In this document: in pieces, positions 1 to 32,000 of the stretch
Layout of the letters: each line of letters opens with the position of its first letter
Numbering within the stretch: the stretch's first letter is position 1
Origin: Ktedonobacterales bacterium
Lineage (GTDB): Bacteria; Chloroflexota; Ktedonobacteria; Ktedonobacterales; JADMIN01
Reading direction: 5' to 3'
Length of the DNA stretch: 32,000 nucleotides
Assembly: GCA_030167145.1 (NCBI GenBank)
Contig: CP126532.1
Span: 900,001-932,000 of the forward strand
The notes under the pieces: model-generated
What the model saw: the letters and a program-made list of their open reading frames with translations, nothing else
The model's database searches: none
What the model was told of the DNA's origin: nothing
Translations under genes and position numbers: made by a program

Positions 1-126
1 AATGTGTTTTGGGGTGATGAGAATCCGGCTTCAAACTATATGCAGGGCGCGATTCAGACGCAGGGTTCGCAGGATGACGTGATGCGCCTGGACGCGATGG
101 CGATGTTCATCTATCTTGGCCAGTGA
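1..126 (+). CDS. 3' end of an unidentified protein-coding gene (partial; start lies outside the window)
   Basis: Frame 1 is open from base 1 and reads NVFWGDENPASNYMQGAIQTQGSQDDVMRLDAMAMFIYLGQ, ending at TGA 124-126. Third-position GC bias matches neighbouring genes. No family can be recognised from 41 residues. Confidence 0.4.
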   Translation, partial: NVFWGDENPASNYMQGAIQTQGSQDDVMRLDAMAMFIYLGQ

Positions 127-191
127 GCTATCTCGGCCAGTGAGCTATCTCGGCCAGTGAGCTATCTCGGCCAGTGAGCTATCTCGGCCAG
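111..191. repeat. 17-bp tandem repeat, about 4.8 copies (unit ctatctYggccagtgag)
   Basis: Copies lie at 111-127 (t at 117), 128-144, 145-161 and 162-178 (the last three identical), with a partial copy at 179-191. The first copy contains the last four codons and the stop codon of the upstream CDS. Confidence 0.95.
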
Positions 192-351
192 GGAGCGCGT
201 TCAGCAGAGTGCCTACGCAATCCAACCCTCTCTAGCCATAGGCGCTTTTCCCGTATACATCAACGACCGCTTCTGTCATACTCGCACAGAACTCTCCATC
301 AGCCCGTTCATGCGCGGGCGATAGTCGGAGGATCTGAGTGGGAGGATAGCA

Positions 352-1680
352 GTGCGGTTAACGAGCGAACAGGTGCTGGCGCTGGCTCCTGATGCCAGTT
401 CCGCCGCCGCTGGAAAGAAGCAGGCCAATCCGCGCGTCTGGCGCAACCTGGGCCAGAACGAGCATGCCGCCTGGGGCGAGTGCCAGGGCAGCGCGGTGTA
501 TCAGGTGCGCGTGGAGCTAGAGACCTTCACGGTGAAATGTACCTGCCCCAGCCATAAGTTCCCTTGCAAGCACGGCCTCGGCCTGCTGCTGCTGGCCGCC
601 GATGGCAAGACTGTGCCCGCAGCGGAGCCGCCCGAATGGGTCGCCTCGTGGCTGGCCAAGCGCGCCGCGACCGAAAGCGCCAAACGCGAAAAAGTGGCGG
701 AATCGGCGAAAGCGGCAGACGACGCGCCTACCAAAGAGCAGCTCAAGCGGATCGAGAAGCGCGAAAATCTTGTCGCGCACGGCCTGGATGCGCTGGACCT
801 CTGGCTTAGCGATTTGATGCGCAATGGGCTTGCGGGACTCGAAGGGCAGCCCGTCACTTTTTGGGAGCGGCAGGCCGCGCAGATGGTGGATAGCCAGGCC
901 CAAGGTATCGCGGGCCGGATTCGTAGCATGGCGGAAATTCCCGGCTCCGTTCCGGACTGGCCCGCGAAGCTGCTCGGCCAGCTTGGCCGCCTCGCGCTGC
1001 TCAGCCACAGCTACCGCCGTGGTGATGCGCTGGACCCCGCGCTGCGCGAAGATGTGCGCCAACTGACCGGCTGGACGCTCAAAGAGGACGAGGTTACGGC
1101 GCGCGGCGAGACCGTGACCGATGACTGGCTGCTGCTGGGCCAGCACATTGAGGACGAAGAGCGGGGCAAGGCGCAGCGCACCTGGCTGCTCGGCGTGCAG
1201 AGCCTTCGCCCGGCGTTGATCCTCCAGTTCTCGTTCATGAACCAGCCGCTCAAGGAGATGCTGGCGCCGGGTATCCGGCAGCATGGCGATCTCAGCTTCT
1301 GGCCGGGGGCAGCGCCGTTGCGCGCGCACTTCTCCGCACGCTCCGCTGATACCGCTCCCATTAGCGCGTTGCCCGGCCATGAGAGCATCGAGGTGTTTCT
1401 GGGCAGCGCCGCTGCCCTGCTGGCGCGCCAGCCCTGGCACGAGCGCTTTTTGTGTTCCCTGCGCAACGTTACCCCCATCTACGACATCACGCGCGACCGC
1501 TGGCACATCCGCGACTCAACCGGCGCGGCCTTACCGCTGCGCTCCGGCGGCCACTGGCGCTTGCTCGCCATATCTGGCGGCGCGCCCGTGGATTTCGCGG
1601 GCGAATGGGATGGCGAAACGCTGCTTCCCCTGGGTGCGTTGGCCGCGAACGAGTATTACCTGCTAGGGCAAGGAGCCTGA
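352..1680 (+). CDS. SWIM zinc-finger family protein (YehQ-like), first gene of the five-gene module
   Basis: GTG start at 352, 6 nt after GGAGG (341-345). SWIM CxCx(n)CxH signature VKCTCPSHKFPCKHGLG. The N-terminus EQVLALAPDASSAAAGKK is typical, as I recall, of SWIM proteins encoded next to DUF5691 and AAA genes. Confidence 0.85.
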   Translation: MRLTSEQVLALAPDASSAAAGKKQANPRVWRNLGQNEHAAWGECQGSAVYQVRVELETFTVKCTCPSHKFPCKHGLGLLLLAADGKTVPAAEPPEWVASWLAKRAATESAKREKVAESAKAADDAPTKEQLKRIEKRENLVAHGLDALDLWLSDLMRNGLAGLEGQPVTFWERQAAQMVDSQAQGIAGRIRSMAEIPGSVPDWPAKLLGQLGRLALLSHSYRRGDALDPALREDVRQLTGWTLKEDEVTARGETVTDDWLLLGQHIEDEERGKAQRTWLLGVQSLRPALILQFSFMNQPLKEMLAPGIRQHGDLSFWPGAAPLRAHFSARSADTAPISALPGHESIEVFLGSAAALLARQPWHERFLCSLRNVTPIYDITRDRWHIRDSTGAALPLRSGGHWRLLAISGGAPVDFAGEWDGETLLPLGALAANEYYLLGQGA

Positions 1681-1683
1681 ATC

Positions 1684-3249
1684 ATGCACGATCTGCTCAC
1701 GACGGCTCTGGTCGGCACGGCCCAGGCGGGAGCCGTCAGCCCAACCACTGATACCGAAGTTGATACACTAACCGAACAATTACCAGCAGATGACGCCGAG
1801 CGCAGGCTGCTGCTCACCGCTGGCGCGGCTGCAATGTATGCGCTCGCGGGCTACGTGCCCGAAATGCTGGCCGCGACTCCCGAACCCGCTTCGGCTGAGA
1901 CGCTGCCAGCATGCTCACCTGGCACGACAGTGCTACTTCGCGACCTACTCGCCAACCGTCAAGGCGTCCTGCTGCCAGAGGCGCTGGCGCGTCTGCAAAA
2001 TGCCGGGCTGCGCCTGCCGCCCGACCTGCTGCCGCTGGCGCTGGACGTGCGCGAACCAGCGTCACGCGGCGCACTCATCCCCGTGCTAGGCGAGCGTGGC
2101 CGCTGGCTCAGCCAGTTCAATCCGGCGTGGTCGTGGGCGCGGGATGCGCTGACCACCGGCGAAGCGAATATGCCCGCTGCGGCTGAGACCGTCTGGCAGG
2201 AGGGCACACCTGGCCAGCGCCACGAACTGCTCAAGCTGCTGCGCGCCACCGATCCCGCGAAAGCGCGCGACTGGCTGCAAGCCGCCTGGAAGCAAGAGAA
2301 AGCCGATGTGCGACGCGAATTCCTCTCCGCGCTCAGTATCAACCTTGGCCCCGATGACGAGGCATTCCTCGAAACGGCGCTGGATGACCGTTCCACCACG
2401 GTCCGCGACACCGCCGCCAATCTGCTGATGCGGTTGCCTACCTCAGCCTTCATCGCGCGGATGATCGCCCGTGCTGATCCGCTGCTCAGCTACGCCGATG
2501 GCGCGCTCGACGTGGAGATCCCGTCCAGCCTCGATCCCGCCGCCAGTCGCGACGGCGTCCCCGGCGATTCGCTGAATGATGCCGGTCACCGCGTCGGCCT
2601 GCTGATCTATCTGTTGGGCCACGTGCCACCCGTACACTGGCAGGAGCGCTTCAGCCTCGATCCCGCCGCCTTTGTGGCTGCCGTAGAGAACTCCCTCTGG
2701 CCGCTAGAAGCCTTGGAAGGCCTGGCCCGTGCCGCCGCGCTGTTTGACGACCAGGAGTGGGCGCTGCCACTGTGGCGCTACTGGTCCGCGCCGCGCAAGG
2801 CCGACACCGAGCGCCAGGTTGAGCTGCTCGGCGAGCTACCGTTATTGCTCGCGCCGCACGTGCCGCACGCCGAATGGGAAGCATGGGCGCTGCATATGCT
2901 GGCGGAGGCGAGCGATGACCAGCGCGAACTGTATGGCGACATCTTCGCGTGGTCTCCGAGCCAGTGGAGCCGCGACTTTGGCGACGGCTATCTCGCCGCG
3001 CTACGCGCGTTCATCGCTGGCCTCAATAAGAAATCGAAGAGCGCTGAGCCGTGGGATGACACGCTCGAATCTGCCGCGCTGGCGCTGCCGCCGGAGTGCT
3101 TCGCCGCCGCGCTTGCGTCCTTCGATCTGCCCGAAGACAACACCACCTGGCAGATCCAGAACTTCCGCCGCCAGCTCGATGCGTTTGCCGATACCATCCG
3201 CGTCCGCCAGCGCATCTACGACGAGATTCCAGTCGCAGATGTCCGCTAA
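1684..3249 (+). CDS. DUF5691-like protein (helical-repeat protein of the SWIM/AAA/VWA module)
   Basis: ATG lies 3 nt after the SWIM stop and is preceded by AAGGAG. The product is 521 aa, Leu/Ala-rich and looks like a helical repeat protein. The N-terminus MHDLLTTALVGTAQAG and the position after the SWIM gene match my recollection of DUF5691 proteins. The family call rests on memory, not a search. Confidence 0.65.
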   Translation: MHDLLTTALVGTAQAGAVSPTTDTEVDTLTEQLPADDAERRLLLTAGAAAMYALAGYVPEMLAATPEPASAETLPACSPGTTVLLRDLLANRQGVLLPEALARLQNAGLRLPPDLLPLALDVREPASRGALIPVLGERGRWLSQFNPAWSWARDALTTGEANMPAAAETVWQEGTPGQRHELLKLLRATDPAKARDWLQAAWKQEKADVRREFLSALSINLGPDDEAFLETALDDRSTTVRDTAANLLMRLPTSAFIARMIARADPLLSYADGALDVEIPSSLDPAASRDGVPGDSLNDAGHRVGLLIYLLGHVPPVHWQERFSLDPAAFVAAVENSLWPLEALEGLARAAALFDDQEWALPLWRYWSAPRKADTERQVELLGELPLLLAPHVPHAEWEAWALHMLAEASDDQRELYGDIFAWSPSQWSRDFGDGYLAALRAFIAGLNKKSKSAEPWDDTLESAALALPPECFAAALASFDLPEDNTTWQIQNFRRQLDAFADTIRVRQRIYDEIPVADVR

Positions 3250-3274
3250 AGAAGATGGGAAGAGGGGAGTGAAA

Positions 3275-3835
3275 ATGAATGACCTCACCGAGCTAGCCGA
3301 GCTAATCCGCGCAAGAAATGCCATAGACACACTCATCGCGCGGCGCGTTGGCCGCCCAGCGCATATCGGCCATGTCGGCGAATTTCTTGCCTGCGCCATC
3401 TTCAATATCCAACTGGAAGAATCCGCCACAGCCAGGGCAATTGATGGGCGTTTTGTAGATGGCCCGCTCGCCGGACGCACCGTCAATGTTAAATGGTTCA
3501 CTAAGCACGATGGTCTGCTGGACATCAACGAGGATACGAGCCTCGATTACTATCTCGTGTTTAAAGGGCCCAAAACACCGCCAGCCTCATCTCGCGGAGC
3601 CATTGCGCCGTGGGTCATCGAGTATGTCTTCCTCCTCGACGCTCAGCAGTTGTTGGAGAATCTGCGCTGTCGAAATGTCAAAATCCAGCGACACGGTGCT
3701 ACTGGCATCGCCAGCGCGCTATGGGAGCAAGCCGAGATTTACCCGGTCCAACGCAACATAACGTTGATGCTCACGGAGACTCAGCGCGCTCAGCTCGCCC
3801 TGTTTAGTTTGACTATCCCAAAGGCTGGCACATGA
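3275..3835 (+). CDS. Hypothetical 186-aa protein inserted into the module; unassigned family, possible nuclease-like fold
   Basis: The ATG at 3275 is preceded by AGGGGAG (3263-3269). The upstream part of track ORF 2729-3835 overlaps the DUF5691 gene in another frame and was trimmed. G+C is visibly lower than in the flanking genes. The segment HIGHVGEFLACAIF...AIDGRF...TVNVKW loosely resembles an E...D...xK nuclease-type core, but this is unverified. Confidence 0.65.
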   Translation: MNDLTELAELIRARNAIDTLIARRVGRPAHIGHVGEFLACAIFNIQLEESATARAIDGRFVDGPLAGRTVNVKWFTKHDGLLDINEDTSLDYYLVFKGPKTPPASSRGAIAPWVIEYVFLLDAQQLLENLRCRNVKIQRHGATGIASALWEQAEIYPVQRNITLMLTETQRAQLALFSLTIPKAGT

Positions 3836-4310
3836 TGAACATTTACGTATTTCGTCAACTCCGGCCACTCCGGCCACTCGTGGGGCAGACAGTTCCGTCT
3901 TCCCGCACACGAGGTGCGCAAAATCGGCCACTCCGGCCACTGCTCGCAGGCGCAAGTCGAAAAATCGGCAGAATCGGCAACTGTCCTCATGCATGCAACA
4001 CCAAACTGTGGCGAAAACGGCGAAAAATCTCCCCCCACTTCTCGTCGTCTCCGACCATCTACCGTCATTTACTCCCCATGCACCCACAAAAAACGGCCAT
4101 ATCGGCCACTTCGCTCACCGGACAATTCTATGTTCGGCTACTGCCGAAGGTTGTAATCGCGGCGAAAACGGCGAAAATTCCACGGACAAATACGGCTATT
4201 CACAGTCACATCACCCCATACGCCCAGCAAATATCGGCCATATCGGCCAGTGACCACACTCGCTAGTCAGAGCAGAAAGGAGCGCGACGTTCTGTCGCGA
4301 CAGACAACCC
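3836..4310 (+). other. 475-nt C-rich, G-poor non-coding spacer inside the operon (candidate rut-like region, ncRNA or protein-binding array)
   Basis: No convincing CDS is present. Three plus-strand ORFs and two minus-strand ORFs overlap here because stop codons are scarce. A hand count of 4021-4260 gives C=85, G=41 of 240 nt, about 52% G+C, clearly lower than the flanking genes by eye. Confidence 0.5.
3861..4250. repeat. Array of seven 9+9-nt direct-repeat dimers in two sequence classes
   Basis: The sites are: 3861-3878 ccggccact x2; 3924-3941 tcggccact/ccggccact; 3963-3980 aatcggcag/aatcggcaa; 4010-4027 ggcgaaaac/ggcgaaaaa; 4094-4111 cggccatat/cggccactt; 4161-4178 ggcgaaaac/ggcgaaaat; 4233-4250 atcggccat/atcggccag. 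Spacing between sites is irregular, 39-84 nt. Confidence 0.85.
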
Positions 4311-5441
4311 ATGACCAACCAGAAGAAAGCGCCCGCCACCGTCATCGCCGATGCGCCCGCCCTCGAAAGCGTACTGCGGCAGCATGCCGAGCAGCAGTTC
4401 GCCGAAGAGTTGGCAGAACTGGTGAAGATTGACGACCGCCAGCGCCCACCCAACTGGAAGCTCTCGCCCTGGGCCGTGCGCGCCTACCTGCTCGGCGGCA
4501 AGCTCCCCAATGGCTTCACTGTCAGCCCCAAGTATATCGGCAACGCGCGGCTGATCGAGATTGCCGTTGCCACCCTCGCCACTGACCGCGCCCTGCTGCT
4601 CTACGGCGTTCCGGGGACCGCAAAATCGTGGACAAGCGAGCATCTCGCCGCCGCGATCACCGGCGACTCGACGCTGATGATTCAGGGCACGGCAGGCACC
4701 GATGAAGCGGCGATCCGCTATGGCTGGAACTACGCGCGGCTGCTGGTTGAGGGGCCGTCGCCCGCCGCGCTGGTCGTCAGCCCGATGATGCAGGCCATGC
4801 AATCGGGCAATATCGCACGCATCGAAGAACTGACCCGCATCCCCGCCGAGGTGCAGGACACGCTGATCACCATCCTCTCCGAAAAGACGCTGCCCGTGCC
4901 GGAGCTTGGCATGGAGGTGCAGGCGCGCAAAGGCTTCAACGTCATCGCCACAGCCAATAACCGCGACAAAGGCGTGAACGAACTATCCAGCGCGCTCACC
5001 CGCCGCTTCAATACCGTGGTTCTGCCCACACCGGCGACGATGGACGAGGAGATAGACATCGTCGAGCGGCGCGTCGCCAGCCTGGGCCGCGCGCTGGAAC
5101 TGCCCGCTGAGAAGCCCGCGCTCGAAGAGATCCGCCGCGTCGTCACGGTCTTCCGCGAACTGCGCGCGGGCGTCACCGAGGACGGCAAGACCAAGGTCAA
5201 GTCGCCCAGCGGCACGCTCTCCACCGCGGAAGCCATCTCGGTGATGACCAACGGCCTGACGATGGCGGCGTACTACGGCGATGGACTGCTACACGCGGGC
5301 GACCTCGCCGCCGGTCTCACCGGCGCGATCATCAAAGATCCGGTGCAGGATCGCGTTGTGTGGCTGGAATATCTGCAAACCGTGGTCAAAGAGCGCGACG
5401 GCTGGAAAGACCTCTACCGGGCGTGCCATGAGGTGCTGTAG
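4311..5441 (+). CDS. MoxR-class (AAA_5-type) AAA+ ATPase, YehL-like
   Basis: Walker A LLLYGVPGTAKSW, a Walker B-like IARIEELTR segment, and ATANNRDKGVNELSSALTRRF (sensor/Arg region). There is no in-frame start codon between the stop at 4251-4253 and the ATG at 4311. Confidence 0.9.
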   Translation: MTNQKKAPATVIADAPALESVLRQHAEQQFAEELAELVKIDDRQRPPNWKLSPWAVRAYLLGGKLPNGFTVSPKYIGNARLIEIAVATLATDRALLLYGVPGTAKSWTSEHLAAAITGDSTLMIQGTAGTDEAAIRYGWNYARLLVEGPSPAALVVSPMMQAMQSGNIARIEELTRIPAEVQDTLITILSEKTLPVPELGMEVQARKGFNVIATANNRDKGVNELSSALTRRFNTVVLPTPATMDEEIDIVERRVASLGRALELPAEKPALEEIRRVVTVFRELRAGVTEDGKTKVKSPSGTLSTAEAISVMTNGLTMAAYYGDGLLHAGDLAAGLTGAIIKDPVQDRVVWLEYLQTVVKERDGWKDLYRACHEVL

Positions 5442-5443
5442 CA

Positions 5444-7765
5444 ATGAGCGTTCATATTTTCGGCGTCCGGCACCACGGCCCCGGCTGCGCCCGCGCCCTG
5501 CGCGCAGCGCTTGAGGCGCTTCAGCCGGATATCCTTCTCGTCGAAGGGCCGCCCGACGCAGAGGGCGCGCTACCGCTGCTGACACACGAGGCGATGAAGC
5601 CGCCGGTTGCGCTGCTGATCTACGTTCCTGACCAGCCTAGCCGCGCCGTCTTCTATCCGTTCACCACCTTCTCACCGGAATGGCAGGCGCTCGGCTATGC
5701 GCTGGGCCGGGGCATTCCCGCGCGCTTCATGGATCTACCGCAGGCAATCCAGCTTGCGCGCGAGCCGGTCGCGGAGGAGCAGGCTACGCCGCCCGCCGAT
5801 GATTTGCCCGCCGCCGCCGATAGCGGACACCCGCACAGCGCGCCCACGGACGAGAAACCGGCCATATCGGCCACTGCTACCCCGCCGCCGGACCCACTGG
5901 CGATGCTCGCCGAAGCCGCTGGCTACGACGACCACGAACTCTGGTGGGAGCAGCAGATCGAGCAGCGCCGCGACTCCACCGGCGTCTTCGAGGGCATCTT
6001 CGAGGCGATGAGCGCCCTGCGCGCCGACCTCACCCCGCGCGACGACGAAGAGGCGCAGCGCGAGGCTCACATGCGCAGCAGCATTCGCGCCGCCGAAGGC
6101 GAGGGATTCGCGCGTATTGCCGTCGTCTGTGGCGCGTGGCATGCCCCGGCGCTGGCCCAGCGCGACGACGCGAAGGCCGACACGGCACTGTTCGCCAAGC
6201 TCAAGCGCGTCAAAGTCGAGACGACCTGGATTCCCTGGACCAACTCGCGCCTGGCCTATCGCAGTGGCTACGGCGCGGGCATCACCTCGCCGGGCTGGTA
6301 CGGCCACCTGTGGGCCGCGCCTGACCGTGTGCCCATCCGCTGGGCGACCCAGGCGGCGCAACTGCTGCGCGGCGAAGGGCTGGACGCCTCATCGGCCAGC
6401 GTGATCGAGACGGTGCGGCTGAGCGAGGCGCTGGCGGCGATGCGTGGGCTGCCGATGCCGGGCATGGCTGAGATGCGCGAGGCAATCCAGACGGTGCTCT
6501 GCCACGGCGAAACGGCACCGATGCAACTGATTCGCGATAAGCTGGAGATCGGCGAGGCGATGGGCGAAGTACCGCCAGAGGCACCCGCCGTGCCGCTGCA
6601 ACGTGACCTCGACGCGCAGGCGCGGCGGCTCACACTGAAGCTCACCGCCGAAATCAAGGACTACGACCTGGACCTCCGCAAAGACACCGACCGCGTACGC
6701 AGCCAGTTGCTGCACCGGCTGGGAATGCTGGGCATTGGTTGGGGAGAAGAACAGCACACCTACGGCAAGCTCGGCACATTCCACGAGAAGTGGCGACTTC
6801 AATGGCAGCCCGAATTCGCTGTCGCGCTGATCGAGGCGAATATCTGGGGCAATACCGTCGCGTCGGCAGCCGCCGCGCGCACGCGCCAGCTTGCCACCGT
6901 CGCGCCCGATCTGCCCGCGCTCACGGCGCTGCTGGAGCGCGCACTGCCCGCCGATCTGCCCGATGCCTTGGAGGATTTGCTTGAACGGGTACGCGACCGC
7001 GCCGCCGTCTCCAGCGATGTGCGCCACCTGATGGACGCGCTGCCGCCGCTGGCGCGTATCGTCCGCTATGGCGACGTGCGCGGCACCAAGGCCGAGCGCG
7101 TTACGCCGGTGATAGACGCGCTGTTCGAGCGGGCGCTGGTTGGGCTGCCCGGCGCGTGCCTCTCGCTCGACGACGACGCGGCGACGGCGATGGTCACGAG
7201 CATAGACAACGTGCAGGAGACCGTGAGCATGCTCAATCGCGATGACCAGCGCGCGCCCTGGCTCGCCACGCTGCGCCTGCTGGTAGACCGCGATGGGGTG
7301 CATGGGCTGGTGCGCGGACGCTGCTGCCGCCTGCTGCTGGAGATGCGTGCGCTGGCAAGCGAAGAACTGCGGCGGCTCGCCGGTCTGGCGTTCTCGCCGG
7401 TCAATCCGCCTGAGCAGGCCGTCGATTGGATTGAAGGGGTGCTGCGCGGTCCCGGCCTGAAGCTGTTGCAACAGGATGACCTCTGGCGCGCGCTCGACGC
7501 CTGGCTCGCTAACCTCGCGCCCGATATCTTCGTCACGCTGCTGCCACTGTTGCGCCGCGCGTTCTCTGGCTTCTCCGCGCCGGAGCGTCGCCAGATGGGC
7601 GAGAAGGTCAAGCTTCTCAGCGTAGAGGAAGCCGCAGGGACGCTGGGTGTGCGACCGTCTGGCGAAGGCGGTGCTACACACGGGCCGATTGCACAAGAGC
7701 GTGCGAATACCGTGCTGCCCGTGCTGGCGCAGATTTTGGGGGTGAACTATGAACCCGGCAACTGA
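5444..7765 (+). CDS. DUF5682-like large protein, YehM-like
   Basis: ATG lies 2 nt after the AAA stop. The product is 773 aa. The N-terminus MSVHIFGVRHHGPGCARALRAALEALQPDILLVEGPPD matches my recollection of DUF5682 and YehM-type proteins. A low-complexity Pro/Ala linker is present (about 5750-5900). Confidence 0.8.
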   Translation: MSVHIFGVRHHGPGCARALRAALEALQPDILLVEGPPDAEGALPLLTHEAMKPPVALLIYVPDQPSRAVFYPFTTFSPEWQALGYALGRGIPARFMDLPQAIQLAREPVAEEQATPPADDLPAAADSGHPHSAPTDEKPAISATATPPPDPLAMLAEAAGYDDHELWWEQQIEQRRDSTGVFEGIFEAMSALRADLTPRDDEEAQREAHMRSSIRAAEGEGFARIAVVCGAWHAPALAQRDDAKADTALFAKLKRVKVETTWIPWTNSRLAYRSGYGAGITSPGWYGHLWAAPDRVPIRWATQAAQLLRGEGLDASSASVIETVRLSEALAAMRGLPMPGMAEMREAIQTVLCHGETAPMQLIRDKLEIGEAMGEVPPEAPAVPLQRDLDAQARRLTLKLTAEIKDYDLDLRKDTDRVRSQLLHRLGMLGIGWGEEQHTYGKLGTFHEKWRLQWQPEFAVALIEANIWGNTVASAAAARTRQLATVAPDLPALTALLERALPADLPDALEDLLERVRDRAAVSSDVRHLMDALPPLARIVRYGDVRGTKAERVTPVIDALFERALVGLPGACLSLDDDAATAMVTSIDNVQETVSMLNRDDQRAPWLATLRLLVDRDGVHGLVRGRCCRLLLEMRALASEELRRLAGLAFSPVNPPEQAVDWIEGVLRGPGLKLLQQDDLWRALDAWLANLAPDIFVTLLPLLRRAFSGFSAPERRQMGEKVKLLSVEEAAGTLGVRPSGEGGATHGPIAQERANTVLPVLAQILGVNYEPGN

Positions 7766-8969
7766 GGCGAAACACGATAGCGAACGACTGAAGCGCTGGC
7801 GGTTGGTGCTGGGTGGCGCTTCCGCCGAGGGATTGGGCATGAGCGGCGGTGGGGGGCGTGGCGGAGGCGGCAGCGACGGTATGCCCGGTCTCAGCGCCGA
7901 GGAAGCGGCGATGGATGACGCGCTGGCCGCGCTCTACGACGAAGAGCGCTCCGCCGGGCTGGGCGGCTCGTCGCCACGTGTGGCGCGCTGGCTAGGCGAC
8001 ATCCGCCAGTATTTTCCCACGTCGGCCGTCCGGGTAATGCAAAAAGACGCGCTGGAACGCCTGAACCTGACGCAGATGCTGATGGAGCCGGAGCTTTTGC
8101 AGACCGTCGAGGCCGATGTGCATCTGGTCGCCACGCTGCTCTCGCTCAGCAAGGTCATGCCCGATAAGACCAAGGATACGGCACGGCAGGTGGTCCGCAA
8201 GGTAGTCGAAGAGTTGGAGCGCAAGCTCGCTAATCCGCTGCTGCAGGCGGTGCGCGGCAGCCTGAACCGCGCCACGCGCACCAGCCGCCCCCGTGCGGGC
8301 GAGATAGACTGGGATCGCACCATCCGCGCAAACCTGAAGAACTATCTGCCCGACCGCCAAACGATCATCGCCGAAAAGCTCGTCGGCTACGGCCACAAGC
8401 GGTCCTCGCTGCGTGATGTGGTGCTCTGCGTGGACCAGAGTGGCTCGATGGCGACCTCGGTGGTCTATTCCGGTATCTTCGGCGCGGTGCTGGCCTCGAT
8501 CCGCGCTATCGCGACGCGCATGGTGGTCTTCGATACCGCCGTGGTGGACCTGACGGACGACCTGCACGATCCCGTGGATCTGCTCTTCGGCACGCAGCTT
8601 GGCGGCGGCACCGACATCAATCGCGCCCTGGCTTATTGCCAGCAGATTATCACCCGTCCGGCGCAGACGATTCTGGTGCTGATCACTGATCTCTATGAAG
8701 GCGGCAACGAGAAAGAGATGCTCAAGCGCGCGGCGGACCTGATCGGTGGTGGGGTGAAGATGGTCTGCTTGCTGGCGCTGAACGACCAGGGCACGCCGAG
8801 CTTCGATTCAGGCAATGCTGCCAAGCTGGCGAACATGGGCTGCGCAACCTTCTCCTGCACGCCGGATCTGTTCCCCGACCTGATGGCCGCCGCCATCCAG
8901 CGCCGCGACCTGGCGCTGTGGGCCGCGCACAACGACATCGTCACCGTGCGGGCCGGAGAAGACGCATGA
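7749..8969 (+). CDS. VWA domain protein (CoxE-like VWA type, YehP-like)
   Basis: The ATG overlaps the previous gene by 17 nt and is preceded by GGGGGTG. The N-terminus contains RWRLVLGG and a Gly-rich tract. MIDAS motif VLCVDQSGSM (DxSxS). Confidence 0.85.
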   Translation: MNPATEAKHDSERLKRWRLVLGGASAEGLGMSGGGGRGGGGSDGMPGLSAEEAAMDDALAALYDEERSAGLGGSSPRVARWLGDIRQYFPTSAVRVMQKDALERLNLTQMLMEPELLQTVEADVHLVATLLSLSKVMPDKTKDTARQVVRKVVEELERKLANPLLQAVRGSLNRATRTSRPRAGEIDWDRTIRANLKNYLPDRQTIIAEKLVGYGHKRSSLRDVVLCVDQSGSMATSVVYSGIFGAVLASIRAIATRMVVFDTAVVDLTDDLHDPVDLLFGTQLGGGTDINRALAYCQQIITRPAQTILVLITDLYEGGNEKEMLKRAADLIGGGVKMVCLLALNDQGTPSFDSGNAAKLANMGCATFSCTPDLFPDLMAAAIQRRDLALWAAHNDIVTVRAGEDA

Positions 8970-8974
8970 TCGCG

Positions 8975-9802
8975 TCACTCCGGCCCGCCCACTACGCCGG
9001 CGAAGGTGCGCACCTCCAGCCCTTCACCGCGCAGCCGCGCCACATACGGATTAATGCCGACGCTGGCGCAGGCGATGCGCCCCAGCACCAGAACATTGCC
9101 CGGCACGCCCTCGCTTGCCAGCCGTCGCGCATCCTCATATGCGAAGTCGGCGCAGCAGAGCGTGCCGACGCCATGCGTCAGATAGGCCCGCGCGATGGCG
9201 TAGTCGGGTGGACGCAGGCCGCCCGTGACAACCACGATGCGACCGGGAGGCGCATCCCACGCGCCGTGTACCAGCGCCATCGGCGGTCGCGCGGCAGCGA
9301 ACTCTGGCAGCGCCAGCAGCGCAGCGCGTACACCGGCCACTGTGCCGTCCGACGGGCCGTTCACTGTCTGCTGGATGATGCGCTGCCCGATGGTGGCAAG
9401 TGGCGAGCAGATGCCCACCAGCGGCGTTTCCAGCAGCGCCGCCACGGATGCTGCGGTATCGTAATTCTCGCGAAGTGCTTCGAGGCGCAGCGCCGCCGCG
9501 CCTCCGTCCACCGCCGTCTCGGCGTCATCGGCTGGCACGCCCACTTCGGTCAACTGGCGCAGGTGCAAGTCGCGATAGGTATCCCAGGCTGGCCCAAGTA
9601 AGCCAGGCGGCGTATACGTCACCACGGCGTGAAAGCCAAGCTGCCGCGCCATGAAGAGATCGGCGGCGCTGACATCCACGCCGAGCAGGATCGAGCTGAT
9701 GCGCGTGCCGGAGAAGTAGACGCCGCTATCCGGTGGGACTTCAGTTATGCCCGCCAGTTCCAGCGCCAAATTCAGCAGCCGCTCGGTCGTTACCGCCGCC
9801 AT
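8975..9802 (-). CDS. Conserved hypothetical protein, possibly a divergent Nif3-like fold
   Basis: Trimmed from track ORF 8975-10105 to the ATG at 9802 (MAAVTTERLLNLALELAG), because the upstream part overlaps the GNAT gene. Its layout resembles NIF3: ILLGVDVSAADLFMARQLGFHAVVTY parallels the HHP region, and GRIVVVTGG...TLCCADFAYEDARRLASEG...VLVLGRIACASVG parallels the C-terminal half. The usual His ligands are not evident. Confidence 0.5.
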   Translation of the reverse strand: MAAVTTERLLNLALELAGITEVPPDSGVYFSGTRISSILLGVDVSAADLFMARQLGFHAVVTYTPPGLLGPAWDTYRDLHLRQLTEVGVPADDAETAVDGGAAALRLEALRENYDTAASVAALLETPLVGICSPLATIGQRIIQQTVNGPSDGTVAGVRAALLALPEFAAARPPMALVHGAWDAPPGRIVVVTGGLRPPDYAIARAYLTHGVGTLCCADFAYEDARRLASEGVPGNVLVLGRIACASVGINPYVARLRGEGLEVRTFAGVVGGPE

Positions 9803-9816
9803 GCCGTCCGCTCCCG

Positions 9817-10275
9817 TCAGAAGTCCAGTTCCAGGCCCCGGCTGGGCGTGAATCCCATGTCCAGGTAGAGTGGCCGCCCCATGTCTGAGGCCCAGAGGAC
9901 CAGCCGCAGCACGCCATCGGCCCGCGCCCGTTCGACCAGCAGCCCCATCAGCCGCCGCGCGATGCCCTGCCGCCGGTAGGCGGGCTGTGTATAGACACTG
10001 GATACGAAGCCGCGCTTCCGGGCAAGGTTCTCGAAATTCGGCGGCAGCATCCACCATACCAGCAGCACGCAGGCCACCGCCTCGCCGCCAGCTTCCGCAA
10101 TCCACGCCTGGTGCGCGCCGCGTTCCATCTCTGCTTTGGTGGCCGCGATATAGGCGTGGGTATAGTCTTCCAGGCTCAGGTCGCCGCCCTTGCGCTCGCG
10201 CTCCATCTCCCAGCGCAGCCGCGCCAGCGCCGCAGTGTCGGCTACCGTCGCCTCACGAAATGTGATCGTCGCCAT
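9817..10275 (-). CDS. GNAT family N-acetyltransferase
   Basis: 152 aa with the acetyl-CoA binding motif RRQGIARRLMGLLVERARADG and a typical GNAT length and beta-bulge region. Confidence 0.85.
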   Translation of the reverse strand: MATITFREATVADTAALARLRWEMERERKGGDLSLEDYTHAYIAATKAEMERGAHQAWIAEAGGEAVACVLLVWWMLPPNFENLARKRGFVSSVYTQPAYRRQGIARRLMGLLVERARADGVLRLVLWASDMGRPLYLDMGFTPSRGLELDF

Positions 10276-10303
10276 GTGTTCGCTCTATCGCTCTATCTGG
10301 GTA

Positions 10304-11881
10304 CTATGCCTTGCTGACGATCAGCGATTTGCCGCTCATCGTCGCAGGCTGGGGGATGTTGAGCAATTGCAGCATCGTCGGTGCGACATCGGCCAGGATG
10401 CCGTCGTGCCGGAGCGCCGCGCTCTGCCACTGCGGCACGACGAAGTAGAACGGCACCGGATTCGTCGTATGCGCGGTCAGCGGTTTGCCGGTATCGTACT
10501 CGATCATCTGCTCGGCGTTGCCGTGGTCGGCGGTGATCAGCGCCGCGCCGCCCCTGGCCAGCGCTGCCTCCACCACGCGCCCGACGCCCGCGTCCACCGC
10601 CTCGACGGCCTTGATCGCGGCTTCCAGCACGCCGGTATGCCCGACCATATCGGCATTGGCGTAGTTCATGACCACCACGTCATAGATGCCGCTCTCGATG
10701 CGCCGCACCGCCTCATCGGTCAATTCTACCGAACTCATCTCTGGCTTCAGGTCGTAGGTCGGCACCTTCGGCGATGGCACCAGCAGCCGATCCTCACCAG
10801 CGAATGGCGCCTCGCGGCCGCCGTTGAAGAAGAAGGTCACGTGGGCGTACTTCTCGGTTTCGGCGGTATGGAACTGCTTCATGCCGTGGTCGGCGAGAAT
10901 CCTGGCGATGGGCCGATCCACATTATCCGCCGGAAACGCGACATCCACCGGCAGCCCCGTCTCGTACTCGGTCATCGTGACGAAGACCAGATCATACAGC
11001 CGTGGACCACGCGCAAACTTGCCTTCGGCCTGATGCGGCATCTCTGGCAGCGCGAACGCCTTGGTCAACTCGCGACCACGGTCGGAGCGGAAGTTGTAGT
11101 AAATGACGCTGTCGCCCGCCTCCACCGTCGCCACCGGCAGATCTCCGTCCATTAGCACCACTGGCTCGATGAACTCGTCCGTTACCTTGTGGTCGTAGGA
11201 GTCGCCAATGGCTTTCACTGGATTCTCTGCCCGCACGCCTTCGCCGCGCGTCATCGCCCAGTAGACCCTGGCGATGCGCTCCCAGCGGTTGTCGCGGTCC
11301 ATCGCGTAGTAGCGCCCGGAGATGGTCGCCACCCGCGCGGGATGGTCCGGGTTGATCTCCGCCGCACGTGCCAGCAGTTCGGTCATATACTCCTTCGCGC
11401 CGGTCGGCGAGGTGTCACGGCCATCGGTGAAGGCGTGAATGTAGACCTGTTCGATCTCATGGTTCGCCGCCAGCCGCAGCAGCGCCTCCAGATGGCTCTG
11501 GTGAGCATGGACGCCGCCCGGCCCCAGTAGGCCGCAGAAATGCAGCTTGCTGCCGTTGCGCTTCACGTGTTCGATGGCTTTCAGCAGCGCCGGATTCTCG
11601 AAGAATGTGCCGTCGTGGATTGCCGCCGTGACCCGCGTATACTCTTGCAGCACGCGCTTGCCCGCGCCGATGTTGAGATGTCCAACCTCGGAGTTGCCCA
11701 TCTGCCCCTCTGGCAGCCCCACCGCCGGCCCTGATGTCTGAAGCTGTGTGTGCGGCCAGTCACGCGCGATGCGGTCCAGATGCGGCTTGCGCGCCAGGGC
11801 AATGGCGTTCGCGTCGCTGCGCGGGTTGATACCATAGCCATCCATCACAATAAGCACCAGCGGGCGAGGCACGACGGGCAT
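10304..11881 (-). CDS. gpmI: 2,3-bisphosphoglycerate-independent phosphoglycerate mutase
   Basis: Trimmed from ORF 10304-12379 to the ATG at 11881, which is preceded by AAGGAG. Diagnostic sequence MPVVPRPLVLIVMDGYGINPR...GQMGNSEVGHLNIGAGKRV...ITADHGNAE. Confidence 0.95.
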   Translation of the reverse strand: MPVVPRPLVLIVMDGYGINPRSDANAIALARKPHLDRIARDWPHTQLQTSGPAVGLPEGQMGNSEVGHLNIGAGKRVLQEYTRVTAAIHDGTFFENPALLKAIEHVKRNGSKLHFCGLLGPGGVHAHQSHLEALLRLAANHEIEQVYIHAFTDGRDTSPTGAKEYMTELLARAAEINPDHPARVATISGRYYAMDRDNRWERIARVYWAMTRGEGVRAENPVKAIGDSYDHKVTDEFIEPVVLMDGDLPVATVEAGDSVIYYNFRSDRGRELTKAFALPEMPHQAEGKFARGPRLYDLVFVTMTEYETGLPVDVAFPADNVDRPIARILADHGMKQFHTAETEKYAHVTFFFNGGREAPFAGEDRLLVPSPKVPTYDLKPEMSSVELTDEAVRRIESGIYDVVVMNYANADMVGHTGVLEAAIKAVEAVDAGVGRVVEAALARGGAALITADHGNAEQMIEYDTGKPLTAHTTNPVPFYFVVPQWQSAALRHDGILADVAPTMLQLLNIPQPATMSGKSLIVSKA

Positions 11882-12024
11882 GATGTCAACCGCTCCTTTA
11901 TGGGAAATGATGGGAAATCTTTCGGGAATGCGCCTGTGGAATAGTGGTCCGAAATGGAAACGCGAGTGTGGCGTGCGACGACGCTGCTCACCGCGCACAT
12001 ATCCCGCAGTATAGCATAGCGGCG

Positions 12025-12690
12025 CTAGCGCTTCTCGCGCTCGCGCATCGCGGTGATCTGCTCTTGGGTCAGTGGCTTCTGGCCGACGTGCGCGAGCCTG
12101 CCGTGCAGCCAGAAGTAGCCCGCGCCCAGCGCCACCAGGATCAGGATAGCGGGAATAGTGTACTCTTCGATGAAGTGGAGCGCGACGGTGTAATTTCTGC
12201 CGAAGATGTGGCCCAGTGTCACCATCACCACGCACCAGAGCAGCGAACCGAGGAAGCTCGCCGTTAGGAAGGCCGTGCGCGGGAAGCGCAGCATACCCGC
12301 GGGGAACGAGGCCACCGTCCGCACGAAAGGTGTGATGCGCGAGAGAAAGATCGCCACGATGCCTGACCGCGCGAACCACGCCTCGACGCCATCCAGCCGC
12401 TGTTCGTTCAGCCCGAAGCGGCGTCCGAAGCGCAGTACCGCCGCGCGCCCGCCGCGCAGGCCGATGAGATATGCCGTGAGCGCGCCCGCCAGACTGCCCA
12501 GTGTCGCCAGCAGCACCAGCAGCACCGGCGACAGGCTTGCCCCCGCCTGGGCCGTCAGTGAGCCAGCCAGCAGTAATATGAGTTCATTCGGCAGTGGCAA
12601 ACCTGTGCTTTCGACCGCCAGCCACACAAACACGAACAGATAGGTCAGTATCGGCGGAATCGTCGCCAGTCCGCTCAGCAGATGCGTCAT
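12025..12690 (-). CDS. DedA/VTT-domain family membrane protein
   Basis: Multi-pass membrane protein with LAVESTGLPLPNELILLLAGSL and FLSRITPFVRT motifs. The ATG at 12690 (GGAG 8 nt upstream) is preferred over the GTG at 12711. Confidence 0.85.
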   Translation of the reverse strand: MTHLLSGLATIPPILTYLFVFVWLAVESTGLPLPNELILLLAGSLTAQAGASLSPVLLVLLATLGSLAGALTAYLIGLRGGRAAVLRFGRRFGLNEQRLDGVEAWFARSGIVAIFLSRITPFVRTVASFPAGMLRFPRTAFLTASFLGSLLWCVVMVTLGHIFGRNYTVALHFIEEYTIPAILILVALGAGYFWLHGRLAHVGQKPLTQEQITAMREREKR

Positions 12691-12762
12691 GAAATTGGCT
12701 CCAACACTCACTACCCTCTTCGCTGCATAGTGTAGCAGATTCCGGCATCTTGCCCGCGATTT

Positions 12763-13953
12763 CTATGACCGTCGCGACGCGGGGGCGAGGTGAGCGCATT
12801 GGCATTCAGCGCAGCGCTTCTCGCGGCACCAGCGGCTCCAGAGGTCGTGCAGGCCAAGCTGCGCCGCCGCGCCCGCCGGGAGCCGCGCAAGCCCAATCTG
12901 CCGCGACATCAGCCGGGTGATCGTATTCGACGGCAAGCCGGGCAACGCCAGATACACTGCCTGCGCCCGCGCTGCCAGTGCGGCATCCTCGCGCGTGTTC
13001 GCATATGCAGCCGCGAAAGGTAGCGAGACATTCGCCGCCACAATCCGCGCCCGCCCCGCCGAAACCTCACCACCATGTACGCGCAGCAACTCGACTAGTT
13101 CCATTCCCGCCTGCTGGGGTGAACCGCGTGCCAGCGCCGAGCGCAGCGGCAACCACGGCCCCGTGCGCCGCCAGCGCGTATGCAGTCGCAGCAGTCCCAG
13201 CAGTCGCGCGCGCTCCACCCGTGGCAGCCGTTCGACCTCGGCCAGCAGCGCATCGGCTGGTTGGCCCGCCGCGAGTTGCTCACCAGCCTGGCGTAACGCC
13301 TCGCGGTCGCGGCCATAGGCCAGCGCCTCGGCCAGGGCAACGAAGAGCGCGCGATCTACCGCTGTCCACTCGCCCGGTTCATATCCTACGCGCGACCACT
13401 GCTCTAGCGCCTGAGCGTAGACCGCCGCGCGCTCGGTGAAGCGTCGCAGACCAGCCTGGATGAGCAGCGACTTTACTTCATTGCCGCCACAGCGCTGCGC
13501 CAGCCGCGCGCACGGCCACGCCTGAGGAGCGTGGCCCGCACTGGACGCGGCATCGAGTGCGACCGTCGCCGCGATGCCGCCACTCGCCAGCGGCGTCGGC
13601 GACGCGAAATCTCCTCCATGCGCCGGGTGTTCGGAGCGCACCAGCACATGCAGCACGACATTGTTGTAGCGTGGGTCGCGGTCGTGACCGTGCTGCCGCC
13701 AGCCACTGGCGCGCAGGTGCAGCTCGATATCGCCATAGAGCCGCGTGCCGTCGGCCCCGAGCAGCACGGCGTCGCGAAAGTCGGGGCCAGCGGGACCTCC
13801 CGCGCGCCCTTCGTAGACCAGCGTATAGCTCGCGCCCGTCGCGGCGCGCAGCAGCACGCCACGCCACGCGCCCGACGCCCAGCGCGCCGCGTATTCAGCC
13901 TCGCGCTCACGCACCATGCACCATTGTGCTCGCTGGCTCATCGCCACGGTCAT
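12763..13953 (-). CDS. DUF2851 family protein
   Basis: YTLVYEGRAGGPAGPDFRDAVLL...GDIELHLRASGWRQHGHDRDPRYNNVVLHVL matches my recollection of the DUF2851 core. Start is at ATG 13953; ATG 13941 is also possible. Confidence 0.7.
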   Translation of the reverse strand: MTVAMSQRAQWCMVREREAEYAARWASGAWRGVLLRAATGASYTLVYEGRAGGPAGPDFRDAVLLGADGTRLYGDIELHLRASGWRQHGHDRDPRYNNVVLHVLVRSEHPAHGGDFASPTPLASGGIAATVALDAASSAGHAPQAWPCARLAQRCGGNEVKSLLIQAGLRRFTERAAVYAQALEQWSRVGYEPGEWTAVDRALFVALAEALAYGRDREALRQAGEQLAAGQPADALLAEVERLPRVERARLLGLLRLHTRWRRTGPWLPLRSALARGSPQQAGMELVELLRVHGGEVSAGRARIVAANVSLPFAAAYANTREDAALAARAQAVYLALPGLPSNTITRLMSRQIGLARLPAGAAAQLGLHDLWSRWCREKRCAECQCAHLAPASRRS

Positions 13954-14097
13954 CAGATTTCTCTTGCCGCCGGTGGTATAGACTACGCATAGAATATTCA
14001 AGTAGATACGCTGCCCGCGCGAAAAGCGGAAAATCAGTTTCCGAAGGTACCACTGCGCGACGGCTGTGGGGGGAAGATCGAAAGGTTGGGGTATCGC

Positions 14098-14949
14098 ATG
14101 CGGCAACGCGACGTGGCTGGATCAGGCAAGGCGCACCGGATCGAGGCGGAGGCAGCCGCGTTGCGCGATCTCGGCATTCTGCCGGGCAATGACGCGCCAC
14201 CGTTCGACATCGTTGGTGACGTGCATGGCTGTAATGACGAACTGCGCGCGCTGCTCGACCTGCTCGGTTACGAACCACATGGCGCGGGCTATCGCCACCC
14301 CGATGGGCGGAGGCTGGTCTTCGTCGGTGATCTGGTGGACCGTGGACCAGATAGCGCTGCGGTATTGCGTACTGCGCTGGCGATGCGTGCGACGGGCGAC
14401 GCGCTGGCGGTGATGGGCAACCACGACGACAAGTTTCTGCGCTGGCTGGATGGCCACAGTGTGCGTATCGCCCATGGCCTGGAGCAGACGATTCAGCAAC
14501 TTACAGCCCAGCCAGATGCCGCGCGCCTGCGGGAGGAGGTCACGACGCTGTTCGAGTCCACGCCCGGCTATCTGATTCTGGATGGTGGAAACCTCGTCGT
14601 GACGCACGGCGCGATCTACGATGACCTGATCGGCGTGTGGAGTCCGCGCGTCAAGAGTCTTGGCCTCTACAGCGATGTGATCGGCATGACTCCCGATGGG
14701 CGCCCCATGCGGCGCGATTGGGGCGCTGAGCGCGACCTCGACGGGCCGGAGCAGCGTCCCTACATCGTCTACGGTCACAATCCTGTCTCTGAGCCACGCT
14801 GGGTCAACCGCACCCTCGACCTGGATACAGGCTGTGTCTATGGTGGAGCGTTGAGCGCGCTGCGTTATCCTGAGTTGGACCTGGTTCAAGTGCGGGCCGC
14901 GCAGACGTACTACCACCATAAGAGAGGTGGAAAACCAGCTAGCACGTGA
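14098..14949 (+). CDS. Calcineurin-like metallophosphoesterase, PrpE/Ap4A-hydrolase or Pnkp-phosphatase type
   Basis: Motifs FDIVGDVHGC, LVFVGDLVDRGPDS, GNHD and VVTHG. The ATG at 14098 follows a GGTTGGGG purine tract. The track ORF begins at TTG 14086. Confidence 0.85.
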   Translation: MRQRDVAGSGKAHRIEAEAAALRDLGILPGNDAPPFDIVGDVHGCNDELRALLDLLGYEPHGAGYRHPDGRRLVFVGDLVDRGPDSAAVLRTALAMRATGDALAVMGNHDDKFLRWLDGHSVRIAHGLEQTIQQLTAQPDAARLREEVTTLFESTPGYLILDGGNLVVTHGAIYDDLIGVWSPRVKSLGLYSDVIGMTPDGRPMRRDWGAERDLDGPEQRPYIVYGHNPVSEPRWVNRTLDLDTGCVYGGALSALRYPELDLVQVRAAQTYYHHKRGGKPAST

Positions 14950-14950
14950 G

Positions 14951-15820
14951 TTACTTTGCCAGCGATTCGAGAAGATCCAGCGATTGTTCTAAGTCACCGT
15001 TGTTGAGGCGGCGGCAGCCATGCGCGCCCGCCACCATGTGCGCGGCCACACGCGCCACGCCGGAGCGGGGCATCTGGTTGCCAATCGCGGCCTCGAGCAA
15101 CATTCCGGCCATTTCAGCCTGCGAGAGCGACGACAAGAGCGCGGGCTGCGCTGGGTCGCGGCTGACGCACGCGAACGCGGTGGGGCGCAGGCCACGCGGC
15201 GCCCAGGCCAGCGGGCGCGCGAACGTGGTGACGCCGCGGAGTATTTCTACCAGCGGCGAGGCCGCAAGCTGCCTGGTCACTGCGCCCTCAGCGCGAAAAC
15301 AGCGCGGAAACGACGCGAGCGCCAGCGTCTCGGCCTCCACCAGCAGCACATCGTCGCCAAAGGGCTGCCACCCGCGCTGAAGCAGCCCCAGCGTCAGCGT
15401 GCTCTTGCCCGCGCCCGACGCGCCGATCAGCATCAACGTGGCGTCATCGCGCGCCAGCGCGGCGGCGTGGAAGACCGCATGCCGGGTTGAGGCGCTCAGC
15501 CCCGCCGCGATTACGTGCCATTCCAACTGTGTCAGCAGCACCTGCGGGTCGGAGTACGCGCCTACCCACGTGCCATCATCGCGCGTGATGGTCCATTGCC
15601 GCTCGCCGCGCTGGGACATACCGCGCCGCACGAAGAAACATAGCACATCCTCGACGGGAGACAATGGCTCACGGAAGGGACGCAGAATCGCGCTGAGATG
15701 CTCGAAGAGCCTGCGCGATAGTCCCGCCACGATGATCGGCTGGCCAGCTACGCGCACAGTGAGGACGTTTTCGCGGTGGGTTCCTGGTTTTCGGCTGGCT
15801 TCACGTGTGGGACTGGTCAC
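14951..15820 (-). CDS. HprK-related P-loop kinase (HPr kinase C-terminal-like; 'HprK-related kinase A' type)
   Basis: FHAAALARDDATLMLIGASGAGKSTLTLGLLQRGWQPFGDDVLLVE shows the HAA...G-x-SGxGKST pattern of HPr-kinase-like proteins found in RiPP-type clusters. GTG start at 15820, 11 nt after the PqqD stop. Confidence 0.8.
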   Translation of the reverse strand: MTSPTREASRKPGTHRENVLTVRVAGQPIIVAGLSRRLFEHLSAILRPFREPLSPVEDVLCFFVRRGMSQRGERQWTITRDDGTWVGAYSDPQVLLTQLEWHVIAAGLSASTRHAVFHAAALARDDATLMLIGASGAGKSTLTLGLLQRGWQPFGDDVLLVEAETLALASFPRCFRAEGAVTRQLAASPLVEILRGVTTFARPLAWAPRGLRPTAFACVSRDPAQPALLSSLSQAEMAGMLLEAAIGNQMPRSGVARVAAHMVAGAHGCRRLNNGDLEQSLDLLESLAK

Positions 15821-15831
15821 AGATGTTCTCG

Positions 15832-16128
15832 CTATCCCTGCGCGTTGCTTGGCGCTGACAGCGCCAGCAGCAGGCCAGTGCGGTCCAGTGTGTCGAGGAG
15901 TTCATGGGTCACGGCGCGCATGTCGGGGTCATCTGGCTGCAATGCTGCCATCTCTTCCGCAATCTGCTCGCCAGTCAGTGTGCCATCGCAGTAGTCCCAG
16001 ACCAGCGACCCCGCCGTATTCAGCACATGTCCCATATTCGTCACCGGGTCGAAGAGCAGGCTGGTGCCGTCGGGCAAGATGTGCGTTTCGACATCGGGGC
16101 GGCGCGTTGGGTAGGCTGCATACGGCAT
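15832..16128 (-). CDS. PqqD-family protein (RRE-type peptide chaperone)
   Basis: The ATG at 16128 is preceded by GAAGGAG. The 98-aa product contains THILPDGTSLLFDPVTNMGHVLNTAGSLVWDYCDGTLTGEQIAEEMAAL...LLDTLDRTGLL, the typical PqqD winged-helix pattern. Confidence 0.8.
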   Translation of the reverse strand: MPYAAYPTRRPDVETHILPDGTSLLFDPVTNMGHVLNTAGSLVWDYCDGTLTGEQIAEEMAALQPDDPDMRAVTHELLDTLDRTGLLLALSAPSNAQG

Positions 16129-16147
16129 AGCGACTCCTTCTGGGCCA

Positions 16148-16180
16148 GACAAAACAGGAGACGGCGCAGAGCGCCGTCCC
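16148..16180 (-). terminator. Intrinsic terminator-like hairpin between Tat paralog A and the PqqD gene
   Basis: On the minus strand the sequence reads gacggcgc-tct-gcgccgtc (8-bp GC-rich stem, 16160-16178) followed by tcctgttttgtct. It lies 52 nt downstream of the paralog A stop and about 20 nt upstream of the PqqD SD sequence. Confidence 0.5.
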
Positions 16181-16230
16181 CAGTGTCGCACATCACCCGT
16201 TGCGTTCAGCCATGGTGTAGTGAAAGTGGC

Positions 16231-16851
16231 CTACTTCGTCTTGGTCTGGCTCACATACAGGCACGACTTGGCGGGATACTCATTAGTGGTCGTAACGCCC
16301 GGATTGACGAACAGCGAGACCACATTCGTGTCACCTTGGTTGTACGTGGCGCTGACAATCGTCGTGACCAGATCAGAGTTATGGTGATTCTTGTCCACCA
16401 GAATCGCATGCGCGTGGACGATGGTGAACACGCCACCAGTCTGGGTGCCGATATAGTGGATGAAGTCGTTGTAGCTGACCTGGATGTGCTGATTGGGGTT
16501 GTGCGGCGCGCCCTTCACCCCTTCAACGATCTCGACGCAGTGGCCGCTTGGCGAGTGGCAGCCAGGGACGATGGAGTTCGCCAGCCGGGGCTTGTCACGC
16601 GCCAGCACCACGCCGCCCATCGCACCCACTGCCGCGACCGCGCCGCCCGCCGCGACCGCCGCGCGCAGGAAGCGCCGCCGGCTCGTCGGGTCGGCCAAAC
16701 CTCTTGCGCGAGCCTGGCGCGCCTGCCCATCCGCTGGTGGCGGATTCAGCCATGGGTTCGTCGCCGGATCGCTATTGGGGGCATTCCGCTCCGGCGGAGA
16801 CGGGGGAGACCATTGATTGGTCTCTTCAGGATTGCCGTTGTTCTGATCCAT
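16231..16851 (-). CDS. Tat-signal secreted His-rich protein, paralog A (unknown family)
   Basis: The ATG at 16851 is preceded by GAAGTGGAG. The twin-arginine motif TSRRRFLRAAV is followed by a hydrophobic h-region AAGGAVAAVGAMGGVVLA. A 57-aa extension precedes the RR. The mature domain contains HC...PHNPNQH...VHAHA...KNHHN...SC. Confidence 0.75.
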   Translation of the reverse strand: MDQNNGNPEETNQWSPPSPPERNAPNSDPATNPWLNPPPADGQARQARARGLADPTSRRRFLRAAVAAGGAVAAVGAMGGVVLARDKPRLANSIVPGCHSPSGHCVEIVEGVKGAPHNPNQHIQVSYNDFIHYIGTQTGGVFTIVHAHAILVDKNHHNSDLVTTIVSATYNQGDTNVVSLFVNPGVTTTNEYPAKSCLYVSQTKTK

Positions 16852-17145
16852 GGTATGATGACTCCACTTCATCAGGCTACGCATGCACTACTATTGCATG
16901 CCACACAAGCGCATGCGAATAATGGTAGCCTGCCACTACTGCTAACGGACCAAAGCATATCTAATAACAGTCGCCCAGACAATCCACCACTACATAATGG
17001 CTACTCGTTATAGCGAACCAATGGGAATCAGCATGGGGGAAACATTCTACGGAGCAAGGAAGGCAAGGAGGATACAGTACGCAAAGGATGCCGGATAGGC
17101 CTGGAGTTATGTGCATCGGGCGGATGTTTTCGAGCATATGCCAAT

Positions 17146-17170
17146 CAGGGGCAGTGATGCACTGCCCCTG
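17146..17170 (-). terminator. Stem-loop downstream of Tat paralog B (weak terminator candidate)
   Basis: caggggcag-tgatgca-ctgcccctg forms a 9-bp stem, 21 nt past the stop at 17191. There is no clear U-tract on the minus strand. Confidence 0.3.
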
Positions 17171-17190
17171 ACATTCGCCCGTCCGCTTAG

Positions 17191-17826
17191 CTAGGGGCGA
17201 GTTGCGCTCAGCGTCTGGCTGACATACAGGCACGACTTGGCCGGATACTCATTCGTCGTGGTGACGCCGGGGTTGACGAGGAGCGAGACCACGGCCGTAT
17301 TCCCTTGCTCGAAGTCGGCGCTGATGATGGTGGTGATCAGATCGGGGTTATGATGATTCTTATCCACCAGAATCGCGTGCGAATGCACGATGGTGAACGT
17401 ATTGGTACCGATGTCATAGGTGCCGATGTACGTGATGAAATCGTTGTAGCTGACCTGAATGTGCTGGTTCGGGTTTTGTGGCGAGCCTTTCACCCCTTCG
17501 ACGATCTCGATGCAGTGGCCGCTAGGTGTCACGCTACCTGGCAGGATGGAGTTCGCCAGCCGGGGATGGTTCCGGGCCATGACCACGCCACCCATCGCAC
17601 TCACCGCCGCGACCGCGCCGCCCGCTACCACCGCTGTGCGCAGAAAGCGCCGCCGGCTCGTCGGATCCGACACGCTCCCTAACGCGGTATGCGTCTCCGG
17701 TTCGGCGGCTTGTGGCGGATTCAGCCACGGATTAGTCGCCGGATCGTTATTTGGAACGGTTCGCTCCGGCGGAGACGGGGGAGACCATTGATTGGTCTCT
17801 TCAGGATTGCCGTTGTTCTGATCCAT
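17191..17826 (-). CDS. Tat-signal secreted His-rich protein, paralog B
   Basis: The ATG at 17826 has the same GAAGTGGAG leader as paralog A. Contains TSRRRFLRTAV followed by an h-region. By eye it is roughly three quarters identical to paralog A at the protein level, and the first 65 nt of the two CDSs are identical. Confidence 0.75.
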   Translation of the reverse strand: MDQNNGNPEETNQWSPPSPPERTVPNNDPATNPWLNPPQAAEPETHTALGSVSDPTSRRRFLRTAVVAGGAVAAVSAMGGVVMARNHPRLANSILPGSVTPSGHCIEIVEGVKGSPQNPNQHIQVSYNDFITYIGTYDIGTNTFTIVHSHAILVDKNHHNPDLITTIISADFEQGNTAVVSLLVNPGVTTTNEYPAKSCLYVSQTLSATRP

Positions 17827-18189
17827 GTTACGATGACTCCACTTCCAAAGGCTGCGCATGGAACAATGTGTCCCCGCCAGCCACCTCGTCACTGCCACTT
17901 AGAACGACCCTGAACAATGGCACTGGCGCGTACCATGATACGCTGGCCACCCATCCGTTCCGGGCTGCGCGCTACTCACAAACCTGAGCAACGATATGAG
18001 CCTGCGTGGCGCTCATGCGCCTTCGATTATTTTGCCATCAGTAACAACGGGCCTTGGGAGATTTCATAACAGTCCATTCGGACTACCCCCCCCTAATAGT
18101 CCTAGGGCGAGACGCTCTAAAATCACGAAGAAGCATTGCCTGCGAGCGTCTTGCGCTTCCATTGGGAGTGAAATGTCACGCTGCGAGTG

Positions 18190-18218
18190 TTGAAGCTCTG
18201 CCAGCGGAATGCTACACT
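18190..18218 (+). promoter_or_regulatory. Candidate sigma70-type promoter for the nucleotidyltransferase gene
   Basis: TTGAAG (18190-18195), a 17-nt spacer, then TACACT (18213-18218). It lies about 35 nt upstream of the ATG at 18254. Confidence 0.3.
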
Positions 18219-18253
18219 GGTCCGGCGGAAGATCTTGGGAAGTGGAGCTACAG

Positions 18254-19459
18254 ATGGGGCGCGCAAACGACCGAAGGACACTCGTGGCGCAGGCAGGCGA
18301 TCCGCGTGCCGCGCTCGCTGAATCCGCCCCCCGCGGCTATGACACACCGGCAGGCGTCTTCGTCGTCGCGTGCGCGCACCGTGACCTTTCGGATGCGGCG
18401 CTCGCCCACGTGCGCGAGGTTGGGCTGCGGCTGGATACGGAGCAATGGCGCACCGCGCTGGGTATCGCGACGCTCGGTGGGATAGCGAGCCTTGTCTATG
18501 CCCATGCCGCCGCTGCCGGTCTGCTGGCCGCTATACCAGAGGAGGTACGCGACGAGTTCTCCGCCGCCTATCGCACTACGCTGGTCAGCAATCTGCGGCT
18601 GCGCAATGAGCAGGCCACACTGCTGGCACGGCTCGCCGAGCAGGGCATCGAAGCTGTGGCCGTCAAGGGCGTCGCGCTGGCGCTGCGCTACTATGGTAAT
18701 CTGGCGCTGCGCCCAGTGGGCGATATTGATCTACTGGTGCGCCGGTCGCAGATTGAGTCGGGCGCGGCGGTCCTGCGCGAGATGGGCTATGTGGCGCTGC
18801 CCGGCTCTGGCCATGCGCGCGCCTTCGGCGCGCTGCGCAATCGTGCTCTGGTCTATCTCAAGGAAGATGGCCCTACCGTCGAACTGCACTGGGATCTCGC
18901 CAGTGTGCCACCCTATGCGGAACGCTTCGCTACTTCCGCTATCTGGGGGCGCACGCAGCGCATGGCGGTCGGAAGCGCTGAGGCGCGCTATCTGGACCCA
19001 GCCGACGAACTGCGCTACCTCTGCTTTCACTATGCCGCGCAGCATTACGCTGAGCGACTGATCTGGCTGGTGGACATCGCCGAGTTGGTCGGCGCGTTGC
19101 CTGCTGATTGGGACTGGCTGGTCTTCGTGAATGACACGCGGGAAGCTGGGCTGGCGCTGCCGATGGCGTATGCGCTGGCGCTGGCGCAACAACTGCTCGA
19201 CCTTGCCATACCGACGGCTGCGCTGGCAGCGCTGACTGAGGCGGCAGCCGCCGCTGATGAGGGTATCGCTTGGCGGGTAGCACGTGCGCGGTTTACGCGA
19301 CCGGACATACTGGCGCGGTATCTACTGGCATTCGATGCGCCAGCGGACCGGGCGCATTTCTTGCGTGGGGCGCTGCCGCATGCGTTACGACAGTGGGCAT
19401 CGGATGCGCGCGATGCCTTCAGAGCGCGCTGGAACAACCGGAGGATGCCAGATAGCTAG
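18254..19459 (+). CDS. Nucleotidyltransferase family protein (NTP_transf_5 / 'uncharacterised nucleotidyltransferase' type)
   Basis: The ATG at 18254 is preceded by GGAAGTGGAG (the track ORF starts at 18209). Contains IEAVAVKGVALALRYYGNLALRPVGDIDLLVR...VELHWDL, the G-x-x-R-x(n)-D-I-D-L-L pattern of this family. Confidence 0.8.
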   Translation: MGRANDRRTLVAQAGDPRAALAESAPRGYDTPAGVFVVACAHRDLSDAALAHVREVGLRLDTEQWRTALGIATLGGIASLVYAHAAAAGLLAAIPEEVRDEFSAAYRTTLVSNLRLRNEQATLLARLAEQGIEAVAVKGVALALRYYGNLALRPVGDIDLLVRRSQIESGAAVLREMGYVALPGSGHARAFGALRNRALVYLKEDGPTVELHWDLASVPPYAERFATSAIWGRTQRMAVGSAEARYLDPADELRYLCFHYAAQHYAERLIWLVDIAELVGALPADWDWLVFVNDTREAGLALPMAYALALAQQLLDLAIPTAALAALTEAAAAADEGIAWRVARARFTRPDILARYLLAFDAPADRAHFLRGALPHALRQWASDARDAFRARWNNRRMPDS

Positions 19460-19479
19460 CAACTGCTGTCTGTGCGTGT

Positions 19480-19509
19480 TTGACACTGCGCGTTTGCGTG
19501 GGCTATGGT
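19480..19509 (+). promoter_or_regulatory. Candidate sigma70-type promoter upstream of clpP
   Basis: TTGACA (19480-19485), an 18-nt spacer, then TATGGT (19504-19509). This would give a leader of about 105 nt before the ATG at 19620. Confidence 0.4.
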
Positions 19510-19619
19510 ACAAACACCCGCACCGGACATGCCCGCCGGGTGACGGCGATTGAGGCACGTCTTTTGGTGCGAGCGGCTGGCGGCGAGACGCATAAGGCCG
19601 CATTCTCAAGGAGCACAGC

Positions 19620-20288
19620 ATGCCATCCTATTCTGATCCACACGCGCTGTGGCAGGCGAATACCAACCTTGCCTCAATGCCGCGGAATCTGCTGGTGCCG
19701 AATGTCATCGAGCAGACACCCCGTGGCGAGCGTGGCATGGATATTTATTCGCGCCTGCTGAAGGAGCGCATCATCTTCATTGGCACGCCGATTGACGACC
19801 ATGTCGCCAATCTCGTGGTCGCACAATTGCTTTTCCTGCAGAGCGAAGACGCGACCAAAGACATCAGCATCTATATCAATAGCCCTGGCGGCAGCGTCTA
19901 TGCCGGTCTGGCGGTCTACGACACGATGCAGTATCTCAAGCCTGACATCGCCACGTTCTGCATGGGCATGGCGATGAGCATGGGCGCGGTGCTGCTAGCG
20001 GCGGGCGCGAAGAACAAGCGCTATGCGCTGCCGAACTCGACAATCCTCATCCACCAGCCTCTCGGCGGCGCTGAGGGCCAGGCGACAGATATCGAGATCA
20101 CCGCACGCGAGATCATCCGCATCCGCACGGCGCTCTACGATATCCTCGTCAAGCACACCGGGCAGACAATGGAGCGCATCAAGCTCGACTCGGACCGCAA
20201 CTTCTATATGACTGCCCAAACCGCCAAGGAATACGGCATCATTGACGACATCCTGGTGCCCAGCACCGACCACGGCTACGGCGAGTAG
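19620..20288 (+). CDS. clpP: ATP-dependent Clp protease proteolytic subunit
   Basis: The ATG is preceded by AAGGAG. Diagnostic sequence [43 protein letters not shown]...INSPGGSV...[14 protein letters not shown]...LIHQPLGG. Confidence 0.95.
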
Positions 20289-20318
20289 TCCGCGCGGCGC
20301 GACACCTGCATGCTCTTG

Positions 20319-20362
20319 GCCGGCCCCGGCGTGCGATGCGGTTCGCATGCTTCGGGGCCGGC
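20319..20362 (+). terminator. Long GC-rich stem-loop after clpP (terminator-like)
   Basis: gccggccccg (20319-20328) pairs with cggggccggc (20353-20362), a 10-bp stem. The 24-nt loop contains an inner atgcg/cgcat stem. No strong T-tract follows. Confidence 0.35.
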
Positions 20363-20423
20363 GTTCGCGCTCTGGTGGTGTGCGATCCGCGCGACGCGCA
20401 TGCGGATTGAAGGGAGACGGCCG

Positions 20424-21113
20424 ATGACGGCTCGCAACCCAGATCCGCTGCGCGGGCGGATCGTCTATACGCTGTTTGAGACGCTCTACCGCAACCGTCT
20501 GCTCTACTGGTTCGCCAGCACGATTCCGTTCGCTGGGCAATGGCGCACCTGGCAACGGCTGGTGATTCCGCACTTGCGTGGCCACGACGTGCTGGAGGTT
20601 GGCTGCGGCATCGGCACACTGGTCGCCGACATGGTGCGCGCGGGCTATGTCTGCACGGCGGTGGATCGCTCGCCGCAGATGGTCGCCGCCACGCGCGCGC
20701 GCCTGCGCCGGCATGGGCTGAGCACAACGAGCGTGTTCGAGGCCGATGTGCGGCAACTGCCTTTCGCTGGCGCATCGTTCGACTCTGTGGTCAGCACCTT
20801 TCCGACAGATTACATCTTCGATCCGGCGGCGCTCAGCGAGATTACGCGCGTGCTGCGTCCAGGTGGACGGCTGGTGATCGTCATCGGCGCGGAGATTTTG
20901 CCGGTCAACGCGCTGACGCTGCCGTTCGTCGGCATCCAGACGCTGGTGTACGGGCGCAGAGCACGCACGGAGCCGAAGACTGCTGAAACTTTGCCCGTGG
21001 CGAAGGAGAATCTGCTGCTAGCGTTGATGGCGCGTGCAGGCTTGCATGGACGGCGTGAGGGGATGCGTGGCCCATTCTGGGAAGCGACCCTGTATATTGG
21101 TGAGAAATCTTAG
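20424..21113 (+). CDS. Class I SAM-dependent methyltransferase
   Basis: Trimmed to the ATG at 20424, which is preceded by AAGGGAG. Motif I VLEVGCGIGTL, plus DRSPQMV, LPFAGASFDSVV and LRPGGRLVIV. Confidence 0.85.
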   Translation: MTARNPDPLRGRIVYTLFETLYRNRLLYWFASTIPFAGQWRTWQRLVIPHLRGHDVLEVGCGIGTLVADMVRAGYVCTAVDRSPQMVAATRARLRRHGLSTTSVFEADVRQLPFAGASFDSVVSTFPTDYIFDPAALSEITRVLRPGGRLVIVIGAEILPVNALTLPFVGIQTLVYGRRARTEPKTAETLPVAKENLLLALMARAGLHGRREGMRGPFWEATLYIGEKS

Positions 21114-21203
21114 TATCCAGCCGCATTATTTTGCGTGACACTAAAGCGGTGGGGACGATGGTCCCCGCAGAGACGCCACACTTGACATCGTGATAGAGCA
21201 CCT

Positions 21204-23564
21204 ATGCACCAGAAAAGCATTACCACACTCGAATATCCCAAAATCCTGGAGCGCCTGGCGCGCGAGGCGGCATTCTCCGCCAGCAAAGAGCTTGCGTTGC
21301 GGCTCGCGCCGAGCGACGACCTGAATGAGGTGCGGCGACGTCTCGCCTACACCACGGAGGCGCGGCGGCTGATGGATCTGCGGCCGGATGTGGGCGTGCG
21401 CGGCGCGCGAGACGTGCGCCCGAACGCGGCGGCGGCCGAGCGCGGTGTGGTGCTCTCCCCCGCCGATCTCTATGACGTGCTCGTGACGCTGCGCTCGTCT
21501 GGCTATGTCTCCAAGCTCATCGCCAGGGTGGACGATTCCTTTCCGCTGATGAAAGCGCTGGCCGAAGATCTGCCCATGCGCCCAACATTGGAGGCGCACA
21601 TCGCGGAGAGCGTCAGTGAAGAGGGCGACGTGCTGGATAGCGCTTCGCCGGAGCTACGGCGGCTGCGCGTGGAGATTCGTGGCGCGCAGCAGCGGCTGCA
21701 GGAACGCCTGAGCACGCTGGTCGGCGAGTTCCGCACGGCGCTGCAAGAGCCAATCATCACCATGCGGAATGACCGCTATGTGCTGCCGGTACGGGCGGAG
21801 GCGCGCAGCCAGGTGCGCGGCGTGGTTCACGACCAATCGGGAAGCGGGGCGACGATCTTCATCGAGCCGCTGGTCGTCGTCGAGATGAACAACCGGCTGC
21901 GCCAGTTGCATCTGGCCGAGGCTGATGAGATCGAGCGCATCCTGCGCGAGCTATCGGACGAGGTGGCCAAAGAGGGACCGTACATCCGGCTCGCGGTCGA
22001 ATTGCTGGCGGAGATTGACCTGCATCTCGCCAAGGCGCGCTATGCCAGTTTGATTCGCGCGGGCGCGCCACAGGTGGACCCCGACGGCAAGTTAGATCTG
22101 CGTGAGGCGCGTCATCCGCTGCTCAGCGGCAAGGTTGTGCCGATTGACTTCCGGCTCGGCGAAGACTTCGCGATGGTGGTGATCACCGGGCCGAATACCG
22201 GCGGTAAGACGGTCGCGCTGAAGACAGTCGGCCTGCTCTGCCTGATGGCGCAATCCGGCATGCATATTCCGGCGCGTGATGACTCGGTGGTGCCGGTCTA
22301 CGACGCGATCTACGCCGACATTGGTGACGAGCAGAGCATCGAGCAGAGCCTCAGCACGTTCTCGTCGCACCTGAGCCGCATCGTCGAGATTCTGCGCGCG
22401 GCTCGCCCAGGATCGCTGGTGCTGCTGGACGAACTGGGCGCGGGGACGGATCCCAGCGAAGGCTCGGCGCTGGCCCGCGCGATCCTGAGCAACCTGCTGG
22501 CGCGTGGTGTCGCGACCATTGCCACGACGCACTACTCTGAACTCAAGGCGTTCGCGCACGAAGAGGCTGGTGTCGCCAACGCTTCGGTCGAATTCGATGT
22601 CGAGACGCTCTCGCCGACGTATCACCTGAGCATCGGCCTGCCGGGGCGCAGCAATGCGCTGGCCATCGCCGCGCGCCTGGGTCTGCCGGAGGAGATCATC
22701 ACCAGTGCGCGTGAGTTCCTGGGCAGCGCGGGGGTGGAGATGGAGAGTCTGCTCGAAGGTCTGCAAGCCGACCGGCGTGCCGCCGCCGACGAACGCTACC
22801 ATCTGAGCATGGAACGCGCCGAAGCCGAATATCTGCGGCGCGAGAACGAGCGGCAGCGCGCTGATCTAGAAGCGGAGCGCGTGCGCATTCTGAACAGCGC
22901 TCGCGCCCAGGCGCGCCGCGAGTTGGAGGAAGTGCAATCGCAGCTCGCGCATATGCGCGGCCAATTGCAGCGCAGGCATATCGCGCCGGAGCAACTGAGC
23001 GCGATGCGCGGCAGGGCGCAAAAGCTGGAACAAAAGACAGCGCCAGAGCCAGAACCCGAACGGCCACGGGTGGAAGAACCTGAAGATACGGTCATCAGTG
23101 GTCCGTTGCAGATCGGCGATATGGTGCGTGTGCGCGGCATGAACGCGCGTGGCGAGTTGCTGACGCTGCCGGACGCACGCAGCGAGGTGGAAGTGCAGCT
23201 TGGCCCCTTGAAGACGCGCGTGAAAGCGCGCGAGTTGGAGCGGCTCAGCAAGCGACAGGTGCGCACCGAAGAGCGTGCGCTGATCTCTGTGCCGACACTG
23301 CATCCCGTCGCGCCGCCAGATATGCAGTTGGATGTGCGCGGCCAGCGGGTGGATGACGTGCTGCCCGAAGTGGATCGCTATTTAAACGATGCCTATCTCG
23401 CAGGCCTGCCTTTTGTACGTATCCTGCACGGCAAAGGCACGGGAGCGCTACGCCAGGCGATCCGCGAGCAACTGGCACACCACCCGCTGGTGAAATCGTT
23501 CGCCTCCGCGCCCGCCAATGAAGGCGGTGAGGGGATTACGGCGGTTACGCTCACGACTGGCTGA
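21204..23564 (+). CDS. mutS2: Endonuclease MutS2 (MutS-family ATPase with C-terminal Smr domain)
   Basis: N-terminus TLEYPKILERLA, P-loop ITGPNTGGKTVALKTVGL, LLDELGAGTDP, and an Smr domain LDVRGQRVDDVLPEVDRYLNDA...ILHGKGTGALRQAI. Confidence 0.95.
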   Translation: MHQKSITTLEYPKILERLAREAAFSASKELALRLAPSDDLNEVRRRLAYTTEARRLMDLRPDVGVRGARDVRPNAAAAERGVVLSPADLYDVLVTLRSSGYVSKLIARVDDSFPLMKALAEDLPMRPTLEAHIAESVSEEGDVLDSASPELRRLRVEIRGAQQRLQERLSTLVGEFRTALQEPIITMRNDRYVLPVRAEARSQVRGVVHDQSGSGATIFIEPLVVVEMNNRLRQLHLAEADEIERILRELSDEVAKEGPYIRLAVELLAEIDLHLAKARYASLIRAGAPQVDPDGKLDLREARHPLLSGKVVPIDFRLGEDFAMVVITGPNTGGKTVALKTVGLLCLMAQSGMHIPARDDSVVPVYDAIYADIGDEQSIEQSLSTFSSHLSRIVEILRAARPGSLVLLDELGAGTDPSEGSALARAILSNLLARGVATIATTHYSELKAFAHEEAGVANASVEFDVETLSPTYHLSIGLPGRSNALAIAARLGLPEEIITSAREFLGSAGVEMESLLEGLQADRRAAADERYHLSMERAEAEYLRRENERQRADLEAERVRILNSARAQARRELEEVQSQLAHMRGQLQRRHIAPEQLSAMRGRAQKLEQKTAPEPEPERPRVEEPEDTVISGPLQIGDMVRVRGMNARGELLTLPDARSEVEVQLGPLKTRVKARELERLSKRQVRTEERALISVPTLHPVAPPDMQLDVRGQRVDDVLPEVDRYLNDAYLAGLPFVRILHGKGTGALRQAIREQLAHHPLVKSFASAPANEGGEGITAVTLTTG

Positions 23565-23565
23565 T

Positions 23566-25623
23566 CTAGCCAATCGTAAAGGTCAGGTCGCGGGCGACTG
23601 CCGTCTGTCCGTTGACAGGCAGCGTCACCAGCACGTCATACGTCCCCGATGCAATGCCATAGCGATAGTAGGAATAGCCTGCGGAAGGCGAGAGATAAAC
23701 GCCAGACGTGATCTTGTACACCGTCTGTCCATTATGGCGGATTACAATCGTCATCGGTCCGGCCAGCGCGCTGCTCGACGTGCAGAGATTGATGTACATC
23801 GTCTGCCCGGAGGCGAAGTGACTCGTGCTGTTCCCCGGCGAGCAACTATGATCGGAGAATGTCGCCAGCGTCACGGCGCGGAATGAGGCAGCGGCTTTCT
23901 TGTCCAGCGCGGTTTGTGGATTCGGTGTGGTTGTCGCCGTCGGATTCGGCGTCGCGGTCGCGGTGGGCGCTTGCGTCGCTGCTGTGGTTGCGGTGGGTAC
24001 GGTTGTCGCCTGGCCCTGGTGCTTCGTCAGGCCAAGCGCGGAACTGACGCCGATGCCCAGCGCCAGCGCCAGAATGATGAGCGCCGCCACCATCACCAGC
24101 CGCTTTACTAGCTGTGCCCCCGTGGTGCTCCTCCCGCCGCTCCAGCCGCCATCGCCCCAACCATCGCGCCAGTTGTCACGATTCCGCCGGAGCGGCTCGG
24201 ATTGGCTGCCCTGGTTTCTTGGCCGGATGGCGGCAGCCTGCTGGCCCGGCAGTTTGCCTGTGGTTCGCGGTGGCGTGGGCGGCTCGCGCCAGCCGAATGG
24301 GTCTGCATTCCCCTGCCACCCGCCGAACGCTTCGCCCTGTCCCGTCCGTGGCGCGCTGGATGGCGCCGGGGGTGGTGACGTCAGTGGACGCGACGTTGGT
24401 GATCGTGAGGGCGTCGTGAATCCCTGCCGGATGCGCTCGCGCTCCACTTCCGCTGCCAGCGCCTCGATGTCGAGACGGCCATCGGGCATCAAGGGCAGGC
24501 TCAGCGGCCTTGTCTTGGAGGGCAGCCGCATGATCGGTGGCGGCGTGAAGACTGGCGCATCCGGTTCCTGAATCGCGGGCGCTGTTTCGCGTAGCGCCCG
24601 CATCGCGCCTTGGGGCGTCTGCCCGGTTTCATACGCACGTGCTTCTGGATCATCGGGGAAGAGCGCGTCCAGCCCTTCTTCGCCCATCCCCGGCCAGTTC
24701 GCGCCAAGGGGACGTGTCACGGCAGCGGGGCGCATCACCGGTAGTGTATTGGGCGTCGTAGCGCCATCAGTGGGCACGGTGTAGGCCTGGGTATCAGATT
24801 CGGTGAAGCGATAGAGCGCCTGGGCAAAGGCCTCAGCCGTGCCAAAACGCTCCTCCGGGCGCTTGGCCAGCGCCTGATCTACGATACGCCCCAGTTCTAT
24901 CGGCACGTCCGCGTTCAGGCCGCGCAGGTAGTCGGGACGCCGATGCACCTGCTGAAACAGCACCGAAACTGGTGTGGGTCCGACGAATGGCGGGCGTCCG
25001 GCGAGCGCTTCGTAGAGCACGCAGCCCAGCGAATACACGTCCGCGCGCTGGTCAATCTCTTTGCCTTCGGCCTGTTCGGGCGCCATATATTCCGGCGTGC
25101 CAATGGTCGTTCCAGATTTTGTCAGCCCACGCAACCCCTGAAGTTTCGCGATGCCGAAGTCGGTCAAGAGCAGCATGCGCGGATTATCGGCGTCCACCAG
25201 CATGTTTGACGGCTTCACATCGCGGTGAATGATGCCGCGCATATGCGCATGATGGAGCGCATGCGACATCTGGATGATCGCGCCAACGGCTTCGGTCACC
25301 GGCAAGGGGCGTCCCATTTGCTGGCGCAACGTGCCACCGGTAACACACTGCATCACCAGATAGACCAGTTCCTCGGTTTCGTCATCGTCATACACGGCGA
25401 CGATATTGGGGTGGTGCAGTTGCTTGATCGCATGGATCTCGCGCTGAAAGCGGCGCACGAAACCCACACGATCTTCGGCCTCGTTACGAATCACCTTGAG
25501 CGCCACGTCTCGCTCGTGCTCAACGTCGCGGGCGCGAAAGACCCGAGAGGAGCCACCACGCCCCAACAACTCGATCACCTCATAGTTGCCGAGCTGGCGC
25601 CCGATCAGATCGCTCCAATCCAT
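23566..25623 (-). CDS. Hanks-type Ser/Thr protein kinase with one TM helix and a small extracytoplasmic domain
   Basis: Trimmed to the ATG at 25623 (MDWSDLIGRQLGNYEVIELLGRGGSSRVF). Catalytic motifs IIHRDVKPSNML, DFG and GTPEYMAPE. TM helix LVMVAALIILALALGIGV is followed by a Thr/Ala/Pro linker and a C-terminal domain of about 100 aa. Confidence 0.9.
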   Translation of the reverse strand: MDWSDLIGRQLGNYEVIELLGRGGSSRVFRARDVEHERDVALKVIRNEAEDRVGFVRRFQREIHAIKQLHHPNIVAVYDDDETEELVYLVMQCVTGGTLRQQMGRPLPVTEAVGAIIQMSHALHHAHMRGIIHRDVKPSNMLVDADNPRMLLLTDFGIAKLQGLRGLTKSGTTIGTPEYMAPEQAEGKEIDQRADVYSLGCVLYEALAGRPPFVGPTPVSVLFQQVHRRPDYLRGLNADVPIELGRIVDQALAKRPEERFGTAEAFAQALYRFTESDTQAYTVPTDGATTPNTLPVMRPAAVTRPLGANWPGMGEEGLDALFPDDPEARAYETGQTPQGAMRALRETAPAIQEPDAPVFTPPPIMRLPSKTRPLSLPLMPDGRLDIEALAAEVERERIRQGFTTPSRSPTSRPLTSPPPAPSSAPRTGQGEAFGGWQGNADPFGWREPPTPPRTTGKLPGQQAAAIRPRNQGSQSEPLRRNRDNWRDGWGDGGWSGGRSTTGAQLVKRLVMVAALIILALALGIGVSSALGLTKHQGQATTVPTATTAATQAPTATATPNPTATTTPNPQTALDKKAAASFRAVTLATFSDHSCSPGNSTSHFASGQTMYINLCTSSSALAGPMTIVIRHNGQTVYKITSGVYLSPSAGYSYYRYGIASGTYDVLVTLPVNGQTAVARDLTFTIG

Positions 25624-25851
25624 TCTCCGCCCCACTCTTCGACACTGCTGCTGATATTCCAGCGTGACATTCAAGTGCCACACTTGCTGCGTATGGTGCT
25701 CTCTGGCTGCCCGTGGTATTGTACCCCACCCGCGCCACATCCGCGCGGCATGCCAGCCAAGGAGTACCGACCAGAGCAGATTGGCCGCGCAAAAAAGGAT
25801 GGAGAAATCTTGCTTGCGCGTACACGTCCCGTCGCGTACACTGAGCAATGT

Positions 25852-27795
25852 ATGTCAATCGCAGTTATCACCGATCTGAGCAAATATTTTGGCGCCGAGC
25901 TGATTTTCTCCGGCGTCTCGTTCCGCATTGCCGCCGACGACCGCATCGGACTGGTCGGCCCCAATGGCGCGGGCAAAACCACGCTGCTCAAGCTCCTCGT
26001 CGGCGAGCTTCGGCCTGACGCGGGCAGCGTATCCTACTCTCAACGCGCATCGGTGGGGTATCTGCCACAGATCGCCAGCTTCCACCCGGACCGCACGCTC
26101 TACGACGAAATGCTGACTGTCTTCGCCGAGATACGCGAGTGGGAGCGTGAGTTGGCCGAACTGGCGGCGCAACTGGCCGACCCCGAGCTGATGGCCCGCC
26201 CCGATGACTATAACGACGTGCTCGCGCGCTATGCGGATTTGCAGGAACGCATGGAGCACGCCGACGCCTATACCATCGAGCCGCGCACGCGGCGTGTGCT
26301 CGACGGCCTCGGCTTCACCCGCGAGCAGCAGGCTTCCCCCGCCACGTACCTCAGCGGCGGCCAGCAGACCCGCGCCGCGTTGGGCAAGTTGCTGCTGCAA
26401 GAGCCGGAACTGCTGCTGCTCGACGAACCTACCAATCACCTGGATCTCGCATCGCTGGAATGGCTCGAAAACTATCTCAATAGCTGGCACGGCGCGGTTG
26501 TCGTCGTCTCGCACGACCGCTATTTCCTGGACCGTGTCACCACGCGGACCATAGAAGTCGCGCACCAGCGCGCCGAGGAGTATCCGGGCAACTACACGCG
26601 CTATGTCGCCATGCGCGCGGAGCGCCTGGCGCGCTGGACGAAAGAGTACGAACAGCAGCAAGAGCATATCGCCCACACCGAGGATTTCATCCGGCGCTAC
26701 AAGGCGGGCCAGCGCAGCAAAGAGGCGCGTGGTCGGCAGACGTTGCTGGATCGCCTGGAGCGCATCGAGCGCCCGCCAGAAGATGGCTCGCTCAAGTTCA
26801 AGCTTGGCGCGGCGATTCAGTCGGGCCAGGCGGTGCTGACCACCGACAAACTCGTCATTGGCTATGAGCACGGCCGTCGCCAGGGAGATAGCGTGGATGT
26901 GGGCGCGGGGCTGCGCGTGCGGATGGCCGATGTGGAGGTGCGCCGGGGTGATCGCGTGGGGTTGCTCGGCCCCAACGGCGGCGGCAAAACAACGCTGCTG
27001 CGCACGCTGGTAGGGCAGATCATGCCGCTGGAGGGGCGTGTTACGCTTGGCCATAATGTGCAGATTGGCTACTACGCGCAGACGCATGAGGGGCTAAACC
27101 TGCGCGCGACGCTGGTAGACGAAATCCGCCGCGTGAGCCACCTGAGCGAAGAGGGCGCACGCGGCTATCTAGGGCGTTTTCTCTTCACCGGCGACGACGT
27201 GTTCAAGCCAATTGGCGCGCTGAGTGGCGGCGAGCGCAGCCGGGTCGCGCTGGCGAAGCTGACCTTGCAGGGCGCGAATTTCCTGGTGCTGGATGAGCCG
27301 ACCAATCACCTCGATCTGCCCGCCAGGCAGGTGCTCGAAGAGATTCTCAGCGACTACGACGGCACGATTCTCTTCGTGTCGCATGACCGCTACTTTGTGG
27401 ACGCGCTGGCGACCAAAGTGTGGGTGCTGGACGATGGCCGCATCACCGCGCACGTCGGCAACTACACCACCTATCGCACGCGCCGCGCCCAGGCCGAAGC
27501 CACCGCTCAGGCGCAAGCAGCGCGTAGCGAGGTCGCCGACACCAGCGCAAACAACGGGCATACAGCGCGCCAGCCCACCCGGTCCGCGAAATCTGGCGCG
27601 CAGGGGCGCTCGGTGGAGCGGGTGGAGGCCGAGATTGCCGAGGCCGAGGCGCGGCTCACCCAGATCGAACGCGATCTGGCCCAGGCCAGCGCCGATGCCG
27701 ACCTCGACCGCATCGCCGAACTGGGCAGCCGCCACGAGCAAGAGCGAACACGCCTGGAAGACCTCTATAGCGAATGGGAAGTGCTGGCGCGGTGA
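25852..27795 (+). CDS. ABC-F family ATPase (two NBDs, C-terminal coiled coil; EttA/Uup-like)
   Basis: Trimmed from ORF 25225-27795, whose upstream part is antisense to the kinase gene. Starts MSIAVITDLSKYFG. Walker A motifs GPNGAGKTT and GPNGGGKTT; signature motifs LSGGQQTRAAL and LSGGERSRVAL; no TM domain. Confidence 0.9.
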   Translation: MSIAVITDLSKYFGAELIFSGVSFRIAADDRIGLVGPNGAGKTTLLKLLVGELRPDAGSVSYSQRASVGYLPQIASFHPDRTLYDEMLTVFAEIREWERELAELAAQLADPELMARPDDYNDVLARYADLQERMEHADAYTIEPRTRRVLDGLGFTREQQASPATYLSGGQQTRAALGKLLLQEPELLLLDEPTNHLDLASLEWLENYLNSWHGAVVVVSHDRYFLDRVTTRTIEVAHQRAEEYPGNYTRYVAMRAERLARWTKEYEQQQEHIAHTEDFIRRYKAGQRSKEARGRQTLLDRLERIERPPEDGSLKFKLGAAIQSGQAVLTTDKLVIGYEHGRRQGDSVDVGAGLRVRMADVEVRRGDRVGLLGPNGGGKTTLLRTLVGQIMPLEGRVTLGHNVQIGYYAQTHEGLNLRATLVDEIRRVSHLSEEGARGYLGRFLFTGDDVFKPIGALSGGERSRVALAKLTLQGANFLVLDEPTNHLDLPARQVLEEILSDYDGTILFVSHDRYFVDALATKVWVLDDGRITAHVGNYTTYRTRRAQAEATAQAQAARSEVADTSANNGHTARQPTRSAKSGAQGRSVERVEAEIAEAEARLTQIERDLAQASADADLDRIAELGSRHEQERTRLEDLYSEWEVLAR

Positions 27796-27933
27796 GTATG
27801 TGTTGCTGTGACGGAGTTCACAGCGCATACGTTGCCATGCTCCTATTCTTGAGGCGCGAGTATATCAGCGCACGACAGAGTCGAGTGTGCGTCTGTTCTG
27901 CTGTCGTATCTGTGGGTGGTGGAGGTTACGTAT

Positions 27934-28761
27934 ATGCGCTTCCCGCTTGCTTCCGTGCGTCGGTATCTGCCGATGGTCATGAGTCTTTGCGTTGGCATTC
28001 TGCTGGCGTTGGGGGGCTGCGGCGCAGAGCCAAGCGCACAGACCTCCCCGCTTACCATTTCCACGCCGAGCGCCACCGAGACACCTGCCCCAACGGCAAC
28101 CGCCACACCGCATCCCGTGACAACTTTCACCTGCGCACCAGGGAGCCTTCCGGTTGCTCAAATGTATACCCGCGCCAGTTGCGATACCAGCACGGAGCAG
28201 GGCTTCCAGATTTTGCGCGCCAGCTATACCGCCGCGCCTGGCGCTGGCATCACGCTGGATGACTCACGCATGACGAGCGCGGGGTGGCTGGTGATTCAGC
28301 AAGAGCATGGCGATAGTCCAAACGGAGCAATTGGAAGTGCGCTTTATTTCGGAATGGGAGCCTGGTTTAGCGTCCAGTATAACATTCCAGCGGGCACATT
28401 GAGCGTTGAACAGGGCATTCCGACCTCTCCCCAGGCCAGCGTTCCCTGCGGATCGGCACTCGCCTTTGGCGGCGAACCACGTAAGGGTGTTCCGTTGCCT
28501 ACTGGCAGTCTGACGGCAGACGGTGGGCTATATACTGTCGCGCCAGTATGCTTGCAAGATGTCGCGCAGTTCTATCCCACTGCCTTGCACACCGCTGGTT
28601 GGACGCAGATGCAGCCCTTCCAAACGCCACCCGGTGGGAGTGGTTCGGCTACCGTGACTGTGTTAGTTGGAACCTACAGTTCGAGCGGAAGCACTGTGGA
28701 TATCTGGCTGTCGGGTGCGCCAGGCACTCTTACGGCGATCATCGTCGGGCCACACTACTAA
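27934..28761 (+). CDS. Putative secreted lipoprotein, unknown function
   Basis: The ATG at 27934 follows GGTGGAGG. The signal peptide with lipobox reads MVMSLCVGILLALGGC and is followed by a Thr/Pro/Ala-rich linker (TPSATETPAPTATATPHP). Confidence 0.6.
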   Translation: MRFPLASVRRYLPMVMSLCVGILLALGGCGAEPSAQTSPLTISTPSATETPAPTATATPHPVTTFTCAPGSLPVAQMYTRASCDTSTEQGFQILRASYTAAPGAGITLDDSRMTSAGWLVIQQEHGDSPNGAIGSALYFGMGAWFSVQYNIPAGTLSVEQGIPTSPQASVPCGSALAFGGEPRKGVPLPTGSLTADGGLYTVAPVCLQDVAQFYPTALHTAGWTQMQPFQTPPGGSGSATVTVLVGTYSSSGSTVDIWLSGAPGTLTAIIVGPHY

Positions 28762-28794
28762 CGCGTCCCCGTCCCGCGCCACATTCCACGCTGC

Positions 28795-28832
28795 CCTGAC
28801 GGCATGACCTGACGGCATGACCTGATGACATG
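28795..28832. repeat. 13-bp tandem repeat, about 2.9 copies (cctgacggcatga)
   Basis: 28795-28807 and 28808-28820 are identical; 28821-28832 is degenerate (cctgatgacatg). Located in the intergenic region upstream of coaE. Confidence 0.7.
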
Positions 28833-28967
28833 TTCAGAACGTGCTGACGGGTTATGTGACCTATATCGTGCTTGCCGTCTTTGACATCCGATTCTTGCCC
28901 TTTTCTGGTACGATGACACGCAGAGAAGCGCACATCTTACCAATGCCAGTCATGGGGAGTAGGCGAG

Positions 28968-29585
28968 ATGCCATATATCTTGGGCCTCACCGGTAATATC
29001 GCGAGCGGCAAAACGACCATCGGCTTGATGCTCTTAGAGCTAGGCGCCCACAGCTACATTGACGCTGATCTCGTCGTCCACGAGTTGTATCTGCCTGGTC
29101 AGCCGCTCGTTCCCCGTTTGGCGGAAGCATTCGGCCAGGACGTAGTCACTGCGGATGGCGGCATAGACCGGCAGAAGCTCGGCGCGATAGTCTTCGGCGA
29201 TGCCGAAAAGTTGAAATTGCTCGAAAGCATCGTTCACCCGGTCGTGCAGGATGCGCTGTTGCAACGTCTGCGCGAGATACCCGAAGGCACGGTGGGCGTC
29301 TTCGACGCGGTGAAGCTCATCGAATCGGGGTATGCGCCGATGTGCCACGGGGTCTGGCTCGTCATCTCTCCGCCAGAGGTGCAGCTTGCGCGGCTGATGA
29401 GCACGCGCGGGCTGAGCGAAGCGGAGGCGCGGTTGCGGCTGGCGGCCCAGCCCGATATGAGCGCCAAGCGTGAGTTCGCCACCGAGATAATAGACAACAG
29501 CGGGTCGCTGACTGATCTGCGAGCGCAGGTGACGGCGGCGTGGCAGCGGTTCCAGGTATCGCTTCACGAGACGGAGGAGCCGTGA
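28968..29585 (+). CDS. coaE: Dephospho-CoA kinase
   Basis: MPYILGLTGNIASGKTT P-loop, IDADLVVHELY and IVHPVV motifs, and typical length. The stop TGA (29583-29585) overlaps the pyk start codon. Confidence 0.9.
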   Translation: MPYILGLTGNIASGKTTIGLMLLELGAHSYIDADLVVHELYLPGQPLVPRLAEAFGQDVVTADGGIDRQKLGAIVFGDAEKLKLLESIVHPVVQDALLQRLREIPEGTVGVFDAVKLIESGYAPMCHGVWLVISPPEVQLARLMSTRGLSEAEARLRLAAQPDMSAKREFATEIIDNSGSLTDLRAQVTAAWQRFQVSLHETEEP

Positions 29586-31072
29586 TGACTGAGCGCCGTA
29601 CCAAGATTGTCTGCACGCTTGGCCCCGCGACCCAGAGCGAAGAGCGCATCGAGCAACTGCTCCGTGCGGGGATGAACGTGGCGCGCATCAATTTCTCGCA
29701 CGGCACACAGGCAGAGCACGCGACCACTATCGCTCGTGTGCGTGCTGTCGCTCTGCGGCTGGATCTGCCGGTCGCCATCCTGCAAGACCTGCAAGGGCCG
29801 AAGATTCGCACCAGCGCGCTGGCTGGTGGCGCACCTGTGCTGTTGCGCGATGGCCAGCGCTTTACCATCACCACACGCCCAATTGTCGGAACTGCTGAGA
29901 AGGTCTCCACCACGTACGAGCCGCTGCCGCGTGACGTAAAGCAGGGTGACCGCATCCTGCTCTCAGATGGCGAGATCGAGCTACGGGTGATGGAGGCGCA
30001 TGATACCGAGGTGGTCTGCGAGGTGGCGCATGGTGGGAGACTGGCCGAGCACCAGGGCATCAACCTGCCAGGGGTGGCGGTGAGTGCGCCCGCGCTCACC
30101 GAGAAGGACCGCGCGGACCTGGCATTCGGCGTGGCTCAGCGGGTAGACTATATCGCACTGAGCTTTGTGCGCCATCCCGACGACCTGCGCGAGGCGAAAC
30201 GCCTGATCGCCGGCGCGCTGGCGTCCGCGCCGGAGCCACCAGAGCCGCGACCAGAGGGACTGCATCCATCCGCGTATGCCGCCGAGAACACGATTCCGGT
30301 GATCGCCAAGCTGGAAAAGCCGGAGGCTATCGCGCACCTGGAAGAGATCCTGGACATAGCGGATGGGGTGATGGTGGCGCGCGGCGATCTGGGCGTGGAG
30401 ATGCCGCTGGAACAGGTGCCGCTGGTGCAGAAGCGGGTGATTGCGCGGGCCAACGCGCATGGGTTGCCAGTGATTACGGCGACACAGATGCTCGAATCTA
30501 TGATTTCGCACCCCCGTCCGACCCGCGCAGAGGCCAGTGATGTTGCCAACGCGATTCTCGATGGCACCGATGCGGTGATGCTGAGCGGCGAAACGGCGGT
30601 GGGTGACTATCCCGTGGAGGCGGTGAAGGTCATGGCGCGCATCGCCCTGGAAACCGAGCGCGAGTGTGCGCCGCTGCATCCCGCTGAAAATCAGCATTAT
30701 GATAGCCTTTCGCAGGCAGTGAGCGCCGCCGCTGCCACACTGGCGGACCGCGCGCACGCGAGATGGATCACCGTCTTCACACGCACCGGCGCTTCCGCGC
30801 GGCTGATCTCCAAGGAGCGCCCACGCGCGCCAATCCTCGCCTATACGCCATTCGAGACGGTCTACCGGCGGCTGACACTGTGGTGGGGTGTCATGCCACG
30901 CCGCAGCGCGCTCGCGGGGAGCACTGAAGAACTGATCGCCTGGGTAGATGGGCAACTTCAGCGTGACGGTCTGGCGCGGAGCGGCGAGCATATTGTGGTG
31001 ATGGGCGGCATGCCCATTGCTGGCCAGGCCCGCACCAACTACCTGAAACTCCACACCATCGGCGAGCAGTAG
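29585..31072 (+). CDS. pyk: Pyruvate kinase
   Basis: The ATG at 29585 follows GGAGGAG (the track ORF starts at GTG 29540). Diagnostic sequence RRTKIVCTLGPAT...GMNVARINFSHG...LQDLQGPKIRT...AKLEKPEA...MVARGDLGVE...TQMLESM. A Pro-rich insertion of about 20 aa precedes the AKLE motif. Confidence 0.95.
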   Translation: MTERRTKIVCTLGPATQSEERIEQLLRAGMNVARINFSHGTQAEHATTIARVRAVALRLDLPVAILQDLQGPKIRTSALAGGAPVLLRDGQRFTITTRPIVGTAEKVSTTYEPLPRDVKQGDRILLSDGEIELRVMEAHDTEVVCEVAHGGRLAEHQGINLPGVAVSAPALTEKDRADLAFGVAQRVDYIALSFVRHPDDLREAKRLIAGALASAPEPPEPRPEGLHPSAYAAENTIPVIAKLEKPEAIAHLEEILDIADGVMVARGDLGVEMPLEQVPLVQKRVIARANAHGLPVITATQMLESMISHPRPTRAEASDVANAILDGTDAVMLSGETAVGDYPVEAVKVMARIALETERECAPLHPAENQHYDSLSQAVSAAAATLADRAHARWITVFTRTGASARLISKERPRAPILAYTPFETVYRRLTLWWGVMPRRSALAGSTEELIAWVDGQLQRDGLARSGEHIVVMGGMPIAGQARTNYLKLHTIGEQ

Positions 31073-31207
31073 CGCACGCGGGGATGGGATCGGACATCAC
31101 ACCTGCGAGATGGACGCCTGAGCAGAGTTGCCCACGATACCCGCCCTGCTCAGCACACGGCGAGCACACAGCAGTCCCGCCATCTAGCCGCGCCGCGTGG
31201 CGTCGCG

Positions 31208-31213
31208 TATAAT
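31208..31213 (+). promoter_or_regulatory. Candidate -10 element (perfect TATAAT) for the last gene
   Basis: TATAAT at 31208-31213 lies in the 226-nt gap after pyk. The -35 is weak (TAGCCG, 17 nt upstream). Confidence 0.35.
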
Positions 31214-31298
31214 ACCCCAAATACTGTAAGCGGTCCGGCCAATGGGAGGTAGGGCAAACGTGGTAGCAAGTAGTAGTGCGGGACGTACACCTGAGCGG

Positions 31299-32000
31299 AT
31301 GAATGGCGCCCAGCCGGCTGGCGATGAGATGGCCGAGAGCATGGAGGGCCGCCACGAGGCTGGCAAGCGCGAAGTTGATATGTATATCCGCACCTACCAG
31401 ACGCTGCTGCGCAGTTCTGGTGAGGTGGGCCTCAAAGCGCTGGTCCAGGCGCACTACAATATTGATTCTGTGCTCCATCCCGAAGCGCGCTCCAGCGAGC
31501 CGGATATGTCCGCGTTTATCTATACCGTCCTGCGCCTCCCCACCGCGATTCTCAACTGCTCGCGTGTCCTGCTCGGTCAATCCGAAGACGTGTTTGCCCA
31601 GCACGGCTTCCAGGTCGAACAGTGGCAAGCCGTCACCGCCTCCGCCCGCAGGCGCAAATGGTTCTATGATGGCAAGAGCACCCTGGCCGCATTCATCGCC
31701 AGCGTCAGCGACACCGACGACATCGTGCCCACCCTCGTCGCCCTCCAAATCGAATGGAACAAGTTCCACTGGCTGCTCAACGCCGACGCTACGACGATGC
31801 AGTTGCTTGAGAGCCGCGTAGACCGTTCCTCTCCCGTGTACGCTGAAATTACCAAGGTCGTTCGCGAACGCCTGCACATCACCGCTGAAGACTGGCGCCG
31901 CCTCGAAGTCATCTGGGGCGATCACGTCTGGACGAATCTGCTGGCCATTGGTCGCGAGCGCAAAAACTTCGCTCTGCGGATGCTGGGTGGCTCACATGTA
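31299..32000 (+). CDS. Conserved hypothetical protein, 5' part (runs off the window end; absent from the ORF track)
   Basis: Frame 3 is open from the TAA at 31227-31229 to base 32000. It translates to MNGAQPAGDEMAESMEGRHEAGKREVDMYIRTYQTLLRSSGEVGLKALVQAHYNIDSVLHP...IEWNKFHWLLNADATT...LRMLGGSHV with GC-rich third positions. The antisense track ORF 30891-31925 is rejected. Alternative starts are ATG 31242 and GTG 31260, the latter 10 nt after GGGAGG. No family recognised. Confidence 0.7.
   Translation, partial: MNGAQPAGDEMAESMEGRHEAGKREVDMYIRTYQTLLRSSGEVGLKALVQAHYNIDSVLHPEARSSEPDMSAFIYTVLRLPTAILNCSRVLLGQSEDVFAQHGFQVEQWQAVTASARRRKWFYDGKSTLAAFIASVSDTDDIVPTLVALQIEWNKFHWLLNADATTMQLLESRVDRSSPVYAEITKVVRERLHITAEDWRRLEVIWGDHVWTNLLAIGRERKNFALRMLGGSHV

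Follow-up and report, generated by a model that had tools for sequence, protein, structure and literature searches.

Results

A five-gene cassette split at one junction

The window analysed here, the whole of a 32-kb stretch of DNA, carries on its + strand a cassette of five genes, assigned from Pfam matches, conserved order and comparison of gene junctions. A SWIM zinc-finger gene (352-1680; PF04434) stands first and is followed by a DUF5691 gene (1684-3249), a MoxR-type AAA+ gene of the AAA_5 kind (4311-5441; hereafter AAA), a DUF5682 gene (5444-7765) and, as the final member, a gene for a CoxE-like VWA protein (7749-8969). The same five domains occur on one strand and in this canonical order in more than 50 loci. 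The cassette ranges from Chloroflexi to Planctomycetes, Cyanobacteria and Burkholderiales plus E. coli, where a close homologue of the cassette forms an accessory island present in 34 of 5426 genomes. The cassette could not be equated with E. coli yehLMPQ: its close homologue in that species is this accessory island. PADLOC gave one weak match only for the cassette, and literature searches returned no papers on DUF5691 or DUF5682 and nothing useful on yehLMPQ.

Three junctions of the cassette are tight (+3, +2 and -17 nt), as a preliminary description of this DNA had claimed. Its coordinates for the fourth junction were likewise confirmed: between the DUF5691 stop at 3249 and the AAA start at 4311 lies p186 (3275-3835, + strand), a gene for 186 amino acids that begins with an ATG 25 nt after DUF5691, behind a Shine-Dalgarno-like AGGGGAG at 3263-3269, and that is followed by a gap of 475 nt. 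The resulting distance of 1061 nt contrasts with -4 to +3 nt in 26 relatives, and the close coupling of DUF5691 to AAA is not seen in the window. In fact, all 30 junctions that we read base by base (26 Chloroflexi copies, the three nearest relatives L214-L216, and the E. coli copy) show a 4-nt overlap or a gap of at most 3 nt, bearing out the earlier statement that the two genes are adjacent in other versions of the module. We found p186 in none of 80 genome loci with an AAA orthologue, about 50 of which cover the DUF5691/AAA junction, and none of the more than 50 other junction-covering copies of the cassette has it between DUF5691 and AAA. Among these are L214-L216, whose AAA is 91% identical. 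The insert is common to only four contigs, all from close relatives, which have the same DUF5691-p186 arrangement with p186 at 88% nucleotide identity. Searches for the right half of the spacer in relatives did not recover it, yielding only insert-free genomes of at most 93% identity with the full-length AAA and no fragment above 88% with its N-terminal part; no close relatives were found among JGI metagenomes. The earlier view of a lineage-specific accessory insert thus stands up to comparison of orthologous operons.

The base composition agrees with a foreign segment of the kind that the preliminary description had suspected. The GC content of 3250-4310 is 0.551, compared with 0.638 for the whole window, and this is the window's minimum-GC stretch at that size (median 0.644), the 1061-nt minimum beginning at 3214. 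For 4021-4260, a hand count of about 52% G+C had been given and 0.525 was computed. The GC3 of p186 is 0.62, as against 0.75-0.83 for the flanking genes. Comparison with the junctions of L214-L216 and of L001-L004, together with the GC minimum, places the inserted DNA at 3232-4310 (+ strand; inferred extent about 1.07 kb), its left edge lying directly 3' of ATTCCA and its right edge between about 4300 and AAA's ATGACCAAC. The final five to six codons of DUF5691 (from about 3232, ending VADVR*) are new sequence made by the insertion; in insert-free relatives the protein ends in EEIPL*, overlapping the AAA start. The edges bear only a weak direct repeat, GTCGCAGA (3232-3239) and GTCGCGACAGA (4294-4304). 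No transposase or integrase reading frame or Pfam match, clear terminal inverted repeat, target duplication or attC was found in the insert, which confirms the earlier report that hallmarks of mobile elements are lacking and sets aside an insertion sequence, transposon or integron cassette. In one Ktedonobacterales lineage, a lower-GC segment of about 1.07 kb has entered exactly at the DUF5691/AAA junction.

Cassettes of other species carry unrelated inserts at other junctions, encoding PIN toxins, a Uma2 nuclease, FHA, UDG, DUF4241, a 23S-IVP protein or a methyltransferase. Among the copies compared, the AAA/DUF5682 and DUF5682/VWA junctions take such passengers, and the DUF5691/AAA junction is fixed except in this lineage.

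p186 belongs to a large family with a predicted nuclease fold

The protein encoded by p186 had been called an orphan, wrongly: our first search returned 227 homologues and an exhaustive search at least 1148 clusters at 50% identity, the family proteins being about 180 aa in size. Its catalytic core, residues 31-97, matches Pfam DUF6998 (PF22522) with 19.6 bits and an E-value of 9e-4, short of the gathering threshold of 27 bits, and the same model is matched by 43 of 50 family members (E ≤0.01, best 1e-6). The p186 family is a distant sister group of DUF6998 and not a member by the Pfam cut-off. A literature search returned no paper mentioning DUF6998.

The suggestion that p186 is nuclease-like has fared better. 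Its AF2 model (pLDDT 89.5, pTM 0.86) displays the alpha-beta-beta-beta-alpha-beta core fold of PD-(D/E)XK enzymes. Compared with the PDB by Foldseek, it is closest to NhoI and Eco15I-Ntd (8q5n, 8rpx, 8q5o; E 3e-4 to 4e-3, TM 0.5-0.67), with 13-19% identity in the structural alignments of these BisI-type matches, and second closest to PvuII (E 4e-3, TM 0.42-0.51). D57 is invariant in the family alignment, with conservation of at least 90% at E36, N71 and K73. The model places these four residues, a candidate active site, in elements H31-43, E58-60 and E69-75: E36 lies in the core helix, D57 marks the start of strand 2, and N71-x-K73 belongs to the strand after it, which matches the accepted PD-(D/E)XK arrangement of a core-helix Glu, (P)D and (D,E,Q,N)xK (PMC11347163). 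We thus predict for p186 the nuclease fold of small homodimeric restriction endonucleases, of the PvuII/BisI-like type, preceded in the model by a long N-terminal helix (residues 2-25).

Sequence comparison did not reach these enzymes. The family profile retrieved neither BisI, NhoI nor Eco15I from all PDB sequences at E ≤10 and provided no link to PvuII; a direct profile comparison with a PvuII sequence entered by hand was also negative. Judged by the sequence alignment, the corresponding C-terminal part (KIG-ATSV...W..AEIYP) shows no evident conserved pair like His139-Val140 of NhoI. The family gave no matches in PADLOC, PHROGs or the BFVD viral structures, nor in tblastn searches of plasmids and phages. 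Some of its members are fused to UDG, DUF6946, DUF7662 or HTH domains.

Homologues of p186 are solitary genes in eight independent, unrelated defence or mobile neighbourhoods, where they are accompanied by GmrSD, Mrr, an NgoFVII/PLD helicase, ApeA, nSTAND/SIR2, OLD-type or AAA_21/AAA_23 ATPases, or Prim-Pol/TraG. In none of the eight contexts does a cassette gene stand beside the homologue, and no cognate DNA methyltransferase adjoins p186 in the window or its homologues in these contexts, unlike in a type II restriction-modification system, which has an adjacent methyltransferase of matching specificity. The sole methyltransferase gene in the window (20310-21113) is of the small-molecule type, Methyltransf_11, and lies 16 kb away.

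The spacer carries seven tandem doublets

The spacer between p186 and AAA (3836-4310, + strand; C 34%, A 27%, G 21%, T 18%) is non-coding, since its GC content is flat across codon positions (GC1/2/3 = 0.54/0.52/0.57, whereas genuine genes have a GC3 of about 0.8). The preliminary description had also seen no credible coding sequence in these 475 nt. It had considered the spacer to be long and structured, perhaps a cis-RNA, and this could not be upheld. The folding z-scores of -1.67 for the + strand and -1.77 for the - strand are not significant, nor are local hairpins in five sub-regions; Rfam 15 gave no match to the spacer at E ≤10 and none at gathering score across the window; and a tRNA/tmRNA search found nothing significant. 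A promoter and terminator scan produced no useful signal, revealing neither a separate promoter for p186 nor elements bracketing the spacer.

What the spacer does contain, and what had not been noticed at first reading, is a set of seven 9-nt tandem doublets of the form CGGC-N5-CGGC, all on the + strand. Such doublets occur at 12.6 per kb in the spacer and 0.7 per kb elsewhere, an 18-fold difference, and no tandem doublets with periods of 7, 8, 10, 11 or 12 nt were found in the spacer. S1 (ACTCCGGCC, 3856-3880) has 2.4 copies and contains GGCC-N5-GGCC. It is followed by S2 (AAAATCGGCCACTCCGGCCACTGC, 3920-3943), S3 with a conserved 5' flank (GCGCAAGTCGAAAAATCGGCAGAATCGGCAACT, 3950-3983), S4 (TGGCGAAAACGGCGAAAAATC, 4009-4029), S5 (AAAAACGGCCATATCGGCCACT, 4089-4110), S6 (GCGGCGAAAACGGCGAAAATTC, 4159-4180) and S7 (AAATATCGGCCATATCGGCCAGTGA, 4228-4254). 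Positions 4010-4108 and 4161-4249 form a degenerate higher-order duplication (69% identity, E 2e-8), each copy having a GGCGAAAA doublet at its start and a CGGCCATAT doublet at its end. The spacer evolves fast: lineages with 88% identity in p186 cannot be aligned over most of it. Two parts are nevertheless kept: S1, within a 44-nt block of 80% identity, and the S3 block, which at 94% identity exceeds the p186 gene itself. This comparison covers the left part of the spacer, the Logan contigs of all four relatives ending at S3.

A related array stands before the cassette, at about 155 nt from the SWIM start: 5.1 copies of a 17-nt unit, CTATCTCGGCCAGTGAG, are arranged in tandem (111-196, + strand), the first unit comprising the last codons and stop of the upstream gene (...IYLGQ*). 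The array and doublet S7 have TCGGCCAGTGA in common, and S7 with the next 17 nt aligns to two array units, a similarity noticed post hoc (p about 0.01). Nothing aligns after these 17 nt, and the spacer was accordingly rejected as a copy of the operon's upstream region. The doublets show helical phasing (R 0.83 at 10.65 bp, p about 0.03, also post hoc). Short tandem repeats of unrelated sequence are found in further intergenic regions of the window, too.

Similar motifs were sought beyond the spacer. A 27-nt block within p186 (3353-3379, + strand; codons RPAHIGHVG) is 89% identical to spacer positions 4221-4247; the similarity does not extend, and in relatives a synonymous change breaks the second CGGC of the block. 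The spacer is thus not a decayed copy of p186. A doublet-like site in DUF5682, AAACCGGCCATATCGGCCACTG (5855-5876, + strand; codons KPAISAT), scores like the best spacer doublets, and at least in part it is a coding coincidence, because the orthologous offset in L016 also has a site, though a weaker one. Doublets were not found near distant p186 homologues. In 25 relatives, the DNA upstream of SWIM has 0.46 9-nt repeats per kb, compared with 0.23 in coding sequence, which is no convincing enrichment. Scanning metagenomes for paired doublets gave at least 120 matches, single chance occurrences in GC-rich DNA; their screening uncovered no second array, p186 or cassette, and only a contig with unrelated (HIG)n repeats (L211) stood out. 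A CRISPR array, expected to have identical and regular repeats of 23-50 nt, does not agree with repeats of 18-25 nt in three sequence types separated by gaps of 19-59 nt.

At the right end of the spacer, all on the + strand, an SD-like GAAAGGAG (4275-4282) is followed by a CGCGAC/GTCGCG hairpin of non-significant energy (4283-4299) and, overlapping it, TCTGTCGCGACAGA (4291-4304), a perfect palindrome of 14 nt situated 7 nt ahead of the AAA start. The stretch 4275-4304 is possibly a new ribosome-binding or operator region.

Discussion

The insert is best explained, with a probability of roughly 60%, by a stand-alone nuclease gene that was gained horizontally and lodged in a permissive operon junction, together with a putative cis-acting DNA tail. 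According to this explanation p186 would be an active, Mg-dependent DNA endonuclease acting alone, most likely in methyltransferase-independent, type IV-like, modification-dependent restriction of foreign DNA. The lack of an adjacent methyltransferase agrees with a type IV enzyme in the broad sense, and is the one ground for supposing modification dependence. The gene would be a passenger that borrows the transcription of the operon and not a component of the MoxR-VWA machine. Its insertion would have broken the coupling of AAA-DUF5682-VWA to DUF5691, and the SD-like motif with the hairpin and palindrome before AAA may restore an independent translation start or control of these three genes. 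The 475-nt tail would be non-coding DNA changing by indels and local duplication, whose seven approximately helix-phased doublets, along with the related upstream 17-nt array, are most likely protein-binding, operator-like sites. Some facts run counter to the passenger view: p186 has the orientation of DUF5691 and follows it with little space between, no separate promoter was detected, and the gene has been kept across about 12% nucleotide divergence, all of which could also reflect a functional link with the cassette.

The reading of the spacer is the weakest step of this explanation. It is possible, if distinctly less probable, that the spacer has no function and consists of fast-evolving junk from the insertion event, its doublets and duplications having arisen by replication slippage in C/A-rich DNA. 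Such an origin would agree with a sequence that is largely unalignable between lineages and devoid of structure, Rfam, promoter or terminator signals, with the 6- and 7-nt repeats that the spacers of relatives also bear, and with the unrelated tandem repeats in other intergenic regions. What it leaves unexplained is why the S3 block should be better conserved than the gene and the S1 doublet be kept, and why all seven doublets should follow CGGC-N5-CGGC on one strand with period 9 only, show helical phasing and have a motif in common with the array at 111-196.

The preliminary description had proposed that p186 and the spacer form an integrated effector, sensor or regulator customising the cassette, for example a nuclease output under MoxR/VWA. 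We disfavour this idea and consider it rather improbable. The position of p186 within the operon with a good SD and without a separate promoter, the retention of the DUF5691-p186 arrangement in related genomes, the recurrence of the doublet motif upstream of the operon and within cassette genes, and the character of the cassette as itself an accessory, horizontally spread island (as in E. coli) would all speak for it. Against it, p186 is missing from the other junction-covering copies, the nearest included, and its family is solitary in eight unrelated contexts and never found with cassette genes. In addition, other cassettes hold unrelated passengers at other junctions, and the insertion disrupts a DUF5691/AAA translational coupling that is conserved in the other copies compared. 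A narrower form of the link, in which the doublets and the 17-nt array are operators of one lineage-specific factor, possibly the SWIM protein, that co-regulates nuclease and cassette, also strikes us as unlikely. If true, it would turn a widespread cassette into a new composite system, a restriction-type nuclease co-controlled with an AAA+/VWA machine.

There is little chance that the spacer is decayed or disrupted coding sequence, either a low-complexity N-terminal extension of AAA or a small basic protein encoded by an ORF at 3832-4266. The period of all repeats equals three codons, and with GGC read as a codon every doublet becomes x-G-x-x-G-x, but the register of GGC is spread over three frames. 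From 3837 onwards the AAA frame has one stop only, a TGA at 4252, but such openness is largely common to all three + frames and simply follows from the scarcity of T (18%). The ATG of the ORF overlaps the p186 stop (ATGA), an overlap kept in relatives, where gene callers do call an ORF, and in the insert-free L011 the opening codons of AAA include a near-identical doublet, at 19 of 22 nt. Against a protein stand the flat codon-position GC described above, substitutions relative to relatives that on inspection show no synonymous bias in any frame, the lack of a Pfam match, and N-terminal AAA tails that differ by at most about 13 residues among 26 relatives.

A functional RNA appears just as doubtful, whether as a cis-leader of AAA or as an antisense or decoy pairing with the p186, SWIM and DUF5682 mRNAs in the manner of type I or III toxin-antitoxin systems. 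Pairing would be served by the doublet matches in same-strand coding sequence at 3353-3379 (24/27), 5855-5875 (20/21) and 683-711 (23/29); all 12 matches scoring at least 14 are on the + strand, compared with a mean of 1.5 for shuffled spacers. The coding sites at 691 and 5855, however, look like coding coincidences because they have weaker orthologous counterparts in other species. Moreover, neither Rfam (even at E 10) nor folding (z about -1.7 on both strands) nor promoters or terminators bracketing the spacer lend substance to an RNA, and distant members of the p186 family occur without such a tail. ToxIN-like type III systems have tandem repeats of about 34-36 nt upstream of an endoRNase toxin gene with the ToxN fold, and a terminator between; here, in contrast, 9-nt doublets lie downstream of a gene whose modelled product has a restriction-endonuclease fold, with no terminator, and this candidate was rejected.

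Finally, it is very improbable that the doublets are 9-bp target-site-duplication footprints of a CGGC-preferring element, or that GGCC-N5-GGCC (SfiI-type) is the recognition site of p186: the halves of a doublet are near-identical while doublets differ mutually, and GGCC-N5-GGCC occurs six times in the window (1.8 expected) with four cases in the spacer, but neither an IS remnant nor a transposase was seen, S1 and S3 persist from one lineage to another, three of the seven doublets lack palindromic symmetry, and a restriction gene would defeat itself by lying next to clustered sites of its own.

The insert is real yet fairly ordinary as a lineage-specific insert, not an orphan novelty; the earlier hope of something undescribed is not supported as to its kind, and our findings on the insert alter no major concept. 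They do point to a large candidate restriction family of at least 1148 clusters, with a predicted fold and a complete catalytic set, that is missing from PADLOC, and if one member were shown to cut modified DNA, the whole family would get a name. As a cis-element of an unusual kind, the phased doublet array offers an experimental handle, and the junction constraints, one junction fixed and two permissive, should aid in dissecting the cassette.

Comparison with known systems

The host cassette has the same five genes in the same order elsewhere and differs only in that this lineage has something between DUF5691 and AAA. Enzymes of the BisI family, which cleave only multiply methylated GCNGC, resemble p186 in several respects. 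NhoI and Eco15I-Ntd, like the predicted p186 enzyme, are small PD-(D/E)XK nucleases (about 150-190 aa) encoded by solitary genes without a methyltransferase; a core-helix Glu and an Asp at the head of strand 2 are common to both; and an amide replaces the acidic residue of (D/E)xK, giving QxK in BisI enzymes and NxK in p186. The two differ in the long N-terminal helix of p186 and, at 14-16% identity, have no detectable sequence homology. The C-terminal His-Val methyl pocket of NhoI has no obvious counterpart in p186, and of the methyl-binding (H/R)(V/I/T/M) pair plus Arg pocket of the BisI family the pair is not evident in the p186 alignment. PvuII, a type IIP enzyme cutting CAG^CTG, has the small homodimeric beta-class PD-(D/E)XK architecture also predicted for p186, but it comes with a partner methyltransferase and a C-protein, which the p186 family genes lack in eight contexts. 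Apart from its 475-nt repeat-bearing tail, which sets it off from other passengers and is lacking in distant homologues, p186 is like the passenger genes nested in operons or defence islands, among them those of solitary type IV enzymes (GmrSD, Mrr) and toxin-antitoxin pairs: a small self-contained gene of foreign composition at a gene junction.

A lineage-specific insertion separates the DUF5691 and AAA genes

The cassette spans 352-8969 and consists of five genes in one orientation, encoding a SWIM zinc finger (352-1680), DUF5691 (1684-3249), a MoxR-type AAA_5 ATPase (4311-5441), DUF5682 (5444-7765) and a CoxE-like VWA protein (7749-8969). Its junctions other than DUF5691/AAA measure +3, +2 and -17 nt. 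The source is a Ktedonobacterales MAG, from which the exact proteins OJF49_000808 and OJF49_000809 are on record, and outside the cassette the window carries housekeeping genes (iPGM, ClpP, MutS2, pyruvate kinase, CoaE and a Ser/Thr kinase).

Between the DUF5691 stop (3249) and the AAA start (4311), AGGGGAG at 3263-3269 precedes the ATG (3275) of an open reading frame (3275-3835) for a 186-aa protein, p186, and 475 nt then separate its stop from the AAA start. These coordinates, as given in the preliminary description, were all correct, and so was its remark on base composition: GC is 0.551 in 3250-4310 and 0.525 in 4021-4260, against 0.638 overall. The GC minimum among all 1061-nt stretches of the window starts at 3214, and GC3 is 0.62 for p186 versus 0.75-0.83 for the neighbouring genes.

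The preliminary description had DUF5691 and AAA adjoining in other versions of the cassette. In 26 Chloroflexi copies the two genes indeed either share 4 nt (ATGA or GTGA) or are separated by 3 nt at most. The nearest relatives by AAA (L214-L216, 91% at the amino-acid level) show the 4-nt overlap, with DUF5691 ending in EEIPL before its stop. The overlap is also 4 nt in E. coli, where the same five-gene cassette occurs in 34 of 5426 complete genomes, flanked by gltD and yhcG. When AAA orthologues were scanned with one genome per species, SWIM and DUF5691 stood immediately 5' of AAA in about 50 of the 80 loci obtained, and p186 was present in none of the 80. Comparison of the junctions places the left edge directly 3' of ATTCCA (~3232) and the right edge at ~4300 to the common ATGACCAAC of AAA. 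The terminal codons of DUF5691 are new sequence, VADVR in the window and LPDAR in the insert-bearing relatives, each followed by the stop. By these comparisons, the 3232-4310 region is an insertion. As the preliminary description had reported, neither a transposase or integrase nor a terminal inverted repeat was found at the insert, nor any target duplication that convinces; a weak direct repeat formed by GTCGCAGA (3232-3239) and GTCGCGACAGA (4294-4304) is the sole hint.

The DUF5691-p186 arrangement is common to only four short Logan contigs, whose p186 shows 85-89% protein identity and 88% nucleotide identity. In the proposed check against orthologous operons, the insert was seen only in the window and these four contigs. 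The insert is genuine, lineage-specific and horizontally acquired.

Several features of the cassette and its surroundings deserve separate mention. In E. coli N96 (L217, NZ_CM169999.1 531513-550431) the cassette is an accessory island, and its AAA gene and the one from Ktedonobacterales share 73% nucleotide identity. Across phyla, conservation of the AAA protein is extraordinary, at 74-88% amino-acid identity in the 80 loci (L010-L089 against window 4311-5441), versus only 27-50% for DUF5691 and 38-60% for SWIM, a striking contrast in rate inside one cassette. Elsewhere in the window, 16244-16885 and 17213-17860 form a direct duplication of ~650 nt (81-89% identity) that matches a pair of paralogous ORFs on the minus strand (16231-16884 and 17191-17898), neither with a Pfam match, and a perfect 13-nt tandem repeat, CCTGACGGCATGA (2.4 copies), lies in the intergenic region 5' of the CoaE gene at 28795-28825.

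The spacer carries an array of nine-nucleotide doublets

The spacer between p186 and AAA contains seven tandem 9-nt doublets of the form CGGC-N5-CGGC (TGGC in one), all on the plus strand, at approximate positions 3856-3880 (S1), 3920-3943 (S2), 3961-3983 (S3), 4009-4029 (S4), 4089-4110 (S5), 4159-4180 (S6) and 4228-4254 (S7). Period-9 doublets reach 12.6 per kb in the spacer versus 0.7 per kb elsewhere, and none occurs in the spacer at periods 7, 8 or 10-12. S4 with S5 and S6 with S7 make up a degenerate duplication of ~100 nt (69% identity, E 2e-8). GGCC-N5-GGCC lies inside four doublets; the window has 6 occurrences of it where 1.8 would be expected. A period of 10.65 bp fits the doublet positions (Rayleigh R 0.83, p ~0.03, post hoc).

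Most of the spacer could not be aligned to the four relatives. The S3 block is 94% identical to them over 33 nt, above the p186 gene, and the S1 block 80% over 44 nt. All four relatives' contigs end at an S3-type doublet, suggesting that a repeat or variable array there breaks assembly. No doublet-bearing tail was found at distant p186 homologues. When a weight matrix built from the seven doublets was run over 1.05 Mb of fetched DNA, all the top scores fell in the insert and its relatives, except for three coding sites in the cassette operon at 5855 (DUF5682), 3363 (p186) and 691 (SWIM). Sites 5855 and 691 look at least partly like coding coincidences, since other species have weaker sites at the orthologous offsets. 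The former (5855-5876) is a perfect A-type doublet, AAACCGGCCATATCGGCCACTG, over DUF5682 codons KPAISAT, and equals the best spacer doublets in score; a weaker site stands at the orthologous offset in locus L016.

Another Ktedonobacteraceae copy of the operon (L015) has 2.8 copies of a 9-nt tandem repeat, GGCACAAGT/GGCACAAAT, at ~2887-2912, ~215 nt 5' of SWIM, recalling the GGCA-N5-GGCA type of doublet S3. In metagenome contig L211 (Ga0302125_10068835, 1-1187) the whole sequence is built from 9-nt tandem repeats, variants of ATGGCCGAT and ATGCCCAAT, encoding (H-I-G)n on one strand with mostly synonymous variation among units; it matches the doublet pattern and is unrelated to the cassette. Metagenome contig L150 shows hundreds of bases of near-pure poly-C at 4300-5100, probably an artefact of sequencing or assembly.

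Searching the remainder of the window with the spacer revealed a tandem array of a 17-nt unit at 111-196 (5.1 copies of CTATCTCGGCCAGTGAG). The upstream gene's last codons and its stop make up the first unit, and SWIM starts ~155 nt downstream of the array. The array core TCGGCCAGTGA has an exact copy in S7 and, at no more than one mismatch, 7 matches in the window versus 1.7 expected; S7 together with the 17 nt after it can be aligned to two of the 17-mers (p ~0.01). The short motif is common to two non-coding regions, 5' of the operon and 5' of AAA, and was lacking from roughly a dozen further intergenic regions in the window. Mainly because of this shared motif we lean, on thin evidence, towards regarding the doublets and array as putative operator-like protein-binding sites rather than junk.

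Decayed coding sequence would account for a period of 9, equal to three codons, and for an AAA frame with no stop before a single TGA at 4252. Moreover, the insert-free Ktedonobacterales relative L011 matches S1 at 19 of 22 nt; this match, AATCCGGCAACTCCGGCAACTCA (4203-4225), encodes SGNSGNS within the first 15 AAA codons. Set against this reading, the doublets are spread over three registers, and substitutions against the relatives show no synonymous bias. The spacer is C/A-rich (C 34%, A 27%, G 21%, T 18%), so its three plus-strand frames are long and open, and the longest ORF (3832-4266), whose GC1/2/3 is flat at 0.54/0.52/0.57, does not look coding. An RNA element, which the preliminary description had envisaged, is unsupported, and the spacer, which it had called structured, is not demonstrably so: folding z-scores were -1.67 and -1.77, local hairpins were non-significant and Rfam gave no match at E up to 10. 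Transposon footprints, or recognition sites of p186 itself, seem remote as explanations of the doublets. The doublet array of the tail is unusual and partly conserved, with a putative functional role.

By breaking the coupling of AAA to DUF5691, the insertion would leave AAA in need of its own initiation or control. An SD-like GAAAGGAG (4275-4282), 28 nt 5' of the AAA ATG, is followed by a small hairpin. Together with the perfect 14-nt palindrome TCTGTCGCGACAGA (4291-4304), which has the start codon 7 nt on, they could serve independent initiation or control of AAA.

p186 as a probable passenger of the cassette

Far from being an orphan, p186 has 227 homologues at 48-57% identity by word-indexed search, and an exhaustive profile search returned 1148 clusters with E <=1e-3, 336 of them reaching E <=1e-30, and most were of 176-190 aa. 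We examined eight independent homologue contexts. Neighbouring genes encode nSTAND, SIR2 and PLD proteins; an AAA_23/AAA_21 ATPase and UvrD helicase; GmrSD, 45 nt off; an NgoFVII/PLD helicase; ApeA; Mrr with Prim-Pol and TraG; or an OLD-type nuclease. One context (L090) is ordinary chromosomal surroundings. Cassette genes accompany the homologue in none of the eight, and the family was not found in PADLOC, PHROGs, or plasmid and phage collections.

In other species, copies of the cassette have unrelated genes lodged at the AAA/DUF5682 or DUF5682/VWA junction. These inserts encode PIN toxins with partners (L055 7068-7974 and 10211-10986; L061 5971-7021 and 9204-11140), a Uma2 nuclease (L071 6489-9393), a 23S-rRNA-IVP protein (L087 2760-3258), FHA (L054 7065-7605), DUF4241 (L045/L046 ~7090-7870), UDG (L085 7041-7870) or a class-I methyltransferase (L038 1934-2777), and others lie at L021 7122-11542, L030 7080-10179 and L032 4379-6497. 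Also among them are a secreted peptidase-like protein and a MarR-like regulator accompanied by a flavin monooxygenase-like gene. Judged from these junctions, the cassette is a habitual host for passengers.

An integrated effector of the cassette would fit the tight placement of p186 inside the operon and the retention of this arrangement across relatives. Since the cassette habitually hosts unrelated passengers, and p186 elsewhere never stands alongside it, we consider such a role unlikely, and the evidence favours a passenger. Of the preliminary description, the observations largely stand and the interpretation does in part; its claim of an orphan element, possibly undescribed, does not.

Relationship of p186 to known nucleases

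On Pfam DUF6998, p186 scores 19.6 bits against a threshold of 27, and 43 of 50 relatives weakly match the model; by these matches, the family is a distant sister of DUF6998. We found no paper naming DUF6998. Longer family members are fused, as in P0257, P0264, P0252, P0267 and P0327, to DUF6946 (in both orders), UDG-superfamily, DUF7662 or Cro/C1-type HTH domains, and P0241 (481 aa) contains two copies of the p186-family domain.

An AlphaFold model of p186 from 50 sequences was confident (pLDDT 89.5, pTM 0.86). Its best PDB matches were NhoI and Eco15I-Ntd (E 3e-4, TM up to 0.67), then PvuII, which bears out the earlier impression of a nuclease-like protein. NhoI and Eco15I-Ntd are BisI-family m5C-dependent endonucleases, with NhoI carrying QVK and Eco15I carrying QIK (PMC11347163). 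The active-site rule comprises a Glu of the core helix, a 'PD' Asp opening strand 2 and (D/E)xK, whose acidic residue is replaceable by Q or N (PMC11347163). In the p186 family alignment D57 never varies, and conservation is 90% or higher at E36, N71 and K73; the corresponding model elements are helix 31-43, strand 58-60 and strand 69-75. Together with the structural matches, these residues are good evidence for a predicted active PD-(D/E)XK nuclease.

None of the eight homologue contexts had an adjacent DNA methyltransferase, and we infer that p186 would be a solitary, methyltransferase-independent restriction-type nuclease. Because the family's genes are solitary, dependence on modification may be guessed. 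No sequence-level link of p186 to BisI or PvuII was found, and p186 differs from NhoI in that an obvious counterpart of the methyl pocket His139-Val140 was not seen. In conclusion, rather than something possibly undescribed, the p186 gene appears from its modelled fold to encode a small PD-(D/E)XK restriction-type nuclease, an enzyme of a known kind whose family is large and uncharacterised.

What the first reader, a model, noticed from the sequence alone, without database searches (positions are those of the whole stretch)
3861..4250. Array of seven 9+9-nt direct-repeat dimers in a C-rich, G-poor, stop-codon-depleted spacer
Seen in sequence: there are seven sites, each a tandem duplication of a 9-mer. 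Class 1 is (A/C)(T/C)CGGCCA(C/T)-type (3861-3878, 3924-3941, 4094-4111, 4233-4250, with a relative aatcggcaR at 3963-3980). Class 2 is ggcgaaaac/ggcgaaaaW (4010-4027 and 4161-4178, nearly identical over 20 nt). Spacing between sites is 39-84 nt. The plus strand is strongly skewed (C=85 versus G=41 of 240 nt in 4021-4260). Three plus-strand ORFs and two minus-strand ORFs of 80-144 codons in the supplied track overlap here, which is not what a single real gene produces. Because the units are 9 nt long, every frame reads tripeptide repeats (RPLRPL, IGHSGH, AISAT and so on), which argues for selection at the nucleotide level. Established knowledge: long C-rich, G-poor unstructured RNA is the hallmark of Rho utilisation (rut) sites, and clustered short direct repeats are typical of iteron or operator arrays and of protein-sponging RNAs. 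Inference: the array could be an intra-operon Rho-dependent attenuator, a multivalent binding platform (DNA or RNA) for a module protein, or a novel ncRNA.
Basis: partly seen in the sequence, partly recalled or inferred. Interest (0 to 1): 0.68.

Follow-up and report, generated by a model that had tools for sequence, protein, structure and literature searches.

The report
Interspersed 9-nt "CGGC-box" repeat array
The seven 9+9-nt dimers are real, but they are not a control site made for this operon: they are a local cluster of a short, one-directional repeat that also occurs in other Chloroflexota genomes, here filling a recent 1-kb insertion between two formerly overlapping genes.

Summary
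Observation confirmed. There are seven tandem 9+9-nt dimers at the stated coordinates, against 0.4 expected by chance, and only at period 9. C=85 and G=41 as reported, and forward-strand stop codons are depleted.

The dimers share one architecture: an A-rich run followed by CGGC-N5-CGGC. Four of the seven match a motif model built only from other genomes. The same "CGGC box" forms strictly one-directional arrays in long intergenic regions of two Chloroflexia MAGs and a Ktedonobacterales MAG. It also occurs in frame, always as (S/T/P)-A-(K/E)-type codons, in disordered protein linkers, including this window's SWIM and DUF5682 genes.

In 86 related loci, DUF5691 directly abuts or overlaps the AAA gene wherever both genes are present in the locus. 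Only the window's lineage carries the low-GC insertion. This consists of a 186-aa BisI/PvuII-like nuclease gene plus the array.

The spacer is non-coding by four tests: flat GC by codon position, no homologues, shifting box frames and no Rfam match. It also holds the strongest C>G stretch of the window.

Best reading: a STAR/MIRU-like interspersed repeat cluster co-transcribed with the operon. Its local effect, uncoupling the genes and possibly exposing the RNA to Rho, is inferred. A dedicated SWIM- or 186-aa-protein-binding platform is not supported. What copies or reads the box remains unknown.

The parts
3250..4310 (+). About 1.06-kb lineage-specific insertion between DUF5691 (stop at 3249) and the AAA_5/MoxR gene (start at 4311). 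It comprises the 186-aa gene plus the repeat spacer. GC is 0.54-0.55 against 0.65-0.68 in the flanking genes.
   Evidence: In relatives the two genes overlap by 4 nt (L175-L178, L183, L184) or abut wherever both are present in the 80 metagenome loci. None of those loci encodes the 186-aa protein.
3275..3835 (+). 186-aa gene (distant DUF6998 relative) with a small PD-(D/E)XK restriction-endonuclease-like fold. It is foreign by composition (GC3 0.62).
   Evidence: Pfam DUF6998 at E=0.001, below the cut-off. 227 homologues at E<=0.001 (120 listed), in diverse taxa. AF2 model pLDDT 87.6, pTM 0.85. Foldseek best hits are Eco15I N-domain and NhoI (E 8e-5 to 2e-4, TM up to 0.59/0.71), then PvuII. Invariant or nearly invariant H33, G35, E36, D57, N71 and K73. 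Homologues lie next to SIR2, SNase, PLD, NB-ARC and SLFN genes.
3836..4310 (+). 475-nt non-coding, C-rich intercistronic spacer carrying the array.
3861..3878 (+). Dimer 1, CCGGCCACT x2 (2.4 copies from 3858). This is the CGGCCA variant and is conserved in relatives L002-L005.
   Evidence: The motif model built from other genomes does not recognise it (-7.3 bits). It is assigned through its 17-nt identity with dimer 2 (D9).
3924..3941 (+). Dimer 2, ATCGGCCAC/TCCGGCCAC, preceded by GCGCAAAAT. It is absent from relatives L002-L005.
   Evidence: Model score +1.5 bits, among the 29 best of 64,000 positions.
3963..3980 (+). Dimer 3, AATCGGCAG/AATCGGCAA. This is the canonical CGGC box: with its flanks (3958-3982) it is 25/25 identical in relatives, and its 18-mer occurs in other Chloroflexota.
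   Evidence: Model score 32.5-32.7 bits. Conserved island in alignment A1. All five short-read contigs of this lineage end at or just after it. Exact copies are found in MAG arrays.
4009..4026 (+). Dimer 4, TGGCGAAAA/CGGCGAAAA.
   Evidence: Model score 12.1 bits.
4094..4111 (+). Dimer 5, CGGCCATAT/CGGCCACTT, preceded by CACAAAAAA.
   Evidence: Model score 17.7-17.9 bits.
4160..4177 (+). Dimer 6, CGGCGAAAA x2 (exact).
   Evidence: Model score 15.9-16.1 bits.
4231..4250 (+). Dimer 7, ATATCGGCC x2.1 (exact). It directly abuts the remnant of the ancestral gene junction.
   Evidence: Model score 7.1 bits.
4021..4100 (+). Most extreme C>G (rut-like) stretch of the whole 32-kb window, mostly the spacer between dimers 4 and 5 (4029-4093: 30 C, 5 G).
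3832..4266 (+). 144-codon ORF spanning the array. Its ATG overlaps the 186-aa gene's TGA (ATGA). It is judged not to encode a conserved protein, but it could still be translated as a bridging ORF.
4250..4257 (+). GTGACCAC, a remnant of the ancestral overlapping DUF5691 stop and AAA start (L175 reads ...CTGTGACCACGATGACCAAC).
   Evidence: A chance 8-mer match at this spot is about 1e-3 by my estimate.
4258..4310 (+). 53-nt lineage-specific leader of the AAA gene. It contains AAAGGAG (4277-4283) and a 6-bp hairpin, CGCGAC-GTTCT-GTCGCG (4285-4301), with no T-run.
682..725 (+). In-frame CGGC box (TGGCGGAAT/CGGCGAAAG/CGGCAGACG, reading ..KVAESAKAAD..) in a variable-length linker of the SWIM protein. 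An orthologous copy sits at the same residue in L175.
   Evidence: Model scores 25.8 and 18.2 bits. TRF period 9 x 2.9. Protein alignment, L175 site at 3472.
5852..5873 (+). In-frame CGGC box (CGGCCATATCGGCCA, reading EKPAISA) in the hypervariable linker of DUF5682. Relatives carry 1-3 copies of CGGCAAAAACGGCAA-type boxes at the same place.
   Evidence: (D5).
111..196 (+). 17-nt x5 tandem array, CTATCTCGGCCAGTGAG, starting in the last codons of the upstream gene. It shares the 11-mer TCGGCCAGTGA with dimer 7. It is probably related, but the motif model does not match it.
3809..3836 (+). Sigma-70-like promoter match TTGACT-16-CATGAT at the end of the 186-aa gene. It is weak and poorly conserved in relatives.

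Best explanation
The seven dimers are copies of a short, strand-specific interspersed repeat that I call the CGGC box. A box is two to four head-to-tail 9-mers of the form RAAnCGGCN, with the middle two best conserved and an A-rich run in front. In Ktedonobacteria-like and other Chloroflexota, this box occurs in one-directional arrays with variable spacers of about 10-170 nt in long intergenic regions. It also occurs in frame in disordered linkers of proteins.

In this window the array is the 3' part of a low-GC insertion of about 1 kb. The insertion consists of a BisI/PvuII-like nuclease gene plus the array, and it split a DUF5691/AAA_5 junction that is overlapping and presumably translationally coupled in relatives.

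How it most likely works:
- Shown: the array is not specific to this operon or to the 186-aa protein, it is non-coding here, and it lies on the sense strand.
- Inferred: units arise by 9-nt slippage and are spread or homogenised by recombination among copies, much like STAR or MIRU repeats. The array is co-transcribed with the operon, because no terminator separates the genes. Its local consequence is that of a 475-nt C-rich, poorly structured spacer. Such a spacer uncouples AAA/DUF5682/VWA translation from the upstream genes and can expose the transcript to Rho unless ribosomes read through the stop-poor frames.
- Not shown: any dedicated regulatory role.
For: Family membership. A position weight matrix built only from arrays in other genomes scores 32.5, 17.7, 15.9 and 12.1 bits at dimers 3, 5, 6 and 4. 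It also finds two further in-frame sites in the SWIM gene. Block shuffles of the window give 0.05 hits at the 12-bit threshold.

Dispersed arrays elsewhere. The exact 18-mer of dimer 3 occurs on four separate contigs in each of two Chloroflexia MAGs and once in a Ktedonobacterales MAG. Eight of these nine loci hold an array of 4-20 boxes, and the ninth (L022, at a locus edge) shows two adjacent boxes. Within each locus all boxes point the same way. No operon or 186-aa homologue lies nearby.

Shared properties. C>G skew on the motif strand is seen in all arrays, spacers included. The boxes lie on the sense strand of the upstream or host gene in all 8 independent contexts examined.

Nucleotide-level constraint. 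In coding arrays, 14/14 and 11/11 boxes are in one frame. The rare third-position A (GCA) is fixed: 43 of 51 box Ala codons are GCA, against 41 of 223 elsewhere in the same ORFs. The first codon base varies.

Rapid turnover. Between syntenic loci with 76-89% identical flanks, the array DNA cannot be aligned, yet both keep 11-14 boxes. Window versus L002-L005 shows the same pattern. Box copy number in the DUF5682 linker differs among close relatives. Five independent short-read contigs break at dimer 3.

Insertion. No related locus that shows the DUF5691/AAA junction has the 186-aa gene or a long spacer there. GC is 0.54-0.55 against 0.65-0.68, and a junction remnant survives.

Non-coding, unstructured..
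Against: - I saw 8-kb pieces of three other genomes and 32 kb of this one, so 'genome-wide' in the source genome is inferred only from contig breaks.
- Three of the seven dimers (the CGGCCA variants at 3862, 3925 and 4235) score poorly with the foreign-genome matrix and are assigned by architecture.
- Identical 18-25-mers persisting across distant lineages, strict unidirectionality and sense orientation are more than a purely neutral repeat predicts. They hint at a trans-acting factor or a function.
- Stop-codon depletion in all three forward frames is significant here (4 of 500 shuffles) and is left unexplained by a junk model.
- No copying mechanism was found: no inverted repeats, no hairpin, no associated gene.
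- The two Chloroflexia MAGs may contain assembly indel errors, so some 'non-coding' arrays there might be coding.
Confidence: 0.5

Rival explanations
1. The CGGC boxes are functional recognition sites for an unidentified sequence-specific factor, such as a multimeric RNA-binding protein, a single-strand binder, or a ribbon-helix-helix-type DNA binder that reads tandem short repeats. The factor would act on the sense transcript or the non-template strand. The array would then be a multivalent platform that sets the stability, termination or translation of the downstream AAA/DUF5682/VWA genes.
For: The box core is conserved (CGGC at 95-98% over 73 instances), with an extended four-unit consensus. 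Identical 18-25-mers occur in distant lineages while spacers turn over. Arrays are strictly unidirectional. Boxes are on the sense strand in 8 of 8 contexts. The fixed third codon positions inside genes show a nucleic-acid constraint. Start-to-start spacings show a weak periodicity of about 11 nt (Rayleigh z=10, n=30).
Against: - No candidate factor was found.
- Box position relative to promoters or start codons is not fixed. Arrays lie upstream of promoters (L034), between convergent genes (L006) and inside ORFs (L056, L080).
- A decayed box sits at the orthologous SWIM-linker site in L095, which argues against strong constraint there.
- Box variants (CGGCA, CGGCCA, CGGCGA) coexist in one array.
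- The periodicity test is small and post hoc.
Confidence: 0.22
2. The spacer is a selected intra-operon Rho-dependent attenuator. Rho loads on the C-rich, G-poor RNA and terminates before the AAA gene, unless translation of the stop-poor frames shields the RNA. ORF 3832-4266, coupled to the 186-aa gene through ATGA, could provide that shielding.
For: The strongest C>G stretch of the window is at 4021-4100 (34 C, 7 G). C/G is 1.7-1.8 in the relatives' spacers too. The RNA has weak structure (z -1.7). There is no intrinsic terminator. Forward stops are depleted and the ORF is ATGA-coupled, in L002-L005 as well. All arrays are C>G skewed on the strand of the upstream gene.
Against: - Rut sites need no conserved 9-nt dimers, and class 2 boxes (CGGCGAAAA) contain no YC dinucleotides (reasoning from what is known about Rho).
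- The same boxes occur inside translated ORFs, where Rho cannot act.
- The ancestral operon works without any spacer, so attenuation would be a by-product of the insertion rather than its purpose.
- Nothing here tests Rho dependence.
Confidence: 0.12
3. The array is a decayed, frameshifted remnant of coding low-complexity sequence. The 9-mer equals three codons, (S/T/P)-A-(K/E), and CGGC boxes would primarily be building blocks of disordered Ala/Lys/Ser/Thr/Pro-rich linkers. Intergenic arrays would be dead C-terminal tails or dead linkers.
For: The period is exactly 9, which is three codons, and no other period is seen. In genes the boxes are always in the same frame. Arrays follow the upstream gene on its own strand. 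Box spacings in 'non-coding' arrays are multiples of three more often than expected (19 of 38, P=0.025). The forward frames here are poor in stops. Spacer composition resembles that of the coding arrays.
Against: - Homologues of the 186-aa protein have no such tail, and the AAA proteins of relatives have no such N-terminal extension.
- Box frames in the window are 0,0,2,0,1,1,1, and short-read contig L001 confirms the first shift.
- GC3 is flat.
- The fixed rare codons show that DNA, not peptide, is what is conserved. Even in genes, therefore, the box behaves as a DNA element.
Confidence: 0.1
4. The dimers are excision footprints (9-bp target-site duplications) of a cut-and-paste transposon with a CGGC target preference.
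For: Each site is a duplication of a somewhat different 9-mer. Nine bp is a common target-duplication length (my own knowledge). The sites lie in dispensable DNA.
Against: The same 15-25-mers recur many times. The conserved A-rich 5' unit and the weaker fourth unit give a consensus of 3-4 units rather than a simple 2x duplication. Three-copy sites occur. Orientation within arrays is strict. No transposase gene lies nearby in any locus.
Confidence: 0.03

Closest known systems
STAR (Staphylococcus aureus repeat) elements: interspersed intergenic direct repeats (PMC3532100)
   Same: [quoted passage not shown] Both form arrays at many intergenic loci, expand and contract, and differ in location between species. 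For both, function and propagation mechanism are unknown.
   Different: There is no sequence similarity. The CGGC box is itself a 2-4-unit tandem of 9-mers. STAR spacers are 'recurring sequences', whereas these are unique and turn over. CGGC boxes also occur in frame inside genes. The phylum differs (Chloroflexota against Bacillota).
MIRU, mycobacterial interspersed repetitive units (Supply et al. 1997, as summarised in PMC3184786)
   Same: Both lie between genes of an operon and are transcribed in the polycistronic mRNA. Both contain an ORF whose end overlaps the neighbouring gene (here the ATGA overlap with the 186-aa gene). Homologous loci in relatives lack them. Both are dispersed at tens of loci.
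   Different: MIRUs are 40-100-bp units in head-to-tail tandem, with imperfect inverted repeats. Here, 18-36-nt boxes are separated by unique spacers and have no inverted repeats. The window ORF does not reach the downstream start codon.
RPE, Rickettsia palindromic elements ('selfish DNA in protein-coding genes', Ogata et al. 2000; my own knowledge, not checked here)
   Same: Both are repeats found in intergenic DNA and also inserted in frame in protein-coding genes, where they add tolerated peptide segments.
   Different: RPEs are 100-150-bp palindromic elements. CGGC boxes are non-palindromic, far shorter, and cluster in arrays.
Rho utilisation (rut) sites and Rho-dependent attenuators
   Same: Both are long, C-rich, G-poor and weakly structured RNA on the sense strand. 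The stretch here is the most extreme of the window.
   Different: Rut sites have no conserved repeated motif. The boxes also occur in translated regions. Rho dependence was not tested.
Operator or iteron arrays of tandem short repeats (MetJ metboxes, omega-repressor heptads, ParR centromeres, plasmid iterons; my own knowledge)
   Same: A site built of 2-4 contiguous short (7-11-bp) direct repeats with better-conserved core units is the typical layout of such operators.
   Different: Those arrays sit at one or a few promoters or origins beside the gene of their binding protein. CGGC-box arrays are dispersed and up to about 1.2 kb long. They lie inside genes and between convergent genes, and no cognate protein gene was found.
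CRISPR arrays
   Same: Both have a repeat-spacer-repeat layout with conserved repeats and fast-changing spacers, and both are unidirectional.
   Different: Here the repeats are degenerate and 18-36 nt long, and spacers vary from about 10 to 170 nt. There are no cas genes, arrays occur inside ORFs, and there are many loci per genome.

Membership tests
Rho-dependent terminator / rut site | C>G skewed stretch of about 80 nt or more on the transcribed strand | tested here: met
   4021-4100 has 34 C and 7 G, the maximum of the whole window on both strands. Spacer GC skew is -0.22.
Rho-dependent terminator / rut site | The RNA is untranslated and weakly structured where Rho loads | tested here: inconclusive
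   Folding z is -1.67, which is weak. However, the forward frames are almost stop-free, and an ATGA-coupled 144-codon ORF could carry ribosomes across the stretch.
Rho-dependent terminator / rut site | Termination depends on Rho (sensitive to bicyclomycin) | not testable with these tools
   This needs Term-seq or RNA-seq with and without bicyclomycin.
Operator / iteron array for a locally encoded protein | The repeats co-occur with the gene of the binding protein across genomes | tested here: not met
   Arrays in nine other loci have no SWIM, DUF5691, 186-aa, AAA, DUF5682 or VWA homologue nearby. No related operon locus that shows the DUF5691/AAA junction has an array there. Homologues of the 186-aa protein have no array.
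Operator / iteron array for a locally encoded protein | Fixed position relative to a promoter or origin | tested here: not met
   Arrays lie upstream of a promoter (L034), between convergent genes (L006), within operons (the window) and inside ORFs (L056, L080, and window 682-725 and 5852-5873).
Structured non-coding RNA (Rfam family or new) | Match to a curated covariance model | tested here: not met
   No hit at gathering score in the window and none at E<=5 in 3700-4400.
Structured non-coding RNA (Rfam family or new) | Stable or conserved secondary structure | tested here: not met
   z is -1.67 on the plus strand and -1.77 on the minus strand. Only the CGGCCA variants can form a trivial 4-bp GGCC hairpin; the CGGCA and CGGCGA boxes cannot. 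The spacers are unalignable in relatives, so covariation could not be tested.
Protein-coding gene (ORF 3832-4266) | Homologues exist, or the reading frame is conserved in relatives | tested here: not met
   There are 0 hits among 1.84 billion representatives. Dimer 3 is read as KIGRIG here and as EKSAESA in L002.
Protein-coding gene (ORF 3832-4266) | Codon-position composition like the host's genes | tested here: not met
   GC1/2/3 is 0.54/0.53/0.56, against GC3 of 0.76-0.83 in the operon genes.
STAR-like interspersed intergenic direct repeats (a kind, not a homology family) | Short direct repeats separated by spacers of tens of nt, in arrays | tested here: met
   Seven boxes are spaced 39-84 nt apart here. 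Other loci have 4-20 boxes.
STAR-like interspersed intergenic direct repeats (a kind, not a homology family) | Many separate loci in one genome | tested here: inconclusive
   This is met in two MAGs, each with four contigs found through a single exact 18-mer. For the source genome only 32 kb is visible. It holds the array, two in-gene sites and a related 17-mer array, and short-read contigs break at dimer 3.
STAR-like interspersed intergenic direct repeats (a kind, not a homology family) | Sequence similarity to the STAR consensus T(G/A/T)TGTTG(G/T)GGCCC(C/A) | tested here: not met
   The consensus here is AAAnCGcnAAAAnCGGCAgAAtCGGCAA. The comparison is therefore an analogy only.
MIRU | Head-to-tail tandem units of 40-100 bp | tested here: not met
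   TRF finds only 9-nt two-copy repeats in the spacer.
MIRU | Intercistronic and sense-oriented, with an ORF overlapping the neighbouring genes' ends | tested here: inconclusive
   The ATGA overlap at the 5' end is present, and is also seen in L002-L005. The ORF ends 45 nt before the AAA start.
CRISPR | Near-identical repeats, uniform spacer length, cas genes | tested here: not met
   The boxes are degenerate and spacers range from about 10 to 170 nt. No cas domain was found in the operon proteins scanned.

The most novel reading that the evidence does not exclude
CGGC boxes would be the recognition code of an unknown sequence-specific factor that acts on sense-strand nucleic acid (mRNA or the non-template strand) across the genomes of filamentous Chloroflexota. 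The code would be so pervasive that it is tolerated, in one reading frame, inside disordered protein linkers. Arrays such as this one would be multivalent regulators or sponges that tune expression of the genes downstream. That would make the box a new global cis-element with a new reader protein.
Probability: 0.2. Interest if true: 0.75.

Novelty: new variant of a known kind. Interest (0 to 1): 0.45.

Why it matters
If the picture holds, this is an undescribed interspersed repeat family in a poorly studied phylum, with three unusual properties:
- The repeat unit is a tandem of 9-mers.
- Arrays are strictly one-directional and lie on the sense strand.
- The same DNA motif occurs in intergenic arrays and, in a fixed reading frame, in disordered protein linkers.

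This gives a concrete handle on how low-complexity linkers and long intergenic spacers are generated and turned over in GC-rich genomes. It also points to an unknown copying or reading factor.

The finding has practical consequences too. These arrays break short-read assemblies and attract spurious ORF calls, and they could serve as strain-typing loci.

For this operon, the finding corrects the reading. The spacer is a recent insertion with a restriction-endonuclease-like passenger gene, not an ancestral control region of the SWIM/MoxR/VWA module.

Tried and rejected
- Rfam at gathering score and at E<=5: nothing.
- RNA folding of both strands: weak z-scores.
- Protein hypothesis for ORF 3832-4266: no homologue in 1.84 billion representatives and flat GC3.
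- Artificial query made of the three-frame translations of the box, meant to find ORFs called over arrays: 623 candidates, none at E<=1.
- Viral contigs. The 186-aa protein has no relatives there. The 16-mer of dimer 3 gives 60 single hits consistent with chance and no arrays.
- blastn of 3200-4320 against plasmids and phages: no match.
- PADLOC: no defence-system assignment for the 186-aa protein, and only weak hits for SWIM and AAA. NCBIfam gave nothing useful. A PDB sequence search for the 186-aa protein found nothing; only the fold search worked.
- Literature searches for DUF5682/DUF5691, DUF6998, Ktedonobacter repeats, 9-bp repeats in Chloroflexi, and MoxR/vWA/SWIM: nothing relevant.
- Other insertions in relatives' operons turned out to be serine-recombinase elements or a partial DUF5691 duplication, not arrays.
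- The class-1-like dimer inside the 186-aa gene (3360-3381) encodes the family's conserved RPAxIGHxGE motif, so I rejected it as a box.
- Transposon-footprint idea: rejected (see the rival explanations).
- Terminal inverted repeats or target duplication for the 1-kb insertion: only a 5-nt CCAGT at both ends, which is not convincing.
- Helical phasing: a weak Rayleigh peak at about 11 nt rather than 10.5, from a small sample. I have not relied on it.
Full report
**1.

Three are exact: 3858-3879, 4160-4177 and 4231-4249.

| Mismatches allowed | Observed | Mean of 2000 dinucleotide shuffles |
|---|---|---|
| 0 | 3 | 0.003 |
| up to 1 | 6 | 0.05 |
| up to 2 | 8 hits (7 sites) | 0.42 (maximum 4) |

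No shuffle reached the observed value. The signal exists only at period 9.

Other claims also check out:
- 4021-4260 has exactly C=85 and G=41.
- 4021-4100 (34 C, 7 G) is the strongest C>G stretch of the whole window on either strand.
- Forward-strand stops are depleted: 4 against 9.8 +/- 2.3, with 4 of 500 shuffles as low.
- The overlapping ORFs are as listed.

**2. One motif, not two classes**

All seven sites have (C/T)GGC-N5-CGGC, and six of the seven follow an A-rich run. Aligning 73 instances from this window and from other genomes gives the consensus AAAnCGcnAAAAnCGGCAgAAtCGGCAA(n)a(n)Cg(n)C. This amounts to about four head-to-tail 9-mers, RAAnCGGCN, with the middle two best conserved. 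I call this the CGGC box.

**3. Setting: a recent insertion in a tight operon**

The genes are:
- SWIM (352-1680)
- DUF5691 (1684-3249)
- a 186-aa gene (3275-3835)
- the 475-nt spacer
- AAA_5/MoxR (4311-5441)
- DUF5682 (5444-7765)
- VWA_CoxE (7749-8969)

In 80 metagenome loci encoding AAA proteins 73-93% identical to this one, DUF5691 runs straight into AAA wherever both genes are present. None of these loci encodes the 186-aa protein. In six further contigs the called genes overlap by 4 nt.

The window therefore carries a lineage-specific insertion of about 1.06 kb. Its GC is 0.54-0.55, against 0.65-0.68 in the flanks.

The last dimer abuts GTGACCAC (4250-4257), which matches the ancestral ...CTGTGACCACGATGACCAAC junction seen in L175. 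After it come 53 new nucleotides with an AAAGGAG and a small hairpin, and then the ATG.

The closest named AAA homologues are from Ktedonobacterales MAGs. The source is therefore probably a Ktedonobacteria-like member of Chloroflexota. This is an inference.

**4. The passenger gene**

- The 186-aa protein has 227 homologues at E<=0.001 (120 listed), in diverse taxa.
- H33, G35, E36, D57, N71 and K73 are invariant or nearly so.
- The AF2 model is confident (pLDDT 87.6).
- The model matches the BisI-family modification-dependent endonucleases Eco15I-N and NhoI, and then PvuII.
- Its homologues sit among SIR2, SNase, PLD, NB-ARC and SLFN genes, with short downstream gaps and no arrays.

It is therefore a defence-island-type nuclease-like gene with no general link to the array.

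**5. Close relatives**

Five short-read contigs carry the 186/187-aa gene at 85-100% identity. One is from the same strain and four are from relatives.

- They keep dimer 1, in a generally conserved 70-nt block.
- They keep dimer 3 as an island of 25 identical nt.
- They lack dimer 2.
- The DNA in between cannot be aligned and differs in length.
- All five contigs end at or within a few nt of dimer 3. This is what a repeated or strain-variable sequence does to a de Bruijn assembly. That reading is an inference.

**6. The same box elsewhere**

The 18-mer of dimer 3 was scanned against one genome per species. Most of the 89 or more hits are single and lie in unrelated phyla. I estimate about 17 would be expected by chance for a random 18-mer in 596 Gb.

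Two Chloroflexia MAGs have hits on four contigs each, and a Ktedonobacterales MAG has one. In eight of these nine loci the match sits in an array of 4-20 boxes. The ninth (L022, at a locus edge) shows two adjacent boxes. All boxes in a locus point the same way, and no box lies elsewhere in the 8-kb pieces. That matrix was built from these same loci, so the counts are descriptive only.

No operon or 186-aa homologue is nearby.

A matrix built only from those loci was then run on the window, which makes it an independent test. Scores:

| Site | Position | Score (bits) |
|---|---|---|
| Dimer 1 | 3862 | -7.3 |
| Dimer 2 | 3925 | 1.5 |
| Dimer 3 | 3966 | 32.5 |
| Dimer 4 | 4009 | 12.1 |
| Dimer 5 | 4094 | 17.7 |
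| Dimer 6 | 4160 | 15.9 |
| Dimer 7 | 4235 | 7.1 |
| SWIM gene site | 695 | 25.8 |
| SWIM gene site | 704 | 18.2 |

Block shuffles give 0.05 hits at the 12-bit threshold. Only 29 of 64,000 positions in the window score at or above 0.

The array is therefore a mix of canonical boxes and a local CGGCCA variant.

**7. Properties of the family**

(a) C>G skew on the motif strand is seen in every array, spacers included: -0.13 to -0.32.

(b) In all eight independent contexts the boxes are on the sense strand of the upstream or host gene.

(c) Boxes also occur inside genes, always in variable-length, low-complexity linkers:
- the SWIM linker here, and at the same residue in L175;
- the DUF5682 linker here (5852-5873), with 1-3 copies in L175-L178;
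- an orthologous protein of about 560-620 aa in two MAGs, whose Ala/Lys/Pro/Ser/Thr-rich middle carries 14 and 11 boxes.

In that MAG protein all boxes are in one frame and all spacings are multiples of three. The frame always reads xCG-GCA-RAA, which encodes (S/T/P)-A-(K/E).

(d) The constraint acts on nucleic acid. The first codon base varies, while the rare A-ending third positions are fixed. GCA accounts for 43 of 51 box Ala codons, against 41 of 223 in the rest of the same ORFs. This comparison is partly circular, because the search pattern allowed only GCA, GCC or GCG.

(e) Turnover is fast. The syntenic loci L056 and L080 have flanks 76-89% identical, but their array regions do not align, even though both keep the boxes.

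(f) A decayed box sits at the orthologous SWIM-linker site in a more distant relative.

**8. The spacer itself is non-coding and unstructured**

- ORF 3832-4266 overlaps the 186-aa stop (ATGA) and spans the array.
- It has flat GC by codon position.
- It has no homologue in 1.84 billion representatives.
- The box frames along the spacer are 0,0,2,0,1,1,1.
- Relatives read dimer 3 in another frame.
- There is no Rfam hit, and folding z is about -1.7.
- No intrinsic terminator separates the genes. A weak promoter-like match lies at 3809-3836.

**9. What it most likely is and does**

Shown:
- The array is a member of a dispersed, one-directional repeat family.
- It lies in a recent insertion.
- It is not tied to the SWIM or 186-aa proteins.

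Inferred:
- Units grow by 9-nt slippage and are spread or homogenised by recombination among copies.
- The array is co-transcribed with the operon.
- Locally it acts as a long C-rich untranslated (or merely read-through) spacer. Such a spacer uncouples the downstream genes and may expose the RNA to Rho.

I put this reading at 0.5.

Rival explanations:

| Rival | Confidence | Main point |
|---|---|---|
| Multivalent binding platform for an unknown sense-strand factor | 0.22 | Favoured by deep conservation of the box, strict polarity and the in-gene constraint |
| Selected Rho attenuator | 0.12 | Composition fits, but the boxes are unexplained and it was not tested |
| Decayed coding low-complexity sequence | 0.10 | Period equals three codons; 19 of 38 spacings are multiples of three, P=0.025 |
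| Transposon excision footprints | 0.03 | Contradicted by the recurring 15-25-mers and the multi-unit consensus |

**10. Comparison with known elements**

The nearest analogues are:
- STAR elements of S. aureus: interspersed intergenic 14-bp direct repeats with spacers of 40 bp or more, and function unknown (PMC3532100).
- MIRUs: intercistronic, co-transcribed, with ORFs overlapping the neighbouring genes (PMC3184786).
- For the in-gene copies, Rickettsia RPEs (my own knowledge).

There is no sequence similarity to any of them. The tandem-9-mer unit, the strict polarity and the fixed-frame coding copies are distinctive. I therefore file the element as a new variant of a known kind rather than a member of any named family.

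**11. Caveats**

- Only 8-kb pieces of three other genomes and 32 kb of the source genome were visible.
- The taxonomic labels are those of the records.
- The two Chloroflexia MAGs may contain indel errors, which would make coding arrays look non-coding.
- The periodicity and frame-coherence signals are weak.
- No experiment bears on transcription, Rho or binding.

Noticed in passing
window 111-196: A 17-nt x5 tandem array, CTATCTCGGCCAGTGAG, begins in the last five codons (including the TGA at 123-125) of the gene that runs off the window start. It lies 155 nt upstream of the SWIM start. It shares the 11-mer TCGGCCAGTGA with the last spacer dimer, but the box matrix does not match it. The same-strain short-read contig L001 starts inside it.
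   Followed up: partly
window 682-725 and 5852-5873: CGGC boxes lie in frame in variable-length linkers of the SWIM and DUF5682 proteins. Relatives L175-L178 carry 1-3 boxes of another variant (CGGCAAAAACGGCAA, reading FPAKTA) at the same DUF5682 site, and L175 has one at the same SWIM residue.
   Followed up: yes
window 3275-3835: The 186-aa gene is compositionally foreign (GC 0.55, GC3 0.62). It is predicted to have a BisI-family (NhoI, Eco15I-N) or PvuII-like endonuclease fold. Its homologues sit in defence-island-like neighbourhoods. The CGGC-like dimer at 3360-3381 encodes the family's conserved RPAxIGHxGE motif and is not a repeat box.
   Followed up: yes
window 4250-4310: GTGACCAC is a remnant of the ancestral overlapping stop/start. 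It is followed by 53 lineage-specific nt with AAAGGAG 27 nt upstream of the ATG and a 6-bp hairpin in between. The hairpin might bring the Shine-Dalgarno sequence closer to the AAA start codon.
   Followed up: partly
L102 7101-8645, L106 7089-7712, L120 5571-7277: In several relatives a low-GC serine-recombinase gene on the opposite strand is inserted between the AAA and DUF5682 genes. In L132 a partial DUF5691 duplication sits between DUF5691 and AAA. The gene junctions of this operon seem to be recurrent insertion points.
   Followed up: partly
L056 (-) about 5100-7000 and L080 (+) about 1250-3400: Orthologous proteins of about 560-620 aa in two Chloroflexia MAGs have a conserved N-terminal domain (GILWYDDDKSRS...), a conserved C-terminal DLWGQP motif and a fast-evolving Ala/Lys/Pro/Ser/Thr-rich middle full of CGGC boxes. 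There is no Pfam match.
   Followed up: partly
L001-L005 (contig ends): All five short-read (Logan) contigs of this lineage stop at or within a few nt of the AATCGGCAGAATCGGCAACT box. These arrays break de Bruijn assemblies, and gene callers place spurious ORFs on them.
   Followed up: partly
window 16244-16885 and 17213-17860: A direct duplication of about 0.65 kb at 81-89% identity, spaced about 970 nt apart. It probably represents tandem paralogous genes.
   Followed up: no
window 28795-28825: A 13-nt x2.4 exact tandem repeat, CCTGACGGCATGA, lies in an intergenic region. About 60 nt downstream there is a good TTGACA ... TACGAT promoter-like pair before the gene at 28968.
   Followed up: no
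window 3809-3836: The only sigma-70-like promoter match in the first 5 kb (TTGACT-16-CATGAT) lies at the very end of the 186-aa gene and would start transcription at the head of the array. It is poorly conserved in L002-L005.
   Followed up: partly
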